From assembly GCA_963697335.1 (NCBI GenBank), contig CAVONQ010000009.1, positions 20,413-84,412 of the forward strand: a stretch of 64,000 bases of DNA. The letters run 5' to 3'. The translations under genes and the position numbers were made by a program. Positions 1 to 64,000 of the stretch are shown here, piece by piece. The notes beneath the pieces were generated by a model. The model was not told where the DNA came from, ran no database searches, and saw only the letters and a program-made list of their open reading frames with translations. Every line of letters starts with the position of its first letter. The stretch's first letter is position 1. Source of the DNA: an uncultured cyanobacterium (lineage in GTDB: Bacteria; Cyanobacteriota; Cyanobacteriia; PCC-6307; Cyanobiaceae).

Positions 1-180
1 AGCTGGGGTGGAGAGCCCGTGGCGCCGGATCAGGAAGCGGGCGATCGGACCGCCCATCAGGGAGGAGAGCACCAGGCCGAAGGTGGCGCAGGCCGCGCCG
101 ATCTCGAGGGCGTTGGCGATGCCGTGCTGCTCGGCGAAGCGCGGTGCCCAGGCGATGGCGGTGCCATGGCCCCCCAGCAG
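1..180 (-). pseudogene. gltS: Internal fragment of a sodium/glutamate symporter (GltS family), fused to an acr3 5' remnant; runs off the window edge
   Basis: Minus strand reads LLGGHGTAIAWAPRFAEQHGIANALEIGAACATFGLVLSSLMGGPIARFLIRRH, the GltS GGHGT re-entrant loop plus ACATFGL motif; the GltS N-terminal region is absent. Confidence 0.7.
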
Positions 181-273
181 CGTGAACAGTCCGGGGAACC
201 ACTGGCCCAGCACCATGCCGGCGGCGATGGCCAGGCCCACCCAGAGACTCAGTCAACGTTCGAAGCTGCCCAG
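181..273 (-). pseudogene. acr3: 5' remnant of an ACR3-family arsenite efflux gene with an in-frame stop
   Basis: Reads (L)GSFER*LSLWVGLAIAAGMVLGQWFPGLFT, like the ACR3 N-terminus FERxLSLWV; TGA at 253-255; divergent from gap-arsJ. Confidence 0.65.
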
Positions 274-328
274 TTCCGTTGCAGCAGGGATGAGTGGAGC
301 CGGCGCCCCAGGGGCCCAGCGGAACCCC

Positions 329-347
329 CTTAACCTGCCCATAAGAT
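329..347 (+). promoter_or_regulatory. Putative Pho box (SphR/PhoB site) upstream of gap-arsJ
   Basis: CTTAACCT at 329-336 matches PyTTAAPyPyT/A; degenerate second unit CATAAGAT 11 bp later. Confidence 0.4.
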
Positions 348-348
348 C

Positions 349-366
349 CATCAACTTCTGTTGATG
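349..366. promoter_or_regulatory. Putative ArsR operator
   Basis: Perfect inverted repeat CATCAAC-TTCT-GTTGATG containing ATCAA-N6-TTGAT, the cyanobacterial ars operator layout, between acr3 remnant and gap. Confidence 0.65.
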
Positions 367-394
367 TGAGGATGCTGCCACCCGCTCGTTCACT

Positions 395-1420
395 GTGCGC
401 ATCGGCATCAACGGTTTCGGCCGCATCGGCCGGCTGGTGTTTCGCGCCCTCTGGGGCCGGCCCGGCATCGAGCTGGTGCACATCAACGAGCGGGCCGGCG
501 ATGCCCACGCCGCCGCCCACCTGCTGGAATTCGATTCGGTGCACGGCCGCTGGACCCACGCCGTCGGCGCCAGCCACGACGGCCTTCAGGTGGAATCGCA
601 GGCGATCGGCTACTCCCAGGCCAGTGATCCGGCCGCCGTGCCCTGGCGGCAGGCCGGGGTGGAGCTGGTGCTGGAGTGCAGCGGCAAGATCAAAACGCCG
701 GACACGCTGGCGCCCTACATCGCCGCGCTGGGCGTGGAGCGGGTGATCGTGGCCTGCCCGGTGAAGGGGGCCGTGGCCGGGGAGGAGGTGCTGAACATCG
801 TGTACGGCATCAACCACAGCCTCTACGACCCCGCCCGCCACCGGGTGATCACCGCAGCCTCCTGCACCACCAACTGCCTGGCGCCGGTGGTGAAGGTGGT
901 GCACGAGAGCTTCGGCATCCGCCACGGCTCGATCACCACCCTGCACGACGTGACCAACACCCAGGTGGTGATCGACGGCTTCAAGAGCGACCTGCGCCGC
1001 TCCCGCTCCTGCCTGCAGAGCCTGATCCCCACCACCACCGGCTCGGCCCGGGCGATCGGCCTGATCTTCCCCGAGCTGCAGGGCAAGCTCAACGGCCACG
1101 CCGTGCGCGTGCCCCTGCTCAACGCCTCGCTCACCGATGCGGTCTTCGAGCTGGAGCGCAGCGTCACGGCGGAGGAGGTGAACGGCGCCTTCGAGGCGGC
1201 GGCCCAGGGCCCGCTCAAGGGAATCCTCGGCTACGAAACCCGGCCGCTGGTGTCGGTGGATTACCTCAACGACAGCCGCAGTTCGATCGTGGATGCCCTC
1301 TCCACCCTGGTGGTGAACGGCAGCCAGCTCAAGGTGTTCGCCTGGTACGACAACGAGTGGGGCTACAGCTGTCGCATGGCCGACCTGGCCTGCCACGTGG
1401 CCAGCCTGGAGGACAAGTGA
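395..1420 (+). CDS. gap: ArsJ-associated glyceraldehyde-3-phosphate dehydrogenase (Gap3 type)
   Basis: [18 protein letters not shown] and WYDNEWGYS motifs; stop overlaps the arsJ start. Confidence 0.93.
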
Positions 1421-2673
1421 TGCGTGCCCTCTCCCCTCTGCAGCAGTACGGGATCATCACTGCCAACAACTGGTCGTTCACGGTGACCGATGGGGCGCTG
1501 CGCATGCTCGTGGTGTTCCACTTTCTCCAGCTGGGTTACACCACCCTGGAGATCGCCTTCCTGTTCATCTTCTATGAGTTCTTCGGGATTCTCACCAACC
1601 TCTACGGCGGCTGGCTGGGGGCCCGCTTCGGCCTGAAGCTCACCCTCTGGATCGGCACGCTGCTTCAGATCGGCGCCCTGCTGCTGCTGGTGCCGGTGGC
1701 TGACACCTGGCCCAAGGGGCTCTCGGTGGCCTGGGTGATGGTGGCCCAGGCGATCAGCGGCATCGCCAAGGATCTGGAGAAGATGAGCGCCAAGAGCGCC
1801 ATCCGGGTGGTGGTGCCCGAAACCCCGGACGATCACGCCAGGGGCGAGCAGCAGCTGTTCCGCTGGGTGGCCATCCTCACCGGCGCCAAGAACGGCCTCA
1901 AGGGCCTGGGCTTCTTTGTGGGTGGCCTGCTGCTCTACGCGGTGGGGTTCAACAAGGCCGTGATCGTGATGGCGGCCTGGCTGGCCCTGGCCTTTCTGAT
2001 CACCCTGCTGCTGCCGCGGGACATCGGCAGGATGAAGACCAAGCCCGCCTTCAAGGCCCTCTTCTCCAAGAGCGAGGGCATCAACGTGCTCTCGCTGGCG
2101 CGCTTCTTTCTCTTCGGCGCCCGCGACGTGTGGTTCGTGGTGGCCCTGCCGGTGTTTCTGCAGACCACCCTGGGTTGGCGCTTCTGGGAAGTGGGCGGCT
2201 TCATGGGCCTGTGGGTGATCGGCTACGGCATCGTGCAGGGGTCGGCGCCGAGCCTGCGCCGCGCCTGGGGGCAGACCAGCCCGCCTGGCCCGAGTGCCGT
2301 TCAGTTCTGGGCCGCCCTGCTCACCGCCATCCCCGCCCTGATGGCGATCACCCTCTGGCGCGAGGTAGGCAACCCCGCACTCACGGTGGTGGTGGGTCTG
2401 GCCGTGTTCGGGGTGGTGTTCGCCATGAACTCCTCCATCCACAGCTATATGGTGCTGGCCTACACCGACGCCGAATCGGTGAGCCTCAACGTGGGCTTTT
2501 ATTACATGGCCAATGCGGCCGGGCGTCTGCTGGGCACGCTGCTGTCGGGCTGGCTGTTCCTGCAGGGGGGGCTGCAGGCCTGCCTGTGGTGTTCCACGCT
2601 GCTGGTGGGCCTTGCCGCTTTGGTGAGCCTGCGCCTGCCCTCCCCGAGGGCTCTGCAGACGGCGGCGCTCTGA
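1420..2673 (+). CDS. arsJ: Organoarsenical efflux MFS transporter ArsJ
   Basis: FTVTDGALRMLV, GIAKDLEKMSAKSAI and GFYYMANAAGRL motifs; multiple TM helices; coupled to gap. Confidence 0.9.
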   Translation: MRALSPLQQYGIITANNWSFTVTDGALRMLVVFHFLQLGYTTLEIAFLFIFYEFFGILTNLYGGWLGARFGLKLTLWIGTLLQIGALLLLVPVADTWPKGLSVAWVMVAQAISGIAKDLEKMSAKSAIRVVVPETPDDHARGEQQLFRWVAILTGAKNGLKGLGFFVGGLLLYAVGFNKAVIVMAAWLALAFLITLLLPRDIGRMKTKPAFKALFSKSEGINVLSLARFFLFGARDVWFVVALPVFLQTTLGWRFWEVGGFMGLWVIGYGIVQGSAPSLRRAWGQTSPPGPSAVQFWAALLTAIPALMAITLWREVGNPALTVVVGLAVFGVVFAMNSSIHSYMVLAYTDAESVSLNVGFYYMANAAGRLLGTLLSGWLFLQGGLQACLWCSTLLVGLAALVSLRLPSPRALQTAAL

Positions 2674-2695
2674 GCTCCGCCTTCAATGAATGCTA

Positions 2696-2712
2696 TTGAG
2701 AATCTCTTGCAA
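2696..2712 (+). promoter_or_regulatory. Putative Fur box
   Basis: TTGAGAATCTCTTGCAA in an AT-rich patch, upstream of a small ORF next to ferritin. Confidence 0.45.
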
Positions 2713-2776
2713 AGAGGGGCCTCAAGTGGCTAGCGTCGTGGCCGCAGGCCATCGGGGCCTGGTCGCCTTCACTGCG

Positions 2777-3055
2777 TTGAACGCCCCCTTCTTCTCCACC
2801 TCCGAATCCCTGCTCGGCAGCCTCTGCCGCGAGGCCCAGGCGCTGCGGGGTCGCGGCATCCAGCTGGCCCACGCCCTGGAGCGCTGCTGTGATCGTTCCC
2901 TGCGGGATCGCCTCGGCGCCGAATCTCGCCAGGTGCTGCGCCGGCGCCGGGAGCTGCTGGAGGTGGCCAGAGCCTGGCAGCGTCAGGGCCGGGGCCACTC
3001 CCTTGCCCTCGAGCTGCTGGTGGAGCTCAGCAGCCGCCCAATCCCGGCGGCCTGA
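2777..3055 (+). CDS. Small hypothetical protein, possibly iron-regulated; start uncertain
   Basis: Compact helical ORF (TTG start) downstream of the Fur-like box, convergent with ferritin. Confidence 0.55.
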   Translation: MNAPFFSTSESLLGSLCREAQALRGRGIQLAHALERCCDRSLRDRLGAESRQVLRRRRELLEVARAWQRQGRGHSLALELLVELSSRPIPAA

Positions 3056-3079
3056 AGCAAGCACGCTCAGGCGAGAAGC

Positions 3080-3652
3080 TCAGGCGGCGGCCTTGCCCGC
3101 TTCCTCCGCCAACTGACCATCGAGGATCAGCAGGGGGGCCGGCTCATTGCGGGCGAAGCGCACCCGGCCCAGCAGGTGGGCGGCCTCATCCTCGGCATCG
3201 ATCTGCTGTTGCACCATCGGATCGAGCACCACGGTGGTGCGCACATCGCCAGCCCGCTCGGCCATGGCGTAGAGCTGCTGCAGCGAGGTGGTCACGTCTG
3301 TTTCCATCTCGAAGATCGCCGTGAAGGCCTCTTCAGGGGTGGTCCACACCTGCCGGGGGGCCGGGATGTCCTGCAGCAGCACGGTCTGCCCCCGGGCAAT
3401 CAGATAGGTGGCCAGTTCGGCGGCATGGGCCTGCTCGGTGGCAGCCTCGGCGTGCAGGTAGGCGGCAAAGCCACGCAGCTCCCGCTCGGCGAACCAGAGC
3501 GCCAGGGCGAAGTAGGCCGTGCTGGCCCGCCGCTCCATGCTGAGGTGCTCCAGCAGCCCCTCCAGCAGGGTGCTGTCCATGGGCTGGGCCATCGCCCTGC
3601 CGGCAGGACCGGTGGCGACAGAACGGGCCGAGAGGTTGGTGGACAGGGTCAT
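3080..3652 (-). CDS. ftn: Ferritin
   Basis: HLSMERRASTAY, ELRGFAAYLHAEAATEQAHA and QQQIDAEDEA ferritin helices; picocyanobacterial ATGPAGRAMAQPM N-terminus. Confidence 0.88.
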   Translation of the reverse strand: MTLSTNLSARSVATGPAGRAMAQPMDSTLLEGLLEHLSMERRASTAYFALALWFAERELRGFAAYLHAEAATEQAHAAELATYLIARGQTVLLQDIPAPRQVWTTPEEAFTAIFEMETDVTTSLQQLYAMAERAGDVRTTVVLDPMVQQQIDAEDEAAHLLGRVRFARNEPAPLLILDGQLAEEAGKAAA

Positions 3653-3949
3653 GGAGGGAATCTGGGGGTGGAGAAGGAGAAGCGGGAGCTGGAAGGGCTG
3701 CTCAGGTTGCACCGGCTGGCGATCCGGCGAGCAGCCGAACGTGGATCCAGGCACGGGGGCGGCAATGGAGAGAGAACCGGATCGGTGTCACCAGTGGGTT
3801 TGACCAGTTAGGGCAACCAGGCCTCAGGGAAGCGCGGGCCCGCCATTGGCGCGCTTTCGATTTTCTTAATCTACAGCGCCCCTCTGGGGTGCGGGTGGGC
3901 AGGAGTGGGCCTGGGCCAGGGCCCGCATGGCTGCCATCGATCGGCCAGC

Positions 3950-3972
3950 AAAAAGCCCCCGTCAGGGGGCTT
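3950..3972 (-). terminator. Rho-independent terminator of the porin gene
   Basis: Minus strand AAGCCCCC-TGAC-GGGGGCTTTTT, about 60 nt after the porin stop. Confidence 0.8.
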
Positions 3973-4031
3973 GCACGTGAGGTGTGGGATGGGCAGCCAT
4001 CGGCTGCCCGGTGATGAGATCCTTCGCAGGC

Positions 4032-5498
4032 TCAGAACTTGAACGTGGTCTGAATCACGCCGCCCCAGGCGTCGTCGCCGCCGTTGGAGGCCACGTTGGT
4101 GCCGTAAAACAGCGCAGGGGTGATCGAGATGTTGTCGGTCACCTGGAACTTGTAGAAGATCTCATACAGCCAGGCTTCATCACTATTGTCACCATCTTCG
4201 AAGGGGGGCATACCCACCGCGAAGCCAGCGGAGTTGCCCTTGATGAAGGCGTCATCCCACTGCAGACCAGCCATCCAGGACTGGGAGTCAGGGAAGCCAC
4301 CACCACCATCGTTGTAGCCGTAGCCCAGGCTGATGGAGGGAATCCAGCCCGAGTCAATCGGCTGCCAGTAGCCACCCACCGCCACGCTGTTGGTGTATTC
4401 GCCAGCTTCCACGGTGCCGCTGAAGTTGGGAACGCGGATCCGGGAGTTTTCCGAACCGTAGCGGTAGGCCACGGCGGCTCCCCAGTTCTTGCCCTTCACG
4501 CCCAGTTGGGTCAGGGCGTTGATGCCGCCTTCCTCGCTGAAGGCGCCGACGGTGGAATCAGCGAAGCCATCGCTGGACACGTAGTTGGCGGAGAAGGTGG
4601 CGTAGGGACGGCCCTTCTCAACCTTCTGCTTCCAGGTGAAGCCGGCGCCGGCGCCAGTGGCCTTGTTATAGGTGCCGGAAGCACCATTAAGCTGGAAGTA
4701 GTCGAGGATGCTCGACTTGTAGGCACTCGGGATGAAGGCCACCATCTCGGTGTTGCGCACCAGGGCGCCCACCGTGAACTTGAAGGAATCGCCGACGGGG
4801 AAGTCGTAGAACAGACGGTCGATGATGACCGAGTCATCACTGGTTTCGGACTTGTCCAGTTTGAAGATCTGGGAGCTGCTGCCGAAGGGAAGTGAGCTGA
4901 AGTTGCCGGCCCGCAGGCGGGTGCGCAACAGATCCTTGCCGGTGAAGCTGGTGTCGAAACTCAGCCGCACGTCGTAGTTGAAAGTGGTGTTGTCCGGATT
5001 CGGGCCTTCCACGTTGTCGAAGTCGGGCATGCCACCGAGGATCATGCTCACCTCGCCTTTCAGCTTGGTGGTGGTGGAGAATTGGCTGGCTTCCAGTTCA
5101 CCCACCTTGGCCTCGAGGCCGTCCACGCGGCCCTTGAGGATGGCGAGCTCCTTCTCGAACTCGGCCATCAGGCGCTTGAGCTCGTCGGTCACTTCGGTGA
5201 CGCGGTCGAGACAGGCGTTCAGAAGGGCAGCCGCCTCAAAGCGGGTCATGGCCTTCTGGCCGCGGTAGGTGCCGTCGGGGTAGCCGGCGACGCAGCCGTA
5301 GCGCTCGATCAGGTTGGAGAGGGCCTGGTAGGCCCAGTCCGTGGGCTGCACATCCGAAAACTGGGAAATGCTGGTGACTTGCTCTTCACTGGAGTAACGA
5401 TTCACCGCCCCCATGTTGAGCTCGGTGGCACTGACACCAAGGGGTGCCAGAAGGCCCGTGCCGGCCGTGGCCAGCAGAAGTTTCTGGAAAGGTTTCAT
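4032..5498 (-). CDS. SLH-domain outer membrane porin (Som/iron uptake porin, OprB-like)
   Basis: Signal peptide MKPFQKLLLA; SLH motif FSDVQPTDWAYQAL; FSTTTKLKGE; C-terminal TTFKF. Confidence 0.93.
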   Translation of the reverse strand: MKPFQKLLLATAGTGLLAPLGVSATELNMGAVNRYSSEEQVTSISQFSDVQPTDWAYQALSNLIERYGCVAGYPDGTYRGQKAMTRFEAAALLNACLDRVTEVTDELKRLMAEFEKELAILKGRVDGLEAKVGELEASQFSTTTKLKGEVSMILGGMPDFDNVEGPNPDNTTFNYDVRLSFDTSFTGKDLLRTRLRAGNFSSLPFGSSSQIFKLDKSETSDDSVIIDRLFYDFPVGDSFKFTVGALVRNTEMVAFIPSAYKSSILDYFQLNGASGTYNKATGAGAGFTWKQKVEKGRPYATFSANYVSSDGFADSTVGAFSEEGGINALTQLGVKGKNWGAAVAYRYGSENSRIRVPNFSGTVEAGEYTNSVAVGGYWQPIDSGWIPSISLGYGYNDGGGGFPDSQSWMAGLQWDDAFIKGNSAGFAVGMPPFEDGDNSDEAWLYEIFYKFQVTDNISITPALFYGTNVASNGGDDAWGGVIQTTFKF

Positions 5499-5503
5499 CG
5501 GGG

Positions 5504-5512
5504 TCCTCACAC
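5504..5512 (-). promoter_or_regulatory. Yfr1 sRNA target site over the porin RBS
   Basis: mRNA GUGUGAGGA 5 nt upstream of ATG, complementary to the Yfr1 motif ACUCCUCACAC. Confidence 0.6.
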
Positions 5513-5611
5513 CGATACGACGACGCCAGACAGGCGACCGCTGGAAGTTAATGGTCCAGGTGGTCCTGATGAAGTGTTGTGGCGCCTCTCGGATGGTGAT
5601 CTGGGATACTT

Positions 5612-6586
5612 TCAAGCGGGCTCGATGTGTGCATCGCTGCTTTTTGCGGCGCTTCCCTCTGCTACCTGAGTCGCCAGCAGACTGTCCACCAGGGCTCTGC
5701 GCCCCGGTTGGGCCGTGAGCGCCGCTGCCGTGAGCCGCCAGCTCTGCCAGGCCTGGCGCTCCTGATCCTGCAGGTTCAGCTCCAGCTGGGGCAGCTGGCC
5801 ACTCCAGGCCCCCCCAGTGGTGCCCTGGCCGAGCACGGCCGAGATCTCGGCGCGCAGCACCGCCAGATCGTGGAGTTCGCCCAGCCACTCCTGGCCCTGT
5901 TTGAGGTGCCCCAGCGCCGCCCGCGCTCCCGGGCCGGCCAGGGACTCCAGGTTCTCCAGCCGGTAGCGGGCTTCCTTGATCCCCTTGCGCAGGTCGTGGA
6001 GCTGGCGCACGTTGCCACGGCCCTCTGGAGATTCCAGCCACCAGGCCGGATGCAGCAGCAGGCTGCCGATCCAGGGCCAGTGCCACTCGAGCAGCCAGTC
6101 GGCCAGGGGTTGTTGCCCCAGAGGGGTGAGCTGCGGAGCGGCCAGCCAGCCCTCCAGCGCCCTCACCAGGGAGCGGTAGCCGTTGCCGCGCAGCACGCTC
6201 CGCAGTGGCCCCTGGCTGTGGCGGCGCTGGCGCCGCAGGCGCTTCAGCACCGGCTTCAGGCGGCGGGCCTCGGTCTTGGGCAGGCCGGGCAGCACCTGCT
6301 GGTCCAGCCGCTCGATCAACACATCGAGATCCCTGGCCTGGCCAAGCCGGCGCACGGTTTTGGCCAGGGGCCTGGGGCCCACGGCCTCGGGCAGCTCCAG
6401 GGCCGGGCCGAACTGGCTCAGCACCGTGCTCAGCCGCCGCAGGGTCACCCGCATCTGGTGCAGGGGCTCGGGGTCGCGGTCGAGCAGCACCGACCCCCTG
6501 AGGCTGATCAGGCGCTGGCTGTGCCGCTGCAACAGGCGGTGGGCCTGGCGGCCGGCGCTGAGCGGATGGAGGCCTGGATCGCCCAT
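5612..6586 (-). CDS. CHAD domain protein (polyphosphate-binding)
   Basis: DPEPLHQMRVTLRRL, LGQARDLDV, LHDLRKGIKEARY and LGELHDLAV motifs. Confidence 0.88.
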   Translation of the reverse strand: MGDPGLHPLSAGRQAHRLLQRHSQRLISLRGSVLLDRDPEPLHQMRVTLRRLSTVLSQFGPALELPEAVGPRPLAKTVRRLGQARDLDVLIERLDQQVLPGLPKTEARRLKPVLKRLRRQRRHSQGPLRSVLRGNGYRSLVRALEGWLAAPQLTPLGQQPLADWLLEWHWPWIGSLLLHPAWWLESPEGRGNVRQLHDLRKGIKEARYRLENLESLAGPGARAALGHLKQGQEWLGELHDLAVLRAEISAVLGQGTTGGAWSGQLPQLELNLQDQERQAWQSWRLTAAALTAQPGRRALVDSLLATQVAEGSAAKSSDAHIEPA

Positions 6587-6673
6587 GGAAGGGAGGGCCG
6601 GGGGGCTGGCCCCATGCTGCACCCGCGCAGCCCACAACACAGCGAGACTGGCCGCCAGGAGCTCCCCAACCCG

Positions 6674-7768
6674 ATGGCTTCCCCCGGCTCCGCCCTGACC
6701 CTGGTGATCAACGCCGGCAGCTCCAGCCTCAAGGCCTCGCTGCTGGCGCCCGATGGTTCCCGCCCCTGGCAGGAGCAACACGGCTGGGACCCGGCGGAGC
6801 CCGGCGGCATGGGCGGCCTGCTGGAGCGGTGGCTGCTGCCGGCGGTGCTGCCCTGGCTGCCGCAGCTGGAGCGGATCGCCCACCGGGTGGTCCATGGCGG
6901 CGAGCGGTTCTGCCGGCCCACCCGGCTCACGCCATCGGTGATCACCGGGCTGGAGGCCATCGAATCCCTGGCGCCCCTGCACAACGGCCCGGCCCTGCAG
7001 GCGATCCGCTGGTGGGCCGCCTGGCTGGAGCGCGAGCACCAGACCCTGGCCCAGTGGGCCTGCTTTGACACGGGCTTTCACGCCTCCCTGCCGGAGGCGG
7101 CGCGCACCTATGCGATCCCCGCCGCCTGGCGGCGGCAGGGGCTGCGGCGCTACGGCTTCCATGGCCTCAACCACCAGCACGTGGCCGAGGTGGTGCAGGC
7201 CCGCTGCCCCGATGCCCGCCGCCTGATCAGTGCTCACCTCGGCGCTGGCTGCTCCCTGTGCGCCGTGCAGCTGGAGCCGGGGGCGGCACCGCGCAGCGTG
7301 GCCACCACCATGGGCTACACCCCCCTGGAGGGCCTGGTGATGGCCAGCCGCAGCGGCAGCGTGGACCCCGGCCTGCTGCTGCACCAGATGCGCCAGGGGC
7401 TCAGCGCCGACCAGATCGACCAGGCCCTCAACCGCCAGAGCGGGCTGCTGGGGCTCTCCGAACTCAGTGGCGACATGCGGCAGCTGCGCCAGGCCGCGGC
7501 TGCCGGCCATGGCGGTGCCCTCCTGGCCCTGGCCGTGTTCCGTCAGCGGCTGCTGGAGGGGATCGGCGCCATGGCCGCCAACCTGGGCGGCGTGGAGGTG
7601 ATCGCCCTCACCGGTGGCATCGGCGAACACGACGACGCCCTGCGCCTGGAGTTGGAGCAGGCCCTTGTCTGGCTGCCGCCCTTCACCCTGCTGCGGGTGC
7701 CGGCGGATGAGGAGGGGCTGATCGCCCGCGCCTGCCGCAGGGCGGTCAGCGCTTCACGCCAGGGATGA
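6674..7768 (+). CDS. ackA: Acetate kinase
   Basis: LVINAGSSSLK, HRVVHGG, APLHN, FDTGFH, MGYTPLEGL and TGGIGE motifs. Confidence 0.9.
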   Translation: MASPGSALTLVINAGSSSLKASLLAPDGSRPWQEQHGWDPAEPGGMGGLLERWLLPAVLPWLPQLERIAHRVVHGGERFCRPTRLTPSVITGLEAIESLAPLHNGPALQAIRWWAAWLEREHQTLAQWACFDTGFHASLPEAARTYAIPAAWRRQGLRRYGFHGLNHQHVAEVVQARCPDARRLISAHLGAGCSLCAVQLEPGAAPRSVATTMGYTPLEGLVMASRSGSVDPGLLLHQMRQGLSADQIDQALNRQSGLLGLSELSGDMRQLRQAAAAGHGGALLALAVFRQRLLEGIGAMAANLGGVEVIALTGGIGEHDDALRLELEQALVWLPPFTLLRVPADEEGLIARACRRAVSASRQG

Positions 7769-8981
7769 AGCGCCGCTCGTGCTGGGCACCGGTGAGCATG
7801 CGGTTCCAGTAGAGGGAGGGAAGGACCTTGCGCTTGATGAACCACATGCTCCAGCGCTCCTTGGTGGGATCCAGGGGGAAGGAGGGCACCGGCTGCTGCT
7901 CATAGTTGAACTCGGCCATGATCACCTTGCCGTAGCCGGTGATCAGCGGGCAGCAGCTGTAGCCGTCGTAGGCGGCCTCCAGGGGCTGGCCGTCGAGGAA
8001 GGCCAGCAGGTTCGCCACCAGCACCGGGGCCTGGCCGCGCACGGCGGCGGCGGTCTTGGAGTTGGGAATGCCGCTCACATCCCCCAGGGAGAACACGTTC
8101 GCGAAGCGCAGGTGCTGCAGGCTGAACTTGTCCACCTCCACGAAACCACTGGCAGCAGCCAGGGGGCTGCTGGCCACCACCTCCGGAGCCGCCATCGGCG
8201 GCGTCACGTGCAGCAGGCCGTAGGGGATCACGGCCTCATGGCTCTTGTCACCGTCGTTCACCTGGAACACGGCTTCGCGACTCTCCGGGCGCACGGCGGT
8301 GAGCACGTGGTTGTAGCGGGCGTCGATGCCGTGGCGCTTCACCACCTCCCGTAGCGGCGCGGCGTAGGTGGGCACGCCGAAGATCCCAGGCGTGGCGGTG
8401 GCATAGATCACCTGGGCCTGCAGACGCTTCTTCTTGAACACGTCATCGGCCAGATAGGCGATCTTCTGGGGAGCGCCCGGGCACTTGATCGGCATCGGCG
8501 CACAGGTGAACACCGCATTGCCCTTGGTGCCTTCACTGCCTCCTTTGAAGGCCTGAATCGCCTCCCAGGTGTAGGCGGTGTACTCCTTTGAATAGTTGCT
8601 GCACACGCCGCCCTGGCCGAGGGCCTCCGTCAGCCCCTCGATCTTCTCCCAGCAGAGCCGCAGGCCGGCGGCCACGATCAGCACGTCGTAGTGGATCGCC
8701 TCGCCCTCGGTGCTGGTCACCACCGCTCGCTCGGGATCAAAAGCGGCGGCTCCGGCGCGGATCCAGTGCACGCCTGAGGGAATCACATCGCCTTCGGCGC
8801 GGCGGGTTTCCTCCAGGCTGAACACGCCGCCCCCCACCAGGGTCCAGCCCGGCTGGTAGTAGTGCTCGCTGGAGGGCTCAAGGATGGCCACATCGAGGCC
8901 GGGGCGGGCCCGCTTCAGCTGGGCCGCGGCGGTGATTCCGGCGGCACCGCCGCCGACGATCAGAATCTGGTGATGGGCCAT
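7746..8981 (-). CDS. sqr: Sulfide:quinone oxidoreductase, type II-like (copy 1)
   Basis: GGGAAG FAD motif; HYYQPGWTLVGGG; KCPGAPQK and YDGYSCCPL catalytic Cys pair; KTAAAV; AEF. Confidence 0.87.
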   Translation of the reverse strand: MAHHQILIVGGGAAGITAAAQLKRARPGLDVAILEPSSEHYYQPGWTLVGGGVFSLEETRRAEGDVIPSGVHWIRAGAAAFDPERAVVTSTEGEAIHYDVLIVAAGLRLCWEKIEGLTEALGQGGVCSNYSKEYTAYTWEAIQAFKGGSEGTKGNAVFTCAPMPIKCPGAPQKIAYLADDVFKKKRLQAQVIYATATPGIFGVPTYAAPLREVVKRHGIDARYNHVLTAVRPESREAVFQVNDGDKSHEAVIPYGLLHVTPPMAAPEVVASSPLAAASGFVEVDKFSLQHLRFANVFSLGDVSGIPNSKTAAAVRGQAPVLVANLLAFLDGQPLEAAYDGYSCCPLITGYGKVIMAEFNYEQQPVPSFPLDPTKERWSMWFIKRKVLPSLYWNRMLTGAQHERRFIPGVKR

Positions 8982-9122
8982 GGGGCAGCGCAGGGCGCTG
9001 AGCCGCCCCGTGTAGGTCTGTTCCCATTGAGTCATGCCGAGGGTGCCCCAACGGAAGCGCTCCCCTGACTGATGGGAAACTTCGACGCCCCTGCCAGCAT
9101 CCCCTGACCGACTCAGACCAGC

Positions 9123-9350
9123 TCAGGCGGCCAGCTCCTCCACATCCCGCTTGAGCAGGGCATAGAGGTAGTCGGGAGCTTTGTAGCGGTTGGGCAGGCT
9201 TTTCTGCAGCAGGGTCAAGCGCTCCCAGCACACCGTGCGCTGAATCGTGTCGAGGGATTTGCCGTTTTTGATCAATAGCCTGAGGGCCTTGCAATAGGTG
9301 GGATAGCCCGCCTCCAGTTCGCCGATCGTGAGCCTGGCCTCAACGCCCAT
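9123..9350 (-). CDS. DUF3136-like small cyanobacterial protein (copy 1)
   Basis: LTIGELEAGYPTYCKALRLL...RTVCW...RYKAPDYL pattern; paralog at 13703. Confidence 0.8.
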   Translation of the reverse strand: MGVEARLTIGELEAGYPTYCKALRLLIKNGKSLDTIQRTVCWERLTLLQKSLPNRYKAPDYLYALLKRDVEELAA

Positions 9351-9530
9351 GCCAACCCCTGTGCGAAGGAAGTCCTTCATTTACAAAGCAAATCTTAAGA
9401 AGGTTTGGTGACCAAATCCAGCCCCAGGGCCAGACCCACAGATTTCTTTGGAATCGAGCGATGGCCATGGGCCTCGCCCCGCTGGCAGGGTGGGACCGGA
9501 CCTCTCGGGGTCCTCCCCGCCGCGACCGCG

Positions 9531-10580
9531 ATGCCCACCGAGCTCAGCCTGCGCCAACCCGACGACTGGCATGTGCACCTGCGCGATGGCCCCATGCTCG
9601 AGGCGGTGCTGCCGGCCACGGCTCGGCAGTTCGCCCGGGCGATCGTGATGCCCAACCTCACCCCGCCGATCACCAGCGTGGCCGCGGCCCGGGCCTATGG
9701 CGAGCGCATCCGCCAGGCCCTGCCTCCGGGGTCGACGTTTGAGCCCCTGCTCACGGCCTACCTCACGGACCACACCGATCCGGCCGAGCTGGAGCGCGGC
9801 TTCCGCGAGGGCGTGTGGGTGGCCTGCAAGCTCTATCCGGCCCGCGCCACCACCAATGCCGATGCCGGGGTGAGTGACATCGAGGCGCTCGGCCCCGTGC
9901 TCGACACCCTGGAACGGATCGGCATGCCCCTGCTTCTGCACGGCGAGGTGACGGATCCCGACATCGACATCTTCGACCGGGAGGCCGTGTTCATCGAGCG
10001 GCATCTGGCGCCGATGCTGCAGCGCCACCCGGGCCTGAAGGCGGTGCTGGAGCACATCACCACCAGCGATGCGGTGGCGTTCGTGCGGGCTGGCTCGGGC
10101 CAGCTGGCGGCCACCATCACCCCCCACCATCTGCACATCAACCGCAACGCCATGTTCCAGGGGGGCCTGCGGCCCGACTTCTACTGCCTGCCGGTGGCCA
10201 AGCGGGAACTGCATCGCCTGGCCCTGCGGGCGGCGGCCACCTCAGGAGATCCGCGCTTCTTCCTGGGCACCGATTCGGCGCCCCACAGCCGCAGAGCCAA
10301 GGAGTCGGCCTGTGGCTGCGCCGGCATCTTCAACGCCCCGTTTGCGATCGAGAGCTACGCGGCGGTGTTCGAGCAGGAGCAGGCCCTCGATCGGCTGGAG
10401 GCCTTTGCCAGTGAATTCGGCCCCCGCTTCTACGGGCTGCCCCTCAACAGCGGCCGCATCACCCTGGTGCGGGAGCCCAGTCAGGTGCCCAGGCGCCTGG
10501 AACTCCACGACAGCGCCGGCGACCCCGTGGAGCTGGTGCCCTTCCACGCCGGTGAGACCCTGCCCTGGCAGCTCAGCTGA
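9531..10580 (+). CDS. pyrC: Dihydroorotase (homodimeric type)
   Basis: PDDWHVHLRDG, KLYPARATTN, LEHITT and FLGTDSAPH motifs. Confidence 0.95.
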   Translation: MPTELSLRQPDDWHVHLRDGPMLEAVLPATARQFARAIVMPNLTPPITSVAAARAYGERIRQALPPGSTFEPLLTAYLTDHTDPAELERGFREGVWVACKLYPARATTNADAGVSDIEALGPVLDTLERIGMPLLLHGEVTDPDIDIFDREAVFIERHLAPMLQRHPGLKAVLEHITTSDAVAFVRAGSGQLAATITPHHLHINRNAMFQGGLRPDFYCLPVAKRELHRLALRAAATSGDPRFFLGTDSAPHSRRAKESACGCAGIFNAPFAIESYAAVFEQEQALDRLEAFASEFGPRFYGLPLNSGRITLVREPSQVPRRLELHDSAGDPVELVPFHAGETLPWQLS

Positions 10581-10593
10581 GGGCCCATTCAGC

Positions 10594-11958
10594 TCACTGC
10601 GGTTGGGGGGGGGATGGCTTCGGGGCGATGGCGCTGCACACCCGCGGCAGGGTGAATCCCTGCAGCAGCAGGTTCAGCACCACCACCACAAACACGATGC
10701 CCTGGGCATTGCGGGCCAGCGGCAGGGCCAGGGCCGCATCGACGCCGGCCAGTTGGGGAATGGCCGCCACCAACTGGTACGAGAGGGCCAGGGGCACGGC
10801 GCCGCGCAGGCCACACCAGGCCACCAGCACCCCCTCCCGGCGGCTGAACGGCGAGAGCGGCTGAAACACCAGCACCCCGAGGGGCCTGGCCACCAGCATC
10901 AGGGCCGCAGCGGTGACGAGGCCCATGGGAATCGCGCTCAGCAGATCCGGCGGCGACACCAGCAGTCCGAACAGCAGAAACACCGTGATCTCGGTCATGG
11001 TGTTGAACGGGAGCAACACCTCCTGGATCGATTCATGGTTCACTTCGGGCCGCCGGTAGCTCATGTTCGTCATGAACACGCCGGTGACATAGACGGCGAT
11101 GAAGCCCGAGCCGCCCAGCAGGTCGGTGAGGCCGTAATCGGCGAAGGCGATCGACATCGCCACCACCAGCAGCTGGGCCCGCTCGGTGACCAGCACATCG
11201 ATCACGAACTTGGCCACGTAGCCGAACAGCACGCCCAGGATCAGCCCGGAGCCGATCTGCTGCACGAAGGCCCGCAGGCTCTCCAGCACCGCCGTGGTCA
11301 CCACGGTCTCGGCCGCCGCCAGACCTGGAGGCTGTCCGGCGGCGCTACCGGCCGCCTGGCTGAACAGCTCGATCAGCAGCCCATACACCAGCAGAGCCGC
11401 TGGATCGTTCACGGCCGATTCGAACTCCAGCAGGTGCTGCAGCCGCAGGGGCACCGGGGGCTTCACCTGGGCCAGCACGCTCAGGGTCGCCCCGGCGTCT
11501 GTGGAGCCCAGGCAGGCGGCCAGCAGGAAGGCGGCGCCGAGGGGGATGCCGTTGCCGAAACCCAGGGCCAGGCCGCTGGCGGTGGCCGATGACAGCCACC
11601 AGATCATTCCCCCCAGCACGCAGGAGGTGACCAGCACTCCCCCCAGGGCCAGCAACAGCCCGTATTCGATGAAGCCCCGGATCGCCTTCAGGTCGGTTTT
11701 CAGGCCGGCGTAGAAGAGCAGCAGGGCCAGGGCGAACACCTGCAGGTTCTCCGCTTCCACATGGGTCACCTCGAGCAGGTTCACGTTCACCACCAGCCCG
11801 AGCAGCAGCACCCCCAGCACGCCGGGAATGCCGAGGCGGATGGAGAAGCGGCTCACCGCCAGCGTGCCCAGAAACAGCACCCCCACGAACAGCAGCCGCC
11901 CCTGGATCGGCACGTCGCTGAGGCCGGCGACCGTTCCGACCAGGGAATGAAACGTCAC
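10594..11958 (-). CDS. CPA1 cation:proton antiporter (NhaP2/CvrA-like)
   Basis: STDAGA, LEFESAVNDP and GLRGAVP motifs; about 12 TM helices. Confidence 0.85.
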   Translation of the reverse strand: MTFHSLVGTVAGLSDVPIQGRLLFVGVLFLGTLAVSRFSIRLGIPGVLGVLLLGLVVNVNLLEVTHVEAENLQVFALALLLFYAGLKTDLKAIRGFIEYGLLLALGGVLVTSCVLGGMIWWLSSATASGLALGFGNGIPLGAAFLLAACLGSTDAGATLSVLAQVKPPVPLRLQHLLEFESAVNDPAALLVYGLLIELFSQAAGSAAGQPPGLAAAETVVTTAVLESLRAFVQQIGSGLILGVLFGYVAKFVIDVLVTERAQLLVVAMSIAFADYGLTDLLGGSGFIAVYVTGVFMTNMSYRRPEVNHESIQEVLLPFNTMTEITVFLLFGLLVSPPDLLSAIPMGLVTAAALMLVARPLGVLVFQPLSPFSRREGVLVAWCGLRGAVPLALSYQLVAAIPQLAGVDAALALPLARNAQGIVFVVVVLNLLLQGFTLPRVCSAIAPKPSPPQPQ

Positions 11959-12106
11959 CGGCTCCGGCTCGCACGATCGGACAGGGCGACCGTAGGCGGC
12001 TCGGCTGGCCGGCGCCGCCGCCGGCAGCCAGCAATAAGAGCTATGTCAGCGGTGGCCCCAGCCATGATCATCTGACTTAGCAACAGGCCAAGCCAGCCTC
12101 AGCGCG

Positions 12107-13660
12107 ATGGGGTTCTTCATTCGCCTCACCGACGCCATCGCCGCCCGCCAGTCCCTCCTGGTCACCGGTCTGGACCCCAACCCCGAGATGCTGCAGAGCT
12201 GGGTGGGTCGCCGCGGCATGTCGGCCCGCTCCTTCCTCAGCCAGGCCCGCCACTGGATCAAGGCTGTCGTGGAGGCCACGGCCCCCCACGTGTGTGCCTA
12301 CAAGCCGAGCCTGGGCTTCTACCAGGCCCTGGGGCCGGTGGGGCTCGAGCTGTTGCTGGAGGTGCGCGACCTGGTGCCGCGGGATCTGCCGCTGATCATC
12401 GACAGCAAGCACGGTGATCTCAATTCCTCCTCGGTCCTGGCCCAGTACCTGTTCAAGGAGCTGGCCGCCGACGCCGTGACCCTCTCGCCGCTGGCCGGAC
12501 AGGACATCGCCGCCCCCTTCCTGCTCTACCCGGACAAGGCGGTGGTGATCACCTGCCACAGCTCCAACCAGGCGGCCCGGCTGATCCAGCACTACCCCAG
12601 CGAGGAGCAACCCCTCTATCTGCGCATCGTGCGCGAGTGCATGCTCTGGGCTACGCCGGAGCAGCTGCTGCTCGAGATCGGCACCAGTGATCCGGCCGTG
12701 CTGGCGCGGGTGCGGCAGGAGGCTCCGGGGCGGTTCCTGATCCTGCGCAGCCTCTGGGGTGTGGAGGAAAACCTGGAGGCGATGCTGGCGGCGGGCCTCT
12801 CCGACGCCGGCGACGGGCTGCTGTTGCCCCTCCCCCAGAACCTGCTGGTGGAAGACGACATCGCCGAGCGCGCCGAGGCCCTCAAGCTGCAGATCAACGC
12901 CACCCGCAACCAGTGGCTGGAGCAGCGCGCCCAGGGGGCGCAGGACCGCTGCGAGCTGTGGTTGCCGGCGCCCCCGCCGCCGCGGACACCCGCCCCCAGC
13001 AACGGCAGGCTGCTGGGCTCCCCCGCCGGCCCAGATCCCGGTGCCGCCGCCGATCTGGATGCCCTGATCGTGGAGCTGTTCGACATCGGCTGCCTCCTGT
13101 TCGGGGACTACGTGCAGGCCTCAGGAGCGGTGTTCAACTACTACATCGACCTGCGCCAGATCATCTCCGACCCCAACCTGTTTCATCGGGTGCTGCATGC
13201 CTATGCGGGCCGCATGGAGGAGCTGGCCTTCGATCGCATCGCCGGCATCCCCTACGGCTCCCTGCCCACGGCCACGGGTCTTTCGCTGCTGCTGCACAAG
13301 CCTCTCATCTATCCGCGCAAGGAGGTGAAGGCCCATGGCGCGCGCCGGCTGATCGAGGGCGACTTCGAGGAGGGGGATCTGGTGGTGGTGGTGGACGACA
13401 TTCTGATCACCGGCAACAGCGTGCTGGCGGGCATTGCCAAGCTGGAGAGTTCCGGGCTGCAGGTGCAGGATGTGGTGGTGTTCATCGACCACGGCGGCGA
13501 CCACGACCGGCGCGCCAAGCAGCGCCTGGCGGCAGCCGGCTACAACTGCCACGCCGTGCTGGGCATCGACACGATCACGGCGGTGCTGCATCGCTCGGGA
13601 CGCCTCACCGACACCCAGGCCAGCCTGCTGCTGCCAGGGGCGGGAGCGGTCGGCCCGTAG
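12107..13660 (+). CDS. pyrFE: Bifunctional OMP decarboxylase / orotate phosphoribosyltransferase (PyrF-PyrE fusion)
   Basis: N-terminal GLDP, YKPSLGFY, DSKHGD; C-terminal YYIDLR, RKEVKAHG, VVVDDILITG PRPP motif; Pro-rich linker. Confidence 0.9.
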   Translation: MGFFIRLTDAIAARQSLLVTGLDPNPEMLQSWVGRRGMSARSFLSQARHWIKAVVEATAPHVCAYKPSLGFYQALGPVGLELLLEVRDLVPRDLPLIIDSKHGDLNSSSVLAQYLFKELAADAVTLSPLAGQDIAAPFLLYPDKAVVITCHSSNQAARLIQHYPSEEQPLYLRIVRECMLWATPEQLLLEIGTSDPAVLARVRQEAPGRFLILRSLWGVEENLEAMLAAGLSDAGDGLLLPLPQNLLVEDDIAERAEALKLQINATRNQWLEQRAQGAQDRCELWLPAPPPPRTPAPSNGRLLGSPAGPDPGAAADLDALIVELFDIGCLLFGDYVQASGAVFNYYIDLRQIISDPNLFHRVLHAYAGRMEELAFDRIAGIPYGSLPTATGLSLLLHKPLIYPRKEVKAHGARRLIEGDFEEGDLVVVVDDILITGNSVLAGIAKLESSGLQVQDVVVFIDHGGDHDRRAKQRLAAAGYNCHAVLGIDTITAVLHRSGRLTDTQASLLLPGAGAVGP

Positions 13661-13702
13661 GCTGAATGTGCGTCCCTGCTACACCCGGACGCCCCCTCCG
13701 CC

Positions 13703-13918
13703 ATGAGCAGCAGCACAGGCCTCACGATCGGGGAGCTCGAGGCCAATTACTCGCTGTATTGCAAGGCCCTGCGGCGGCTGCTGCAGGAAGGTCGCAGCCG
13801 CACCGCCATTGAGCGCACCGTGTGCTGGAGCCGCCTGGCCCAGCTGCACCTCTGCCTGCCCAGCCGCTACAAGGCTCCGGACTACCTCTGCGTCGTGCTC
13901 AAGCGCGATCTCGCCTAG
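13703..13918 (+). CDS. DUF3136-like small cyanobacterial protein (copy 2)
   Basis: LTIGELEANYSLYCKALRRL...RTVCW...RYKAPDYL. Confidence 0.8.
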   Translation: MSSSTGLTIGELEANYSLYCKALRRLLQEGRSRTAIERTVCWSRLAQLHLCLPSRYKAPDYLCVVLKRDLA

Positions 13919-13982
13919 AACTGCCCGAGCCATGGCGGCCCCGCTGCGGGCCACCACCCCCTAGAGCCAGTCAGAAGCCTGC

Positions 13983-16900
13983 GTGAAGTCGATCTCGGAT
14001 CCGTTTCTCCGCCGGCCGGTGCTGACTCTGGTGATCAGCCTGCTCGTGCTGCTGGGTGGCCTGGTGAGCCTGCCGGGGCTCCAGATTGAGAACCTGCCGG
14101 CCATCGCCCCCGGGCGGGTGTCGGTGAGCACGAGCTATCCCGGCGCCAGCCCTGAGGTGGTGGAGCAGGGGGTCACCACCCTGCTGGAGAAGCAGCTCAA
14201 CGGCCTGGAGCGCCTCGATCAGATTCGCTCCACCAGCTCGGCGGGCAGCAGCAGCATCACCCTGAGCTTCGAGGGCGGCGACCCCGAGATCAACCAGATC
14301 AACGCCCAGAACGAGGCGGCGGTGGTGAACCCGCGGCTGCCGCCCCAGGTGGCCCGCTTCGGGGTGCAGGTGCGGCGCAGCTCCGATGACCTGCTGATGG
14401 TGCTGAGCTTCAGCGCAGAGGCCGGCACCTACGACCAGGTCTTCCTCAGCGGCTGGGTGGAGCAGGTGGTGATCGACCGCCTGCAGCGGGTGTCAGGCGT
14501 CGGCGAGGCGCGGCTGTTCGGGGGCAGTCCGCTGGCCTTCCGGCTCTGGCTGGATCCGGCCCGGCTGAACCAGCTGGGGCTCACAATCACTGACGTGCGC
14601 GATGCCCTCGAGGAGCAGAACGTGCTGGCGGCCCTGGGCCAGGCCGGTGAGGCGCCCTCCCCCGATGACCAGATGCTCACCCTGCCGCTGCGCATGGAGG
14701 GCCGCCTGCGCAGCGTGCAGGAGTTCGAAAACCTGGTGGTGGCTCCCACGGCCGAGGGCGGCGTGACCCTGCTGCGCGATGTGGGCCGCGTCACCCTGGG
14801 CAGTGAGGACTACGGCGCCATCGCCACCAACCTGCAGGGCCGCCCCACCGTGGCCATGGGCATCTTCCAGCGCGATGGCAGCAATGCCCTCGAGGTGAGC
14901 GCCGGCATCACCGCGGCCCTCGACGAGATCAGCCAAGGCCTGCCTCCAGGCCTCGACTTCCAGGTGATCATCGATGAGGCTGAAACCGTTCAGCAGAACA
15001 TCGACCGCACATTGGCCAGCCTGCGTGACGCGGTGCTGCTGGTGTTTCTGGCTTTGCTGCTGGGCCTGGGCAACAGCCGCCTGGCCCTGATCTCCGCCCT
15101 GGCCGTGCCCGTGGCCCTGGTGGGGGCCCTCACCGTGCTGCGGCTCACGGACAGCTCGATCAACACCCTCACCCTGTTCGGCATGGTGCTGGCCACCGGG
15201 CTGGTGGTGGATGACGCCATTGTGGTGAGTGAGGACATCGGCCGCCGCATGGAGCGCGGTCAGCCGCCCCAGCAGGCGGCCCGCGAGGCGATGGCGGAAC
15301 TGGGCGGCGCTGTGGTGGCCACCTCCCTGGTGCTGATCGCGGTGTTTCTGCCGGTGCTCACCCTGCAGGGCAGCACCGGCAGGCTGTTCGCGCCGATCGG
15401 CCTCACGATCGGAGCCACGATCGTGTTCTCCACCTTCAACGCCCTCACCTTCACGCCGGTGGCGGCCAGCCGGTTGCTCAAGGCCGGCGGCCAGGAGGCC
15501 CGCTGGCTGCTGCGCTGGATCGACCCGCCGCGGCGGGCCCTCGAATCCCTGGAGGGGCCCTATGACCGCTGGCTCACCCGGGCCCTGGGCTGGAAGCGCC
15601 GCATCGTCGCCCTGCTGCTGGTGGGCCTGGTGGTGACGGCCTTCGCCTATCAGCAGCGCCCCAAGGCCTTCATCCCCCAGGAGGACGGCAGCCAGCTGCG
15701 CGGCATCGTGGTGCTGCCCGATGGCATGGCACTGCAGCGCACCCAGGCGGTGATGGAGGAGGTGCGCCAGGTGGTGGCGAGCGAGCCCCAGATCGTGACG
15801 GGCAACTTCTACGCCGGCCGCTCCTTTGGCGACAGCAGCCCCAACAAGGGCATCTTTTTCCTGCGGCTCAAGCCGGTGGAGGAACGCCCTGGGCGGGAGC
15901 TGACCCCTGCCGCTCTGGCGGGCCGGCTCAACCGGGAGCTTGCCGGTCGCATCGACAACGCCCAGGTGGTGGTGATCGAGGCCCCCACGGTGCGGGGTTT
16001 CGGCAGCGAGGGCGGCATCGAACTCGACCTGCTGGACACCAGCGGCGGGCGGCTGAGCCTCACTGACTTCCAGGAGGCGGCCCAGGCCTTCATTGACGCC
16101 GCCCAGGCCAGTGGTGACTTCGATCGCGTCGACACCCGCTTCCGGGCCGATGCCCCCCTGGTGCGGCTAGAGCCCGATCGCCTGCAGCTGGCCTCCCTCG
16201 GCGTGGATCTCGAGGAAGTGGTGGAGGTGCTCGGCGCCAGCTTCGGCAGCGAATACGTCAACGACAGCTTCGAGGGCGATCGCGTCCGCCGCGTGATCGT
16301 GCAGCTGGAGGGCTCCGATCGGCGCAATGTGCAGGACGTGCTCGCCCTGCAGGTGCGGGGCCGCGACGACACCCTGGTGCCTCTGGCCCAGGTGGTGCGG
16401 GTGGAGGAGAGCACCGGCCCCACGGTGATCAACCACACCCGGCTGGTGCGCTCGATCGCCATCCGGGCCCAGGCCCGGGCCGGGGTGAGCACCGGCCAGG
16501 CCATGGACCGGCTGCGGCAGGTGCGCCGCGAGCTGGGCAGCACCGCCACCGACCTGGAGTGGGCTGGCCTGGCCCGGGAGGAGGCCCGCGCCGGCGGCTC
16601 CAATGAGGGGGTGTTCCTGCTGGCGGTGCTGGTGATGCTGCTGGTGCTGGCCGGGCTCTACGAGAACTTCATCGACCCGATGATCATCCTGGTGACGGTG
16701 CCCCTGGGGCTGCTGGGGGGCATCGCCGGCCTGGCGATTCGCGACCTGCCCCTGGATGTGTATGGCCGTGTGGGGCTGTTGGTGCTGGTGAGCCTGGCGG
16801 CCAAGAACGGCATCCTGATCGTGGAGTTCGCCAACCAGCGCCTGGCGGCCGGCCTGCCCCTGGAGGAGGCGATCCACGGCGCGGCCGTGGCCCGGCTGCG

Positions 16901-17135
16901 GCCGATCCTGCTCACGGCGATTTCCTCCCTGGCGGGCTTCCTGCCGCTGGTGTTCGCCAGCGGCGCCGGAGCGGCCAGCCGCACCAGCATCGGCACGGTG
17001 GTGTTCGCCGGGTTGCTGGTGGCCACGGTGCTGAGCCTGTTCGTGGTTCCGGTGGTGTACCGGATCGTCAAGGGCTGGGAGCTGGGCCGTGCCGAGCGGC
17101 TGAAGCTTGCAACTGATGGCGGCGACGGGGCTTGA
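13983..17135 (+). CDS. RND efflux transporter permease (AcrB family)
   Basis: 1050 aa; GLVVDDAIVV, AKNGILIVEF and RLRPILLT proton-relay motifs. Confidence 0.93.
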   Translation: MKSISDPFLRRPVLTLVISLLVLLGGLVSLPGLQIENLPAIAPGRVSVSTSYPGASPEVVEQGVTTLLEKQLNGLERLDQIRSTSSAGSSSITLSFEGGDPEINQINAQNEAAVVNPRLPPQVARFGVQVRRSSDDLLMVLSFSAEAGTYDQVFLSGWVEQVVIDRLQRVSGVGEARLFGGSPLAFRLWLDPARLNQLGLTITDVRDALEEQNVLAALGQAGEAPSPDDQMLTLPLRMEGRLRSVQEFENLVVAPTAEGGVTLLRDVGRVTLGSEDYGAIATNLQGRPTVAMGIFQRDGSNALEVSAGITAALDEISQGLPPGLDFQVIIDEAETVQQNIDRTLASLRDAVLLVFLALLLGLGNSRLALISALAVPVALVGALTVLRLTDSSINTLTLFGMVLATGLVVDDAIVVSEDIGRRMERGQPPQQAAREAMAELGGAVVATSLVLIAVFLPVLTLQGSTGRLFAPIGLTIGATIVFSTFNALTFTPVAASRLLKAGGQEARWLLRWIDPPRRALESLEGPYDRWLTRALGWKRRIVALLLVGLVVTAFAYQQRPKAFIPQEDGSQLRGIVVLPDGMALQRTQAVMEEVRQVVASEPQIVTGNFYAGRSFGDSSPNKGIFFLRLKPVEERPGRELTPAALAGRLNRELAGRIDNAQVVVIEAPTVRGFGSEGGIELDLLDTSGGRLSLTDFQEAAQAFIDAAQASGDFDRVDTRFRADAPLVRLEPDRLQLASLGVDLEEVVEVLGASFGSEYVNDSFEGDRVRRVIVQLEGSDRRNVQDVLALQVRGRDDTLVPLAQVVRVEESTGPTVINHTRLVRSIAIRAQARAGVSTGQAMDRLRQVRRELGSTATDLEWAGLAREEARAGGSNEGVFLLAVLVMLLVLAGLYENFIDPMIILVTVPLGLLGGIAGLAIRDLPLDVYGRVGLLVLVSLAAKNGILIVEFANQRLAAGLPLEEAIHGAAVARLRPILLTAISSLAGFLPLVFASGAGAASRTSIGTVVFAGLLVATVLSLFVVPVVYRIVKGWELGRAERLKLATDGGDGA

Positions 17136-17166
17136 GCGGCCCCAGGAGCGGCTGGCTGGGCTGATC

Positions 17167-18051
17167 TCAGGGGGAGGGTCTCTCCGGTGGGGTATCTGCC
17201 GCTGGCGGCTCCTTGGGCGTGGGCGGCCTCAGCCTGGCCTTGGGGAAATGGGGCGCCTGCACCGACGGCAGCACCGGCTCCAGGGGGAGGGGCGATTCAG
17301 GCTCATGCACCCATTCGCTGGCTGAGAAGCGACTCACCAGCAGGCCCATCACCGCCGCGATGTAAAAGGTGCCAACGACCGCCAGCCCCACGCTGATCAT
17401 CTGGGCCACGGGAGTGAGCGGCGTGATGTCGCCATAGCCCGTGGTGGTGAGGCTGGCGAAGGCGAAATAGTTCAGCCGCACGAAGTTGAGCCTCCACACC
17501 GGATACACCTGGTCTGCGCTGGTGGCGATCACTGCTGGGAAGCTGACGTTGCTGAAGCTGTTCGGCTGGATCGTCTCCAGGGCTGAACAGATCAGGCCAC
17601 CGGCGAGGCCCAGCATCAGATACCCGGCCACGCTGCCCCGCAGCACATCAGGGGTCACCCGGCGCTCGAGGGCCAGCCCCCGGATCAGCCGCACCGCACT
17701 CCAGAGGCTGAACAGGGCCCAGAGGATCAGCACTGGCAACCCCGACTGCCCCAGCGGCACCGGCGTGAGGTACCAGAGCAAGGCGCTGCCGAGGGCTCCC
17801 CAGCCCAGCAGCTTGAACAGCCGCCGCGGTGTCGCCCCGCACTGCAGCCGCTCCACCGGCTCACCCAGGCCCAGGATCAACACCACCCCGAGGCCGATGT
17901 AGCCCAGCGATGAGAGCCGGTACCACGGCGGCGGCAGGGCCAGGCAGGCCATCACCTGCAGGCAGATCCCGAGCAGCAGCTTGTAGGTGAGGTGCAGCCG
18001 CAGCAGCCGGGTGCGCTGGCGCGTCATGACGACCTGGGGAGCAGTCCCCAT
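17167..18051 (-). CDS. Potassium channel family protein
   Basis: YFAFASLTTTGYGDITP selectivity filter; several TM helices; start could be 18027. Confidence 0.82.
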   Translation of the reverse strand: MGTAPQVVMTRQRTRLLRLHLTYKLLLGICLQVMACLALPPPWYRLSSLGYIGLGVVLILGLGEPVERLQCGATPRRLFKLLGWGALGSALLWYLTPVPLGQSGLPVLILWALFSLWSAVRLIRGLALERRVTPDVLRGSVAGYLMLGLAGGLICSALETIQPNSFSNVSFPAVIATSADQVYPVWRLNFVRLNYFAFASLTTTGYGDITPLTPVAQMISVGLAVVGTFYIAAVMGLLVSRFSASEWVHEPESPLPLEPVLPSVQAPHFPKARLRPPTPKEPPAADTPPERPSP

Positions 18052-18092
18052 GCAACACCCGGGCGAGGGCTGCCGCCACAGCCTGGCCGGCC

Positions 18093-18869
18093 TCAGGGGC
18101 TGCTCTCCAGCAGGCAGTTCACCGCCAGCTCGAACGGCACCGCCGTGGCGGGCAGGGCCAGCAGGTGGGCCACCGTGGCGGCGAGATCCTCGGGCTGGGT
18201 CATGGCCTCCTTCTCGATCGTGCTCACGGCGGCGGCCATGGCGGTGTTCACCCAGCCGGGGCACAGGGCCGTGACCCGGATGCCTGAGTCCCAGCCCTCG
18301 TTGCGCATCGCCTGGCACAGGCCCATCAACGCGAACTTGCTCACCCCGTAGGCGGCCAGGCTGCCCTTCACCCGCTTGCCGCTCATCGACACCAGCACCA
18401 CGAGTCGTCCGTCGCCGCACGCCTGCAGGTGGGGCCAGGCGGCGCGGCCCAGGCGCCAGGGGCCCATCAGGTTCACCTCGAGCAGGCGGGCAATCTCGGC
18501 CTCCTCGCCCGGCCGGTAGCAGACCCTGGCCCGTGACAGGAGGCCGGCGCTGGGCACCAGGGCCTCCACCCCACCCCAGCGCTCGGCCGTGGCCGCCACC
18601 CAGGTCTCGGCGCTGTCGGACTGCTCCGGGGCGGCCAGGGCGTCGTAGGCATGGACCGACAGGGTGCCGGCGTCCTCGCTCCAACCCAGCTGCTGCAACG
18701 TGTCGCGCACGGCGGCCGGATCGCGCACCCCCAGGCTGAGCCGGTGCCCCTCGCTGAGCAGTCTCAGGGCCACCGCCAGGCCGATGCCGCGGCTGGCTCC
18801 GCTCACCATCACGGTGCGGGGGGAGTGGGTGCCCGCCGGGCCTGGGCGCTGGGAACGGGTTGCGGCCAT
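18093..18869 (-). CDS. Short-chain dehydrogenase/reductase
   Basis: SGASRGIG, YGVSK (YxxxK) and CPGWVNT motifs. Confidence 0.88.
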   Translation of the reverse strand: MAATRSQRPGPAGTHSPRTVMVSGASRGIGLAVALRLLSEGHRLSLGVRDPAAVRDTLQQLGWSEDAGTLSVHAYDALAAPEQSDSAETWVAATAERWGGVEALVPSAGLLSRARVCYRPGEEAEIARLLEVNLMGPWRLGRAAWPHLQACGDGRLVVLVSMSGKRVKGSLAAYGVSKFALMGLCQAMRNEGWDSGIRVTALCPGWVNTAMAAAVSTIEKEAMTQPEDLAATVAHLLALPATAVPFELAVNCLLESSP

Positions 18870-18958
18870 GGCGGGGAGCATCCAGGGAGCCGCCATCCTC
18901 CCCGGGCTGCCCCAGGCGCCGGATCTGACGGATGATGGGTTGCTGGCCCCGGGTCCCC

Positions 18959-20140
18959 ATGGCGTCTGTCGTTCCTGCCGCCGTTCTTCCTGCTGCCGTG
19001 CTGACCCGGCAGTTCCGCGATGAAGCCAGCCTGGATCAGGAGTTCGTGGTGCTCACCACGGCCTCCAGCCTGATCGCCAGCCTCGGCCTGCTCGCCAACA
19101 GCGCCGCCGTGGTGATCGGCGCCATGTTGATCGCTCCCTGGATCCTGCCCCTGCGCGCCACGGCCTTTGCGATCCTGCAGGGCAGGTTGCCGCTGGTGGG
19201 TCGCGGTCTGCTCACCCTGGCCATCGGGGTGGCCACCACGGTGGTGCTGTCGGCGGGGCTGGGCCTGATCGTGGGGCTGCCGGTGTTCGGCTCCGAGGTG
19301 ATCGGCCGCACCAGCCCGAACCTGCTGGATCTGGCCATCGCCATCGTGGCCGGGGCCATTGCCACCTACGCCAAGGTGCGCGTCAAGGCGGTGGGCTCCC
19401 TGGCCGGCACCGCCATCGCCGTGGCCCTGGTGCCGCCGGTCTGCGTGTTTGGGTTGCTGGTGGCGGCCGGCGAGTGGCAGCAGGCCCAGGGGGCCGGTCT
19501 CCTGTTCACCGCCAACCTGCTGGGAATCCTCAGCGGGGCGCTTGTGACCCTGGGGATCACCCGGCCGGAACTGCGCCTGCGACTGTTCAAGAGTCGTCTG
19601 GGCTTTGTGAGCCTGCTGCTCACCGCTCTGCTGCTGGTGCCGCTCAGCACCAGCTTCGTGGGGCTGATCGGCCAGGCCCGCCGCCAGGCCTCGCTCAACC
19701 GGGTGGAGGTGGTGATCGCTGAGAGCCTGCGAAGGGAAACCATCACCCTCGGCAAGGATGCGGAGCTGGTGGGTATCCGCATCGACTGGGAGGAGAACCC
19801 GCCCCTGATTCGCGCTTCGGTGCGGGTGAGCAAGCCCAACCTGCCCACGCCCGAGCAGGTGGCCGCGGTGCAGGACTTCATCAATGAGCGCCAGTCGATC
19901 CGCTACCGGCTGCTGGTGCAGCGCACCTCCATCGATGTGATCGGCCCGGAGACCGCCCCCAATCCGAAGGCCGTGGAGGTGCCGGCTCAGGAACCCTCCA
20001 TGCCCTTCGTGCCCTCGGTGCCGCCGCTGCCGGACGACATCACGCCCGGCACCGAGGCCCCCGACCCCCAGCCCCCAGACCCCCTCCTCAACGTGCCTGG
20101 CCAGAACGCGCCGGGCGCGGCAGAACCTCAGATGCCCTGA
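18959..20140 (+). CDS. DUF389 membrane protein
   Basis: NSAAVVIGAMLIAP, RTSPNLLDL and GTAIAVALVPP motifs. Confidence 0.85.
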   Translation: MASVVPAAVLPAAVLTRQFRDEASLDQEFVVLTTASSLIASLGLLANSAAVVIGAMLIAPWILPLRATAFAILQGRLPLVGRGLLTLAIGVATTVVLSAGLGLIVGLPVFGSEVIGRTSPNLLDLAIAIVAGAIATYAKVRVKAVGSLAGTAIAVALVPPVCVFGLLVAAGEWQQAQGAGLLFTANLLGILSGALVTLGITRPELRLRLFKSRLGFVSLLLTALLLVPLSTSFVGLIGQARRQASLNRVEVVIAESLRRETITLGKDAELVGIRIDWEENPPLIRASVRVSKPNLPTPEQVAAVQDFINERQSIRYRLLVQRTSIDVIGPETAPNPKAVEVPAQEPSMPFVPSVPPLPDDITPGTEAPDPQPPDPLLNVPGQNAPGAAEPQMP

Positions 20141-21726
20141 AGCAGGCGGCTCTCCAGGCTGGCTGCCAGGGCCGTGATGGCCTCGTCGGCCTCTCCAGCC
20201 CAGGGCAACGGGGGCACCACCAGGGTCAGGCGCTGTTCTGCGGCATCGAGCGGTTCCGCCTGGCGCCACTGGGCGCGCAGCACGCCGATGTCGGCATCGG
20301 AGGGATCGTGGCCCAGACGTTGCCGGTGCTGCAACCGCCCCTCTGCCACCTCAGCCGGCACGGAAAAGCAGAGGATCACCAGCGGAACCCGGGCGGCCTG
20401 GGCCACGGCGGCCATGGCCTGGCGGTGGCTGCGGCGCAGGAAGGTGGCATCCACGATCACCCGGAAGCCGGCCGCCAGCAGCCCCTGGGCCAGCTGGGGC
20501 AGGCGCTGCTCGAACAGCTCGGCCGTGACCCCAGGGGTGTAGAGCTCGCCGCTGCGGCAGGGGGAGCCATCGGCCAGGGGCTGACCCTGCCCCTGAATCC
20601 CCCAGCGACCGAACAGGCGCTTGCGTTCCACGTCCGAGCGCAGCCGGATGGCGCCGAGCCGCTCCAGCAGCAGACCGCTGCCGTGGGATTTTCCCGACCC
20701 CGACACCCCATGGCAGAGCATCAGGCCCGCCGGCCCTGGCTGGGTGAGGAGCTCCGCCACCTGCAGATAGCGCTCCACCCGCCCGCTCTCCCCGGCCAGG
20801 GCCGCCACCTTGGCCCGCACCAGGGCCCGGTAGCTGGCATACCAGGACCAGAGGTCCAGGGCCCCGTAGTCGCCGCTCTGATCCAGCCAGCCGTTCAGCA
20901 GCCGGTAGGCCAGGGCCTGCTCGCCGCGCTCCTGCAGGTCCATCACCAGGAAGGCCAGGTCGCTGATCGGATCGATCCAGCGCAGGGCAGGGCTGAACTC
21001 CAGGCAGTCGAACACCTCGATCCGCCCGCGCTGCAGCAGCATGTTGCCGAGGTGCAGATCGCCGTGGCCTTCCCGCACCTGGCCGCGGGCCAGGCGTTCC
21101 GCGAAGCGCTGCCGCAGCTGGTCAAAGCTGCTGCCGATCCAGCCCTGCAGCTGCAGCAGCCGTGGAGCCAGGGCCGGATCGCCGTGCTGCAGCAGGCTGG
21201 TGATGTTCGCCTGCACCGGCTCCAGCACGGCGTCTGGGGTGCCGTAGGGCCCTTCGGGCTCGGCCTGGGCCGCCTCGGCGTGGAAGCGGGCCAGCCGCTC
21301 GGCCAGGGCATCAATCTGCTCGGGCCCCACGGCGCCCCGGGCCAGGGCCGCCGGCAAGAGGGCGTCCTGGGGGAATTCGGCCATGCGCACGGCGTACTCC
21401 AGGCCGCCGGGCCCCGGGGGTCCAGCGGCATCCTGCTGGGGTCCTGGGCCGGGCTCGGCCTCCACACCAGCGGCCAGGCGCGGCTGCTCCGGGCTGCCGC
21501 CGATGGCCACCACCCCCTGGTAGATCCCGGGGCTGAGGCGGCGGTTGAGGCGCACTTCCTCGTGGCAGCACTGGCGCCGCCGCTCCAGGCTGCTGAAATT
21601 CACGAAGCCGAAATCCACCGGCTTCTTGAGCTTGTAGGCCGTGTCGCCCGTGAGCAGCACCCAGGAGATGTGGGTCTGCAGCAGCCGGATCGGGCCCACC
21701 GGATGGGGGTAGGCCTCGGGGCGCAA
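20128..21726 (-). CDS. Bifunctional APH-like phosphotransferase / AAA_33 P-loop kinase
   Basis: QTHISWVLL, HGDLHLGN, FDCLEF; GVSGSGKS Walker A; RSDVERKRL; DATFL. Confidence 0.85.
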   Translation of the reverse strand: MRPEAYPHPVGPIRLLQTHISWVLLTGDTAYKLKKPVDFGFVNFSSLERRRQCCHEEVRLNRRLSPGIYQGVVAIGGSPEQPRLAAGVEAEPGPGPQQDAAGPPGPGGLEYAVRMAEFPQDALLPAALARGAVGPEQIDALAERLARFHAEAAQAEPEGPYGTPDAVLEPVQANITSLLQHGDPALAPRLLQLQGWIGSSFDQLRQRFAERLARGQVREGHGDLHLGNMLLQRGRIEVFDCLEFSPALRWIDPISDLAFLVMDLQERGEQALAYRLLNGWLDQSGDYGALDLWSWYASYRALVRAKVAALAGESGRVERYLQVAELLTQPGPAGLMLCHGVSGSGKSHGSGLLLERLGAIRLRSDVERKRLFGRWGIQGQGQPLADGSPCRSGELYTPGVTAELFEQRLPQLAQGLLAAGFRVIVDATFLRRSHRQAMAAVAQAARVPLVILCFSVPAEVAEGRLQHRQRLGHDPSDADIGVLRAQWRQAEPLDAAEQRLTLVVPPLPWAGEADEAITALAASLESRLLQGI

Positions 21727-21767
21727 CAGCCCCTGGATCAGGGGCGGCAGGGTGCCGTGCTGGTCGA

Positions 21768-22706
<939 letters not shown>

Positions 22707-22713
22707 TCAGGAT

Positions 22714-24311
22714 TCAGGCGGAGAAGTGGGCCTTGGCGGCGTAGAGGGCCTCACCGTCAATCAGGGCCAGCCCTTGCTCGCGGGCATAGGCCTCGGTGTT
22801 GCGCCGCACCTTGCCGCGCACGAAGAAGGGGATCTTGGCCAGTTCGGCCTCGCCGGTCGGGTCCCAGCTGGGGGCGCTGGGGCCGACCGGAGTTCGCTCT
22901 TCGCTGCCGGGGTCAGGGGCGGCAGCGGGGGCTGGAGCCGTTTCGGGGGGGGCCTGGCCGCCCAGATGGCTGCGGTGGCCCTCCACGAATTCGAAGTCGT
23001 GGCGGAACATGCCGATCAGGTGCTCCTCCAGGCCCATCATCAGCGGGTGCACCCAGCTGTCGAAGAGCTCGTTGGCGCCCTCCCAGCCCATCTGGGGGGC
23101 ATGGCGGGCCGGCACGTCCTGCACGTGCAGGGGTGAGCTGATCACGGCACAGGGGATGCCGAGGCGCTTGGCGCTGTGGCGCTCCATCTGGGTGCCGAGC
23201 ACCAGCTCCGGCATGGCCTCGGCCATGGCCCGCTCCACCTCCAGGTAGTCATCGCTGATCAGGGCCTCGAGGCCCAGCTCCCGGGCGGCGGCCCGCACAT
23301 CCCGGGCCAGCTCGCGGCTGTAGCTGCCCAGGCCCACCACCTCAAATCCCAGCTCCCGGCTGGCCACCCGGGCAGCGGCAATCGCATGGGTGGCATCGCC
23401 GAAGATGAACACCCGCTTGCCGGTGAGGTAGGTGGAGTCGACCGAGCGGGAGTACCAGGGCAGTTGGGAGGAGCTCTCCGGGGCCATGGGCTGCTCCTCG
23501 AGGCCGAGCACCTGGCGCAGCTCGCTCAGGAAGTCGCGGGTGGCGCCGATGCCGATCGGCACCGTGCGCACCACCGGCTGGCCGAAGCGCCGCTCCAGCC
23601 AGCTGCACACCGGCCCGGCCACCTCCGGATAGAGGCAGACATTGGCATCGGCCGCCGGGATGCGCACCAGATCGGCGGGGTGGGCTCCCAGGGGCGCCAC
23701 CACCGCCACATCGATGCCTTCGGCGCCCAGCAGGCGGCTGAGCTCGCGTACATCGTCGCGGCAGCGGAAGCCCAGCAGGCTGGGGCCGAGCAGGTTGACC
23801 CGGGGCCGTCGGCCCTCGGCTCGCCAGCGCTGGGCCGAGGGTGGCGGCGTGCCCGGGGCCGGCATCTGGGCCTTGAGCAGGTGCCGCACCAGTTGGTAGA
23901 AGGTCTCCGCCGCTCCCCAGTTCTCCTTCTTGGAGTAGGCCGGCAGCTCCAGGCTCACCACCGGCCTGCCGCCCAGGTCCATGCCGGCCGCCAGGGAGCC
24001 CGGCTGGTCCTGGATCAGCTCGGCGGTGCAGCTCTCACCCACCAGCAGGGCCTCGGGCTGGAAGCGGTCCACCGCCTCCTGGATCGAGCGCTTCACCAGC
24101 TCGGCGGTGTCACCACCCAGGTCGCGGGCCTGGAAGGTGGTGTAGGTGACGGGCGGGCGCCGCTGACGCCGCTCGATCATCGTGAACAGCAGGTCGGCAT
24201 AGGTGTCGCCCTGGGGCGCATGCAGCACCAGGTGCACCCCCTCCATGGAGGCGGCGATGCGCAGGGCCCCCACGTGGGGAGGGCCTTCGTAGGTCCAGAG
24301 GGTGAGTTCCA

Positions 24312-24312
<1 letters not shown>
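22714..24312 (-). CDS. chlB: Dark-operative protochlorophyllide reductase subunit B
   Basis: [23 protein letters not shown]-terminal PCP_red domain [15 protein letters not shown]. Confidence 0.96.
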
Positions 24313-25706
<1,394 letters not shown>

Positions 25707-25751
25707 TCAGTGGGGTTTGTGATGTGGGCGCCGCCGTGTCAGGAGATGAGG

Positions 25752-27830
25752 TCAGGGGGCCAGACGCAGGTCCACGGTGCAGGGCCGCTCTGCTCCGGTC
25801 TGCCAGGGCGCCGCCAGGGGCCAGGTCAGGGGGGTCGGTTCCACTGGCGTGAAGCTGAGGGCTTCGGGTTCCAGCTCCCACTGGGCCAGGGGCCTGGGGC
25901 CGAGGCCCTCGCCGGCGCTGCTGCCGGTGAGCGGCACCAGTTGCAGCACCAGGGGCATCTCGGGTTCGATGCCGGGGTGGAAGCAGGGGTAGAGGGCGCT
26001 GGCGCGGTAGCGCACCGCCAGGGGGCCGGGGTGCCGCAGGGGCAGGGGGCGGCCGTTCAGCACCAGGGCGTAGCGCTCGGCCAGGGCCCCGGCGCCCAGC
26101 AGCTCGAAGCGGCGCAGGGAGCCGTCCACAAAGCGGCTGGTGAAGCCCCCTTCGCGGGGGGTGTCGCAGATCAGGGGCCAGGGCTCCAGGGCCGGCAGCA
26201 GGGTCAGTTCGGGAGCGTCCGGCGCGGCGGGGTCGCGCCAGCGCAGCAGCGGCGGGAAGCGCCACTCCCAGATCGTGCGGTAGGGGGCTGCATCGAGGGG
26301 CAGGCCGGCGGCCTCCAGGTCGGCAAGCACGGCTTCGAGGTCGGCCCAGAGCTGGCTGGGCAGCAGCATCTGATCGTGCAGGGCTCCGCCCCATGGGCGC
26401 AGCCGGGGCGGCCGCCGGGCCGGATCCAGCTGCAGGGCCGCCAGCTGGGTCCAGAGCAGGGCGATGGCGGCCATCCAGTCGGCCTGGGGCAGGCTTTCCA
26501 GGGCCCGGAACTCGATCAGCCCCAGGCAGCCGGCCGGGGCGCCCGGATTCCAGAACTTGTCGAGGCTGATCTCGCTGCGGTGGTTGTTGCCGGAGCGATC
26601 GGCATGCAGATGGCGCAGGGTTTCGCCGATCAGCTGGCGCTGCTCGCCGCGGGCCCGCTCCAGCACGGTGTAGGCCAGTTCCAGGTCGAACAGCTCGCCG
26701 AGGGCCTCATCGGGCCGGGGGGCCTGGGAGGACGGACCCACGCTCGAGCCGCTGAACAGATAGGCGAGGCTGGGATGGTGCTGGAAATAGCGCAGGATTC
26801 CCACCAGCCAGTCGGGGCGCGGGAAGAAGGGATGCCGTTGCAGGTCGCGGCTGCCCCAGAGCAGGTGGTTGCCGCCGCCGGTGCCCTGCTGGCCGCCCGC
26901 CTCGCTGAGCTTCCAGCTGCGCAGGCCCACCGCGGCCCCGGCCACCTCGATCAGCCGCAGCCAGTCGCGGTAGGTGCTCCAGCTGTCGCACACGGGCAGG
27001 TTCACCTCCAGGACGCCCGGATCGGCGGTGAGGCCGAGCACTTCCCAGCCCTCGCTGGCATCCACCGGCAGCAGGCCGCTGAGATCGGGCCCGGCCAGGG
27101 GTGCGGCCGTGAGCGGACAGCTGGCCTCGCCGCTGATGGCCCGCAGCAGCACCTCGGTGGGCTGCCGCTCCAGGGGCGGCAGAAACAGGCCCCAGCCGGC
27201 GGCTCCGAAGCCCCCGGAGCCGATCTCCAGGGTGAGCAGCTGGCGAGGCAGGTCGTCCGGGAAGTGGTCCAGCGGCAAGCGCAGGCCGGCCGGCCCCGGG
27301 GCGGCGGTGAGGCGACGTTGTTCCAGGGGCAGCTCCCAGCAACCGCTGCTCCAGCCGTCCTGCTCAGTCCAGGTGAGCGGAACGGCCCAGACGGCCCGCT
27401 CGGGATCGCTCTCATCCAGCAGGCGCAGGGGCGCCAGGGCAATGCCAAGGCGATCGCCCAGACGCTGCAGCCAGGTCTCCCCGGCAGGGGCCGGCAGCGC
27501 CACACCCGTTGCCGCAGGGGTGGGCCAGGGGGCGATGGGAGCGCCGTGGCTGCCGGTGATCAGCCTCAGCGCCCAGCGAGGGTTCACCTCGCCTTCGTAG
27601 CGCTTGCCGCTGCAGTAGAGCAGCGTGCTGCCGGGCCAGGTGCGCTGCTGGATCGCCGCCGCCAGGGCGCGGGCCACGGGCAACTTGGTGGGGCCATCCG
27701 CCGCCACCGACCACTCCAGGCCCTCGGGGTCCAAGGGCACCAGGGTGGGCTCACCGCCAAGGGTGAGCGCGATTCCGGCAGCCTCAAGCCGCCCCTCAGC
27801 CCGCCGGGCGGCTTCCTCCATCCAGGACAT
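25752..27830 (-). CDS. DUF2126 putative amidoligase (transglutaminase-associated family), stand-alone
   Basis: LTLGGEPT, DPGVLEVNLP, GTGGGNH, GPSSQAPRPDE, GNNHRSEISLDK, GLIEFRA and WRFP motifs. Confidence 0.8.
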   Translation of the reverse strand: MSWMEEAARRAEGRLEAAGIALTLGGEPTLVPLDPEGLEWSVAADGPTKLPVARALAAAIQQRTWPGSTLLYCSGKRYEGEVNPRWALRLITGSHGAPIAPWPTPAATGVALPAPAGETWLQRLGDRLGIALAPLRLLDESDPERAVWAVPLTWTEQDGWSSGCWELPLEQRRLTAAPGPAGLRLPLDHFPDDLPRQLLTLEIGSGGFGAAGWGLFLPPLERQPTEVLLRAISGEASCPLTAAPLAGPDLSGLLPVDASEGWEVLGLTADPGVLEVNLPVCDSWSTYRDWLRLIEVAGAAVGLRSWKLSEAGGQQGTGGGNHLLWGSRDLQRHPFFPRPDWLVGILRYFQHHPSLAYLFSGSSVGPSSQAPRPDEALGELFDLELAYTVLERARGEQRQLIGETLRHLHADRSGNNHRSEISLDKFWNPGAPAGCLGLIEFRALESLPQADWMAAIALLWTQLAALQLDPARRPPRLRPWGGALHDQMLLPSQLWADLEAVLADLEAAGLPLDAAPYRTIWEWRFPPLLRWRDPAAPDAPELTLLPALEPWPLICDTPREGGFTSRFVDGSLRRFELLGAGALAERYALVLNGRPLPLRHPGPLAVRYRASALYPCFHPGIEPEMPLVLQLVPLTGSSAGEGLGPRPLAQWELEPEALSFTPVEPTPLTWPLAAPWQTGAERPCTVDLRLAP

Positions 27831-27990
27831 CGTGGCGATCGGCGGTGCAGTAGGTGGGGACGGGGTACGGCTCGGCCGTACCACCGCTCCATCCTGCGCT
27901 CTTGTCTGGCCCTGCAGCCACCGCTGCATGCAAGGGCAGCACAGCATTGGTTTAATGGCGCAGCGATCCGGCCCTCGGATCCGGATCTCC

Positions 27991-29118
27991 ATGGCCAGCC
28001 TCCGCTGGCGCCCCTGGCGCCGACGCCGTCCCCCATCCACCCGGATTCGCCGACCCTGGCGGGCCCCGCTCGCCCTCGTGGTGCTGGTGAATCTGGCTGC
28101 CCTGGGCTACCGCCTCACCGAGGGCTGGGGCTGGGCGGACTGCTACTGGATGGTGGCGATCACGATCAGCACCATCGGCTTCGGCGAGGTGCAGCCCCTC
28201 TCACCCGCTGGCCGTCTGGTGACGGTGCTGCTCATCCTGGGCGGCCTGGTGGTGGTGCAGATCAGCATCCAGGGGGTGCTCGGCCTCTCCGAATCGGGCT
28301 ATTTCAGGCGCCTGCGCGAGCGCCGTTTCCGCCGCTGGCTCAAGACCATGCAAGACCACGTGATTCTCTGCGGCTACGGCCGCATCGGCCGCGAGATCGC
28401 CGAACAGCTCAGCCGGGAGCGGGTGCCACTGCTGGTGGTGGAGCTGGACCAGGAGCGCAGCACGGCTGCCCAGGAGCGCGGTCTGCCGGTGCTGGTGGCC
28501 GACGCCACCCTCGATGAGACCCTGCTGGAGGCCGGCATCCACCAGTGCCGCTCCCTGGTGGCGGCCCTGCCCAGCAACGCCGCCAACCTCTATGTGGTGT
28601 TGAGTGCCCGCGGGCTGGCCCCCTCCTGCCGCCTGATCGCCCGCTCCGACAGCGATGAGGCGGAGCGCAAACTGCGCCTGGCCGGAGCCGACCAGGTGGT
28701 GAGCCCCTACGTGAGCGGCGGCCGCACGATGGCGGCCACCGCCCTGCGGCCCCTGGCCGTCACCTTCATGGACCTGTTGGCCGGCACCGACTGCGAGGTG
28801 GAGGAGTTCCGGCTCAGCACCGACCCCGGCGATCTAGGACGGCTGCTGGGCATGAGTCTGGGGGAGCTGCAGCTGGGGCGACGCACCGGGGCCCTGGTGC
28901 TGGCCGTGCAGCCAGCGGCGCCGATCCATGAGGTGGTGCGCCAGTACCGGGGCACCGCCTACAAGGTTGAGGAGCAGACCCTGATCGCCAATCCGGGCAG
29001 CGATCACCGCCTGGCCGCAGGGCAGATGCTGGTGGTGATGGGCAGCAAGGCCCAATTGCAGGACGTGTCCGAGTTGTTCGGCCCGGCCCTGATCAGCGTC
29101 GAGCACATGGCGAGCTGA
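27991..29118 (+). CDS. Potassium channel with TrkA/RCK domains
   Basis: TISTIGFGE pore; HVILCGYGRIG RCK motif; GADQVVSP. Confidence 0.88.
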   Translation: MASLRWRPWRRRRPPSTRIRRPWRAPLALVVLVNLAALGYRLTEGWGWADCYWMVAITISTIGFGEVQPLSPAGRLVTVLLILGGLVVVQISIQGVLGLSESGYFRRLRERRFRRWLKTMQDHVILCGYGRIGREIAEQLSRERVPLLVVELDQERSTAAQERGLPVLVADATLDETLLEAGIHQCRSLVAALPSNAANLYVVLSARGLAPSCRLIARSDSDEAERKLRLAGADQVVSPYVSGGRTMAATALRPLAVTFMDLLAGTDCEVEEFRLSTDPGDLGRLLGMSLGELQLGRRTGALVLAVQPAAPIHEVVRQYRGTAYKVEEQTLIANPGSDHRLAAGQMLVVMGSKAQLQDVSELFGPALISVEHMAS

Positions 29119-29157
29119 GCGCTCGGCACCGAGCGTTGGCTCAATGTGCCTGGCGGA

Positions 29158-29778
29158 TCAGCTCTCGGCCTCTTCGAGGATCTGGCGCTGCAGCTCGATC
29201 TGGTAGCCCTCCACCATGGCTTCGAGGGAGGCCTCCTCCTCGTCGTCCACCTGCAGGGCCTCCGCCAGGGTGAGATCGGGCACCTGGGCGGTGCCGATGG
29301 CGGTGAGGGCGACCCCCAGGGAGGCGCTGTCGCGGTGCCAGATCGAAGCGGCCTCGGCCAGCTTGGCGAGCACCTCGTCCTCCATGGGGTCGCCGCGGCG
29401 CTGGGCCAGGGCCACCGCCAGGCGCCGGTCGTCGAACACGGCCGCGGCGGCGAGATGGGCCGCGTGCAGGGCCCCCAAGCTGTACACGGCCTCGGAGCGG
29501 AGGGTGAGCAGGCTCTTGCTGAGCGCCCGCTCCCTCACGCCCTGCCAGGGTGCCGAGGGCAGGCTGTCTTCGCTGGCGCCGGGGGCCTCATCCAGGCCCG
29601 CGATGGAGGGCAGCTTGGGGTTGGCCAGGCCCGTGCCGGCGAGGGCGGACTCGCCCGGAGCCGCACCGCCGGCCAGCAGCGCCGGCTGGCGCTCCAGCGC
29701 GAGGCTGGGATCTCGCTCGGGATCGAGCCGATCGCCAACGCGGCGGAGCCACTGACCCAGTCGTGCGCGCATGCCCAT
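29158..29778 (-). CDS. Hypothetical protein
   Basis: Open frame with host-like codon usage filling the gap; helical acidic C-terminus. Confidence 0.55.
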   Translation of the reverse strand: MGMRARLGQWLRRVGDRLDPERDPSLALERQPALLAGGAAPGESALAGTGLANPKLPSIAGLDEAPGASEDSLPSAPWQGVRERALSKSLLTLRSEAVYSLGALHAAHLAAAAVFDDRRLAVALAQRRGDPMEDEVLAKLAEAASIWHRDSASLGVALTAIGTAQVPDLTLAEALQVDDEEEASLEAMVEGYQIELQRQILEEAES

Positions 29779-29880
29779 GCCCTGTTTTGCCTGCCGCTGC
29801 CCTCCACTGTGCCCCTCCCGGGCCGGAAGCGCTCGCTTGGGGGTCGCTGCGGAGACCCGCACCCCACAATGCACCCTTGT

Positions 29881-29898
29881 TTTGTAACGTGTTGTGAA
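29881..29898 (-). promoter_or_regulatory. HLR1-like (RpaB) direct repeat
   Basis: Minus strand TTCACAAC-AC-GTTACAAA versus consensus (G/T)TTACA(T/A)(T/A)-N2 repeat. Confidence 0.45.
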
Positions 29899-29917
29899 CA
29901 CAGCCCAGCAAGACGCC

Positions 29918-30109
29918 ATGGAGACCCTTTCCCTCAGCCGCCAGTTCGCCATGGAGGCCCATGCCCGGGCGATCGATTCCTGCGACAACGTCGAGGAGTT
30001 GCGCACCGTGGCCAAGAGCCTGCTCCAGGCCTGGCAGCTGCAGGCCTCGATGAGTGAGGACCTCGTGGCCCAGCTGATGGGCCTGCAGCCCCGCCCCGCC
30101 GGCCTCTGA
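29918..30109 (+). CDS. nblA: NblA-like phycobilisome degradation protein
   Basis: 63 aa helix-loop-helix LSLSRQFAMEAHARAIDSCDNVEELRTVAKSLLQAWQLQ; LSLxxQF start; HLR1-like site upstream. Confidence 0.55.
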   Translation: METLSLSRQFAMEAHARAIDSCDNVEELRTVAKSLLQAWQLQASMSEDLVAQLMGLQPRPAGL

Positions 30110-30136
30110 ACACGGCTGCTGAGCCCCAGCCTGGCC

Positions 30137-31066
30137 TCAGGGCAGCGCGCTCCACAGCACGGTGGCGGCGCCAAGCACCATCACGGCGGCGGCGAGCAGT
30201 CGGCGACGCCCCTCGGCCTCGCCCAGGGCCACCACGCCGATGCCGCTGCCGAAGAGGGTGCTGAGCCGTTTGATGGCGATCACATGCACCACGGCGGTGT
30301 TCCGGATCGCCTCCATCTGCCACACCGAGCCCACAGCCCCGGCCAGGGCCGCCACCAGCAGGAACGGCAGCACCCCTCCCCAGCCGATCCGAGCCTTGCC
30401 CCTGGCCTTGGCACGGGCTGGGCCGCTGGCCAGGCCTCCCGGCAGCGACAGCCCCAGCAGGCTGCCGCCGATCACCAGCTGCAGGGAAACCACCCACAGC
30501 ACGCTGCCGCCTGCCTGCACCCCCAGCTTGTCCATGGTGGCGGCCATACCCCAGATCACGGCCACCAGCAGCATCCAGCGGCACCCGGGGCTGGCCCAGA
30601 GCTGGCCCAGCCCCGCCATGCCCCCCGACGCCAGCCCTCCCCTGCGGCTGCGGCCCAGCAGCAGGGCCCCCAGCACGAGAAGTCCCACGCCGGCCGCGGC
30701 TAGCGGGCTGGGCCGCTCCCCCAGCACCCACCAGCCCGCCAGCAGCAGCACCAGGGGGGAGAGGTTGATCAGCGGCAGCACCAGGCTGAGGTCCTCCAGA
30801 GCGATGGCGCGGCCATAGCCCCAGAAGGCCAGGGCATTGAGGCTGCCGCCCACGGCCAGGGCCGCCAGGAACGCCCAGCCATCCAGGGGCTGGGGTCCGT
30901 TCAGCAGCAGGGGCAGGCCCAGCAGCAGCGCGGCCAGGGCACTGCTCAGACCGATCACCCGCAGGGTGCTCCAGCCGGACTGACGCAGCACCCTGCGCAG
31001 GGCCAGATCGCGCAGGGTTTCCAGTACCGCTGTGCCGAGGGCCAGCAGCGCCCAGGGGAGCACCAC
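30137..31066 (-). CDS. EamA/DMT family transporter
   Basis: About 10 TM helices; SLVLPLINLSP and VLGER motifs. Confidence 0.8.
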   Translation of the reverse strand: MVLPWALLALGTAVLETLRDLALRRVLRQSGWSTLRVIGLSSALAALLLGLPLLLNGPQPLDGWAFLAALAVGGSLNALAFWGYGRAIALEDLSLVLPLINLSPLVLLLAGWWVLGERPSPLAAAGVGLLVLGALLLGRSRRGGLASGGMAGLGQLWASPGCRWMLLVAVIWGMAATMDKLGVQAGGSVLWVVSLQLVIGGSLLGLSLPGGLASGPARAKARGKARIGWGGVLPFLLVAALAGAVGSVWQMEAIRNTAVVHVIAIKRLSTLFGSGIGVVALGEAEGRRRLLAAAVMVLGAATVLWSALP

Positions 31067-31187
31067 GGGCTAGGCGGCCCCCAGGCCAGCCTGGCCATGG
31101 CATGGGGTCCTCATTCCGCGAAGAATCGCCACCTTCCCAAGCCTCTCCCTGTTCTGCTCTCCACACTGAAGGAAAGCCTCCCGGTCG

Positions 31188-31625
31188 ATGCGGGCTTCGA
31201 TCAACCATGCCCTGCGGCTGATCACCCTCTGGATCGCCTGGCTGCTGGCGATGCTCTTCCATGTGGACCTGGGCCTGATGCCCCTGTTCCACGGCCAGTC
31301 GCCGGAGATCCACAGCCAAGTGCAGGAGGGGGCATTGCCCTTGCTGTTCGGGGCGATGCTCGGCTACTTCCTGCTGCCGCTGATCGCCATCGTGCTGATC
31401 GCCTACGCCGCCACCACGGTCGGTCCGGCCACACGCTGGCGACCCTGGCGGCGGATCCACTTCTGGTTCAGCGTGGTCTATTCGGTCACCAACGTTCCCC
31501 ATCTCCTGGCCGACATTCTGGTGCCCGATGCCCGCCTCGATCAGATCGTGCTGATGGTGGCCCTCACGGTGTTCGGGCTGTTGATCAACCTGGAGGCCTG
31601 GCACTGGTGGCGGCAGAACCCCTGA
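31188..31625 (+). CDS. Hypothetical membrane protein (about 4 TM)
   Basis: Hydrophobic ORF with FHVDLGLMPLFHG motif and host-like codon usage. Confidence 0.7.
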   Translation: MRASINHALRLITLWIAWLLAMLFHVDLGLMPLFHGQSPEIHSQVQEGALPLLFGAMLGYFLLPLIAIVLIAYAATTVGPATRWRPWRRIHFWFSVVYSVTNVPHLLADILVPDARLDQIVLMVALTVFGLLINLEAWHWWRQNP

Positions 31626-31670
31626 CGGGGTGGGGCGGCAGGGGGGCCGGGAACAGGCGCTTGTTGTCTT

Positions 31671-31690
31671 TTATGCGCTTACAGCGATAA
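31671..31690 (+). promoter_or_regulatory. Imperfect palindromic operator in the psbA promoter
   Basis: TTATGCGCTTACAGCGATAA between TTGTCT and GATAAC; similar box at 39576-39595. Confidence 0.5.
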
Positions 31691-31780
31691 CAGGCTATCG
31701 TTTCCAGCAGGAGCTCGCCGGCGCGGCCCTTCGCGGCGCTGCCGGCGCTGGGCTCCTCGTCAACGCATCGCCTGGATCCC

Positions 31781-32860
31781 ATGACGACAACCTCCCTGTC
31801 TCCCTCCCGCATCCCCCTCTGGGAAGCGTTCAAGAACTGGGTCACCAGCACCGACAACCGCCTCTACGTGGGTTGGTTCGGCGTGCTGATGATCCCCACC
31901 CTGCTGGTGGCCACCTGCTGCTTTGTGATCGCCTTCATCGGTTCTCCCCCCGTCGACATCGACGGCGTCCGGGAGCCCGTCTCAGGCGGCCTGCTCTACG
32001 GCAACAACATCATCACGGCGGCGGTGGTGCCGAGTTCCAACGCCATCGGTCTGCACCTCTATCCGATCTGGGCCGCCAAAAGCCTCGATGAGTGGCTCTA
32101 CAACGGTGGGCCCTATCAACTGATCATCTTCCACTTCCTGATCGGCATCTTCTGCTGGATGGGCCGTGAGTGGGAACTCAGCTATCGCCTCGGCATGCGC
32201 CCCTGGATCGCCGTGGCCTATTCCGCTCCCGTGGCCGCTGCCACCGCCGTGCTGCTGGTGTACTCCATCGGCCAGGGTTCCTTCTCCGACGGCATGCCCC
32301 TGGGCATCTCCGGCACCTTCAACTTCATGCTGGTGCTCCAGGCCGAGCACAACGTGCTCATGCACCCCTTCCACATGCTCGGCGTGGCCGGTGTGTTCGG
32401 CGGTGCCCTGTTCTCGGCCATGCACGGCTCCCTCGTCACCAGCTCCCTGGTGCGCGAAACCACGGAAACCGAGTCCCAGAACCGGGGTTACAAGTTTGGC
32501 CAGGAGGAGGAGACCTACAACATCGTGGCGGCCCACGGTTACTTCGGCCGACTGATCTTTCAGTACGCCAGCTTCAACAACAGCCGCAGCCTGCACTTCT
32601 TCCTGGCCGCCTGGCCCGTGGTGGGCATCTGGTTTGCGGCCCTGGCAGTGGCCAGCTTCTCCTTCAACCTCAACGGCCTCAACTTCAACCACTCCGTGCT
32701 CGATTCCCAGGGCCGGGTGGTGGACACCTGGGCTGACGTGCTCAACCGCGCCGGCCTTGGCATCGAGGCGATGCACGAGCGCAACGTGCACAACTTCCCC
32801 CTCGATCTGGCGGCGGTTGATCGGGCCTCAGTGGCGCTCACGGCGCCAGCTCTCGGCTGA
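31781..32860 (+). CDS. psbA: Photosystem II D1 protein, low-oxygen D1' (group 3) form
   Basis: Full D1 with Y161, D170, E189, H190, H332, E333, H337, D342, A344 intact; D1' substitutions G80A, F158L, T286A, plus P162S, F186L, A336V and E130. Confidence 0.93.
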
Positions 32861-32916
32861 TCCTGTCGCGCCCAGGTGGCGCCTTCCCGTTCATCGTTCC
32901 CCTGCCTGGCTCTGCC

Positions 32917-33561
32917 ATGGATCTTCTCTTCCCCACCCTGCGGCGCATGCTGCCTCTGATGGCTCTGGCGGCCGCCTTCGCCCTGCTGGCCAGCCTGCTG
33001 CTGAGCCTCTGCCCGGCGCCCGCCCTCGCCCTGGAGGCGCCCGCCAACCCGGCCGGTCTCCCCCGGGCCGTCGAGGCGATGGAGCAACTGGATGAGCTGC
33101 GCACGCAGCTGGCCTCCAGCCTCGAGGGCAGCAGCGAGGAGCCCAGCATGGACACGATGCGGGAGGTCTGCCGGCCCGTGGGCCTGCGGGCCATGGCCAT
33201 CGGCAAGGAGAACGGCTGGACCGTGCGCCAGGTGGCCAGCAAGTACCGCAACCCCGACCATGCCCCCGCCGGCAGCCAGGAAACCGAGGTGATCGATCTG
33301 CTGGCGAGGCACCCCGAGATCACCGGCCTGTGGGAGCCGGCCGCGGCCGGCCAGGCCGCCGGTGTGAACTATTACCGCCGCATTGATGTGCAGCCCAGCT
33401 GCCTGGCCTGTCATGGCACCAAGGACAGCCGCCCCGGATTTGTGAAAAACAACTACCCCGCCGACAGGGCCTTCAACTTCAAGCCCGGCGATCTGCGCGG
33501 CATGTATGCCGTGTTCATTCCTGAGGTGCAGGAGGTGCTCAGGGCCTCTGAAGGAGGTTGA
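32917..33561 (+). CDS. Tll0287-like (DUF3365) exported c-type heme protein
   Basis: Signal peptide; REVCRPVG candidate axial Cys; KYRNPDHAP; SCLACHG CxxCH; FKPGDLRGMYAVFIP. Confidence 0.82.
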   Translation: MDLLFPTLRRMLPLMALAAAFALLASLLLSLCPAPALALEAPANPAGLPRAVEAMEQLDELRTQLASSLEGSSEEPSMDTMREVCRPVGLRAMAIGKENGWTVRQVASKYRNPDHAPAGSQETEVIDLLARHPEITGLWEPAAAGQAAGVNYYRRIDVQPSCLACHGTKDSRPGFVKNNYPADRAFNFKPGDLRGMYAVFIPEVQEVLRASEGG

Positions 33562-33563
33562 GC

Positions 33564-34835
33564 ATGCATTGCCAGGTGCTGATCGCCGGGGGCGGAACCG
33601 GGGGGATCACCGTGGCCAGCTGGTTGCGACGGCTGGCGCCGGAGCTGGAGGTCACGGTGGTGGAGCCCTCCTCCGTTCACGACTACCAGTCGGGCTGGGT
33701 GCTGGTGGCCGGCGGTTTCATCTCTGCGGCTGAAACCGAGCGCAGTGAGGCCTCGGTGATGCCCGAGGGGGTGCGCTGGATCTCCAGCAAGGTGGTGGCC
33801 TTCGATCCCGATCACCATGCCATCGAGCTGACCGATGGCCAGCGCCTCACCTACGGGGTGCTGGTGGTGGCGCTGGGCATCGACCTGCTCTGGAGCGCCG
33901 TGGACGGCTTGCCGGCAGCGCTGGGTGGCCATGGGGTCTGCAGCATCTACAGCCGCCGTTTTGCGGTGTACACCCGCGACTGCCTGCGCCGCTTCCAGGG
34001 CGGTACGGCCCTGTTCACCGAGCCCGCCACGGCGATCAAATGCGGTGGGGCACCCCAGAAGATCATGCACATTGCCGACCAGCAGTTCAAGCGGCGCAGT
34101 GGCGTGGGCGTGAATTCCAGGCTGATCTTCTGCACCGCCAAGAGCAGCCTGTTCCCCGTGCCGGCCTTCAACACCGCCATGGAGGCGATCGCGGCAGCCC
34201 ATGGCAGCGAGGTGCGCTACCGCCACAACCTGGTGGCCGTCAACGGCCCGGAGCGCCGGGCCGTGTTCCGGGTCCAGGAGCAGGAGGGCGGCGAGGGCCA
34301 CGAGCTGGAGCTCGGGTTCGATCTTCTGCATGTGGTGCCGCCGATGGCCGCGCCCCGGGTGGTGGCGGATAGCCCCCTCGCCATCAATGCCACGGAGGGC
34401 TGGGTGGAGGTGGATCCCCACAGCGGCCAGCATCCGCGCTACCCCGATGTGTTCGCCGTCGGTGATGTGGGCTCGTATCCCACCGCCAAGACAGGGGCGG
34501 GGGTGCGCATGCAAGCCCCGGTGGTGGCCGCCAATGTGCAGGCGGTGCTGCAGGGGGGCAGCGTGCAGCCGGGCTACGACGGCTACAGCGCCTGCCCGCT
34601 CATCACCACAGACCACAGCGTGATGATGGTGGAGTTCGACTACACCAACAAGCCCGTGAGCAGCTTCCTGGTGAATCCGGTGAAGGAGCGCTGGTTCGCC
34701 TGGTTGCTGGAGCGTTGGGGTTTTCCCTGGATCTACTGGAACCGCATGCTCAAGGCGCAGCCCCACGAGGGCGCCTACCTGAAGCCGTTCACGGGGCTGG
34801 CCCGGCGGCTGGGCCTGATGCGCTGGCAGAGCTGA
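33564..34835 (+). CDS. sqr: Sulfide:quinone oxidoreductase, type II-like (copy 2)
   Basis: GGGTGG; HDYQSGWVLV; KCGGAPQK and YDGYSACPL; KTGAGVR; AAGGAGG RBS inside the upstream gene end. Confidence 0.87.
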   Translation: MHCQVLIAGGGTGGITVASWLRRLAPELEVTVVEPSSVHDYQSGWVLVAGGFISAAETERSEASVMPEGVRWISSKVVAFDPDHHAIELTDGQRLTYGVLVVALGIDLLWSAVDGLPAALGGHGVCSIYSRRFAVYTRDCLRRFQGGTALFTEPATAIKCGGAPQKIMHIADQQFKRRSGVGVNSRLIFCTAKSSLFPVPAFNTAMEAIAAAHGSEVRYRHNLVAVNGPERRAVFRVQEQEGGEGHELELGFDLLHVVPPMAAPRVVADSPLAINATEGWVEVDPHSGQHPRYPDVFAVGDVGSYPTAKTGAGVRMQAPVVAANVQAVLQGGSVQPGYDGYSACPLITTDHSVMMVEFDYTNKPVSSFLVNPVKERWFAWLLERWGFPWIYWNRMLKAQPHEGAYLKPFTGLARRLGLMRWQS

Positions 34836-34865
34836 ATCCAGCCAATCAATCGATCGGCTCGGGAA

Positions 34866-35639
34866 TCAGAGGATCTGCTCGAGGAAACGGCGGCTGCGTT
34901 CGTGGCTCGGGTTCGAGAAGAACCGCTGCGGCGGCGCCTCCTCCACCACCTCGCCCCCGTCCATCAGCACCACGCGGTGGGCCACCTGCTGGGCAAAGCG
35001 CACCTCGTGGGTCACCACCACCATGGTCATGCCCTCGGCGGCCAGGCCCTGCATCACCTCCAGCACCTCGCGCACCATCTCGGGGTCAAGGGCGCTGGTG
35101 GGCTCATCGAAGAGCATCAGCTGGGGGTCCATGCACAGCGAGCGGGCGATGGCCACCCGCTGCTGCTGGCCGCCGGAGAGCTGGCCCGGGTATTTGTCCG
35201 CCTGCTCGGCGATCCCCACCCGCTCCAGCAGCTGGAGGGCCCGTCGCTTCGCCTCGGTGCGGCTGCGGCGGCGCACCAGCACCGGCGCCAGGGTGAGGTT
35301 CTCCAGCACCGTGAGGTGGGGGAAGAGGTTGAACTGCTGAAACACCATGCCCACCTCGCGGCGGATGGCGTCGATGTCGCGCAGGTCGGCGGAGAGGGGC
35401 CGGCCATCGATGTGAATGCTGCCCTGCTGAAAGTCCTCCAGGGCGTTGAAGGTGCGGATGAAGGTGCTCTTGCCGGAGCCCGAGGGCCCCATGATCACCA
35501 CCACCTCGCCGCGCTTCACCGTGAGGCTGGCACCCCTGAGGGCCTGAAAGCCGTTGGGGTACCACTTGTGCACGGCCTCGGCCCGCAGGATCGGGGCCTG
35601 GCTTTGGTTCTGGGGGGTGGTGGGGGCGCTGGAGTCCAT
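34866..35639 (-). CDS. Polar amino acid ABC transporter ATP-binding protein (AapP-like)
   Basis: GPSGSGKS, LSGGQQQR and FDEPTSALD motifs. Confidence 0.92.
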   Translation of the reverse strand: MDSSAPTTPQNQSQAPILRAEAVHKWYPNGFQALRGASLTVKRGEVVVIMGPSGSGKSTFIRTFNALEDFQQGSIHIDGRPLSADLRDIDAIRREVGMVFQQFNLFPHLTVLENLTLAPVLVRRRSRTEAKRRALQLLERVGIAEQADKYPGQLSGGQQQRVAIARSLCMDPQLMLFDEPTSALDPEMVREVLEVMQGLAAEGMTMVVVTHEVRFAQQVAHRVVLMDGGEVVEEAPPQRFFSNPSHERSRRFLEQIL

Positions 35640-35672
35640 CGGGATCAGAACGGGCGGGGTTGGAGCGGTGTC

Positions 35673-36926
35673 TCAGCCACTGGGGCTGTGGCGGGGATCG
35701 AGGCGGTGTTCCAGGGCGCGGCTTCCCAGGCCCAGGGCGGTGCAGCAACCCCAGAACAACACCGCCAGGGTGAGGTACACCTCGCCGTAGTGGCCCAGGA
35801 AGGCGGGGTTGGCCATCACGGCGCGGGCGGTGCCAAGCAGCTCCAGCAGGCCGATCAGCGACAGCAGCGTGGTGTCCTGCAGCAGTGAGATGAACTGGCT
35901 CACCATCACCGGCAGGGCCACCCGCAGGGCCTGGGGCAGCACCACGTGCTGCAGGGCCTGCAGCGGCCCGAGGCCGAGGGAGCGCGCCGCCTCCAGCTGG
36001 CCGGCGGGCACGGCGCTGAGGCCGGCCCGCACCGCCTCGGCCAGGTAGGCCGCCGCAAAGAAGGTGAGCACCCAGGCTGCCCGCCACACCCGCTCTGGAG
36101 CCAGGCCCCCCGGCAGCAGAAAGCCGAGGATGTTCTGGCCGAGGAACAGCAGGGTGATCAGCGGCGCCCCGCGGATGAACTCGATGTACAGCACCGAGCC
36201 CCAGCGCAGCAGCGGTAGCGGGCTGCGGCGGCCCAGGGCCAACAGCACCCCCAGGGGAAAGCAGAGCAGGATGGCGAAGCTGGCCTCCAGCAGGGTGAGC
36301 AGCAGGCCTCCCCACTCGGCACTGGAGACGGGCGCCAGCCCGAAGCCTCCACTGATCAGCACCATGCCCAGCAGGTAGAGCCCAGGCCAGAGCAGGGCCA
36401 GCCCCCGCAGCGCCCGCGACCCCAACTCAGGGCCCAGCCGCCCGGCCCAGCGGCCGGTGAGCCAGCGCAGCCCCACCAGCAGGACGGCCAGGGCGGCCCA
36501 GCGGCCGGCGATGGCGGGGCTGAGCTGCAGGGCCCAGGGCGTCCACAGGGCCAGCCCGGCGATCAGGCCACAGGCCCAGCGATCGGAGTTGGGCCAGGGG
36601 TTGCCGCGGCGGTCGGGCCGAGGCTGGCTGCGCAGCAGGCCCCAGCTCAGGCCACTGGCGGCACAGAGCAGGGCGAGCAGCAGCCACAGGCGCCACTGCT
36701 GTTGCAGCGGATAGCGCCCCACCGCGAACAGGGTGCTGTTCAGCTGAATCACCGCCCAGTTGGCGGAGCCCAGGGCCCAGCGCAGCAGGGCGATCAGGGC
36801 GCTGCCGATCAGGGCGATCAGGGCGACACTGAGCACGGTGTCGCCGCGGCTGGCGAACAGCTCCCGCTTCAGGGCGGCCAGCGGGCCAGGCCGGCCCGAG
36901 GACCTGGGGTTGGGGGAGGGCACCAT
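35673..36926 (-). CDS. Amino acid ABC transporter permease (AapM/NatH-like)
   Basis: YIEFIRGAPLI; AEAVRAG...EAARSLG EAA loop. Confidence 0.9.
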   Translation of the reverse strand: MVPSPNPRSSGRPGPLAALKRELFASRGDTVLSVALIALIGSALIALLRWALGSANWAVIQLNSTLFAVGRYPLQQQWRLWLLLALLCAASGLSWGLLRSQPRPDRRGNPWPNSDRWACGLIAGLALWTPWALQLSPAIAGRWAALAVLLVGLRWLTGRWAGRLGPELGSRALRGLALLWPGLYLLGMVLISGGFGLAPVSSAEWGGLLLTLLEASFAILLCFPLGVLLALGRRSPLPLLRWGSVLYIEFIRGAPLITLLFLGQNILGFLLPGGLAPERVWRAAWVLTFFAAAYLAEAVRAGLSAVPAGQLEAARSLGLGPLQALQHVVLPQALRVALPVMVSQFISLLQDTTLLSLIGLLELLGTARAVMANPAFLGHYGEVYLTLAVLFWGCCTALGLGSRALEHRLDPRHSPSG

Positions 36927-36927
36927 C

Positions 36928-37986
36928 TCAGCGCTCCCGGATCTGCACGAGCTGGTTGAGGCCGTTCATCAGGGCGGAGATCAGCAGATCGAGCACCAGG
37001 TAGGAGGCCAGCAGCAGGATCACCACCTCCACGGCGCGGCCGGTCTGGTTGAGGGTGGTCTCAGCCACCGCATAGAGGTCGGGATAGCCCACGGCCACCG
37101 CCAGGGAGGAGTTCTTGGCCAGGGAGATGTACTGGGTGTTGAGGCCGGGCACGATCACCCGCAGGGCCTGGGGCAGCACCACATGGCGCAGGGTGGAGAA
37201 CCAGCCCAGCCCCAGGGAGGCCGCCGCTTCCCACTGCCCCTGGGTCACCGCGGCGATGCCGCCCCGCACCACCTCGGCGATGTAGGCGCCGGAATACACC
37301 ACCAGGCCGCAGAGCAGGGCGCCGAACTCCACGCTCAGCCGCAGCGGCGCCTGCCAGACGCCGTTCACCAGGCTGGGCCCGACCCAGCTCCAGCCGTTCG
37401 CGAAGCCGGCCAGGTAAAGCCCGGATTTGGCCAGGGTGAGGCCCGGCAGCTGGATGGCGGCGGCGCCGTTGGGCAGGGAGAGGAACACCACGAAATACCA
37501 GAACACCAGCTGCACCAGCAGGGGGATGTTGCGCACCAGCTCCACATAGGCCCGCACCAGGCGGCGCAGCAGACCGTTGCTGCTGAAGTTGGCCATGCCT
37601 GCCGCCGTGCCCAGCAGGGTGGCCCCCACCAGGGCCGACAGCACGGCCCGCAGGGTGTTGGCGAGCCCCGCCAGCAGCGCCCGCCAGTAGGGCATGGTGG
37701 CGTCGAAGGGGATGGTGGTTTCGCCGATGGGGAAGCCGGCGGGCTGGCCCAGCCAGCGCCAGGTGAGCAGCAGGCCGGCGGCGGTGAGGTTGCGGATCAG
37801 GTTGCCGAGCAGGAACACCGCCACCAGCAGCACCGCCAGCCCGACGGCCGCCTGCACCAGCCAGGGCAGCAGACGGCGGTTGCGCCACCAGGGCACCGGG
37901 GGATCCGCTGAACCGATCACTGAGCTGGTTTGGGGCGCGATCGGGGCCCCAGGCCTGGAGCGGTCGGGGCGGGGAGGCCGCGCCAT
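36928..37986 (-). CDS. Amino acid ABC transporter permease (AapQ/NatG-like)
   Basis: RNIPLLVQL; AEVVRGG...EAAASLG; KNSSL. Confidence 0.9.
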   Translation of the reverse strand: MARPPRPDRSRPGAPIAPQTSSVIGSADPPVPWWRNRRLLPWLVQAAVGLAVLLVAVFLLGNLIRNLTAAGLLLTWRWLGQPAGFPIGETTIPFDATMPYWRALLAGLANTLRAVLSALVGATLLGTAAGMANFSSNGLLRRLVRAYVELVRNIPLLVQLVFWYFVVFLSLPNGAAAIQLPGLTLAKSGLYLAGFANGWSWVGPSLVNGVWQAPLRLSVEFGALLCGLVVYSGAYIAEVVRGGIAAVTQGQWEAAASLGLGWFSTLRHVVLPQALRVIVPGLNTQYISLAKNSSLAVAVGYPDLYAVAETTLNQTGRAVEVVILLLASYLVLDLLISALMNGLNQLVQIRER

Positions 37987-39071
37987 CAACGGAAGGGCTG
38001 GGCGTACAGCATGCCGCCCTCGTTCCAGAGCTTGTTGAGGCCCCGCTCCAGCTTGAGGCGCGAGTTGGTGCCCACGTTGCGCTCGAAGATCTCGCCGTAG
38101 TTGCCCACGGCAGCGATCGCCTGCACGGTGAAGTCGGCGGGCAGCCCCAGCTGGCGGCCGAAGTCGCCCTCCACCCCGAAGAAGCGGCGCAGATCGGCCA
38201 GGTTGGAGTTGGCCTTGGCCTCGGCCAGCTTGGCCTCGAGATTGGCCTGGGTGATGCCCCACTCCTCCGCCTGGATCAGGGCGAAGACCACCCAGCGCAG
38301 GGCATCGGCCCAGGCTGGATCGGCATTGGTGCTGGCCGGGGAGAGGGGCTCCTTGCTGAGCACGTCGGGCAGCAGCTGGTGCTGATCGGGAGCCGGGAAG
38401 CTGCTGCGCTTGCCGGCCAGCTGGGAGCGGTCGCTGGTGACGGCCACGCAACGGCCGCCCAGGTAGGCGGCGTAGGTCTGGTCGCTGGTCTGGAACTTCA
38501 GCGGGGTGTAGGCCACGTTGATCTCCCGCATCCGGTCGGCCAGGTTGAGCTCGGTGGTGGTGCCGCTCTCCACGCAGATCGGTTGGCCGGCCAGATCCCG
38601 CAGGCTGCTGATGCCGCGGCTGACGGGCGCCATCACCCCCTGGCCGTCATAGAAGGTGGTGGGCGCGAAGCTGAGGCCGTTGCCGCCGGCGGCGTCACGG
38701 CTGAGGGTGGCGGTGGTGTTGCGGGCGAGCATGTCCACCTCGCCGCTGGCCAGGGCCGCGAAGCGCTCACTGGAGTTGAGGTTGCGGTATTCCACCTTGC
38801 CGGGATCGCCGAGCACGGCGGCGGCCACGGCCTTGCAGGTGTCCACATCGAGGCCGGAATAGGTGCCGTCGGCCTCCACAAAACTGAAGCCCGGCAGGGT
38901 GCCCTCCACGCCGCAGACGAGCTTGTCGCGGCCGGTGATGGCGGCGATCTTGGGGCTCTGGCTGCCGGCTCCGCCCTCCGGGGCGCAGGCCGCCAGCGGC
39001 AGCACCGCGAGCAGGGCGATCAAGGCCGTGGGGACAGCCGCGGCAGAACGGGAGGGCAAGGCTCGGGGCAT
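37986..39071 (-). CDS. Amino acid ABC transporter substrate-binding lipoprotein (AapJ/NatF-like)
   Basis: LAAC lipobox; LPGFS; SKEPL; VGNYGEIFERN. Confidence 0.9.
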   Translation of the reverse strand: MPRALPSRSAAAVPTALIALLAVLPLAACAPEGGAGSQSPKIAAITGRDKLVCGVEGTLPGFSFVEADGTYSGLDVDTCKAVAAAVLGDPGKVEYRNLNSSERFAALASGEVDMLARNTTATLSRDAAGGNGLSFAPTTFYDGQGVMAPVSRGISSLRDLAGQPICVESGTTTELNLADRMREINVAYTPLKFQTSDQTYAAYLGGRCVAVTSDRSQLAGKRSSFPAPDQHQLLPDVLSKEPLSPASTNADPAWADALRWVVFALIQAEEWGITQANLEAKLAEAKANSNLADLRRFFGVEGDFGRQLGLPADFTVQAIAAVGNYGEIFERNVGTNSRLKLERGLNKLWNEGGMLYAQPFR

Positions 39072-39168
39072 GGGGATCGGGGCCCCCGGGGGCCAGAGGT
39101 GGCGGGATCCTGTCATGCCCAGCTGCCCTGTGGTGTCGCAATGCACGCGGCAGGGCCAGGTCTTGGGT

Positions 39169-39507
39169 TCAGACGGCCTTGAGCTGCTGGAGCTGGGCCT
39201 CAAGCCGTTGCTTGAGGCGTTTCTGCACCAGGTCGCAGAGGTCGTCCACCAGATCGCTGTCGGCGTGCCAGATCGTGCGCACGCCATCGCGTTCACAGCG
39301 CACCAGGGTGGCGCGCTGCAATTGTCCAAGCTGCCGACTGATGTGGGACTGGGAGAAGCCGGTGGCCTCGATCAGGGAGGCCACATCCATCGGCCCCTGC
39401 TTGAGCTGACAGAGGAGCTGCAGCCGCGCCGGTTCGCTCAGGATCCGGAAGAACTGGCTGAACTCTTCAAGCAACTGGGGGGAGGGCGGCTGGCCCGGAC
39501 AAGACAT
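39169..39507 (-). CDS. ArsR/SmtB repressor, BigR/SqrR-like
   Basis: FRILSEPARLQLLCQL, HTH SQSHISRQL and C-terminal DLCDL; Cys pair in helix 2 and helix 5. Confidence 0.8.
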   Translation of the reverse strand: MSCPGQPPSPQLLEEFSQFFRILSEPARLQLLCQLKQGPMDVASLIEATGFSQSHISRQLGQLQRATLVRCERDGVRTIWHADSDLVDDLCDLVQKRLKQRLEAQLQQLKAV

Positions 39508-39567
39508 GGGTCTCTGATTACATGTTGAGGCAATTATGCAGTCCACATCAGGCGGGCGCCTTGCCCT

Positions 39568-39596
39568 TTGCCCCTCTATGCGGGTATCGTCATAAT
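39568..39596 (+). promoter_or_regulatory. Sigma70-type promoter with overlapping operator for rhodanese-tauE
   Basis: TTGCCC-N17-CATAAT; contains inverted repeat TATG-N10-CATA (CTATGCGGGTATCGTCATAA). Confidence 0.55.
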
Positions 39597-39615
39597 AGTT
39601 AGTAGGGCTCCTCCC

Positions 39616-39774
39616 GTGGCTACCACTAGTGCCGATTCGCTCGCCTCGGGGGCCGTCACCGTGATCGACGTGCGCGAGTCCGCGGGGCTTGTGCACCACA
39701 ACGGTCAACACAGTGGCCCCGCCCTGGAACAGCTGCTGCTGGCGCTGATGCCCTGGAACCGGGTGAGCCTGTGA
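39616..39774 (+). pseudogene. Internally deleted rhodanese-DUF2892 (YgaP-like) gene
   Basis: N-terminal LASGAVTVIDVRE joined about 16 codons later to C-terminal LLALMPWNRV; no catalytic Cys loop; stop overlaps tauE start. Confidence 0.65.
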
Positions 39775-40598
39775 CGGTTGCCGCCGTTGAGATGGTCACG
39801 GTTTCCACGCTGCTGCTGCTGGCCGGCGGAGCCCTGATCGGTCTGCTGCTGGCCGTGCTGGGGGCAGGCGGCTCAATCCTGCTGCTGCCCCTGCTGGTGA
39901 GCGGCGCGGCTCTGCCCACCCGCGAGGCGGTGCCGCTGTCGCTGCTGGTGGTGGCCCTGCTCGCCATGGCCAACGTGGGGCCCTACCTGCGCCGGGGCCA
40001 GCTGGCTCCCCGCCCAGCCCTGCTGCTGGGCGTGCCAGCCCTGGCGGGCAGCTGGATCGGCGGCAGCCTGGTGAAGGCGGGCCTGATTCCAGAAGTGCTG
40101 CAGCTGGGGCTGTTCAGCGTTGCCGCCGTGGCCGCCTCCTGGCTGCTGCTGCGCCGGGGTGCCCAGGCTGCCGGCCGCCCCCCCGGCGCCAGACCGGTTG
40201 CTGTGAGGGCCCTGGCCGCCCAGGGTCTGGGGGTGGGCCTGCTCACCGGCATTGCCGGGGTGGGCGGTGGCTTTGCGATCGTGCCGGCTCTGGTGCTGCT
40301 GGCGGGGCTGCCGATGGCGGTGGCCAGTGGCACCAGCTTGGTGCTGATCGCCGCCAATGCCGCGGTGGCCCTGGTGGCTCTGGGCCACTGGCCCCAGGCG
40401 ACGCTGCCGCTGTTGGTGCCGTTGCTGCTGGGGGGAGCTGCCGGAGGGCTGCTGGGACAGCGGCTGGCGCCCCACCTGCCGGAGCGGCGGCTGCGCCAGG
40501 GCTTTGCGCTGCTGTTGATCGGCTCGGCCCTGCTCACCGGGGGCGAGGCCTGGCAGCGGCAGCAGGTGCCGCCGACAGCGGCTGAGCGGGCTCAGTAG
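39771..40598 (+). CDS. Sulfite exporter TauE/SafE (TSUP) family
   Basis: LGAGGSILLLPLL; GVGGGFAIVPALV; ASGTSL; about 8 TM helices. Confidence 0.87.
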   Translation: MTVAAVEMVTVSTLLLLAGGALIGLLLAVLGAGGSILLLPLLVSGAALPTREAVPLSLLVVALLAMANVGPYLRRGQLAPRPALLLGVPALAGSWIGGSLVKAGLIPEVLQLGLFSVAAVAASWLLLRRGAQAAGRPPGARPVAVRALAAQGLGVGLLTGIAGVGGGFAIVPALVLLAGLPMAVASGTSLVLIAANAAVALVALGHWPQATLPLLVPLLLGGAAGGLLGQRLAPHLPERRLRQGFALLLIGSALLTGGEAWQRQQVPPTAAERAQ

Positions 40599-41650
40599 CC
40601 CGAGGAGCCCGGCGGCGGCGCGCTGGCCGGCGACTGCTGCAGAAACGCCTGCAGCGGGATCGGCTTGGCCTGGTTGTAACCCACGGGCAGCCAGAGGTCG
40701 CCGGCGGCGGTGGCGAAGTGGATCTCCCAGTGGTAGAGGCCCAGGTAGGCGCGCGGATCCTCCTCGATCAGGGAGGCGTAGAGGAGCACGGCGCGGCCGT
40801 AGTTGTCGCTGTTGTTGTAGCCCCAGAGGCCCTTGCGGATGTCCTTGAGGCCACCGCGGCGCACCAGGTAGCGGCCGGCGGCCTGGATGGCGTCGTGGGG
40901 ATCGCGGATGTTGCCCTTGCCCACCCCGGCCTGGGCCCAGGTGGTGGGCAGGAACTGCATCGGCCCCTGGGCATTGGCCACCGACACGCCATCGATGCGG
41001 CCCATGCCGGTTTCCACCAGGTTCACCGCCGCCAGCACCTCCCAGTCGATGCCGGTGGCGGCCTCCGCCTGCTTGTAGAAGCCGATCAGGGTGTCGGCGG
41101 GCGCTGGCTGGATGATGCGCCAGGCCGGCAGGGTGGTGGCCTTGGGCCCGCTGCGGTGCATGGCCAGGAAGGCCCGCCGGGCTTCCAGGTGGCGGTCGTA
41201 GACGCTCTGCCAGCGGGGATCGAGGGCTGGGCGCACCTGGGCCGCCAGGGCTTCCTGGTGGGAGAGCACCCGGTAGATCACCTGCTGCTGGTGGCCCAGT
41301 GCCGGCAGCTCCTGGGCCGGGGTCTCCGGGTCGCGCAGGGCGGTCTCCACCGCGCTCAGCAGGGCGGCGATCGCGGCGGGCTCGGCCGGCAGCAGGGGGT
41401 AATGACGGCCGTCGGCGCTGCGGCTCAGATCTGCCGCGCTGGGCAGAGCCACGCTGGTGGGCGCCTCGCTGGGTGTCGCCTCGTTGGGGGACCCCAAGGA
41501 GGTGGCTGTTGGCCCTGCTCCAGGGCCCTGCGGGGTAGGGCCGCTGAGGGATTCGGCCAGATAGGGGCGCCACCAGACCCCGGCGCCCAGAGCGATCAAG
41601 CCCACGCTCAGCAGGGACAGCTGCGCACGGCGACGGCGGGTCAACGGCAT
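40592..41650 (-). CDS. Lytic transglycosylase (SLT domain) with N-terminal anchor
   Basis: AVNLVET catalytic Glu; AQGPMQFLPTTW; GYNNS. Confidence 0.83.
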   Translation of the reverse strand: MPLTRRRRAQLSLLSVGLIALGAGVWWRPYLAESLSGPTPQGPGAGPTATSLGSPNEATPSEAPTSVALPSAADLSRSADGRHYPLLPAEPAAIAALLSAVETALRDPETPAQELPALGHQQQVIYRVLSHQEALAAQVRPALDPRWQSVYDRHLEARRAFLAMHRSGPKATTLPAWRIIQPAPADTLIGFYKQAEAATGIDWEVLAAVNLVETGMGRIDGVSVANAQGPMQFLPTTWAQAGVGKGNIRDPHDAIQAAGRYLVRRGGLKDIRKGLWGYNNSDNYGRAVLLYASLIEEDPRAYLGLYHWEIHFATAAGDLWLPVGYNQAKPIPLQAFLQQSPASAPPPGSSGY

Positions 41651-41700
41651 CGGCGCGTTCTCAAAGGCAAGACCGCTGAGGCTATGGCGTGGAAGCCCGA

Positions 41701-43506
41701 CTAGGGGGCCTGGGATCCCTCGGCCTGCGGGGGCTGGCCCAGGTACGTCTGACGTGGGGTGCCCAGCCGGATCCCCGCCTGGTTCAGGTTCCGCAGCAGG
41801 CGCAGGCGGAATTCCCGGCTCACGGCCCAGTGTTGGCCAGGAGCGGTGTCGATCCAGGTGGTGACGGTGAGGCCACCGTGACCGATGGCATCGATACCCA
41901 GCACCGCAGGCGGCGCCACAATCAAGCCGCCCCAGTCGGGGTCCTGCTGCAACTGCTCGCCGGTCTGGCTGGTGACCGCCAGGGCCAGATCCGGGTCGCT
42001 GTCCACGTCCACGTCCACGCTCACGTTCACCCGTGACCAGTTGCGGGTGAGGTTCTTCACCTGGCTGATGGTGCTGTTCGGCAGGGTGATGAACTCACCA
42101 CCCGCACTGCGCAGCTGGGTCACCCGCAGGTTCAGGCGTTCGACGGCGCCGCTGAGTCCCCCCACGTCGATCACATCGCCGATGGCGAACTGGTCTTCGG
42201 CCAGGATCAGAAAGCCGTTCACCAGATCGCGCACCAGGTTCTGCGCCCCGAAGCTGATGGCCAGGCCGAGCAGGCCACCGATTGCCAGGATCGAGCTGTT
42301 GGGCACCCCCACCACCCCCAGCGCCGACAGCATCCCGGCCACCGAGATCACCACCACCAGCAAGCCCCGGCCGGCATCGAGGATCGTGGAAAAGCGCAGC
42401 CGCAGGCGCTTGCTCTGGTCGGTGGTGCCGCCACGGGCGGCGTGCCGATCCAGCCAGCGGGCCTCGAAGCGATCCAGCAGACGGATCGAGAAACGGATCG
42501 CCAGGGTGGCGCAGAACCACACCGTGAGCAGCTTCAGGGGGATGCCCACGAAGCCATTGCTGAGCGTCGCCAGGCCAGGCAGCTGACGTAGCAACAGATA
42601 GGTGCCTGCGTAGAGCAGCAGCAGCAGCAGCCAAAACAGCAGCCATTGCCACAGCCCCCAGATGCCGAGCCGGCGCCTGAGCCGAACGGGCTCTAGAGCG
42701 GCGTCTTCGAGGCGGTCGGGCCGTTGGCTCACCCCCGCTTTGGCCGGGGTGGCGTCGTGCTCGCGCAGGGCCTCGAGGCTGGCCTGCAGACGGGCCTGCA
42801 ACACCTTCTCACGGAGCTGGATGCGGTGTTTCAGAAGCAGAATCAGGCCAGTGCCGCCTGCCATCACCAGCAGGATTCGCATGAAGCGCAACAGGCTCCT
42901 GCCCAGGTTTTCGGGCCTGAGCCTGTAGCTGAAGTCGCGAATTTCATTCTCAAGTTGTTGGCGCCAGGTTTCCGCCAGCTCCTCTACCGGGATGCCGTGG
43001 TAATTGGCATCGGCCGTGGTCACCGAGGCGAGCACCAAGGGGCGGGGGTGCTTGACGTCCCGCGCCGTGATCACCACCACATTGTTGAGCTTGGCCGTCT
43101 CCACCCGCAGGCTGTCGCCATCCATCTGGCGCTCCACCGCCGCCAGGTCCACCCGCGCCTGGATTTCCCGGGCGCGTTGCTCCACGGGGTGTTGCTCGTC
43201 TGCCACCTCGTTGCGGTCGAGCACCGTGGGGGAGGCGATCTTGAACATCGTCTCGCCGTCAATCGGCGAAACCACTGTGGTGACCTCGATCTCGCCGAAG
43301 CGTTTGACGCCATCGGGGATGGTGCGGCCATTGCCGCCCGTGATGCTGTCGCCGAGGCTGATCTGGGCCAGGGCCGGCGCCAGGGTCCACGTCAGCAGGG
43401 CCAGCAGCAGTCCCAGTGCCACGGGCATCACCCTCAGCAGCCGGCGACGGGTCTGGCGCGCACGCTGGAGGAGAGGGACCTGCCTTGGTGCGCTGGATCT
43501 CAGCAT
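41701..43506 (-). CDS. Mechanosensitive channel, MscS family, large N-terminal extension
   Basis: LAISFGAQNLVRDLVNG; DQFAIGD; LRVTQLR; LPNS. Confidence 0.87.
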   Translation of the reverse strand: MLRSSAPRQVPLLQRARQTRRRLLRVMPVALGLLLALLTWTLAPALAQISLGDSITGGNGRTIPDGVKRFGEIEVTTVVSPIDGETMFKIASPTVLDRNEVADEQHPVEQRAREIQARVDLAAVERQMDGDSLRVETAKLNNVVVITARDVKHPRPLVLASVTTADANYHGIPVEELAETWRQQLENEIRDFSYRLRPENLGRSLLRFMRILLVMAGGTGLILLLKHRIQLREKVLQARLQASLEALREHDATPAKAGVSQRPDRLEDAALEPVRLRRRLGIWGLWQWLLFWLLLLLLYAGTYLLLRQLPGLATLSNGFVGIPLKLLTVWFCATLAIRFSIRLLDRFEARWLDRHAARGGTTDQSKRLRLRFSTILDAGRGLLVVVISVAGMLSALGVVGVPNSSILAIGGLLGLAISFGAQNLVRDLVNGFLILAEDQFAIGDVIDVGGLSGAVERLNLRVTQLRSAGGEFITLPNSTISQVKNLTRNWSRVNVSVDVDVDSDPDLALAVTSQTGEQLQQDPDWGGLIVAPPAVLGIDAIGHGGLTVTTWIDTAPGQHWAVSREFRLRLLRNLNQAGIRLGTPRQTYLGQPPQAEGSQAP

Positions 43507-43589
43507 CGCCCCTGGCCCTTCTGGGCCGATGGTGACACATGGGCCCGGGTGCTGACTGGTGCATGGTGGAGCCTGCGACGCTCCCTGCC

Positions 43590-43982
43590 ATGGCCGATGC
43601 CCCTTACCTGGTTGCCCTGGCGCTCTGCACGGTTGCAGGCGAGAGGGCCCTGCCCCTGACGGGCCTCTCGCTGCCGACGCCACCAGCTGCGGCAGGTCCT
43701 GGGCCCTTGGGCGAGCAGTTGGCCCTGGAGTTGTTGCTGCAGCTGTGGCAGCGCAGTGGGGCTGGCTCCCTGCAGCGGGCTGAGGACCCCAGCCTGCTGT
43801 TGGTGGAGCTGCCGTTGGCGCAGATGAGCGAGCGGTTGCCCCTGCTCAAGCGCGATTGGCTGGCCGGTGGCTCCACGGCGGCGTTCCTGGCGGGCCTGGC
43901 CAGCCTGAGCCTGCGGGGCTGGACGGCCTCGATCGCCAAGCGTGAGCCGGTTCGCTTCTCGCCCTGGCCTGCCACGCCTTGA
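43590..43982 (+). CDS. Hypothetical protein
   Basis: MADAPYLVALAL...LALELLLQLWQRS ORF with host-like codon usage. Confidence 0.65.
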   Translation: MADAPYLVALALCTVAGERALPLTGLSLPTPPAAAGPGPLGEQLALELLLQLWQRSGAGSLQRAEDPSLLLVELPLAQMSERLPLLKRDWLAGGSTAAFLAGLASLSLRGWTASIAKREPVRFSPWPATP

Positions 43983-44016
43983 GCCGCCAGGCTGGTGTGG
44001 TGCTTGCCCGAGGGCC

Positions 44017-44403
44017 ATGGCCGCCCGCGACGGGGCGGGCTTGGCGGCGCCCCAGACCGGTGTGGCGCTGCGGCTGGTGATCTTCGGGATCACCCACAAC
44101 CCCCGCTACCGCGAGGCGCCGACGATCGCCGAAACGGCGTTGATCAACCCGTTGATCACCCCCCTGGGCGAAGCGCGCAGCAGCGGCTGGGAAGGCTGCC
44201 TGAGTGTGCCCGGGCTGCGGGGGGGCGTGGATCCGGCGGGTCTTCCCGTGGTGCGGGAGGTGGAGGGCTTCCATGCCCGCGTGGTGCAGCGCGAGTGCGA
44301 TCGCCTCGATGGCGTGCTGTTCCCGGACCGCGTCGAGCCCCGCAGCGCCCTGGGCTTCACGGAGGAGCTGGTGGGGGCGGGGGTGTTGGCGCAGGCCCGT
44401 TAA
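44017..44403 (+). pseudogene. def: Degenerate peptide deformylase
   Basis: GAGLAAPQ and EGCLSVPG present; HExDH is RECDR; N-terminus missing; deletion after GLRG. Confidence 0.75.
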
Positions 44404-44412
44404 GCCGTGACC

Positions 44413-44925
44413 TCAGGCCGCCTGGGGGCCAGTGCCGGCGCTATCAAAAAAGCGCCGCAGATTCACGCCGGCTTCGAAGGCACTTCCGTTGAGCTCCGCC
44501 TGCTGCTCGGGGCTGAGGCCATCCCAGAAGGCATGGAACAGGTCCACAGAGGCCTTGCCCATGCCCACGGCGCCCAGCAGCGTCAGCGGCAGGCTGAGCC
44601 AGGGGAACACCAGCAGCAGCACCCCGAGGGCTGCGCTCACCACGGCGCCCTGCTTGCTCGATTCCCACACGGTGGCGGCGATGCTCTGGAGCTGGCTGGT
44701 GCGATCGATCTCGCCGCGGCGGCGCATCGCCTCGGTGCGCAGGGCGGCGAGCAGGGCCTGGTAGATGGCGTACACCGCCACCCCACCCACGGTGGATTCA
44801 CTGACAAACTCCCCGCCGCTGAGCGGGTTGCCGCTGCCGTTGAGATCGATTGAGGCGAGCCCCGCCAGCGGCGCCACTTCCCAGCCGGCGCGGGGGATGC
44901 GAAAGGGATCGCGGTCGCGGCCCAT
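44413..44925 (-). CDS. Hypothetical protein with a hydrophobic segment
   Basis: ORF from ATG 44925 with host-like codon usage. Confidence 0.6.
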   Translation of the reverse strand: MGRDRDPFRIPRAGWEVAPLAGLASIDLNGSGNPLSGGEFVSESTVGGVAVYAIYQALLAALRTEAMRRRGEIDRTSQLQSIAATVWESSKQGAVVSAALGVLLLVFPWLSLPLTLLGAVGMGKASVDLFHAFWDGLSPEQQAELNGSAFEAGVNLRRFFDSAGTGPQAA

Positions 44926-45149
44926 GGCTGAGATGGATCTGGGAAACCATTGTGGCCCAGGTGGACGCATCCCGGCCAGGGCTACAGGCGAACTGCCATC
45001 AGCGGCGGCCCAGTGGCGGCAATCAGGACTGCGATGAAGGACTGAGCCTTCGCATGTCACGACCGACTTGCCGATCCTGCTGAGTTGACCTCAGCCAATT
45101 CCTCTGCCCATTCAGTCGCTCTTGCTGAAAGCCCTGAACTAGTGCTGTC

Positions 45150-45413
45150 CTATGGCCCCCGCTCTGGCCAATCCTGAAACTCTCCCCCATGGAAGTCGAT
45201 GTCTATCTCTAGGGGTTGCGCCTGAAAGCGTTGCAGGACGTCAGCCACGACCTTGTTGTAGATGCTGGGCCCTACTTCTTGCACGAAGAAATCAAGTAGC
45301 ACGCTGGCAGCGATGACCCCGATTTCTTCCTACTTGACTTCTTCAAAGTATCTCGCAAGGGAAGCGGCTGCTTTTCTGCCCCCATCCTTGGTCAAGTGGA
45401 TTGACAAAGACAC
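45150..45413 (-). pseudogene. DUF2164-like protein with in-frame TAG
   Basis: MSLSIHLTKDGGRKAAASLARYFEEVK*EEIGVIAASVLLDFFVQEVGPSIYNKVVADV; stop at 45330-45332. Confidence 0.65.
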
Positions 45414-45480
45414 TTCTCTTCCCATTCCGGGGCTGGCATGTGAAATAGTGGTTCATCCCTGTTCCCGCTGGCTGGGGGCC

Positions 45481-45972
45481 TCAGTTCCTGGTAAAGGGGG
45501 CGCCACTGGTCAACGTCTGATCCCCTGGCCATAGGGCCGTCGTCGCCAGGCTGACCACGATCCCCAGTGACACTTCCAGCAATCGATGCAGGCCCACCAG
45601 CCAAGTCGGCTGCCCACTGGCCACCAGGACCACGACAGCCAAGGTGACACCGCCGAAACGATAGGCCGCAATATTGAGTCTCAGCCCACCACACACCAGG
45701 CCCACGATGAAGACCCCGATCGCGAACGATAGGGTTCGTGGTGCAATGCAGGCGGCGAGCAGGGCACCGAAGAACGAACCCAGCACTGTGCCGATCAGCC
45801 GGTCTTTCGACACCGCCCACGCGGCTCCGAGGCTTGACTGCATCACAATCAGGGTGGCTGCCATGGTCGTGCGGGCGGAGTGCAGGGCCCAGGAGCGCAT
45901 GCTGCCGGCCGGAATCCAAGCCCCTGGAGTCTTTCTCATGCCGTGTGCCGCCATCCATCGATGTAGATCCAT
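45481..45972 (-). pseudogene. FUSC-family membrane protein, apparently internally deleted
   Basis: TLIVMQSSLGAA, DRLIGTVLG and HRLLEVSLGI; the usual YWA-containing helix between ARTT and TLIVMQ is missing. Confidence 0.55.
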
Positions 45973-46640
45973 TCCATCGCGGCGGTCGGCGAGAGCAGCT
46001 GGCGGTAGGGAAAGCCCCGGGCCGCTGCGATCAGACTATCGAGCAGGGACTTCATCACCGTGGCGCTCCTCCCATACACCAGTCTGGATGCGGCAAGCCC
46101 CCATGGCTCCAGAAGGACTGGCGCGAGTTCAGGTTGCTGCAGAGCGAAAAGGCGGCGAGGGGCAAGAAGCCGGTGCCCAGCACCGTGAACAGGCGATGGA
46201 GAGCCTGGGTGACGCTGGTTACCGCTACCTTGCGGGGCCTTGGAAGACCCACAGTCGGCCTCGATCTGAGGAACGTAGACCGGAGGCTTGGCAAAGGGTT
46301 CATAGGTGTCGCTGCGGTGGACGCCGTCGAGCCTTGTCAGGCCAGAGCCCAGGGAGATTCCGGCTCGCCTGCCATCAGCGCCAGGGCCAGGCTGGCGGAA
46401 GGGGGCATGCCGAAATCTCAAGACAAGACAAGGTTTACCGAGGGAATTCGGAATCAACAGCCTGGCGATGGGCAGCCATACTCAGCGGCTGCAGCTCAAC
46501 AGTGGCTGCGGCTCAGTAGCCCCAGACCAGAATTCATCAGCCAGGAGAATGCACCGGTTGATGGCCTGGAGAGATCCTGATCGAGCTGCTTGGAGGGCTG
46601 AACGGAGGCATGGAAAGGCTCCATTGTTGGCTGCCTGATT

Positions 46641-47339
46641 TCATTCCCTGTTGGGAGTTGCAGGGCTGGGGCTCGGCGTACAGTGCTGTCGATGGGATCG
46701 CACGGCACGCATCACACTTCCTGAGGTGAGAATACGTGATGGGGATAGATCCATCCCAGCACTCTGGAGGCCTTTTGCAATCCACGTGTTACAGGTGTTG
46801 AGCAAGGAATATCTCCCCTTGCCAGCATAGAACAGGCTGTTGCCGTAGAGGCCTTGTTTGAGTCGTACCAAGGGCCCCCGATGGCCATGGGAAAAGCTGT
46901 TTGCCAAAAACTCTGAAACAGATGACATTTCCTGTGTCGTGAGGCAGGTGCTGATCACTTCCAGACGATGAAACTCTCTGGCAGGGGAGTGCGGAATGGC
47001 AACGACGTGCACAACAGAGCCTTTGGAGCTAAACAAGGCTTGCAAGCCCAAGCCAATCGTGGGGTCTTGTGCCTGATAGAAGTCTCGATCACCCCAGCCA
47101 ACTTCATAGTAGGCCGCAGTGCCAAATCGCTCCCTGAGTTCAGGAATCTCCTGATTCAGATGGCTTGCTGGAATCATCAAGCTGGCATGCCAGCCATGAT
47201 TCACGACATGCACCTGATGCGATCGTACCGCCGTGAATGACTCATGGGCCGGTTCGTCGACATAGGGGCTTCTTGAGCATGCTGTGATGGCAAATACTCC
47301 CAGAATAATTCCAGCCGCTTTGATGGAAATCTCCTGCAT
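46641..47339 (-). CDS. DUF2459 / TIGR02117-like lipoprotein
   Basis: ITAC lipobox; NHGWHASL; EVGWGDRDFY; YSLLNTCNTW; lower GC than the host. Confidence 0.78.
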   Translation of the reverse strand: MQEISIKAAGIILGVFAITACSRSPYVDEPAHESFTAVRSHQVHVVNHGWHASLMIPASHLNQEIPELRERFGTAAYYEVGWGDRDFYQAQDPTIGLGLQALFSSKGSVVHVVAIPHSPAREFHRLEVISTCLTTQEMSSVSEFLANSFSHGHRGPLVRLKQGLYGNSLFYAGKGRYSLLNTCNTWIAKGLQSAGMDLSPSRILTSGSVMRAVRSHRQHCTPSPSPATPNRE

Positions 47340-47557
47340 GGCTATCAGTCATGATATGAGACTAGATCTTGCTTGTTTGCTTCAATGATGGATTAACGTG
47401 TGTCCACACTCCGATCCAAGCCGTTTCAATGAAATGTTTGAGCCAATGTTCGAGACCATGGCCTGGCTTGCCGTTGATCTCTGAGCCAAGAGTGTTCTAG
47501 CAAGATCAATCTTGTCGACTGGGGCGATGCCTCCATTCTCGCGACATCAAGCCGCAG

Positions 47558-47585
47558 AAAAAGCCCCCGGGACCAACCGGGGGCG
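47558..47585 (-). terminator. Rho-independent terminator downstream of hsp20
   Basis: Minus strand GCCCCCGG-TTGGTC-CCGGGGGC-TTTTT. Confidence 0.75.
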
Positions 47586-47650
47586 CAGTGTTCTCAGACC
47601 TGTTGCGGATCCTGGGGTTGGTCGGGGGCGATGGGGGTGCCCCCAGTCCT

Positions 47651-48115
47651 TCAACCCTCCACTTTCACCGACACGCTGGTGTGTTGCGGGGCCTTTGGCG
47701 CCGTCACGGTGAGCACACCGTCGCGGTAGACGGCGCTGATCCGCTGGGGATCAATCGGTGTTGAGAAGCGGAAGCTGCGGCTCCAGGTGCCGTAGCGGAA
47801 CTCGCTGATCAGGGGTTGCCGCTGGGCTTGGGCAGCGGCCTCAGGCTGGGCTCCTGCTTCGTTGGCCGGGGCGTCCTGCACGGCTGCGTCCTGGGCGGAG
47901 CGGCGCTCGGCGCTGATCTGCAAGGTGCGTTCGGTGGCCTTCACATCGATGGCGTCGCGGTCAACGCCCGGGAGTTCCAGGCTGATCGCGTAGGCCTCGC
48001 TGCTGTCATGCACTTCAGCGGCGGGCACGCGTGCGGCTTCCTGACGTTGGTGGGAGAGCTGTTCTTCGAGCCGATCGAACAGTTCAAAGGGAGAAGAGGT
48101 GCGCAGGTTGAGCAT
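47651..48115 (-). CDS. hspA: Small heat shock protein (Hsp20/alpha-crystallin)
   Basis: ELPGV; SEFRYGTWSRSFRF; AVYRDGVLTVTAPK. Confidence 0.9.
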   Translation of the reverse strand: MLNLRTSSPFELFDRLEEQLSHQRQEAARVPAAEVHDSSEAYAISLELPGVDRDAIDVKATERTLQISAERRSAQDAAVQDAPANEAGAQPEAAAQAQRQPLISEFRYGTWSRSFRFSTPIDPQRISAVYRDGVLTVTAPKAPQHTSVSVKVEG

Positions 48116-48196
48116 GGTTCTGGTGGCGAAGTTGCTGGTGTGCGGGGTCTCATCGCCCCCGTGCAACAACCATCGCCCACCTGCCCAGATCCTGGG

Positions 48197-48275
48197 ATGG
48201 GGTGAACCGAACGTTCTGATTCGGCCCTCACGACAACAGTCGGCTCACCCCCATTGGCTGGGCGGAGAACCGAAT
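48197..48275. promoter_or_regulatory. Cluster of four K-box-like motifs upstream of hsp20
   Basis: GTTCGGTTCACC (-), ATTCGGCCCTCA (+), AGTCGGCTCACC (+), ATTCGGTTCTCC (-). Confidence 0.4.
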
Positions 48276-48890
48276 CATGGCGTCTTGATGGGCAAGGCTT
48301 CTGCCTGTCCAGGCCATCGTTCTGATCACCAACAAAGCCCGGAGCAGGGCTCCAGGCTTGGCCTGCTGCCGCTGCGGACCGTCTGATCGCAGCGGCAGGG
48401 TCTTGGGTTGGCGGAGCTGCTGGCGCGGTCACCTGGGGCCAGGTGTCCAAGGGGACGTTCCGTTGGGATCCGGGGCACCTGGGGACAAGGTCGAGGACAG
48501 GTCCCGTAAGCGATGCGGTGGATGGCGAAGGCTGGAGGTGGGGGCAGGAAAGCTGGCTAGCCAGCATCACGGCCGCTCAGCCTGCGACAGGCCTGGAACG
48601 TCGATGATCCGTTGAGAGTGTTGGAGCAGGGGCCGGATCGTCAGCGCGCTCCTGGTGTCTGCTGCGGGGGGGTGTCTTCCATCTGTGGAGCCTCCGAATC
48701 CCGATGGGTTCAGCTTCGTGCAGGTGTGCAGCAGGTGTCTGCTTAGTGCCTGGAGCCGTCATGGCTCTTCACCGGCGGCAACGGCTCTTCATCAAGAAGG
48801 CTTGCAGCCCGCGCCGCTGCAGCCCGCAGCCGCTCGCTGGCTCAGCGGCCCATCTGACTAGGGTCTGGGCTCACAAGGTGTTCCGTCTTC

Positions 48891-49694
48891 ATGCAAGGTT
48901 CCATGCGTCCAGCCGGTGGAGGGGGGCTCGGCTCGGTCGTTCAGTTGATCATCGCGGGGGTGCTGGCCCTGCTGATCCTGCTGAGCCAGACCATTTTCAT
49001 CGTTCCCGCCGGCACCGTGGCCGTGGTGACCACCCTGGGCAAGGTGACTGGAGGGCAGCGCAATCCCGGCGCCAATTTCAAGATTCCCCTGGTGCAGGCC
49101 ATCTCCTCCTTCGACGTGCGCACGCAGGTACGCCCCGAGCAGTTCTCCACCCTCACCAAAGACCTGCAGGTGATCCAAGCCACGGCCACGGTGAAGTACG
49201 CCGTGAAGCCTGCAGAAGCCGGCCGGATCTTTGAAACGATCGCCACCGATAACTCCCAGATCTATGCGCGGGTGATCCAGCCATCGCTGCTCAAGGCGCT
49301 CAAATCGGTGTTCTCGCAATACGAGCTGGTCACGATCGCCACCGAGTGGAACAGCATCTCCGAACTGGTGCAGGACAAGGTGGCCGGCGAACTCAGCAAG
49401 TTCAACTATGTGATCGTGCAGGGCCTCGACCTCACCGGTCTGCAGATCGCCGAGGAATACCGGGCTGCGATCGAGCAGAAGCAGATCGCCGAACAGCAAC
49501 TGCTGCGCGCCCAGACCGAAGTGAAGATCGCCGATCAGGAGGCCAAGCGCTACGAGATCCTCAACCAGAGCCTCGATGATCAGGTGCTCTACAAGCTCTT
49601 CCTCGACAAGTGGGACGGCCAGACCTCCGTGGTGCCCGCCCTGCCGGGGCTGGCTGGCGGCAGCCCCTCGGTGATCGTCAACGGCCGTCGCTGA
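48891..49694 (+). CDS. SPFH/prohibitin family protein
   Basis: N-terminal TM; IVPAG; TKDLQ; AIEQKQIAEQQ coiled coil; KWDG. Confidence 0.9.
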   Translation: MQGSMRPAGGGGLGSVVQLIIAGVLALLILLSQTIFIVPAGTVAVVTTLGKVTGGQRNPGANFKIPLVQAISSFDVRTQVRPEQFSTLTKDLQVIQATATVKYAVKPAEAGRIFETIATDNSQIYARVIQPSLLKALKSVFSQYELVTIATEWNSISELVQDKVAGELSKFNYVIVQGLDLTGLQIAEEYRAAIEQKQIAEQQLLRAQTEVKIADQEAKRYEILNQSLDDQVLYKLFLDKWDGQTSVVPALPGLAGGSPSVIVNGRR

Positions 49695-49707
49695 GGGGGC
49701 TGACTCC

Positions 49708-50730
49708 GTGGTCAGCTGCCTGGCCAGCTTCGGCTTCAGCCCCCTGATCAGCTCAGGGCTGGCCGCCCTGATCCAGCTCAGTGGCCCAGCACTTCAGCCC
49801 GGCCTCCTGCGCGGCTCCGCGGCGATGCCCCTGGAGCGGGCCACGGATGGCGATACGCCTGTGCTCAGCTTCCGCAGCGGTGGCCAGAGCCTGCGCTTCC
49901 TGGTGGACACCGGCGCCAGCTCCACGCTGGTGTCCCCCGCCCTCGTGCAGCGCCTGGGGCTGCAGGACACCCCCATCCCCCCGGAGGCCTTCGGTCTTGC
50001 CGGCGCCGGCGAGGGCTGTGCGGAGCTGCGGCCGCGTCGTGTGGCCTTGCCGCCGTTGCAGGCGGCGGCGTTGCCCCCAGGCAGCGGCAACAGCCTGCGG
50101 CTGCAGGGGGCTGAGGCCCTGGTCCTGACCGTGGCCGGTCTTCCCCCCGGGGTGGATGGGGTGCTCGGTGCGCCGCAGCTGCGGCAGCTGCCCCTCTGGG
50201 TCGACCCTGGCGCCGGCCGCCTGGCCCTGGGCACCGCTGCCCTTGGCCTGGCCGAGCGGGCCCGGGTTGCCGGAGCAGACCCCCCTGCTTCCACCACCCT
50301 GCCGATGCGCTGGAGCCAGGGCGTGCCCCTGCTGCGCCTGCGGCTGAGGCCGGTCCGAGCTTCTGCCCCAGGTTCGGCCGAGCCCACGGCCGACCGCACG
50401 GTGGAAGCCCTGGCGGACACCGGGGCCGAGGGGCTGTTCGTCACGGAGACCCTGGCGGCGGCGCTGCTCCAGGTGGAGGCAAGCCGCCCCCTGCAGGTGG
50501 CTGGCTTCTGCGGCCTGCAGCCGGCCCGCTGGATCCGGGTGCAGGGTCCCACCCTCCTGGGGGGCTTGCCCCCGGCGCCGGTGCAGGCGATTGTCACCGC
50601 CAACCCCGTGTTCGAGGCCCTGGGTGTGGAGGCGATCGTGGGTCAGGAACTGCTGCGCTCGCACCGCCAGCTCTGGCGTCTCGACAGCACACCTCCCAGC
50701 CTGCAGCTCTGGGGAGGGCACCGGCGGTGA
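49708..50730 (+). CDS. Retropepsin-like aspartyl protease with two catalytic domains
   Basis: FLVDTGAS...DGVLG and ALADTGAE...AIVG. Confidence 0.75.
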   Translation: MVSCLASFGFSPLISSGLAALIQLSGPALQPGLLRGSAAMPLERATDGDTPVLSFRSGGQSLRFLVDTGASSTLVSPALVQRLGLQDTPIPPEAFGLAGAGEGCAELRPRRVALPPLQAAALPPGSGNSLRLQGAEALVLTVAGLPPGVDGVLGAPQLRQLPLWVDPGAGRLALGTAALGLAERARVAGADPPASTTLPMRWSQGVPLLRLRLRPVRASAPGSAEPTADRTVEALADTGAEGLFVTETLAAALLQVEASRPLQVAGFCGLQPARWIRVQGPTLLGGLPPAPVQAIVTANPVFEALGVEAIVGQELLRSHRQLWRLDSTPPSLQLWGGHRR

Positions 50731-51659
50731 GCGGCCTGCTGGCCCTGCTGGCCTACGTGGTGCTCAAGGGGCTTGAGGCCACGGTGGTACGCGCTCTGCA
50801 ACTGCAGGGCGCCGCCCATCCCATCGACGGCGCCAACCCGATCAGTGCCTGCAACCTCTTTTTCTTTGCCCTGGTGGTGGTGGGGGCCAGCAGTGTCGCC
50901 CTCGACCAGCGGGCCATCCGCCGCCAGTTGCACCGGCTGAGCCCAGGGCAACTGCGCTGGCTGGGGCTCGACATGCTGGCCGGGAGCTTGGTGGGGCCGT
51001 TCGGTAGCTACGTGGCGATCGAGGCCCTGGCGGTGATCGAGAAGACGCTGCTGTTCAGCCTGGTGCTGCCGGCTTCGGCGCTGCTCTCATTGCTGTGGCT
51101 GGGCGAACCGTTGCCGCGCCGCTTCTGGCTCACCAGCGCTCTGATTGCCACCGGCCTGGCCCTGGCTTCCCTGGGGTCGGGCACGCCGATGGTCAGCGGC
51201 CGCCTGGCTGGGCTGGGCTGGGGCCTGGTGGGGGTGGCCGGCTTCTCCTGCAGCGCCGTGACGGCCCGCCGGCTCGGCCGCGAGGGCCTGGGAATCGGGC
51301 TCACCACCGGCCTGCCCTCCCTGGTGGCGGCCCTGCTGTTTCTGGTGCTGGGGCTGGTGCTGTATGGGCCGGAGCACTTCATGCACCTGCAGCTCTGGTG
51401 GGTGGCGGGGGTGATCGGCCTCTACGCCATCACCCTGGTGCTGGGCAGCGAGTGGAGCCTGCGCCTCTGCTACCAGCACTTCACTGTGGCCCGGGTGGCG
51501 ATCGTGGGCTCCCTGACGATCGCGGTGGCGGTGCTGAGTGCGGCGGCCCTGCTGGGCGAGACCCTGGGGCTGCCGGTGTTGCTCGGCACCGGAGTGGTGG
51601 TGGGGGGCGTGATGCTGGCCAGTGGCAGCTGGCCGCCTCAACCCAGGCCACTGGAGTGA
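50727..51659 (+). CDS. EamA/DMT family transporter
   Basis: About 10 TM helices; WLGE and LLGE repeats; 4-nt overlap with upstream gene. Confidence 0.75.
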   Translation: MSGLLALLAYVVLKGLEATVVRALQLQGAAHPIDGANPISACNLFFFALVVVGASSVALDQRAIRRQLHRLSPGQLRWLGLDMLAGSLVGPFGSYVAIEALAVIEKTLLFSLVLPASALLSLLWLGEPLPRRFWLTSALIATGLALASLGSGTPMVSGRLAGLGWGLVGVAGFSCSAVTARRLGREGLGIGLTTGLPSLVAALLFLVLGLVLYGPEHFMHLQLWWVAGVIGLYAITLVLGSEWSLRLCYQHFTVARVAIVGSLTIAVAVLSAAALLGETLGLPVLLGTGVVVGGVMLASGSWPPQPRPLE

Positions 51660-51840
51660 TTTCGGGGTTTTGCGGCACGCCTGGCGCTGGCGCCGCCATC
51701 ATTGTGATCATCAGGGCTGATCAGTGTTTGATTGACCCATAAGAAAACTGCCGGTTAATGTTCCGTCACCAACTCCAGGGCGTTCGCCTCTCCGCCTCAG
51801 CGCGGGCTGCGGATGTTCCGTCAACTGAGCCCGTTGATTC

Positions 51841-52431
51841 ATGACCAGCAGTACCGCCCAGCTCCCCGCCGAACGACAACCCACCGCCGCCGTCAAGCCC
51901 ATCTCCCCTGCCCCACCACCCGTCGCCACGGAGCCCCCTGTTGCCCCGGAACCCCCGGTCAAACTGGCCTGGTATCAGCAGTTGCGCCGTGTCCAGATCG
52001 TGCAGTCGTTGGAGGCGGTTCAGGACCTGATCGCCATCACCCTGTGCGTGGGCATCTTCTGCGTGATGGTGCTGCAGATGAAGGTGCTGTTCTCCTCTTT
52101 GCTAGAGGAGCCCCAGTTCCATGCCATCACGGCGGACATCCTGTTCATCCTCATCCTGGTGGAATTATTCCGCCTGTTGATCATCTATCTGCAGGAGCAG
52201 CGGGTATCGATCGGAGTGTCAGTGGAGATTGCGATCGTGTCGGTGTTGCGAGAAGTGATCGTGAACGGCGTGCTGGAAACCGACTGGCACCAGATCCTGG
52301 CCGTGTGCCTGTTCCTGATCACCATGGCGGTGCTGCTCGTGGTGCGCGTCTGGCTGCCGCCCACCTTCGAAGGGGTGGATCCTGAGTCCAAGGTGTCGGC
52401 CCGGCTCAAGGCTGAACTCAGGGGTCACTGA
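51841..52431 (+). CDS. Phosphate-starvation-inducible PsiE family protein
   Basis: DILFILILVELFRLLIIYL...VEIAIVSVLREVI. Confidence 0.83.
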   Translation: MTSSTAQLPAERQPTAAVKPISPAPPPVATEPPVAPEPPVKLAWYQQLRRVQIVQSLEAVQDLIAITLCVGIFCVMVLQMKVLFSSLLEEPQFHAITADILFILILVELFRLLIIYLQEQRVSIGVSVEIAIVSVLREVIVNGVLETDWHQILAVCLFLITMAVLLVVRVWLPPTFEGVDPESKVSARLKAELRGH

Positions 52432-54664
52432 ACCCACCCCGCACCAGCACGGGCACCCGTTTGAAGGCCGGGGTGCCCGAGCGGGGGTCTACCAAGGCCT
52501 CCATCAGCACATTCACCTCCGGGTAGAACATCAGGGCCGCCCCTTCTCTAATCTCACCAGGAATGATCTCCACGGCCTCCAGGGCACCGGCCTCCCCCTG
52601 CACCGTGACCCGCTGGTGGGCTTCCAGGCCTGAACGGGCCAGGTCGCAGCGGTTCATCAGGATGGTGTTGCGGTGAGGCATGCCCCGGTAGGCATCGCCC
52701 GGTTTGTAGACCACCGTGTTGTGCTGGGAATAGCTGCGGGCGGTGATCAAGGCCAGCACCAGCCCCTTCTCGCGAGGGGCCAGGCCACCGAAGTGATCGG
52801 GCCCCGGTAACGACAGCGCCGGCAGGGGCGTGGGCTGCATCCGCGCCCGCCCTGAAGGCGTGGGGAAGTGGGGCTTGTCGAACACCCGCCCCTCCACGCT
52901 GAATTCCCGCTGACTGGAGTCGATGGCGGCGATCGGCCCGTAGCCCGGCACGGTGCGGCCGATCAGCTCGCGGATGTAAGCGGGATCCTGGAGGCGACCC
53001 CAGTCCACGGGTTCGCTGCCCATCAGCCGCCGGGCCAGCTCCGCCAGGAAACCCACCTCACTGATCAGATCGGCCTGCTTGAGGTGGGTGCTGCCGGGCT
53101 CATTGAGCCGCACGAAGTTGTTGCCGGATTCGGTGGTGGTGCGGTGCGGCGTCTCAAAACGGTTGAACACCGGCAGCAGCAGGGTGGTCTGGGCGGCGAG
53201 GCCATGGAAATGGCCCTGGTTTGGCTTGGTGGCCAGGTAGATCACGGTCTGGATGCGGGCCAGGGCGCGGCGGGCCTGCTGGGAATCGGGATTGGCGCCC
53301 CAGAGGTTGCCCCCGAGGCAGAGCAGGGTGTCCACGGCGCCGGTGTCGGCGGCCTCGATCAGGGCCCTGGTGTCGTAGCCGGGCACCCGGCTCAAGGGCC
53401 GGCCCAGCAGGGCTTCGAGGGCCTTTTGCATCTCGGCCCGCAGCTTCACCGTGACGCCCATCGAGCCGAAGCCCTGCACGTTCGAATGGCCCCGGATCGG
53501 CATCGTGCCTGCCCCGGGCCGGCCGGCATTGCCGCTCAGCAGGGCCGTGTTGGCGATCGCCTGCACGTTGGTCGTGCCGTTCACGTGGTGGGTGATGCCC
53601 ATCGCCCAGGCGAACACCACCCCTCGGGCTCGGCCGATCATGGCGGCGGCCTGCTCGATCTCCTCGCGGCTGAGGCCGCAGCAGGCGCAGATCGCCTCCC
53701 ACGAGGTGGCGCGGAGCGGCTCCACCACGGCTTGCCAGTTGTCGGTGTGGGCCTTGAGGAAGTCCCACTGGATCGAGCCGGCCTCCAGCAACGCCTTTTG
53801 GATGCCCAGGAACACAGCCGTGTCGCTGCCCGGCACTGGCTGCAGGAACAGCGAGGCGATCTCCGAACCCCGCAGCATCGACTTGATCGGAAAGGCGGGC
53901 GAGCCGAACTTGAGTAGGCCCACCTCCAGCACCGGGTTGATCACCAGCACCGTGCCGCCCCGCTCCCGCAGCCGGATCAGCTCGTTCATCAGCCGCGGGT
54001 GGTTGGCCGGTGCGTTCGAGCCCACCAGCACTACGCAGTCGGCCTGCTGCAGGCTCTCCAGGCTCACCATCGAGGTGCCCGAACCGAACACCTCGGCCAG
54101 CCCCACGGTGGAGGGGGCGTGGCAGAGGTCGGAGCAGTCGGCCAGGTTGTTGGAGCCCCAGGCCCGCAGCAGCAGCTGCAGCAGGTAGGCGGCCTCGTTG
54201 GAGGAGCGGCCGGAGCTGTAGGAGGCCACCCGTTCCGGCGGGCGGCGGAAGGCGTCCTCCGCCAGCTCGAATACGTCGTCCCAGCCGAGCCGCTCGTAGT
54301 GGCTGTGGCCCTGCCGCAGGATCAACGGGTGGCTGAGGCGGCCGAGCCGATCGGCCTCCAGGGAACTGAGCTGTTGCAGCTCGCCGATGCTGCGGCCCGA
54401 GAAGACCGACTGCGGCACCGCCGGCTGCAGCTCGGCGCTGATCGCCTCCACGCTCTTGAGGCAGCGCTGCAGGGGCTCGCCCAGCTCGTCGCGGAAGCCG
54501 CCGTTCTGGCCGCCGGTGCCCCAGGCGCAGGAGAGACAGGCGCTCTTGTGCAGCAGCGTCTTCCAGAGCAGGGGACCCTTTGGCGAGAGGCTGGCCCTGG
54601 CCCAGCCGTCGATCACCGGCCAACCGCCGCCGACGCTGGGGGTCCCGGGCTCGTCTGTCGTCAC
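52418..54664 (-). CDS. FdhF/YdeP family molybdopterin oxidoreductase
   Basis: GGGWP; CLSCAW; YSSGRSSNE; DCSDLCH; PIRGHSNVQG; TARSYSQHNT; SGTPAFK. Confidence 0.87.
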   Translation of the reverse strand: MTTDEPGTPSVGGGWPVIDGWARASLSPKGPLLWKTLLHKSACLSCAWGTGGQNGGFRDELGEPLQRCLKSVEAISAELQPAVPQSVFSGRSIGELQQLSSLEADRLGRLSHPLILRQGHSHYERLGWDDVFELAEDAFRRPPERVASYSSGRSSNEAAYLLQLLLRAWGSNNLADCSDLCHAPSTVGLAEVFGSGTSMVSLESLQQADCVVLVGSNAPANHPRLMNELIRLRERGGTVLVINPVLEVGLLKFGSPAFPIKSMLRGSEIASLFLQPVPGSDTAVFLGIQKALLEAGSIQWDFLKAHTDNWQAVVEPLRATSWEAICACCGLSREEIEQAAAMIGRARGVVFAWAMGITHHVNGTTNVQAIANTALLSGNAGRPGAGTMPIRGHSNVQGFGSMGVTVKLRAEMQKALEALLGRPLSRVPGYDTRALIEAADTGAVDTLLCLGGNLWGANPDSQQARRALARIQTVIYLATKPNQGHFHGLAAQTTLLLPVFNRFETPHRTTTESGNNFVRLNEPGSTHLKQADLISEVGFLAELARRLMGSEPVDWGRLQDPAYIRELIGRTVPGYGPIAAIDSSQREFSVEGRVFDKPHFPTPSGRARMQPTPLPALSLPGPDHFGGLAPREKGLVLALITARSYSQHNTVVYKPGDAYRGMPHRNTILMNRCDLARSGLEAHQRVTVQGEAGALEAVEIIPGEIREGAALMFYPEVNVLMEALVDPRSGTPAFKRVPVLVRGGFSDP

Positions 54665-54863
54665 GACATTGCCTCTGGCGCCAATGGGTTCAGCATGGCT
54701 CGGCCCGCCGCTGCCAGGCCGGCCCTGTCGCTGTCGGAACCTCCAGCGGGTTGGATCGACACATCTGGTGCGGGTCCAGCCGCAAGCCGATCCCCCCAAT
54801 TCCGCCGCCGGCGTTGTTCATCAGTCGCCCCAACGGCATGATCGCCGTGCCCTCCCCAAGCCG

Positions 54864-56156
54864 ATGACCGGCCCTCGCCCCTCCCCTGCCCAGAGCCTGC
54901 GCGCTGCGCTGGCCTGGTCGCTGACTCTTCTGCTGGCGGGGGGTGTGATCGGCTTGGTGGAGCTTCCTTACCAGTGGCTCTCGGAGCTGGGTTTTCGTTT
55001 GCAGCAGCTCTGGAGTGGGGGAGGACTGGCTCAGCGGCCCTGGTTGCTGTTGTTCCCGCTTTTGGGCACAAGTCTGTTCCTGGCCCTGGGCTGGGGGCCG
55101 CTGGCGGCCGGCCGGGGCGGCGGCATCACCGGCGTGCTGGTGCTGCAGGACGTTGGCGGGGAGGAGGAGCGCCAAAGGGCCAGCGCCAGCCTCGATCTGA
55201 AGCATCAGCTGGCGCGCCTGCCACTGGTGGCCCTCACCCATCTGGCCGGCCTCAGCGTGGGAACGGAATCGCCGTCGGCGGCTCTGGGGGCCTCGACGCT
55301 GCTGGCGCTGCGCCAGCGCTTGCCCGTGCTGCGCCAGGTGCCCCTGGCCATGCTGGCCGCCATCGGCGGCGGCGCCGGCCTCGGGGCGGCCTTCCGCTCG
55401 CCGCTGCTGGGGGCCGCCTATGCCCTGGAGGAACTCAGCGCCGTGCATGGCCTGCCGCTGATGGTGCCCACCTTGATCCTCGCGGGCATCGGCGGCGCGC
55501 TCAACTCGCGGCTGGGCCAGCCGGCCCGGCTGGCAGAGGGCCTGGGGGCGGCGCTGGAGTTGCGCCTGCTGCCGCTGGCCCTGCTGATCACGGTGGTCGC
55601 GGCGCTGCTGGGGGTGCTGCTGGTGCGGCTGCTGATTCCCCTGGCGGGTGCACTGGCCCAGCGGCTTCGCAGCCGCTCCGCCTGGCTCAGCGGCCTTGGC
55701 CTCGTGCTGGGCCTGGCGCTGCTGGCCGTGCTCAGTGGTGGCCTCAGCCTCAACGACGGCTCTCTGGTGCTGGGTCCGGCCCTGGCCGGTACCCCCACAA
55801 CCGCCTGGTGGGGTGCCCTGCCACGGCTGCTGGGTCCGCTGCTGAGCATCGCCATCGGTGCTCCAGGAGGGCTGATGCACGATTCGATGACCCTCGGGGC
55901 TGTGCTGGTGACGCCTTGGCTGGGCGGGCTGCCGCCGCAGCAGCAGGCGGCCCTGGCCGGGGTGGCGGCGGCCGCCTTGTTCAGCGGCGCCTGCCGCACA
56001 CCGCTCTTCTGCGGCCTGTTTGTATTCACCCTCCAGGGCAACGGGGCCCTGCTGCCCTGGCTGCTCACGGCCTCAGCGACTGCCGCAGCCCTGGGCCGCT
56101 GGCTGGGTGGCCCCAGCTGGAACGAAGCGCAGACGGAGGCCTTCCGGGCTCTCTGA
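54864..56156 (+). CDS. ClC-family chloride channel/transporter, divergent
   Basis: GRGGGIT, SVGTESP, GAGLGAAFRSPLLG...LEE and APGG motifs. Confidence 0.75.
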   Translation: MTGPRPSPAQSLRAALAWSLTLLLAGGVIGLVELPYQWLSELGFRLQQLWSGGGLAQRPWLLLFPLLGTSLFLALGWGPLAAGRGGGITGVLVLQDVGGEEERQRASASLDLKHQLARLPLVALTHLAGLSVGTESPSAALGASTLLALRQRLPVLRQVPLAMLAAIGGGAGLGAAFRSPLLGAAYALEELSAVHGLPLMVPTLILAGIGGALNSRLGQPARLAEGLGAALELRLLPLALLITVVAALLGVLLVRLLIPLAGALAQRLRSRSAWLSGLGLVLGLALLAVLSGGLSLNDGSLVLGPALAGTPTTAWWGALPRLLGPLLSIAIGAPGGLMHDSMTLGAVLVTPWLGGLPPQQQAALAGVAAAALFSGACRTPLFCGLFVFTLQGNGALLPWLLTASATAAALGRWLGGPSWNEAQTEAFRAL

Positions 56157-56350
56157 AACAACAGGTTCTGACTGTGGCGCTTCAGCCCTGCGGGGGGAGG
56201 CTGGGGGGCGTCGAGACCTGCTCAGGCGATGGGCACCAGCACCCGGGCAAAGCCCAGGGCCAGCCCGATCTGACGCAGGGGCAGGCCCAGCACGGTGGAG
56301 GCCAGCTCGATGGCAAGGGTGAGGATCACGGCGTCGCGGACGGGCGGGGA

Positions 56351-56593
56351 TTAGAAGCAGAAGGGCAGCAGGTTGGTCCTGCAGGCTGCGTAGCCATCAA
56401 CGAGGGCACCGAGGCCGATCTGGTGGGCGATACCGAAGCCGGTGAGCCCTTCCACCACCACGCCGATCACGAGGCCGACCATGGCGGCCCGGCCGTTGAA
56501 GCGCTCGGCGTTCTGGAGTTGGGCGAGGTGCCGTTGCTGCAGCTCCTGGCTGTCAACGGGTCCGGAACGCTGGGCTGCGGAACTGGAAGTCAT
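56351..56593 (-). CDS. hli: High-light-inducible protein (HLIP)
   Basis: AERFNGRAAMVG chlorophyll-binding motif. Confidence 0.87.
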   Translation of the reverse strand: MTSSSAAQRSGPVDSQELQQRHLAQLQNAERFNGRAAMVGLVIGVVVEGLTGFGIAHQIGLGALVDGYAACRTNLLPFCF

Positions 56594-56598
56594 GGCGG

Positions 56599-56626
56599 TT
56601 TGTGAAGCAATGCAACGAAACGTAAC
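56599..56626 (-). promoter_or_regulatory. Triple HLR1-like (RpaB) repeat upstream of hli
   Basis: Minus strand GTTACGTT-TC-GTTGCATT-GC-TTCACAAA with 10-bp period. Confidence 0.55.
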
Positions 56627-56686
56627 ACGGCGTTCTCATGGCGGCCTGGGCGAGTCCGGTACGGTCTGGCCAGAGGCGGCACCCCG

Positions 56687-57658
56687 ATGGGCCTGTTGGT
56701 GGAGGGTGTGTGGCACGACCAGTGGTACGACACAAGCCAGAGCGGCGGGCGCTTTGAGCGCTCCCGTGCGGCGTTCCGCCACTGGATCACCCCCGATGGC
56801 CAGGCCGGCACCACCGGCCAGGCTGGCTTTCGGGCCGAGCCAGGCCGCTACCACCTCTATGTGTCTCTGGCCTGCCCCTGGGCCCACCGCACCCTGATCG
56901 TCAGAGCCCTCAAGGGTCTCGACACGCTCATCCCGGTGTCGGTGGTGCACTGGTTCATGGGGGAGCAGGGCTGGACCTTCAGTCCAGGTGACGGTGTGGT
57001 GGGCGATCCGAATGAGGGGGCCCAGGTGCTGCATCAGCTCTACACGCTGGCCGATCCCAACTACAGCGGCAGGGTCACAGTTCCCGTTCTGTGAGACAAG
57101 CGCCAGCGCACGATCGTGAGCAATGAATCATCCGACATCATCCGGATGTTCAACACCGTCTTTGATCGGATCGGGGCCCTGCCGGGTGACTTTTATCCCC
57201 AGTCACTCCGGCGGGAGATTGATGCGATCAATGATCAGGTGTATCAACATGTGAACAACGGTGTGTATCGCTGTGGCTTCGCTACTACCCAGGAGGCCTA
57301 TGAAGAAGCCCTCCAGCCCCTGTTTGCCCTGCTGGATCAGCTGGAGCAACGCCTCTCAGGCCAGCGCTATCTCGTGGGCGATGGGATCACAGAGGCGGAC
57401 TGGCGCCTGTTCACCACCTTGCTGCGTTTTGATCCGGTGTATGTGGGCCATTTCAAGTGCAATCTGAGGCGGCTGGTGGACTACCCCAAGCTCTGGGCCT
57501 ACACCCGTGAGCTCTATCAAGTGCCCGGGGTGGCCGAAACGGTGGATTTCAATCACATCAAGCGCCACTATTACCAGAGCCACGCCACCATCAACCCCAC
57601 CGGTGTGGTGCCCCTTGGGCCCCACCTGGATTGGCTGGAGCCCCACGGGCGCGGCTAG
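56687..57658 (+). pseudogene. yqjG: Glutathionyl-hydroquinone reductase (YqjG/GST Xi class) split by in-frame TGA
   Basis: YVSLACPWAHR; RVTVPVL*DK (normally VLWDK); SNESSDIIRM and FKCN continue in the same frame; stop at 57092-57094. Confidence 0.85.
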
Positions 57659-58428
57659 GTCCCTGCGGTTCCCCTGGCCTGAAGCCGCTGGGCGTAACTG
57701 CCATCCTCGGTACCGAACACCCTGTCCCACAGGGTGAAGTAGAGCCCGTAATGCAGTCCCTGGCGGCGGTGGTGGATCGAGTGGTGGGCCGGGCCGATCA
57801 GCCAATGCCCCAGCCAGTGGTGCGGAAAGCGCAATGGCAGGTGATCAAGGCCTAGGTGGTTCACGATCGCCCAGATGGTCATGGTGGTGAGCACCGCCAG
57901 CAGGGTCACCGGGTGCAGGGGTAGCAACATCACCACCGCCACCAGAAACAGCGCCTGCACGGCCGCCTCCAGTGGGTCAAAGGCAAAGGAGGTCCAGGGG
58001 GTGGGTTGGCGGCTGCGGTGATGGCCCTGGTGGAACCACGGGTAAAGGGCGTGGTGATGGAAGAGCCGGTGGGTGGCGTAGAAGAAGCCGTCCTGCAGGA
58101 TCAGCACGGCGCAATAGCTGAGGCCTAGATACCACCAGCCGTATTGCTGCGGCTGGCTGTACAGGCGCGTCAGCCCCATGCTCTGGAGTGTGATCAATCC
58201 CGCCGTGGCCAGGGCAAACACAACGGCGGAGAGCACAGAAAGGTAGATGTCGCGGCGGATGCCATCGCCGAGCTGGTCGGATCGCGCGTAGAGCAGCCAC
58301 CAGGAGACGCCGGCCATCACGAAATAACGGACGAGAATGATGGCAAAAATGCTGAATCCGTAAAAGACCAGAGAATGATCAGCGAGTAGACTCGTGATGG
58401 CTCCTGTTTCGCTCTGTGGCATGGTCAT
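57655..58428 (-). CDS. Sterol desaturase / fatty acid hydroxylase family protein
   Basis: His boxes HRLFHH, HQGHH and HHSIHH; YGLYFTLWDRVFGT. Confidence 0.85.
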   Translation of the reverse strand: MTMPQSETGAITSLLADHSLVFYGFSIFAIILVRYFVMAGVSWWLLYARSDQLGDGIRRDIYLSVLSAVVFALATAGLITLQSMGLTRLYSQPQQYGWWYLGLSYCAVLILQDGFFYATHRLFHHHALYPWFHQGHHRSRQPTPWTSFAFDPLEAAVQALFLVAVVMLLPLHPVTLLAVLTTMTIWAIVNHLGLDHLPLRFPHHWLGHWLIGPAHHSIHHRRQGLHYGLYFTLWDRVFGTEDGSYAQRLQARGTAGT

Positions 58429-59365
58429 CGTTTCCTATCTCTGCTTCTTCGTGCCATCTTCATCCTAGGTGGGTTTTCAGTTTTTGAGTTGTCCTTCGAC
58501 CACTGAGGCACAGGTGTCTTTCGGCTCAATGTCCGGCTGGTGTTGAGCCGATCCTGACCTCCACGAAGCCGTTGTAGGATGGCATCAATGGCCCCGTACG
58601 GTTTCCGCTCTGCTGCCGATCGCCTTTTAGGGCCTCTCGATGGCAGCGCGGGGGTGGCTTCGTCCCCAGCTTTGGTTGAGCCGGGCCGGGTTCAGTTGCA
58701 GTTGCTCATGTCGATGCAGGCAATCTTCTCGTACCGCCCGTTCGTGGTCTGCACGCCGACGCAGTTCCCGGTGCCCGACTGCTGATAGAAGCTGAAGGAT
58801 ACTGTCAATTCCCTTGACGCCACCACTGAAGGAATAGCCCTTTGAGAGAAGACGGCGTTCGCCGTTGGACCGCTTCTCTTTGTTGGAGTCGTCGTAAAAC
58901 GTGGCGTCAGAGTGCTGCACAGTCTCGAGCCTGACCCATAGTCGTCGAGGCTCTTCGTCGTTCCAGATGAACACTCCATGATCATCTGAATTTCTATGGC
59001 GTATGGTTGAATTCACGAGTGGGTCTGCACCTGTTGTAGGCCCTGGTGATTGGATCCCCGCAAGGCAAACGTGGTGCCATCATCGGCTACATCACATGGG
59101 CATCATTGCCGCTGGCCTGCTTTTGCTTGAAGCTGCAATGACCATCGATGTTTGCTGATTAGGGAGGCAGGAATGGCGCGGAGCAGCCTGATCAGGCTGC
59201 CGACATCTCCAAAGTACCGGTGGCAGGCCGAGCGGGGACCAGCGCGATCTGCCCGCTGTGGAGGGCACCTCAGGTCCAGGGGGCTGGTCGGTGCATCGAT
59301 CCCGCCCAAGTGCCTGTAGGCCCTGCCGGGTCCGAGCAGACTGGGCTCTGAATCCGCCCTCGGCC

Positions 59366-60019
59366 GTGGACAGCACCCTGGTACTGCGCGCCGAGGGGCT
59401 CCAGCGTCAGTTGGGCGATCGACGGCTCTGGAGCCAGCTGGATCTGGAGCTGGCCGCCGGCGAGCGCCTGGGGCTGCTGGGGCCTTCCGGGGCAGGCAAG
59501 ACCCTGTTGCTGCGATCGATGGCCCTGCTGGATCCGCTCCAGGCAGGCTCGATTCGCCTGCAGGGGCGATCGCCTCTGTCCTGGGGGCTACCCCGCTGGC
59601 GTTCGCTGGTGCTCTACCTCGCCCAGCGGCCCGTCGCCCACGGGGGCACGGTGGAGGCCAACCTGCGCAGCCCCTGGCGTTTTCAGGAGCGGCGGCGCCA
59701 GGCTGGCTGGCGACCCGGACGCATCACGTCATGGTTGGCGGCCCTGGGCCGCGATCCATCCTTTCTGAGCTACGACGCCGAGAGGCTCTCCGGTGGAGAG
59801 CTGCAGCTGATGGCCCTGCTGCGGGCCCTGCAATTCGACCCCACCGTGCTGCTGCTGGATGAACCCACGGCCTCCCTCGATGGCGCCACCACCACGGCCG
59901 TCGAGACCCTGCTGATCAGCTGGCTGGCCGCAGACCCCCCCCGGGCGGTGGTGTTCACCAGCCATGACGGCGACCAGATCCAGCGCCTGGCAACGCGCAC
60001 CCAGGAGCTGCAGCCATGA
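59366..60019 (+). CDS. ABC ATP-binding protein (FetA/YbbL-like); start uncertain
   Basis: GPSGAGKT; LSGGE; LLLDEPTASLD; ATGA overlap with permease. Confidence 0.82.
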   Translation: MDSTLVLRAEGLQRQLGDRRLWSQLDLELAAGERLGLLGPSGAGKTLLLRSMALLDPLQAGSIRLQGRSPLSWGLPRWRSLVLYLAQRPVAHGGTVEANLRSPWRFQERRRQAGWRPGRITSWLAALGRDPSFLSYDAERLSGGELQLMALLRALQFDPTVLLLDEPTASLDGATTTAVETLLISWLAADPPRAVVFTSHDGDQIQRLATRTQELQP

Positions 60020-60900
60020 CCCCATCGGATCCTGGGGCCCTGACGATCAGCGATGGCCGGCTGGCGCTGTCCGCCCTGTTGATTTTGGTGAATGTGGGGC
60101 TGTCACTGGCGCTGCGCCTCGGCCTGGCCCGCAGCCTGCTGGTGGCCTCCGTGCGGATGGTGGTGCAGCTGCTGCTGGTGGGCTCGGTGCTCGAGTGGCT
60201 GTTCCGCCAGGACAACGCCCCGCTGATCGTGCTGCTGGGGGCGGCGATGGCCATGATCGCCGGGATCTCGGCGGTGCAGCGCACCCGGCGACGGTTCGTG
60301 GGGATCTATCTCAACAGTTTGCTGTCTGTGCTGGCTGCCTCAGCCCTGGTCACTGGTCTGGCGGTGGCGGGCCTGATTCAGCCCCAGCCCTGGTACAACC
60401 CCCAGTATCTGATTCCTTTGCTGGGCATGGTGCTGGGCAACACGCTCAACGGCATCTCCCTCGGACTCGATCGCTTTATGGAGGGCCTGGGCACCGGACG
60501 CGATCAGGTGGAAACAGCCCTGGCCCTTGGTGCCACGCGCTGGGAGGCCTGTCAGGAGGTGGTGCGCGACGCGATCCGTGTGGCGATGATTCCCACGATC
60601 AACGCGATGATGGTGATGGGTCTGGTGAGCCTGCCGGGGATGATGACCGGCCAGATTCTCCAGGGAGCGGCGCCGGCAGCGGCCGTCCGCTATCAGATTG
60701 TGATCCTGTTCATGGTTGCTTCAGCCACGGCCCTGGGCGTGTTCGGCGTTGTCGCCCTGGCCTATGGGCGGCTCACCAGCGCTGACCACCAATTGCGCCT
60801 CGACCGGTTGGTGACGGTGGGCGAGCAGGAGGCAATGGCGGCGGGTGGATTCTGGCCCTGGAGTCTCGGTCGAGTCAGCCCGGCCACAAAAAAGTATTGA
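60016..60900 (+). CDS. fetB: UPF0014 ABC permease (FetB/YbbM-like)
   Basis: RMVVQL; IPLLGMVLGN; GLVSLPGMMTGQIL; AVRYQI. Confidence 0.85.
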   Translation: MTPSDPGALTISDGRLALSALLILVNVGLSLALRLGLARSLLVASVRMVVQLLLVGSVLEWLFRQDNAPLIVLLGAAMAMIAGISAVQRTRRRFVGIYLNSLLSVLAASALVTGLAVAGLIQPQPWYNPQYLIPLLGMVLGNTLNGISLGLDRFMEGLGTGRDQVETALALGATRWEACQEVVRDAIRVAMIPTINAMMVMGLVSLPGMMTGQILQGAAPAAAVRYQIVILFMVASATALGVFGVVALAYGRLTSADHQLRLDRLVTVGEQEAMAAGGFWPWSLGRVSPATKKY

Positions 60901-61522
60901 AGTAGCGCGTACCTATCGTGTTCTTATAGCCCAGGGTGTTCTTCTCTGACAAGCTGACCACCGCCCCTAGTCGGTCGGCCGTTTTGACGCATTGTTGAAA
61001 AGTCTGGGCTGTGTAGCATTGAATATCCAGCTGATTACAGCCCCTGGGAGGTACCAGGGCAACCTGGAAGGGCTGGATGCTGCAGAAGATCGGTTTGGTG
61101 TAGAGCTGGCGAAGACGATAGAAATCGGCGAGCGTGTAGTTAGCAAAAAAGTGATCATCCACCTGGATGCCGTCGCCGTGGCGTGCTTCATGCAATAGGT
61201 CTGGCACGCTCAGGGAGCGGTATTGGGGCGACTGAACCCACACCACTGGCATCAATCCTTGCTGGCGGGCCTCCTGGGCCACCTGCTGTTGGGTGGCATC
61301 AGAGACCTTGCGGTAGTCGAGAAAGACCACGCGGTACCGCACGGCGCGGATCTGAGCCATCACCTCGCCCATCCTGTTGGTGGAGCTGTAAAACCAGATC
61401 TGCGGCTGGGACAGCCATGTGCCGTTGGGGGCTGCCGTCGCCAGCAGCGGTGCCAAGGCGAGGGCGAAGATCGAAACCTGGCAGCTGATGGATCTGAACT
61501 GGCCGAACATCTGCCGCGGCAT
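60875..61522 (-). CDS. Hypothetical secreted protein; start uncertain
   Basis: Signal-like FALALAPLLATA then WLSQPQIWF and GIQVDDHFF; lower GC; 3' overlap with fetB. Confidence 0.6.
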   Translation of the reverse strand: MPRQMFGQFRSISCQVSIFALALAPLLATAAPNGTWLSQPQIWFYSSTNRMGEVMAQIRAVRYRVVFLDYRKVSDATQQQVAQEARQQGLMPVVWVQSPQYRSLSVPDLLHEARHGDGIQVDDHFFANYTLADFYRLRQLYTKPIFCSIQPFQVALVPPRGCNQLDIQCYTAQTFQQCVKTADRLGAVVSLSEKNTLGYKNTIGTRYFNTFLWPG

Positions 61523-61939
61523 GGAAAAGATCACGTTGGTACGCTTGGGTGAAGACGCGTGGTGCGTTGTCGTGGTGAATCCGTCCATCATCGCGCTTGA
61601 GATCTCCATCACTCCACTCTGCCTAAGGTTAATCGGGGGGTGTGGGGGCAGATCAGATCGCCAGCGTTGCGGGCCTCGCTGAGCAGCTGGGGCCGCAACA
61701 GATGCACCGCCTTGCTGCCCCAGCGCTGGAAGGGCTGCGCCCCGCAGGCGCATGCCCAGGCTGAGCAGCATTGGATTGGTACCGCGGTAGCGGCGTGCCA
61801 TTCCCGTCGCAACGGCGTGGTGCCTGCCCCCAGCAGCGTGATCAGGGAATCAACAGCCACGGTTGACCTAGGGAGGCTCTGGAAAACCCGAGCCATCCGC
61901 GCGAAAATATCCCTGTAATCGCAGGCGCGGACTGGGTTC

Positions 61940-62944
61940 ATGGGCAGCAAGCAGCTCGGATTTGGCGATTACGAGCAGACCACGGCCAAGAAGCGCACGA
62001 GGCGCGAGCGTTTTTTGGCCGAAATGGAGAAGGTGGTGCCGTGGAAAGCGCTGATTGATCTGATCGAGCCCCACTATCCCAAGACCAGCTCCAAGGGTGG
62101 TCGCCCGCCCTATCCGCTGGCAACCATGCTGCGCATCCACCTGCTCCAGCAGTGGTACGACCTCAGCGATCCAGCGATGGAGGATGCGCTGATCGAGGTG
62201 CCGACGATGCGCCGTTTTGCAGGGATCGACATGATCAGTGACCGGATTCCTGATGAGACCACGATTCTCGCGTTCCGGCACTTGCTGGAGAAGAACGATC
62301 TCGGCAAACAGATCTTTGAGGTGGTCAAAGCCCACCTCAAGGCCAACGGCATGGCGATGAAGCAGGGCACGATCATTGATGCCACCTTGATCGCGGCGCC
62401 CAGCTCCACCAAAAATAAGAAGAAGGAGAGGGATCCGGAGATGCACCAGACCTGCAAGGGCAAGCAGTGGTACTGTCGGGATGAAGGTCCACAACCGCTA
62501 CGCGGAAGCAAGGGCTACGGCGTGGATAGCGAGAGCGGCCTCATCCACTCAGTGGAAACCACAGCTGCCAATGTGCATGACCTAACCCCAGCCTCTGATC
62601 TCCTGCACGGAGAGGAGACCCTGGTCTATGCAGATGCCGGCTACCAGGGAATCGAGAAGCGAGACGAGATGAAAGGCCGTGGGATCGGCTTCCGCGTCGC
62701 CATGCGACCCGGAAAGCGCCGAGTGCTGCCGGATACGCCGGAGGGTCGACTGGATGATCTGGTCGAAACTGCCAAAGCGCATATCCGCGCCAAGGTCGAG
62801 CATCCGTTTCGGGTGATCAAACAGCAGTTCGGCTTTCAGAAGACCCGGCTGCGGGGAATGCTCAAGAACCGCTGCAAAGTGAATGTGCTGGTAGCCCTCT
62901 CGAACCTGTTCATGGCACGTCGCAGGTTGCTATGCAGTACGTGA
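61940..62944 (+). CDS. IS5 transposase, locally scrambled by an extra base and a 24-nt insertion
   Basis: GRPPYPL; IPDETTI; IIDATLI; YADAGYQG; RAKVEHPF; FGMKVHIGVD is replaced by CRDEGPQPLRGSKGYGVD. Confidence 0.88.
   Translation: MGSKQLGFGDYEQTTAKKRTRRERFLAEMEKVVPWKALIDLIEPHYPKTSSKGGRPPYPLATMLRIHLLQQWYDLSDPAMEDALIEVPTMRRFAGIDMISDRIPDETTILAFRHLLEKNDLGKQIFEVVKAHLKANGMAMKQGTIIDATLIAAPSSTKNKKKERDPEMHQTCKGKQWYCRDEGPQPLRGSKGYGVDSESGLIHSVETTAANVHDLTPASDLLHGEETLVYADAGYQGIEKRDEMKGRGIGFRVAMRPGKRRVLPDTPEGRLDDLVETAKAHIRAKVEHPFRVIKQQFGFQKTRLRGMLKNRCKVNVLVALSNLFMARRRLLCST
62494..62517 (+). repeat. 24-nt double-hairpin mini-insertion
   Basis: A-CCGC-TAC-GCGG-A-AGC-AAGG-GCT-A interrupting an inferred ATC codon. 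Confidence 0.6.
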
Positions 62945-63116
62945 TCAGGGGATCAGTGTGCCTGTCGAGGGAAAGAATCGGCCAACATGGGCAGATCTTG
63001 GCACCCGAAAGGGTGAAATCAGGCCAAGCCAACCTCAGATTCGCCAGAAGTTGTTCATTCCGAGCAAATTGCAACCTCGGACCCTCTTTCAGGGCTCGTT
63101 ACCCAGAGGCTCCCTA

Positions 63117-63385
63117 GGAGTTTGTTGCCAATAGAGCAGCGAGCCCCTGGCTACGATGAATCGTGGCTGAGGTGAATCCCAGCGACACTATTCTTCTGCC
63201 GAGCGGTTTCTTTCAGGCGGGTTTGAGTCAGCCCTGGCCGCTCTTGCTAGGTCCGTTGCCCTTCATTTCGTTGCTGCCGCCAGCGCCTGCCGCTGTGATC
63301 TCCGGAATCTGTACTATTTGAGCAGGTTGTGCGTGGCAGCGATCAGGTGCCATTCACCATCAATCTTGTCCAGCCCCCGCAGAAT
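63117..63385 (-). mobile_element. 3' remnant of an IS1182-family element
   Basis: LRGLDKIDGEWHLIAATHNLLK*YRFRR resembles the IS1182 transposase C-terminus; cut by the ISAs1 end; terminus abuts CTAG. Confidence 0.6.
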
Positions 63386-64000
63386 CAGGGCTGATTCAAA
63401 GTCTCTCAGGAAGAGTTGGCTGCCGGTTGCCGCTGCGCCATGGCCAACAGCGCTGTGATGTCGTGGCAGACAGCCTGCATCCCTGAACGGATGGACTGAA
63501 AGCCGCCCAGTCGCAGCAGGTTGAGAGCGGCTGTCCGCAGCGTCGCCAGCTCTCAATGCTCCAGCGATCCCGCACCAGTTTCAGCAGGGCTTCTGGGGTG
63601 GTGCGCAAGCTGGTGAGGAAGAAATGGGTCTGCCGGAAGGTCTTGCCGTCGCGGGTCCCGACGGCGGCCATCTCCACAATCCAACTGGTGCCGCTCCAGG
63701 CCTCACGGATGTGCTCCGGTGCCGCTTTGGCGCGGAACGTCCAGGTGATGGCACGGCCGTGGCTGATCTCATGATCCGTTGCCACCAAAGGGATGTGGCG
63801 TTTCCCCTGGAACTGGCAGCGGATCTGACGGTGCAGTGTCTTTTGGTTCCTCTTAACGGTCAGGAGGAAGTCGGCCCCCTGCTCGGTGAGCTGTTGAAAA
63901 AGGTTTCTGGGTGTGGAGAGCAACTCCTTCGGAGAAGGCTTCGCCTACCGCCTGGATTAGTACCCCCTCCAGGTCGAGCTCGCCCAGCAGCTGTTTCAGC
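63386..64000 (-). mobile_element. Degenerate ISAs1-family element (frameshift, deletion, mini-insertion); runs off the window
   Basis: End CAGGGCTGATTCAAAGTC; IQA..ALHTQ, GADFLLTVKRNQ, HGR, RDRWSIE; ATLRTAALNLLR in another frame. Confidence 0.82.
63923..63947 (+). repeat. 25-nt double-hairpin mini-insertion
   Basis: A-CTCC-TTC-GGAG-A-AGGC-TTC-GCCT-A replacing the middle base of the Asp codon in QADALH. Confidence 0.65.

Follow-up and report, generated by a model that had tools for sequence, protein, structure and literature searches.

A psbA(D1')-Tll0287-sqr gene string in a Cyanobium-type picocyanobacterium, probably a compact form of a low-oxygen/sulfide island

Introduction

In an uncultured picocyanobacterium of Cyanobium type, three genes follow one another on the + strand, namely a psbA gene for a low-oxygen-type D1 protein (D1'; 31781-32860), an ortholog of the heme protein gene tll0287 (32917-33561) and a gene for a type II sulfide:quinone oxidoreductase (SQR; 33564-34835), with spacings of 56 and 2 nt. 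Positions are those of the window, by which we mean the whole stretch of 64,000 nucleotides that was analysed. The first-pass annotation of this DNA had seen the same trio, and that observation is confirmed. In other picocyanobacteria psbA(D1') and Tll0287 are linked as well, often together with an SQR, and across the cyanobacterial class Tll0287 is linked to an SQR. We therefore consider it probable that the locus belongs, in compact and probably co-transcribed form, to a low-oxygen/sulfide island widespread among cyanobacteria. The site at which photosystem II (PSII) oxidises water is poisoned by sulfide, and the question at stake is what allows oxygenic phototrophs to live at chemoclines, in sediments and in sulfidic waters of Proterozoic type.

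Parts of this picture are already in print. A group 2 or group 3 psbA has been located near sqr in 15 of 44 cyanobacterial genomes, where a few genes separate the low-oxygen-type psbA from sqr and an ArsR-type regulator is often close by, and linked regulation of modified PSII and sulfide oxidation has been suggested (Grim and Dick, 2016, PMC5061849). Those genomes are of mat-forming and other large cyanobacteria (Geitlerinema, Cyanothece, Leptolyngbya and sinkhole bins), the name Cyanobium being absent from the accessible text, and proximity there extends up to 19 genes, whereas here the genes form a string of three, with a type II SQR of a dedicated subclade and Tll0287 as the constant middle gene. 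A sulfide response of "alternative D1 plus SQR" has also been drawn as a model (PMC8002359). In Synechococcus PCC 7002, SQR sustains light-dependent growth in the presence of DCMU and sulfide, and polysulfide raises expression of a psbA 8-fold and of petC 5.6-fold; however, this organism belongs to a different lineage, not of Cyanobium type, and the accessible part of that study describes no psbA/Tll0287 operon (PMC12466478). Our literature searches found no published description of a picocyanobacterial psbA-Tll0287-sqr triad. Within the reach of these searches, the suspected novelty of the arrangement holds for the triad in picocyanobacteria, but not for psbA-sqr proximity, for the D1-plus-SQR model or for a connection of Tll0287 with H2S, and for the question of sulfide tolerance in small cyanobacteria the locus is a useful lead, if not a radically new one.

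The D1' protein

The microaerobic D1' (group 3) was reportedly described by Sicora in 2009, and PsbA2 (D1') and Tll0287 of Thermosynechococcus elongatus are said to be the subject of work by Boussac (2013) and Motomura (2017). The psbA product of the window (359 aa) scores 716.8 bits against TIGR01151 (cut-off 596) and is 79-82% identical to the products of the three other psbA copies of the genome. Alignment confirms the substitutions G80A, F158L and T286A that had been read from the sequence, since A80, L158 and A286 stand where the other three copies have G, F and T, and likewise the full set of Mn4CaO5 ligands (D170, E189, H332, E333, H337, D342 and A344); position 130 is E. The combination A80/E130/L158/A286 occurs in 47 of 47 picocyanobacterial D1' orthologs, accompanied by nine further fixed changes (C144A, F186L, I192V, G289A, T292S, M293F, A294S, N325G and V330A).

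In a FastTree phylogeny of 108 distinct D1 sequences, in which no published group 3 sequence serves as a reference, the 47 picocyanobacterial D1' proteins are monophyletic (support 1.0) and sister to three other signature-bearing D1s (0.95). They fall outside the standard D1 clade of 44 sequences (0.94), to which the genome's three other copies belong, and the expected group 3 placement is in this sense borne out. Signature residues and tree together support assignment of the gene as a group 3-type D1' copy. When scored against solved chains, D1' matches PsbA2 (688 bits) and PsbA3 (691 bits) about equally, and for a standard copy PsbA3 is ahead by 30 bits. Position 173 is P in the window's D1' and M in T. 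elongatus PsbA2 (P173M; bioRxiv 10.1101/2023.02.13.528314).

Group 3 D1 is defined by these residues, and D1' genes are induced microaerobically (Cardona, 2015, PMC4408414). The D1' gene of Synechocystis PCC 6803, psbA1, encodes the same three signature residues, is off in air and on under microoxic conditions, is activated under low O2 by the MarR-type regulator ChlR, and has been suggested to play a role in H2S-rich anaerobic habitats (PMC4500134).

The Tll0287-like heme protein

The second gene, the only copy of its kind in the genome, encodes a putatively exported c-type heme protein of 214 aa that belongs to PF11845 (DUF3365, "sCache_heme"; 92.6 bits, cut-off 24.1) and matches T. elongatus Tll0287 (PDB 5b82) over residues 22-211 with 193.6 bits (E 2.9e-56). 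An exported-type protein with a CxxCH motif and an additional candidate Cys ligand had been proposed at first sight. The motif is CLACH (C162-L-A-C165-H166), aligned with that of 5b82, while C85 of "VCRPVG" aligns with a Cys of the same structure, and C85, C162, C165 and H166 are invariant in 20 of 20 aligned Tll0287 homologs, which upholds the proposal as regards the motif and a conserved Cys. The Cys equivalent to C85 is a candidate for the second axial heme ligand of Tll0287. At the N-terminus, an RR pair, a hydrophobic stretch and ALA-LE look like a signal peptide, as judged by reading the translation only.

The T. elongatus ortholog has a His/Cys-ligated heme with a potential of about -255 mV, is tied to the microaerobic D1 isoform and accumulates in cells that have PsbA2 as their only D1; a role as a sensor or in H2S oxidation, in the latter case as the cytochrome subunit of an H2S-oxidising system, has been proposed for it (bioRxiv 10.1101/2023.02.13.528314). 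Its fold is PAS/Cache-like and sensor-like, and not that of a cytochrome c (bioRxiv 10.1101/2023.02.13.528314; 10.64898/2026.02.01.703092). The link between psbA2 and tll0287 in T. elongatus is biochemical and one of expression, the genes not being adjacent (bioRxiv 10.1101/2023.02.13.528314), whereas here they stand 56 nt apart. We infer that the picocyanobacterial protein most likely senses sulfide or redox state, or else serves D1'-containing PSII as an accessory.

The sulfide:quinone oxidoreductase

The open reading frame of the third gene may start at TTG 33558 or at ATG 33564; the 2-nt gap to the heme gene, and with it the spacing first reported for the co-oriented genes, holds for the ATG, from which the protein has 423 aa. 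It gives a Pyr_redox_2 match and has GGGTGG at the N-terminus, where the FAD-binding fold begins at once with no signal peptide before it. Human SQOR is its best solved relative (296.7 bits), far ahead of the flavin subunits of flavocytochrome c sulfide dehydrogenase (FCSD; 70-83 bits) and of the type I SQR of Aquifex (51.6 bits), and the alignment with SQOR runs through the C-terminal region to residue 411. Both catalytic Cys residues claimed earlier are in place, C160 and C344 (ATG numbering) being aligned with the SQOR pair and invariant in 19 of 19 relatives. By its closest solved relatives and this Cys pair, the enzyme is classed as a type II (SQOR-like) SQR, and in the SQR tree it forms a distinct, island-linked subclade that we call SQRa. 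The type III SQR selenoprotein subtype (NF049943) was rejected, as the score of 189.8 bits lies below the cut-off of 525, and so was a flavocytochrome c sulfide dehydrogenase (FccAB), the flavoprotein being SQOR-like and the heme protein, by description, PAS/Cache-like and not a cytochrome c.

Junctions and upstream region

Within the 56-nt spacer between psbA and the heme gene (32861-32916, + strand), a terminator scan found no terminator-like site, and the fold of 32845-32925 shows no structure beyond chance (z 0.15), compared with the strong hairpin that follows one of the genome's standard psbA genes (-35.4 kcal/mol, z -2.27). At the second junction, a Shine-Dalgarno-like GGAGG (33553-33557, + strand) lies within the final codons of the heme gene, whose TGA is at 33559-33561, and 6 nt 5' of the SQR ATG, which we read as translational coupling. 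Common strand, short gaps and lack of an intervening terminator thus extend over psbA, Tll0287 and sqr, as would be expected of an operon. Two sediment metatranscriptomes, the only RNA runs that turned up, yielded no RNA contigs bridging the junctions under a 31-letter rule, their contigs coming mostly from foreign psbA.

A promoter-like element, GCTATCGTT (-10-like TAnCGT), occupies 31694-31702 on the + strand, 87 nt 5' of the psbA ATG. It belongs to a conserved motif, GNTANYGTD, which 47 of the 52 regions 5' of D1' ortholog genes contain (shuffled sequences give 1.85), at a median of 93 nt before the ATG; a scan of 30900-35300 gave no match to a consensus sigma-70 promoter. An inverted-repeat-like box, TGAGNA-N4-5-NNCNCA, precedes psbA(D1') in 33 of 52 relatives and is absent upstream of psbA in the window and in its closest relative.

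Since psbA genes are usually monocistronic, the string might instead consist of two adjacent, independently regulated units, a monocistronic low-oxygen psbA(D1') and a sulfide-responsive Tll0287-sqr dicistron, the latter transcribed from a promoter located in the spacer or at the 3' end of psbA and controlled by an ArsR-type repressor. We regard this as rather unlikely. The spacer is only 56 nt long and offers neither a terminator-like structure nor a promoter-like match, though ArsR genes do stand beside island SQRs in relatives, and psbA2 and tll0287 of T. elongatus are expression-linked while lying far apart (bioRxiv 10.1101/2023.02.13.528314).

Conservation in picocyanobacteria and across the class

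Among named Cyanobium-type loci with at least 2.5 kb of upstream sequence, psbA(D1') precedes Tll0287 on the same strand in 41 of 51, and a same-strand psbA upstream of Tll0287 is seen in 20 of 29 sampled genomes for which the flank was 1.5 kb only. Of 45 loci, 21 have an SQR within 6 kb after Tll0287 on the same strand and 24 have none in that range; the SQR is the very next gene in 5 of 29 loci and in 3 of 64. The conserved core is therefore psbA->Tll0287, with SQR as a frequent but variable third member. Because the arrangement recurs in relatives, chance juxtaposition of the trio can be rejected. Conservation of gene order, on which the earlier interpretation depended, thus holds for the first pair and less so for sqr, and the idea of a single unit is likewise borne out in its operon-like anatomy but not in a fixed membership of SQR. 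This constancy of psbA->Tll0287, above that of Tll0287->sqr, is a further point against a division into two units.

Of 201 genomes of the family, 33 have D1', 29 have full-length Tll0287 and 25 have the two together; an SQR is present in 29 of the 33 D1' genomes. Four relatives have Tll0287 without D1', and in two (G022 and G112) psbA(D1') is followed directly by SQR without Tll0287. Three separate type II SQR clades fill the place of the island SQR in the SQR tree, and in 6 of 6 genomes of the family sample that carry an SQRa-clade gene, Tll0287 is on the same contig. By Pfam, the islands of relatives have as companions an alternative Rieske protein (PetC), DUF4079, cydAB, ArsR, a persulfide dioxygenase (PDO)-rhodanese, TauE, TPMT and rhodanese.

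Beyond the picocyanobacteria, where a type I SQR was called at 350 bits to the Aquifex enzyme, 39 of 69 genomes have Tll0287 and a type I SQR on one strand, no more than 2 kb apart, and a type I SQR is also present in 62 of 71 Tll0287-bearing genomes of the class. Over the class as a whole, Tll0287 is paired with SQRs of type I as well as of type II, and adjacency to sqr, stated earlier for Thermosynechococcus, holds as a general rule in cyanobacteria. These sqr-(arsR)-Tll0287 pairs share with the present locus the heme family, an SQR and the companions ArsR, alternative Rieske, rhodanese/PDO and DUF4079. However, their SQR is of type I and usually upstream of Tll0287, whereas here it is of type II and downstream, with psbA heading the string. 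In none of 13 named loci with enough flank outside the picocyanobacteria was psbA found near the pair, which favours the two-unit alternative.

The tightness of the pairing also invites another reading, in which Tll0287 is the physical redox partner of SQR and the two form a flavocytochrome-like sulfide dehydrogenase, with a type II SQR joined to a c-heme protein of Cache type. This enzyme would hand electrons from sulfide to carriers in the lumen or periplasm or to the donor side of PSII, instead of or besides plastoquinone. The 2-nt gap with translational coupling here, gaps of 4-13 nt in four relatives (G106, G132, G077 and G058), the class-wide pairing with both SQR types and the constant company of Tll0287 and SQRa would agree with it, as would the published notion of a cytochrome subunit. 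Yet SQRa retains the whole SQOR-like architecture and lacks a signal peptide while Tll0287 is putatively exported, and therefore the two may work on opposite faces of the membrane; the sensor-like fold and a potential of about -255 mV would make the heme protein a poorer acceptor of sulfide electrons than quinone (bioRxiv 10.1101/2023.02.13.528314), and the two relatives with psbA-sqr but no Tll0287, like the four with Tll0287 but no D1', do not fit a strict partnership. On balance we think this reading improbable.

With these pairings, an orphan heme protein gains a consistent genomic partner, SQR, across cyanobacteria, and in Cyanobium-type picocyanobacteria it is joined into a unit headed by a low-oxygen D1 gene, with distinct SQR clades dedicated to the low-oxygen/sulfide island. 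What was a biochemical link in T. elongatus becomes a testable operon model in small, culturable picocyanobacteria that are abundant in fresh and brackish water. Candidate markers of sulfide tolerance for metagenomes of stratified waters are Tll0287, the SQR clades SQRa and SQRc, and D1' with its nine additional fixed substitutions.

Proposed working of the locus

Taking the locus as a compact low-oxygen/sulfide island, we infer that its genes are transcribed together and respond to low O2 or sulfide, and likewise which way electrons flow and what Tll0287 does. Transcription would begin at a promoter about 80-90 nt 5' of psbA and proceed through the 56-nt spacer into Tll0287 and the translationally coupled sqr. 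As O2 falls and sulfide appears, the D1' isoform would be placed in PSII, where it should still oxidise water; its fixed changes lie near the donor side and helix E. The cell would also export the c-heme protein, a member of the Cache/PAS-like Tll0287 family, and the type II SQR would convert H2S to sulfane sulfur and pass the electrons to plastoquinone. Oxidation of sulfide would thereby clear the inhibitor of the water-oxidising site and add electron flow to photosystem I. Later sulfur handling would come from elsewhere, from the persulfide dioxygenase-rhodanese encoded on another contig (C6) and from a TauE-type protein in the window, and an ArsR-type regulator 4.3 kb away is a candidate sulfide sensor. 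A switch between oxygenic and anoxygenic photosynthesis, which the first-pass annotation had also raised, is speculation.

A bolder proposal, which we hold to be doubtful but worth stating, is that Tll0287 is the missing link between sulfide oxidation and PSII. As an exported His/Cys heme protein it would answer, through its Cys ligand, to sulfide, persulfide or lumenal redox state, and in picocyanobacteria, with D1' and a dedicated SQR clade on one mRNA, sensing, D1 exchange and sulfide removal would form one module, possibly with contact between Tll0287 and D1'-PSII and/or SQR. If this were true, the repeated and independent arrival beside Tll0287 of type I SQRs and of three clades of type II SQRs would mark an obligatory partnership.

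Other genes of the window and genome

The ArsR/SmtB-family regulator (HTH_5) is encoded 3' of sqr at 39169-39504 on the - strand. Its PDB matches are generic only (NmtR/SmtB 39 bits, BigR 32.7 and SqrR-type 24.5), and its orthologs in relatives, 74-89% identical, lie directly between the island SQR and the PDO-rhodanese gene. It is thus a candidate sulfide- or persulfide-responsive repressor, though not adjacent here and with a BigR/SqrR likeness at family level. Divergent from it, at 39771-40598 on the + strand, is a gene for a TauE/SafE-family, sulfite-exporter-like membrane protein (PF01925, 134.3 bits), orthologs of which come after the PDO-rhodanese gene where relatives have the island. 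Neither the alternative Rieske protein nor cydAB, both of which occur in relatives' fuller islands, is present in the source genome.

A second type II SQR, SQRb, is encoded outside the operon at 7746-9035 on the - strand; it is 46-48% identical to the operon enzyme and closer than SQRa to human SQOR (378.9 bits). On the 5' side of psbA, at 31188-31625 on the + strand, lies a gene for a conserved hypothetical membrane protein of 145 aa, whose membership in the unit is uncertain. It matched no Pfam or NCBIfam family, the atlas gives cyanobacterial hypothetical clusters only, and homologs are found, within the available flanks, near 7 of 64 relatives' loci, in varying position.

The triad genes and the identity of the low-oxygen D1

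Three co-oriented open reading frames on the forward strand of the window encode a D1 protein (psbA, 31781-32860, 359 aa; TIGR01151 716.8 bits vs. a cut-off of 596), a Tll0287-like heme protein (32917-33561, 214 aa; PF11845 92.6 bits vs. 24.1), and a flavoprotein with the pyridine-nucleotide-disulfide-oxidoreductase fold according to Pfam (SQRa, 33564-34835). The ORF lister placed the start of the last gene at a TTG (33558), but the ATG at 33564 is most likely the true start, because a GGAGG (33553-33557) lies 6 nt ahead of it, with the heme-gene TGA at 33559-33561, and because the alignment with human sulfide:quinone oxidoreductase (SQOR) opens at residue 4 counted from the TTG. The gaps of 56 and 2 nt reported in the first-pass annotation are the same with this ATG start.

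The genome carries four psbA copies, and the window copy is 82, 82, and 79% identical to the other three. It has A80, L158, and A286 where these have G, F, and T, and the alignment with them shows D170, E189, H332, E333, H337, D342, and A344 retained, so that both the G80A/F158L/T286A signature and the full set of Mn4CaO5 ligands claimed earlier are borne out. Group 3 D1 has been defined by the presence of all ligands together with the three substitutions and by branching before group 4 (PMC4408414). In a FastTree (LG) phylogeny of 108 distinct D1 sequences from the compared loci, all 47 picocyanobacterial orthologs of this low-oxygen form (D1') carry A80/E130/L158/A286 and fall in a single clade (support 1.0), whose sister is a group of three signature-bearing D1s from other cyanobacteria (0.95). 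The standard G/F/T clade of 44 D1s (0.94) holds the genome's other copies and excludes the picocyanobacterial D1', and ten more A/L/A-type D1s form a separate clade (0.97). Placement and residues thus fit the published definition, as had been expected for group 3, in a tree that includes no published group 3 member. Nine further differences between picocyanobacterial D1' and the standard form are fixed: C144A, F186L, I192V, G289A, T292S, M293F, A294S, N325G, and V330A. Ranking D1' against the PDB entries for PsbA1, PsbA2, and PsbA3 was not discriminating alone, and the tree was used instead. One relative's D1' (L035, genome G081) has Y for H at ligand position 332 (signature DEYEHDA); this could reflect a sequencing error or an inactive form.

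The heme protein and the type II SQRs

The Tll0287-like gene is single-copy in the genome, and the match of its product to the solved Tll0287 (5b82; 193.6 bits, E 2.9e-56) makes it, at the level of sequence, a clear ortholog. All 20 aligned homologs conserve its CLACH motif and the Cys within 'VCRPVG', and by inspection the N-terminus reads like an export signal.

Among solved structures, SQRa matched human SQOR with 296.7 bits, flavin subunits of flavocytochrome c sulfide dehydrogenase (FCSD) with 70-83, and the type I SQR of Aquifex with 51.6; both redox Cys align with those of SQOR and are shared by all 19 relatives aligned, and by these matches the triad flavoprotein is a type II SQR. Assignment to type III was rejected at 189.8 bits vs. 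the NCBIfam model's cut-off of 525. A flavocytochrome-like complex between SQRa and the Tll0287 protein, whose genes lie side by side, seems quite improbable. A complex prediction for SQRa with the mature heme domain (residues 41-214) scored 0.00 in two runs whose controls did not fold, and it weighs neither for nor against such a complex.

A second type II SQR, SQRb (7746-9035, reverse strand), is 46-48% identical to SQRa and closer to SQOR (378.9 bits); its neighbours are a DUF3136 gene (9123-9380) and an ORF with an acetate-kinase domain (5627-7768). Homologs of SQRa at 46-50% identity occur in many family genomes without D1' and Tll0287, and SQRb therefore looks 'housekeeping'. The SQR tree resolves three picocyanobacterial type II clades, namely SQRa with the window's triad gene, SQRb with the window's second copy and the cyd-linked SQRs, and SQRc with SQRs linked to PetC, ArsR, and PDO. 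A gene of the SQRa clade (at least 66% identity) was found in six genomes of the family sample, with Tll0287 on the same contig in all six, at a distance of 4-13 nt in four, 2 nt in the window, and 3.3 kb in one. Several relatives (G064, G199, G121, G092, G181, G120, and G155) have a single in-frame TGA in otherwise full-length type II SQR matches, which may encode selenocysteine, and NCBIfam includes a 'selenoprotein subtype' SQR model; the SQR genes of G138 and G024 have an in-frame TAG.

Conservation among picocyanobacteria

In the family sample of 201 genomes, D1' (ortholog threshold at least 85% identity) was present in 33, full-length Tll0287 in 29, and both in 25, and 29 of the 33 D1' genomes also have an SQR. 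Of the 29 Tll0287 loci, compared within the 1.5 kb of flank available, 20 have a co-oriented psbA upstream and five an SQR no more than 300 nt downstream (the window, L011, L013, L016, and L034). The 64 picocyanobacterial loci with flanks of up to 8 kb, from Cyanobium, Vulcanococcus, freshwater 'Synechococcus', Aphanothece, and Regnicoccus, uphold one half of the synteny that had been proposed for the triad and weaken the other: the order psbA-Tll0287 recurs in 41 of 51 loci with enough sequence, whereas a same-strand SQR follows within 6 kb in 21 of 45, immediately adjacent in three. The locus of Aphanothece stagnina RSMan2012 (L069) has the order psbA-Tll0287-SQRa as in the window and, about 750 nt beyond SQRa, a homolog (90% identity) of the window's flanking ABC-transporter ATPase. 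Two genomes (G022 and G112) have an SQR directly after the D1' psbA, without Tll0287. Signs of island decay or duplication are seen in a Tll0287 remnant beside D1' (G110:C3:92943-93080), in two Tll0287 copies with a split psbA (L065), and in short D1 remnants adjoining Tll0287 (L025 and L080).

Operon-like anatomy and upstream elements

A terminator scan found no terminator-like site in either gap of the triad. Folding of the 81-nt stretch spanning the psbA stop is no more stable than that of shuffles (z 0.15). By comparison, the 100 nt that follow one of the genome's standard psbA copies fold into a strong hairpin (-35.4 kcal/mol, z -2.27). Upstream of psbA, a GNTANYGTD element occurs in 47 of 52 D1' orthologs vs. 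1.85 in shuffles, at a median of 93 nt before the ATG and at 31694-31702 in the window, and it looks like a -10 hexamer; a consensus sigma-70 scan of 30900-35300 returned no promoter. This junction and upstream anatomy favours co-transcription of the triad from a promoter ahead of psbA, with the last two genes probably coupled in translation. That the triad is instead two independently regulated units appears unlikely.

An inverted-repeat-like box, TGAGNA-N4-5-NNCNCA, is found upstream of D1' in 33 of 52 relatives vs. 0.26 in shuffles and is a candidate site for a dimeric regulator; neither the window nor its closest relative, L011, has it. The box, present for example in L073 (Synechococcus sp. 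GreenBA-s) and L040, is close in sequence to TGAGCA-N4-TGCTCA and lies at a median of 144 nt before the ATG. Inverted-repeat scans found no operator shared among the psbA upstream, ArsR/TauE intergenic, and SQRb upstream regions. Two sediment metatranscriptomes were matched (shares 0.08 and 0.06), and on 31100-35000 they gave mostly psbA contigs 90-95% alike, which are from other organisms, besides a handful of short contigs of low depth that cover parts of the heme gene and SQR. One contig, at 33537-33687, reaches just 25 letters upstream of the heme-gene/SQR junction and was not counted as bridging it.

The Tll0287-SQR association in other cyanobacteria

Neither psbA nor a type II SQR stands beside Tll0287 in 16 non-picocyanobacterial loci; six of them have a type I SQR (350 bits to the Aquifex SQR) as the immediate upstream neighbour in the same orientation. 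Of 301 genomes sampled across the class, 71 carry Tll0287 and 94 a type I SQR, with both present in 62 of the 71. By coordinates read from tables, 39 of the 69 non-picocyanobacterial Tll0287 genomes have the two genes co-oriented and no more than 2 kb apart, usually as sqr then Tll0287 with a gap of about 90-500 nt, in which a small ArsR gene sometimes lies. In one genus with genomes of 2.3-2.8 Mb, 11 members carry Tll0287, and nine of these have the pair. An alternative PetC, ArsR, type I SQR, or PDO lies within a few kb of psbA at several group 3-type loci in other cyanobacteria, with Tll0287 as well at one of them (L161). The heme protein recurs with SQRs of two types, and heme protein and SQR alike recur with the low-oxygen D1, a pattern that speaks for a common role when oxygen is low and sulfide is present.

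Proposed function of the triad and relation to published work

According to published work, D1' genes come on when conditions turn microoxic (PMC4408414, PMC4500134), the donor side of PSII is inhibited by sulfide (PMC8002359, PMC4500134), and SQR passes sulfide electrons into the plastoquinone pool (PMC12466478). SQR allows Synechococcus PCC 7002 to keep growing with DCMU and sulfide, and a psbA and petC are raised by polysulfide in this strain (PMC12466478). When T. elongatus makes PsbA2 as its only D1, Tll0287 accumulates; this protein has a sensor-like fold and a His/Cys-ligated heme with a potential of about -255 mV (bioRxiv 10.1101/2023.02.13.528314). The triad is probably a stress operon, which would exchange D1 while a quinone-reducing SQR removes sulfide and the heme protein, in the lumen or periplasm, serves as a sensor or as an accessory to PSII.

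Parts of this picture are in print. In 15 of 44 genomes, psbA (G2/G3) has been reported close to sqr (PMC5061849). A model of the response as 'alternative D1 plus SQR' and the type II SQRs of Synechococcus RS9917 and WH5701 have been described (PMC8002359), and a link of Tll0287 to PsbA2 and to H2S has been hypothesized (bioRxiv 10.1101/2023.02.13.528314). In the literature found on picocyanobacterial psbA/SQR, Cyanobium sulfide, and Tll0287/DUF3365, there was no description of the picocyanobacterial psbA-Tll0287(-sqr) unit, nor a report of island-specific type II SQR clades or of the class-wide sqr-Tll0287 pairing, although Motomura 2017 may already mention the sqr neighbour.

Fuller islands in relatives and their counterparts in the window

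In relatives, the low-O2/sulfide island commonly takes the form (by Pfam) psbA, DUF4079, Tll0287, an alternative Rieske PetC, SQR, ArsR on the opposite strand, a fused metallo-beta-lactamase/rhodanese of persulfide-dioxygenase type, and TauE; an alternative form has TPMT on the opposite strand, SQR, and rhodanese, and some islands include cydAB and a peroxiredoxin. Besides the alternative PetC, DUF4079, and the fused gene, islands such as those of L073, L053, L041, and L047 include cydAB for a cytochrome bd oxidase, a methyltransferase of TPMT type, a rhodanese of 184 aa, and a 1-Cys peroxiredoxin. Taken as a set, the island genes resemble a coherent toolkit for low O2 and sulfide, and the window's genome retains only part of it: it has the compact form, without cydAB and with a single PetC, and its PDO-rhodanese and TPMT genes are on another contig (C6). 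Orthologs of the island ArsR (39169-39504, reverse strand) and of the TauE/SafE exporter (39771-40598, forward strand) are divergently arranged in the window, and in relatives they belong to the sulfide island, where they neighbour the SQR and PDO-rhodanese genes. The window ArsR has two Cys, in 'LLCQL' and 'DDLCDL'; its assignment as a BigR/SqrR persulfide sensor was dropped, as its similarity to solved structures is at family level only.

Just upstream of psbA, orf145 (31188-31625, forward strand) encodes a conserved hypothetical membrane protein of 145 aa with no family in Pfam or NCBIfam, whose atlas matches are hypothetical cyanobacterial clusters only (DUF6326 on 14% of one). Its homologs occur in or near islands, in varying positions, within the available flanks of seven of the 64 loci, and directly after Tll0287 in L052 and L014. 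About 6 kb upstream of the triad, at 21768-25652 on the reverse strand, are genes for a NifH-like ChlL and two nitrogenase-component-1-like subunits, one with a PCP_red domain, of the oxygen-sensitive dark protochlorophyllide reductase, the placement of which may be coincidence or part of the low-oxygen neighbourhood.

Follow-up and report, generated by a model that had tools for sequence, protein, structure and literature searches.

Several groups of short, structured repeats resemble the locus presented here. The small dispersed repeats (SDRs) of Nostoc conserve their secondary structure by compensating changes. The double-hairpin elements of Allomyces are longer and more variable than the 25-nt element reported below, and the palindromic elements of Rickettsia, another phylum, measure about 100-150 bp and also occur in housekeeping genes. 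An integron attC site folds into a single long, imperfect hairpin of about 55-140 nt whose ends are RYYYAAC/GTTRRRY, and IS91 targets GTTC/CTTG. The Nostoc repeats (SDR4, SDR5 and SDR6, also found in relatives of Nostoc) were reportedly described by Elhai et al. in 2008 (Genome Res 18:1484), and the double-hairpin elements of Allomyces mitochondrial DNA reportedly by Paquin, Laforest and Lang in 2000. In its passages on SDR-like repeats, PMC5861425 states that none were found outside the Nostocaceae; the part of PMC4390886 that deals with SDR5 has it entering HIP1 between the third and fourth bases, and excerpts from citing papers treat the route of SDR mobilisation as open since 2008. In the literature searched on small dispersed repeats and on hairpins in Cyanobium transposases, we found no description of such elements in Cyanobium.

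Here we analyzed a window of 64,000 nucleotides from the genome of an uncultured cyanobacterium of the Cyanobiaceae (G000 below, with its contigs C3, C5, C7 and so on), which is 98.8% complete and has a G+C content of about 68%. The original prediction for this DNA had described two tiny double-hairpin segments inside unrelated transposases. Both segments read as written, and they are real copies of a non-autonomous 25-nt two-hairpin micro-element that replaces a single T.

Results

The first copy (e1, Table 1) lies in sense orientation in an IS5-family insertion sequence with 15-nt terminal inverted repeats (61868-61882 and 63103-63117), where it has replaced the T in an Ile codon, ATC (KVH-I-GVD). 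The transposase ORF (61940-62944, 334 aa) is open through e1 and matched DDE_Tnp_1 (86.9 bits), DUF772 (78 bits) and the IS5 model NF033581 (311.5 bits, cut-off 140). Copy e1 equals the 25-nt double-hairpin element minus one C in the second stem, and the 25-nt form is found at the corresponding position of a decayed IS5 copy on another contig (G000:C18:166294). The transposase frame remains open because the extra base at 62475 offsets the 1-nt loss in e1 (+1 and +23 = +24).

The second copy (e2) lies in antisense orientation in a minus-strand ISAs1-type transposase. The T that it replaces pairs with the A of the Asp codon GAT (IQA-D-ALHTQ). The transposase remnant is truncated where the window and its contig end and, as a fragment, scored 66 bits against the ISAs1 model NF033564 (cut-off 70); related copies are found on C3, C7 and C6. 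In line with what had been predicted, the Asp is removed and the frame is kept, the Asp codon of QADALHTQ giving way to VGEAFSEGV. Judged from the DDE motif, the lost Asp is a putative catalytic residue. Exact matches to the e1 and e2 strings occur nowhere else in the genome.

Table 1. Coordinates of the element copies and their host sequences within the window.
Feature	Position	Strand	Description
Element copy e1	62494..62517	+	24 nt; covariance model R1 recovers exact coordinates, 30.9 bits
Element copy e2	63923..63947	+	25 nt, intact two-hairpin form; R1 recovers exact coordinates, 37.4 bits
IS5-family insertion sequence carrying e1	61868..63117	+	terminal repeats read from sequence, ORF, family matches
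One base more than in near-identical public IS5 copies	62475..62475	+	1 nt left out in bridging contigs of 4/4 runs
ISAs1-type transposase remnant carrying e2	63396..64000	-	ORFs and NF033564 match; frame changes break gene

Filled sites were compared with their empty homologues, and each copy was found to bring a net gain of 24 nt with the loss of one T and no target duplication. A filled copy was matched to a homologue without most of the element in 141 alignments, and those that were read show TTC, TTG, ATC or TTT. Empty sites had been expected among the insertion sequence copies, and their existence for both window copies confirms that each segment replaces the T of an ATC. For IS5 the empty site reads CAC-ATC-GGC in C5; moreover, public contigs from three runs, 97-99% identical to the window IS5, span the e1 site, each with exactly 24 gaps (8 mismatches over 874 nt, 8 over 501 nt, and 34 over 1,214 nt), the gap at e1 itself being 23 nt. 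The RNA-run contigs without the element at this site (8 and 34 differing letters) are read as other copies of the insertion sequence and are uninformative on removal of the element from RNA. For ISAs1 the empty site, in C7 of the same genome, is GCGCA-T-CTGCCTGGAT, reading IQADALHTQ; none of the public read contigs bridges this site. In the 70 unique 25-mers the junctions show single-base precision. With a net gain of 24 nt reading frames survive, and only one of the six possible frames through the element contains a stop (TAG). At several homologous sites different stem variants are present in different genomes, which needs either repeated insertion there, conversion between copies, or compensatory change.

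The family consensus is A-C[Y][S]C-NNN-G[S][R]G-A-AG[S]C-NNN-G[S]CT-A, a 25-nt build of the form A-hairpin-A-hairpin-A with 4-bp stems and loops that are mostly TTC or TGC. The two segments had been taken for a pair defined by structure and different in sequence; the shared architecture stands, while the sequences are not unrelated, as the fixed positions AC..C...G..GAAG.C...G.CTA occur in both. A strict scan for A-stem4-loop3-stem4-A-stem4-loop3-stem4-A gave 16 matches in the genome, seven belonging to one sequence family and nine unrelated to it, compared to 0-4 matches (mean 1.75) in eight second-order Markov simulations. The genome-wide structural search that had been proposed was performed with R1 and returned 12 family members (E <= 7.7e-4, 24.5-42.1 bits), cleanly separated from the next match at 17.4 bits. 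A relaxed regular expression with 2 errors produced 371 matches, nearly all of them noise, and added only two decayed copies on C17.

The predicted covariation of the stems was recovered as well. Across 95 R1 matches (72 distinct rows), standard pairs occupy 96.7% of the pair cells, and double-sided changes were counted in 64 cells versus 19.6 in shuffles, none of 500 shuffles reaching 64; the slid controls collapse, and the alignment, having been fitted to the R1 model, favors pairing. Among the 70 unique 25-mers, 542 of 560 pairs are Watson-Crick, and three types dominate each stem (stem 1: CCGC 24, CTGC 21, CTCC 17; stem 2: AGCC 40, AGGC 15, AGAC 4) and are found in most combinations. On the element strand there are four G-T versus two A-C wobble states, counts too small to name a strand. 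A search for half-elements gave 46 first-hairpin and 13 second-hairpin matches, and no pair of these frames a candidate autonomous element. Two second-hairpin look-alikes sit within IS91 transposase genes.

The target motif was derived from 54 distinct sites, whose flanks show a short preference, C-[T/A/C]-T-[C/G]-[G/A]. Position -2 is C in 41 sites; the base preceding the lost T (-1) is T 31 times, A 13 times, C 10 times and never G; C (35) or G (18) follows at +1, and G (30) or A (19) at +2. As only these four positions, and weakly +3, are biased, the longer context CATC(G/C)GC...TGGAT does not hold as a rule for the family. The predicted probability that the target T is unpaired was 0.70 versus 0.63 in motif-matched controls (p = 0.047, DNA parameters); with RNA parameters the preference for hairpin loops over these controls was not significant, and no convincing hairpin context was observed.

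For the majority of the distinct sites (37 of 54) the host is a transposase, a group II intron, or a toxin-antitoxin or nuclease-like gene, and ORFs with a protein-family match hold or adjoin at least 33. A test for enrichment in transposases had been proposed: transposase ORFs (IS3, IS5/IS1182, IS630, IS256, IS481, ISAs1, Mu-like) hold or adjoin 26 sites, and the others belong to one group II intron (four sites, three copies inside and a fourth just 5'), to DUF3427, Uma2, DUF2887, nucleotidyltransferase or DUF4357 genes (seven sites), or have no family match (17 sites). All 12 copies in this genome are located in transposase or cassette-type genes. Across ten further genomes, no housekeeping family was seen at any of the 54 sites, 17 of which lack a family match. 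Relative to host genes with a family match, a hand tally gave about 27 antisense and about 14 sense copies. The element provides an in-frame TAG in an IS630, an IS3 orfA and an HNH-like gene. Long transposase ORFs are often left open, with full-length family matches (IS256, 349 bits; IS5, 311 bits), counts of ORFs that read through the element being unreliable because of long spurious frames in G+C-rich DNA. In one complete genome four identical IS3 copies each carry the same element, and this carrier is still mobile.

With the covariance model, copies were found in 29 of the 31 other genomes of the genus (1-19 each), that is, 30 of 32 including G000. In a collection scan, 74 of the 80 record titles shown were cyanobacterial, mostly Cyanobium, Synechococcus or Vulcanococcus. 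Among viral contigs the whole collection gave a single match. The hosts of the 25-nt form are picocyanobacteria titled Cyanobium or freshwater Synechococcus. A relative of 22-23 nt is present in other cyanobacteria, where it takes the position of T55 (the T-loop base that is the second T of GGTTCRA) in the tRNA genes of long tRNA arrays. The 22-nt form was detected in 16 genomes from 10 other families (151 sampled), has a net gain of 21 nt, and also occurs in period-7 (heptamer) repeat tracts of a large cyanobacterial genome. Because it is found in these tracts, we place it probably among the Nostoc SDRs. The likeness to Nostoc repeats that the original prediction had pointed out is thereby backed by this relative, which lies partly in period-7 tracts.

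A candidate mobilizing nuclease, which the original prediction had envisaged, did not emerge. A genome search for the Y1 transposase (PF01797) gave no match (in the control search, 6 of 14 known genomes had the family), and TnpB, reverse transcriptase and RtcB likewise had no match in the 98.8% complete genome. IS91 is present in two copies that are 99% identical; its Y2 transposase was rejected as the mover, since its distribution does not follow that of the elements: counting G000, only 7 of the 32 genus genomes have the transposase and 30 have elements. An integron integrase was identified at G000:C16:4656-5732 (465.8 bits, cut-off 265) and is present in 24 of 31 genus relatives (E <= 1e-20); it is absent from both element-free genomes and also from 5 of 29 carriers. 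We regard this loose co-occurrence as a lead only, confounded by the kinship of the genomes and by their amounts of accessory DNA.

Discussion

In our view the element is probably a non-autonomous unit, mobilized in trans and recognized by its fold, which replaces a T at a short motif and is filtered by survival into mobile DNA. The folded single-stranded shape of the unit would be what is recognized, and an enzyme not encoded in the unit may cut on either side of one exposed T and join the folded 25-mer in. Insertion would not be aimed at mobile DNA; rather, in compact genomes, copies might survive only where an insertion of eight codons or a stop costs nothing. Such permissive places would be insertion sequences, the group II intron, and toxin-antitoxin and nuclease-like cassette genes, with spare tRNA arrays and heptamer tracts as likely counterparts in other cyanobacteria. 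The motif is low in information, and candidate sites must thus be very numerous in the genome. The location of all 12 copies in mobile or cassette genes fits such a filter, and fits targeting equally. The selection filter predicts copies in intergenic DNA or in pseudogenes outside mobile elements; none were seen, with 17 of the 54 sites unannotated.

A broader reading is possible, and we put it forward tentatively. It assumes an undescribed kind of DNA (or RNA) joining in which an exposed T (or U) is swapped for a folded 22-25-nt two-hairpin module by an enzyme encoded by the host and not by a transposon; this would explain the Cyanobium elements, the Nostoc-type SDRs and the T55 insertions of the tRNA arrays together, and the joining may be aimed at mobile or spare DNA.

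An origin at the RNA level, in which an exposed U of a transcript (as in the UUC of a T-loop, or a UUCG-like loop) receives the 25-mer, which then passes into DNA by reverse transcription and recombination, we consider unlikely. The relative does replace U55 of tRNA T-loops, a classic RNA motif, and three copies lie within a group II intron and a fourth immediately 5' to it; however, insertion sequences have no RNA stage, and antisense copies outnumber sense copies (about 27 to about 14), the window holding one of each. The few G-T wobble states on the element strand (four, versus two A-C) would suit an RNA stage, but are too few to name the strand. The missing target duplication recalls what the relevant passages of PMC2800124 propose for the fungal double-hairpin elements, whereas the present genome has neither reverse transcriptase nor RtcB.

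Copying-in by repair, that is, a break at the T followed by short-patch synthesis from another copy with the 2-nt flanks (CT...CG) as microhomology and without a dedicated enzyme, is in our judgment quite improbable. The conserved flank letters directly adjoin the element and one base is lost at the site, but the flanks are too variable for a fixed microhomology (T, A or C at -1; C or G at +1) and the junctions of the 70 unique 25-mers are exact. Frequent short conversion between copies would suit the free mixing of stem and loop variants, while the strict pairing of the stems suggests recognition of the fold.

Directed disabling appears very improbable. Here a host system would recognize transposons, introns and incoming cassettes and plant the element in them, similar to repeat-induced mutation in fungi. 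All 12 copies in this genome do lie in transposase or cassette-type genes with none of the 54 sites in a housekeeping family, and key residues are struck (the ISAs1 Asp) or an in-frame TAG is introduced (IS630, IS3 orfA, the HNH-like gene). Nevertheless, many transposase ORFs stay open, as in IS256 (349 bits) and IS5 (311 bits), the window IS5 having kept its frame through two compensating 1-nt changes; an element-bearing IS3 has multiplied to four identical copies; and the relatives occupy tRNA arrays and simple repeats, neither of which counts as an invader in the way that transposons, introns or incoming cassettes do. That there was no insertion at all, and the segments are chance hairpins or ancestral parts of the transposases, has practically nothing left in its favor: 4-bp stems are frequent at about 68% G+C and nine of the 16 strict matches are unrelated to the family, but the empty homologues of both window copies refute it, and the 12 members set apart by a score gap and the 16 strict matches against a simulated mean of 1.75 speak against it.

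The elements are too small to encode anything, yet they are placed exactly to the base, keep reading frames, and keep their fold while their letters drift. For the question of SDR mobilization the family offers cleaner material: its genomes are small and well assembled. Exact pairs of filled and empty sites, one of them 99% identical, a defined lost base and a short motif will aid the study of mobility; the location of the elements contrasts mobile with core DNA clearly, and the T55 sites in long tRNA arrays provide a second, very uniform target class for testing candidate enzymes. For the annotation of Cyanobium-type genomes, the copies account for eight-codon oddities in transposases and cassette genes and for the in-frame TAG stops found there.

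Comparison With Known Systems

The element differs from MITEs in that its ends, AC.. and ..CTA, are not inverted repeats, and in that a T is lost and nothing duplicated. The palindromic elements derived from IS200/IS605 have a TnpA (Y1) or TnpB partner, neither of which was found in the present genome. An attC site differs from the element, which has 25 nt, a pair of 4-bp hairpins and the termini AC.. and ..CTA; the integrase gene itself is present. Many targets read GT-T-C, CT-T-G or CT-T-C and are not duplicated, as with IS91; IS91, however, removes no target base. Like REP/REPIN, the element is a short palindromic unit that would act as a folded single strand, and its reverse strand, together with the 3' flank C (35 of 54 sites), reads GTAG, the REP tag, of which the G belongs to the flank; REPs are extragenic and accompanied by a RAYT gene, whereas the present copies lie inside genes in a genome without Y1 transposase. 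With the Rickettsia palindromic elements it shares the nature of selfish palindromic DNA inserted in frame within protein-coding genes. The Allomyces elements, as characterized in the corresponding passages of PMC2800124, also consist of two adjacent hairpins, lie in genes and RNA genes without flanking duplication and are suspected to be mobile; unlike the present element they are organellar, unrelated in sequence, and an RNA intermediate is proposed for them.

The closest likeness is to the Nostoc SDRs, beside which the 25-nt family is set by description. Each group consists of dispersed repeats, 21-27 nt long, that lack coding capacity and conserve their fold; in both, copies are present or absent between homologues and occur within other repeats and mobile DNA. 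The 21-nt net gain of the 22-nt relative equals the '21-nucleotide' SDR5 mentioned in an excerpt of PMC13756078. In contrast to SDRs, restricted to heterocystous cyanobacteria (Nostocaceae) according to the statement in PMC5861425, the 25-nt form inhabits small G+C-rich picocyanobacteria, and it replaces a T, unlike SDR5 as its entry into HIP1 is given in the relevant part of PMC4390886. The 25-nt family is probably a relative of the tiny cyanobacterial repeats.

A family of elements with a conserved fold

Both strings described in the original prediction were found in the sequence at exactly the positions it had assigned to them (e1 and e2, see table). For the 334-aa product of the IS5 transposase ORF carrying e1, NF033581 gives 311.5 bits (cut-off 140); the ISAs1-type transposase carrying e2 is a fragment with 66 bits on NF033564. 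No exact second copy of e1 or e2 was present in the 2.58-Mb genome. A strict scan of this genome for the predicted architecture (A-hairpin-A-hairpin-A with 4-bp stems) returned 16 places, 7 of them with common fixed letters, while Markov simulations of the same architecture gave 0-4 places (mean 1.75). Ten aligned copies yielded the consensus ACTGCTnCGCAGAAGCCTGCGGCTA and a covariance model, which picked up 12 copies genome-wide (24.5-42.1 bits), everything else scoring 17.4 bits or less. Further copies therefore exist, as had been anticipated, and they form a family, not chance occurrences.

Among 95 matches from eleven genomes, in an alignment fitted by the model itself, 96.7% of pair cells held standard pairs and 64 cells carried double-sided changes compared to 19.6 in shuffles (0 of 500 shuffles reached 64), in line with the covarying stems noticed from the sequence alone. 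When the structure was slid along the same model-fitted alignment, the paired share dropped to 11-48%. In 70 unique 25-mers, stem 1 was mostly CCGC (24), CTGC (21) or CTCC (17) and stem 2 AGCC (40), AGGC (15) or AGAC (4); the loops, TTC or TGC, occurred in each of the four possible combinations (15, 12, 12, and 11), 542 of 560 pairs were Watson-Crick, and the three single A's were retained in 66 of the 70. The fold is kept while the letters change.

Each copy replaces a single T

Empty sites, i.e., homologues without the element, were found for both carriers. In the empty ISAs1 copy of this genome the sequence is GCGCA-T-CTGCCTGGAT (translated LIQADALHTQ), and e2 occupies the place of that T, so that Asp becomes VGEAFSEGV with the frame intact, as originally predicted. 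For IS5, a distant paralogue on contig C5 reads CAC-ATC-GGC, which bears out the proposed replacement of the T of an ATC. Public contigs from three runs span the IS5 site with exactly 24 gaps, of which 1 falls at 62475 and 23 fall at the element; the contigs cover 874, 501 and 1,214 nt, with 8, 8 and 34 mismatches, respectively. The window IS5 stretch was partly present in 20 of 24 listed runs from 11 studies (sediment, soil, macroalgae, marine); near-identical IS5 without the element therefore circulates widely. The window IS5 copy, an insertion sequence of very wide spread, shares 97-99% identity with contigs from sediment and RNA runs. An element-like 25-mer with one stem mismatch is present in an unaligned part of one sediment contig, directly ahead of window position 61966, and the last 9 letters of a marine-sediment contig fit the 25-nt form of e1.

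The 24-nt e1 is a 25-mer minus one C; the 25-nt form occupies this site in a decayed IS5 copy on contig C18 (85% identical). This C18 copy lacks 19 nt directly ahead of the element (window 62474-62492); relative to element-free copies its gap is 18 nt and hence in frame. In the window IS5, two compensating 1-nt changes keep the ORF open. The two filled copies therefore preserve the local frame through different indels.

Across fetched loci, 141 alignments pair a filled copy with a homologue missing most of the element; in those read, the empty side has TTC, TTG, ATC or TTT against x-[25 nt]-C/G on the filled side. No target duplication was seen at the filled/empty junctions, and differences at the next base are read as ordinary divergence between homologues 70-80% identical. 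Each copy is an exact replacement of one T, without duplication or terminal inverted repeats.

Flank preference was determined on 92 matches from this and ten other genus genomes, the three weakest of the 95 being dropped. One match at a contig end had no flank; the others were grouped by flank likeness into 54 sites, one of these clusters joining two unrelated sites. The target is a short motif (see table). Since no clear bias was observed further out in the 54 sites, the CA-T-C-S-GC-S-TGGAT likeness of the two window flanks is no family rule, and the long shared context proposed earlier was not upheld. Sites did not lie in loops of folded target more often than motif-matched controls.

Features and flank composition (L, fetched locus; G, genome, G000 holding the window; C, contig)
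Feature	Position	Length	Description
e1	62494-62517	24 nt	within ORF of IS5-family transposase
e2	63923-63947	25 nt	within broken ISAs1-type transposase, strand opposite to IS5 ORF
IS5 copy	window 61900-63117		
Decayed IS5	G000:C18:166292		
Flank (54 sites)	-2		C 41
Flank (54 sites)	-1		T 31, A 13, C 10, G 0
Flank (54 sites)	+1		C 35, G 18
Flank (54 sites)	+2		G 30, A 19
Flank (54 sites)	+3		G 29
Group II intron	L043 1-2000 (G027:C123)		RVT_1 + GIIM ORF; Rfam D1-D4 and D5/D6 matches
Gene array	L001 3000-10521 (G000:C17:33000-40520)		toxin-antitoxin-type
Gene array	L002 4000-8500 (G000:C6)		toxin-antitoxin-type
IS91 + tyrosine recombinase	L224 2033-5735 (G000:C16); second copy G000:C2:1-2456		adjoining; IS91-family transposase 351 bits; copies 99.1% identical
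Filled tRNA arrays	L070, L073, L078, L067, L066, L072, L079, L087, L088, L090, L091, L094, L096, L097		genomes G046, G049, G073, G086, G104, G122, G138, G173, G186

Host genes and effect on the carriers

By Pfam and NCBIfam annotation, transposase ORFs (IS3, IS5/IS1182, IS630, IS256, IS481, ISAs1, Mu-like) contain or directly adjoin 26 of the 54 sites. Four sites cluster at a single group II intron (three in the ribozyme part, one 3 nt ahead of the apparent 5' end) and seven fall in DUF3427, Uma2, DUF2887/DUF4351, nucleotidyltransferase or DUF4357 genes. None of the 54 sites fell in a housekeeping family by Pfam and NCBIfam. The element survives only in dispensable DNA, in a site set of which 17 of 54 are without family match. 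In the window's genome, all 12 copies were in or beside transposases, in genes of the set just listed (DUF3427, Uma2 and so on), or in an HNH-like gene, called by eye without Pfam match.

Two toxin-antitoxin-type arrays hold 6 of these 12 copies. Their genes (DUF433/PIN-like, nucleotidyltransferase/HEPN, Doc, and MazF-like, by eye) alternate with repeated DUF3427 3' fragments and a repeated ..PLMLMELLG.. module, a layout that recalls integron cassette arrays or a stack of displaced gene ends.

By hand tally over ORFs with family match, copies antisense to the gene numbered about 27 and those in sense about 14. Translated in the sense frame, a copy gives a peptide much like YCFAEAFGY. In one antisense frame, read in IS630, IS3 orfA and the HNH-like gene, it opens with TAG and terminates the protein. 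Other copies are traversed by long ORFs with full-length family matches (IS256, 349 bits), and in one complete genome an IS3 is present as four identical copies, each with the same element; the carrier is therefore not halted in every case.

Distribution and a 22-nt relative

Among the 31 other genomes of the genus, 29 gave matches to the covariance model, with 1-19 copies per genome; elsewhere in the family, 1 of 5 genomes from other genera did so. When 151 genomes were sampled evenly across the class, the 25-nt form was found in the window's genome and one same-family genome (11 matches), a third genome of the family giving one weak match of 24 bits. A motif scan with one genome per species returned at least 124 loci; among the 80 matches listed, 74 were cyanobacterial, mostly named Cyanobium, freshwater Synechococcus, Vulcanococcus or 'Prochlorococcaceae'. 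The other six (L099, L142, L149, L162, L168, L173) bear proteobacterial or unspecific names and may be mis-binned contigs or true non-cyanobacterial occurrences. Viral contigs gave one match.

A 22-nt relative (23 nt in some copies), identical to the 25-nt form in the first hairpin and central GAAG, was detected by covariance model in 10 other cyanobacterial families (16 genomes). Most copies sit in long tRNA gene arrays, and all array copies examined by reading have the flanks ..GGT-[element]-C(A/G)A..CC; the T that the relative replaces is therefore T55, the second in the T-loop GGTTCRA, and the T-[T]-C context is common to array copies and genus elements. ARAGORN called two filled genes as 96-nt tRNAs and missed others, leaving gaps in the arrays. 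The T-loop insert is almost invariant, many tRNA genes are filled, and the same ones are filled across arrays of different families. The consulted part of a tRNA-array paper mentions 3 of 26 array tRNAs as undetected and co-regulation with RtcB (PMC8421152).

One large genome has seven more copies of the relative, dispersed. The printed flanks of at least four are short period-7 repeats, confirmed by Tandem Repeats Finder in both of the two tested. Nostoc SDR (small dispersed repeats) reportedly occur in such a period-7 setting.

Mechanism and comparison with known systems

A trans-acting enzyme might recognize the folded single strand of the element and cut twice, around one T. Confinement to mobile and spare DNA would most simply reflect a selection filter in compact genomes, and both the net lengths (24 and 21 nt) and the restriction of the stop to one frame look adaptive for intragenic life. 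The search for a mobilizing nuclease, proposed as a check with the original prediction, gave no Y1 transposase, TnpB, reverse transcriptase or RtcB in the window's genome. IS91 targets GTTC and CTTG, which resemble many element sites; its transposase was rejected as the mover, occurring in just 7 of 32 genus genomes. The IS91 copy on contig C16 adjoins a full integron-type integrase (465.8 bits, cut-off 265). Integron integrase was present in 24 of 31 genus relatives and absent from both element-free genomes and from 5 of 29 carriers; since the genomes are kin, it is a lead and no more.

The original observation is confirmed and its interpretation was largely right. The 25-nt element is probably a new, well-defined SDR variant, with a precise junction rule, in a lineage from which, according to the available portion of a citing paper (PMC5861425), SDR had been reported absent. 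The proposed link to SDR gained from the 22-nt relative and its period-7 tracts, with identity at the level of probable: the relative is probably a Nostoc SDR, and its net gain of 21 nt agrees with the length of SDR5, termed '21-nucleotide' in the accessible text of PMC13756078.
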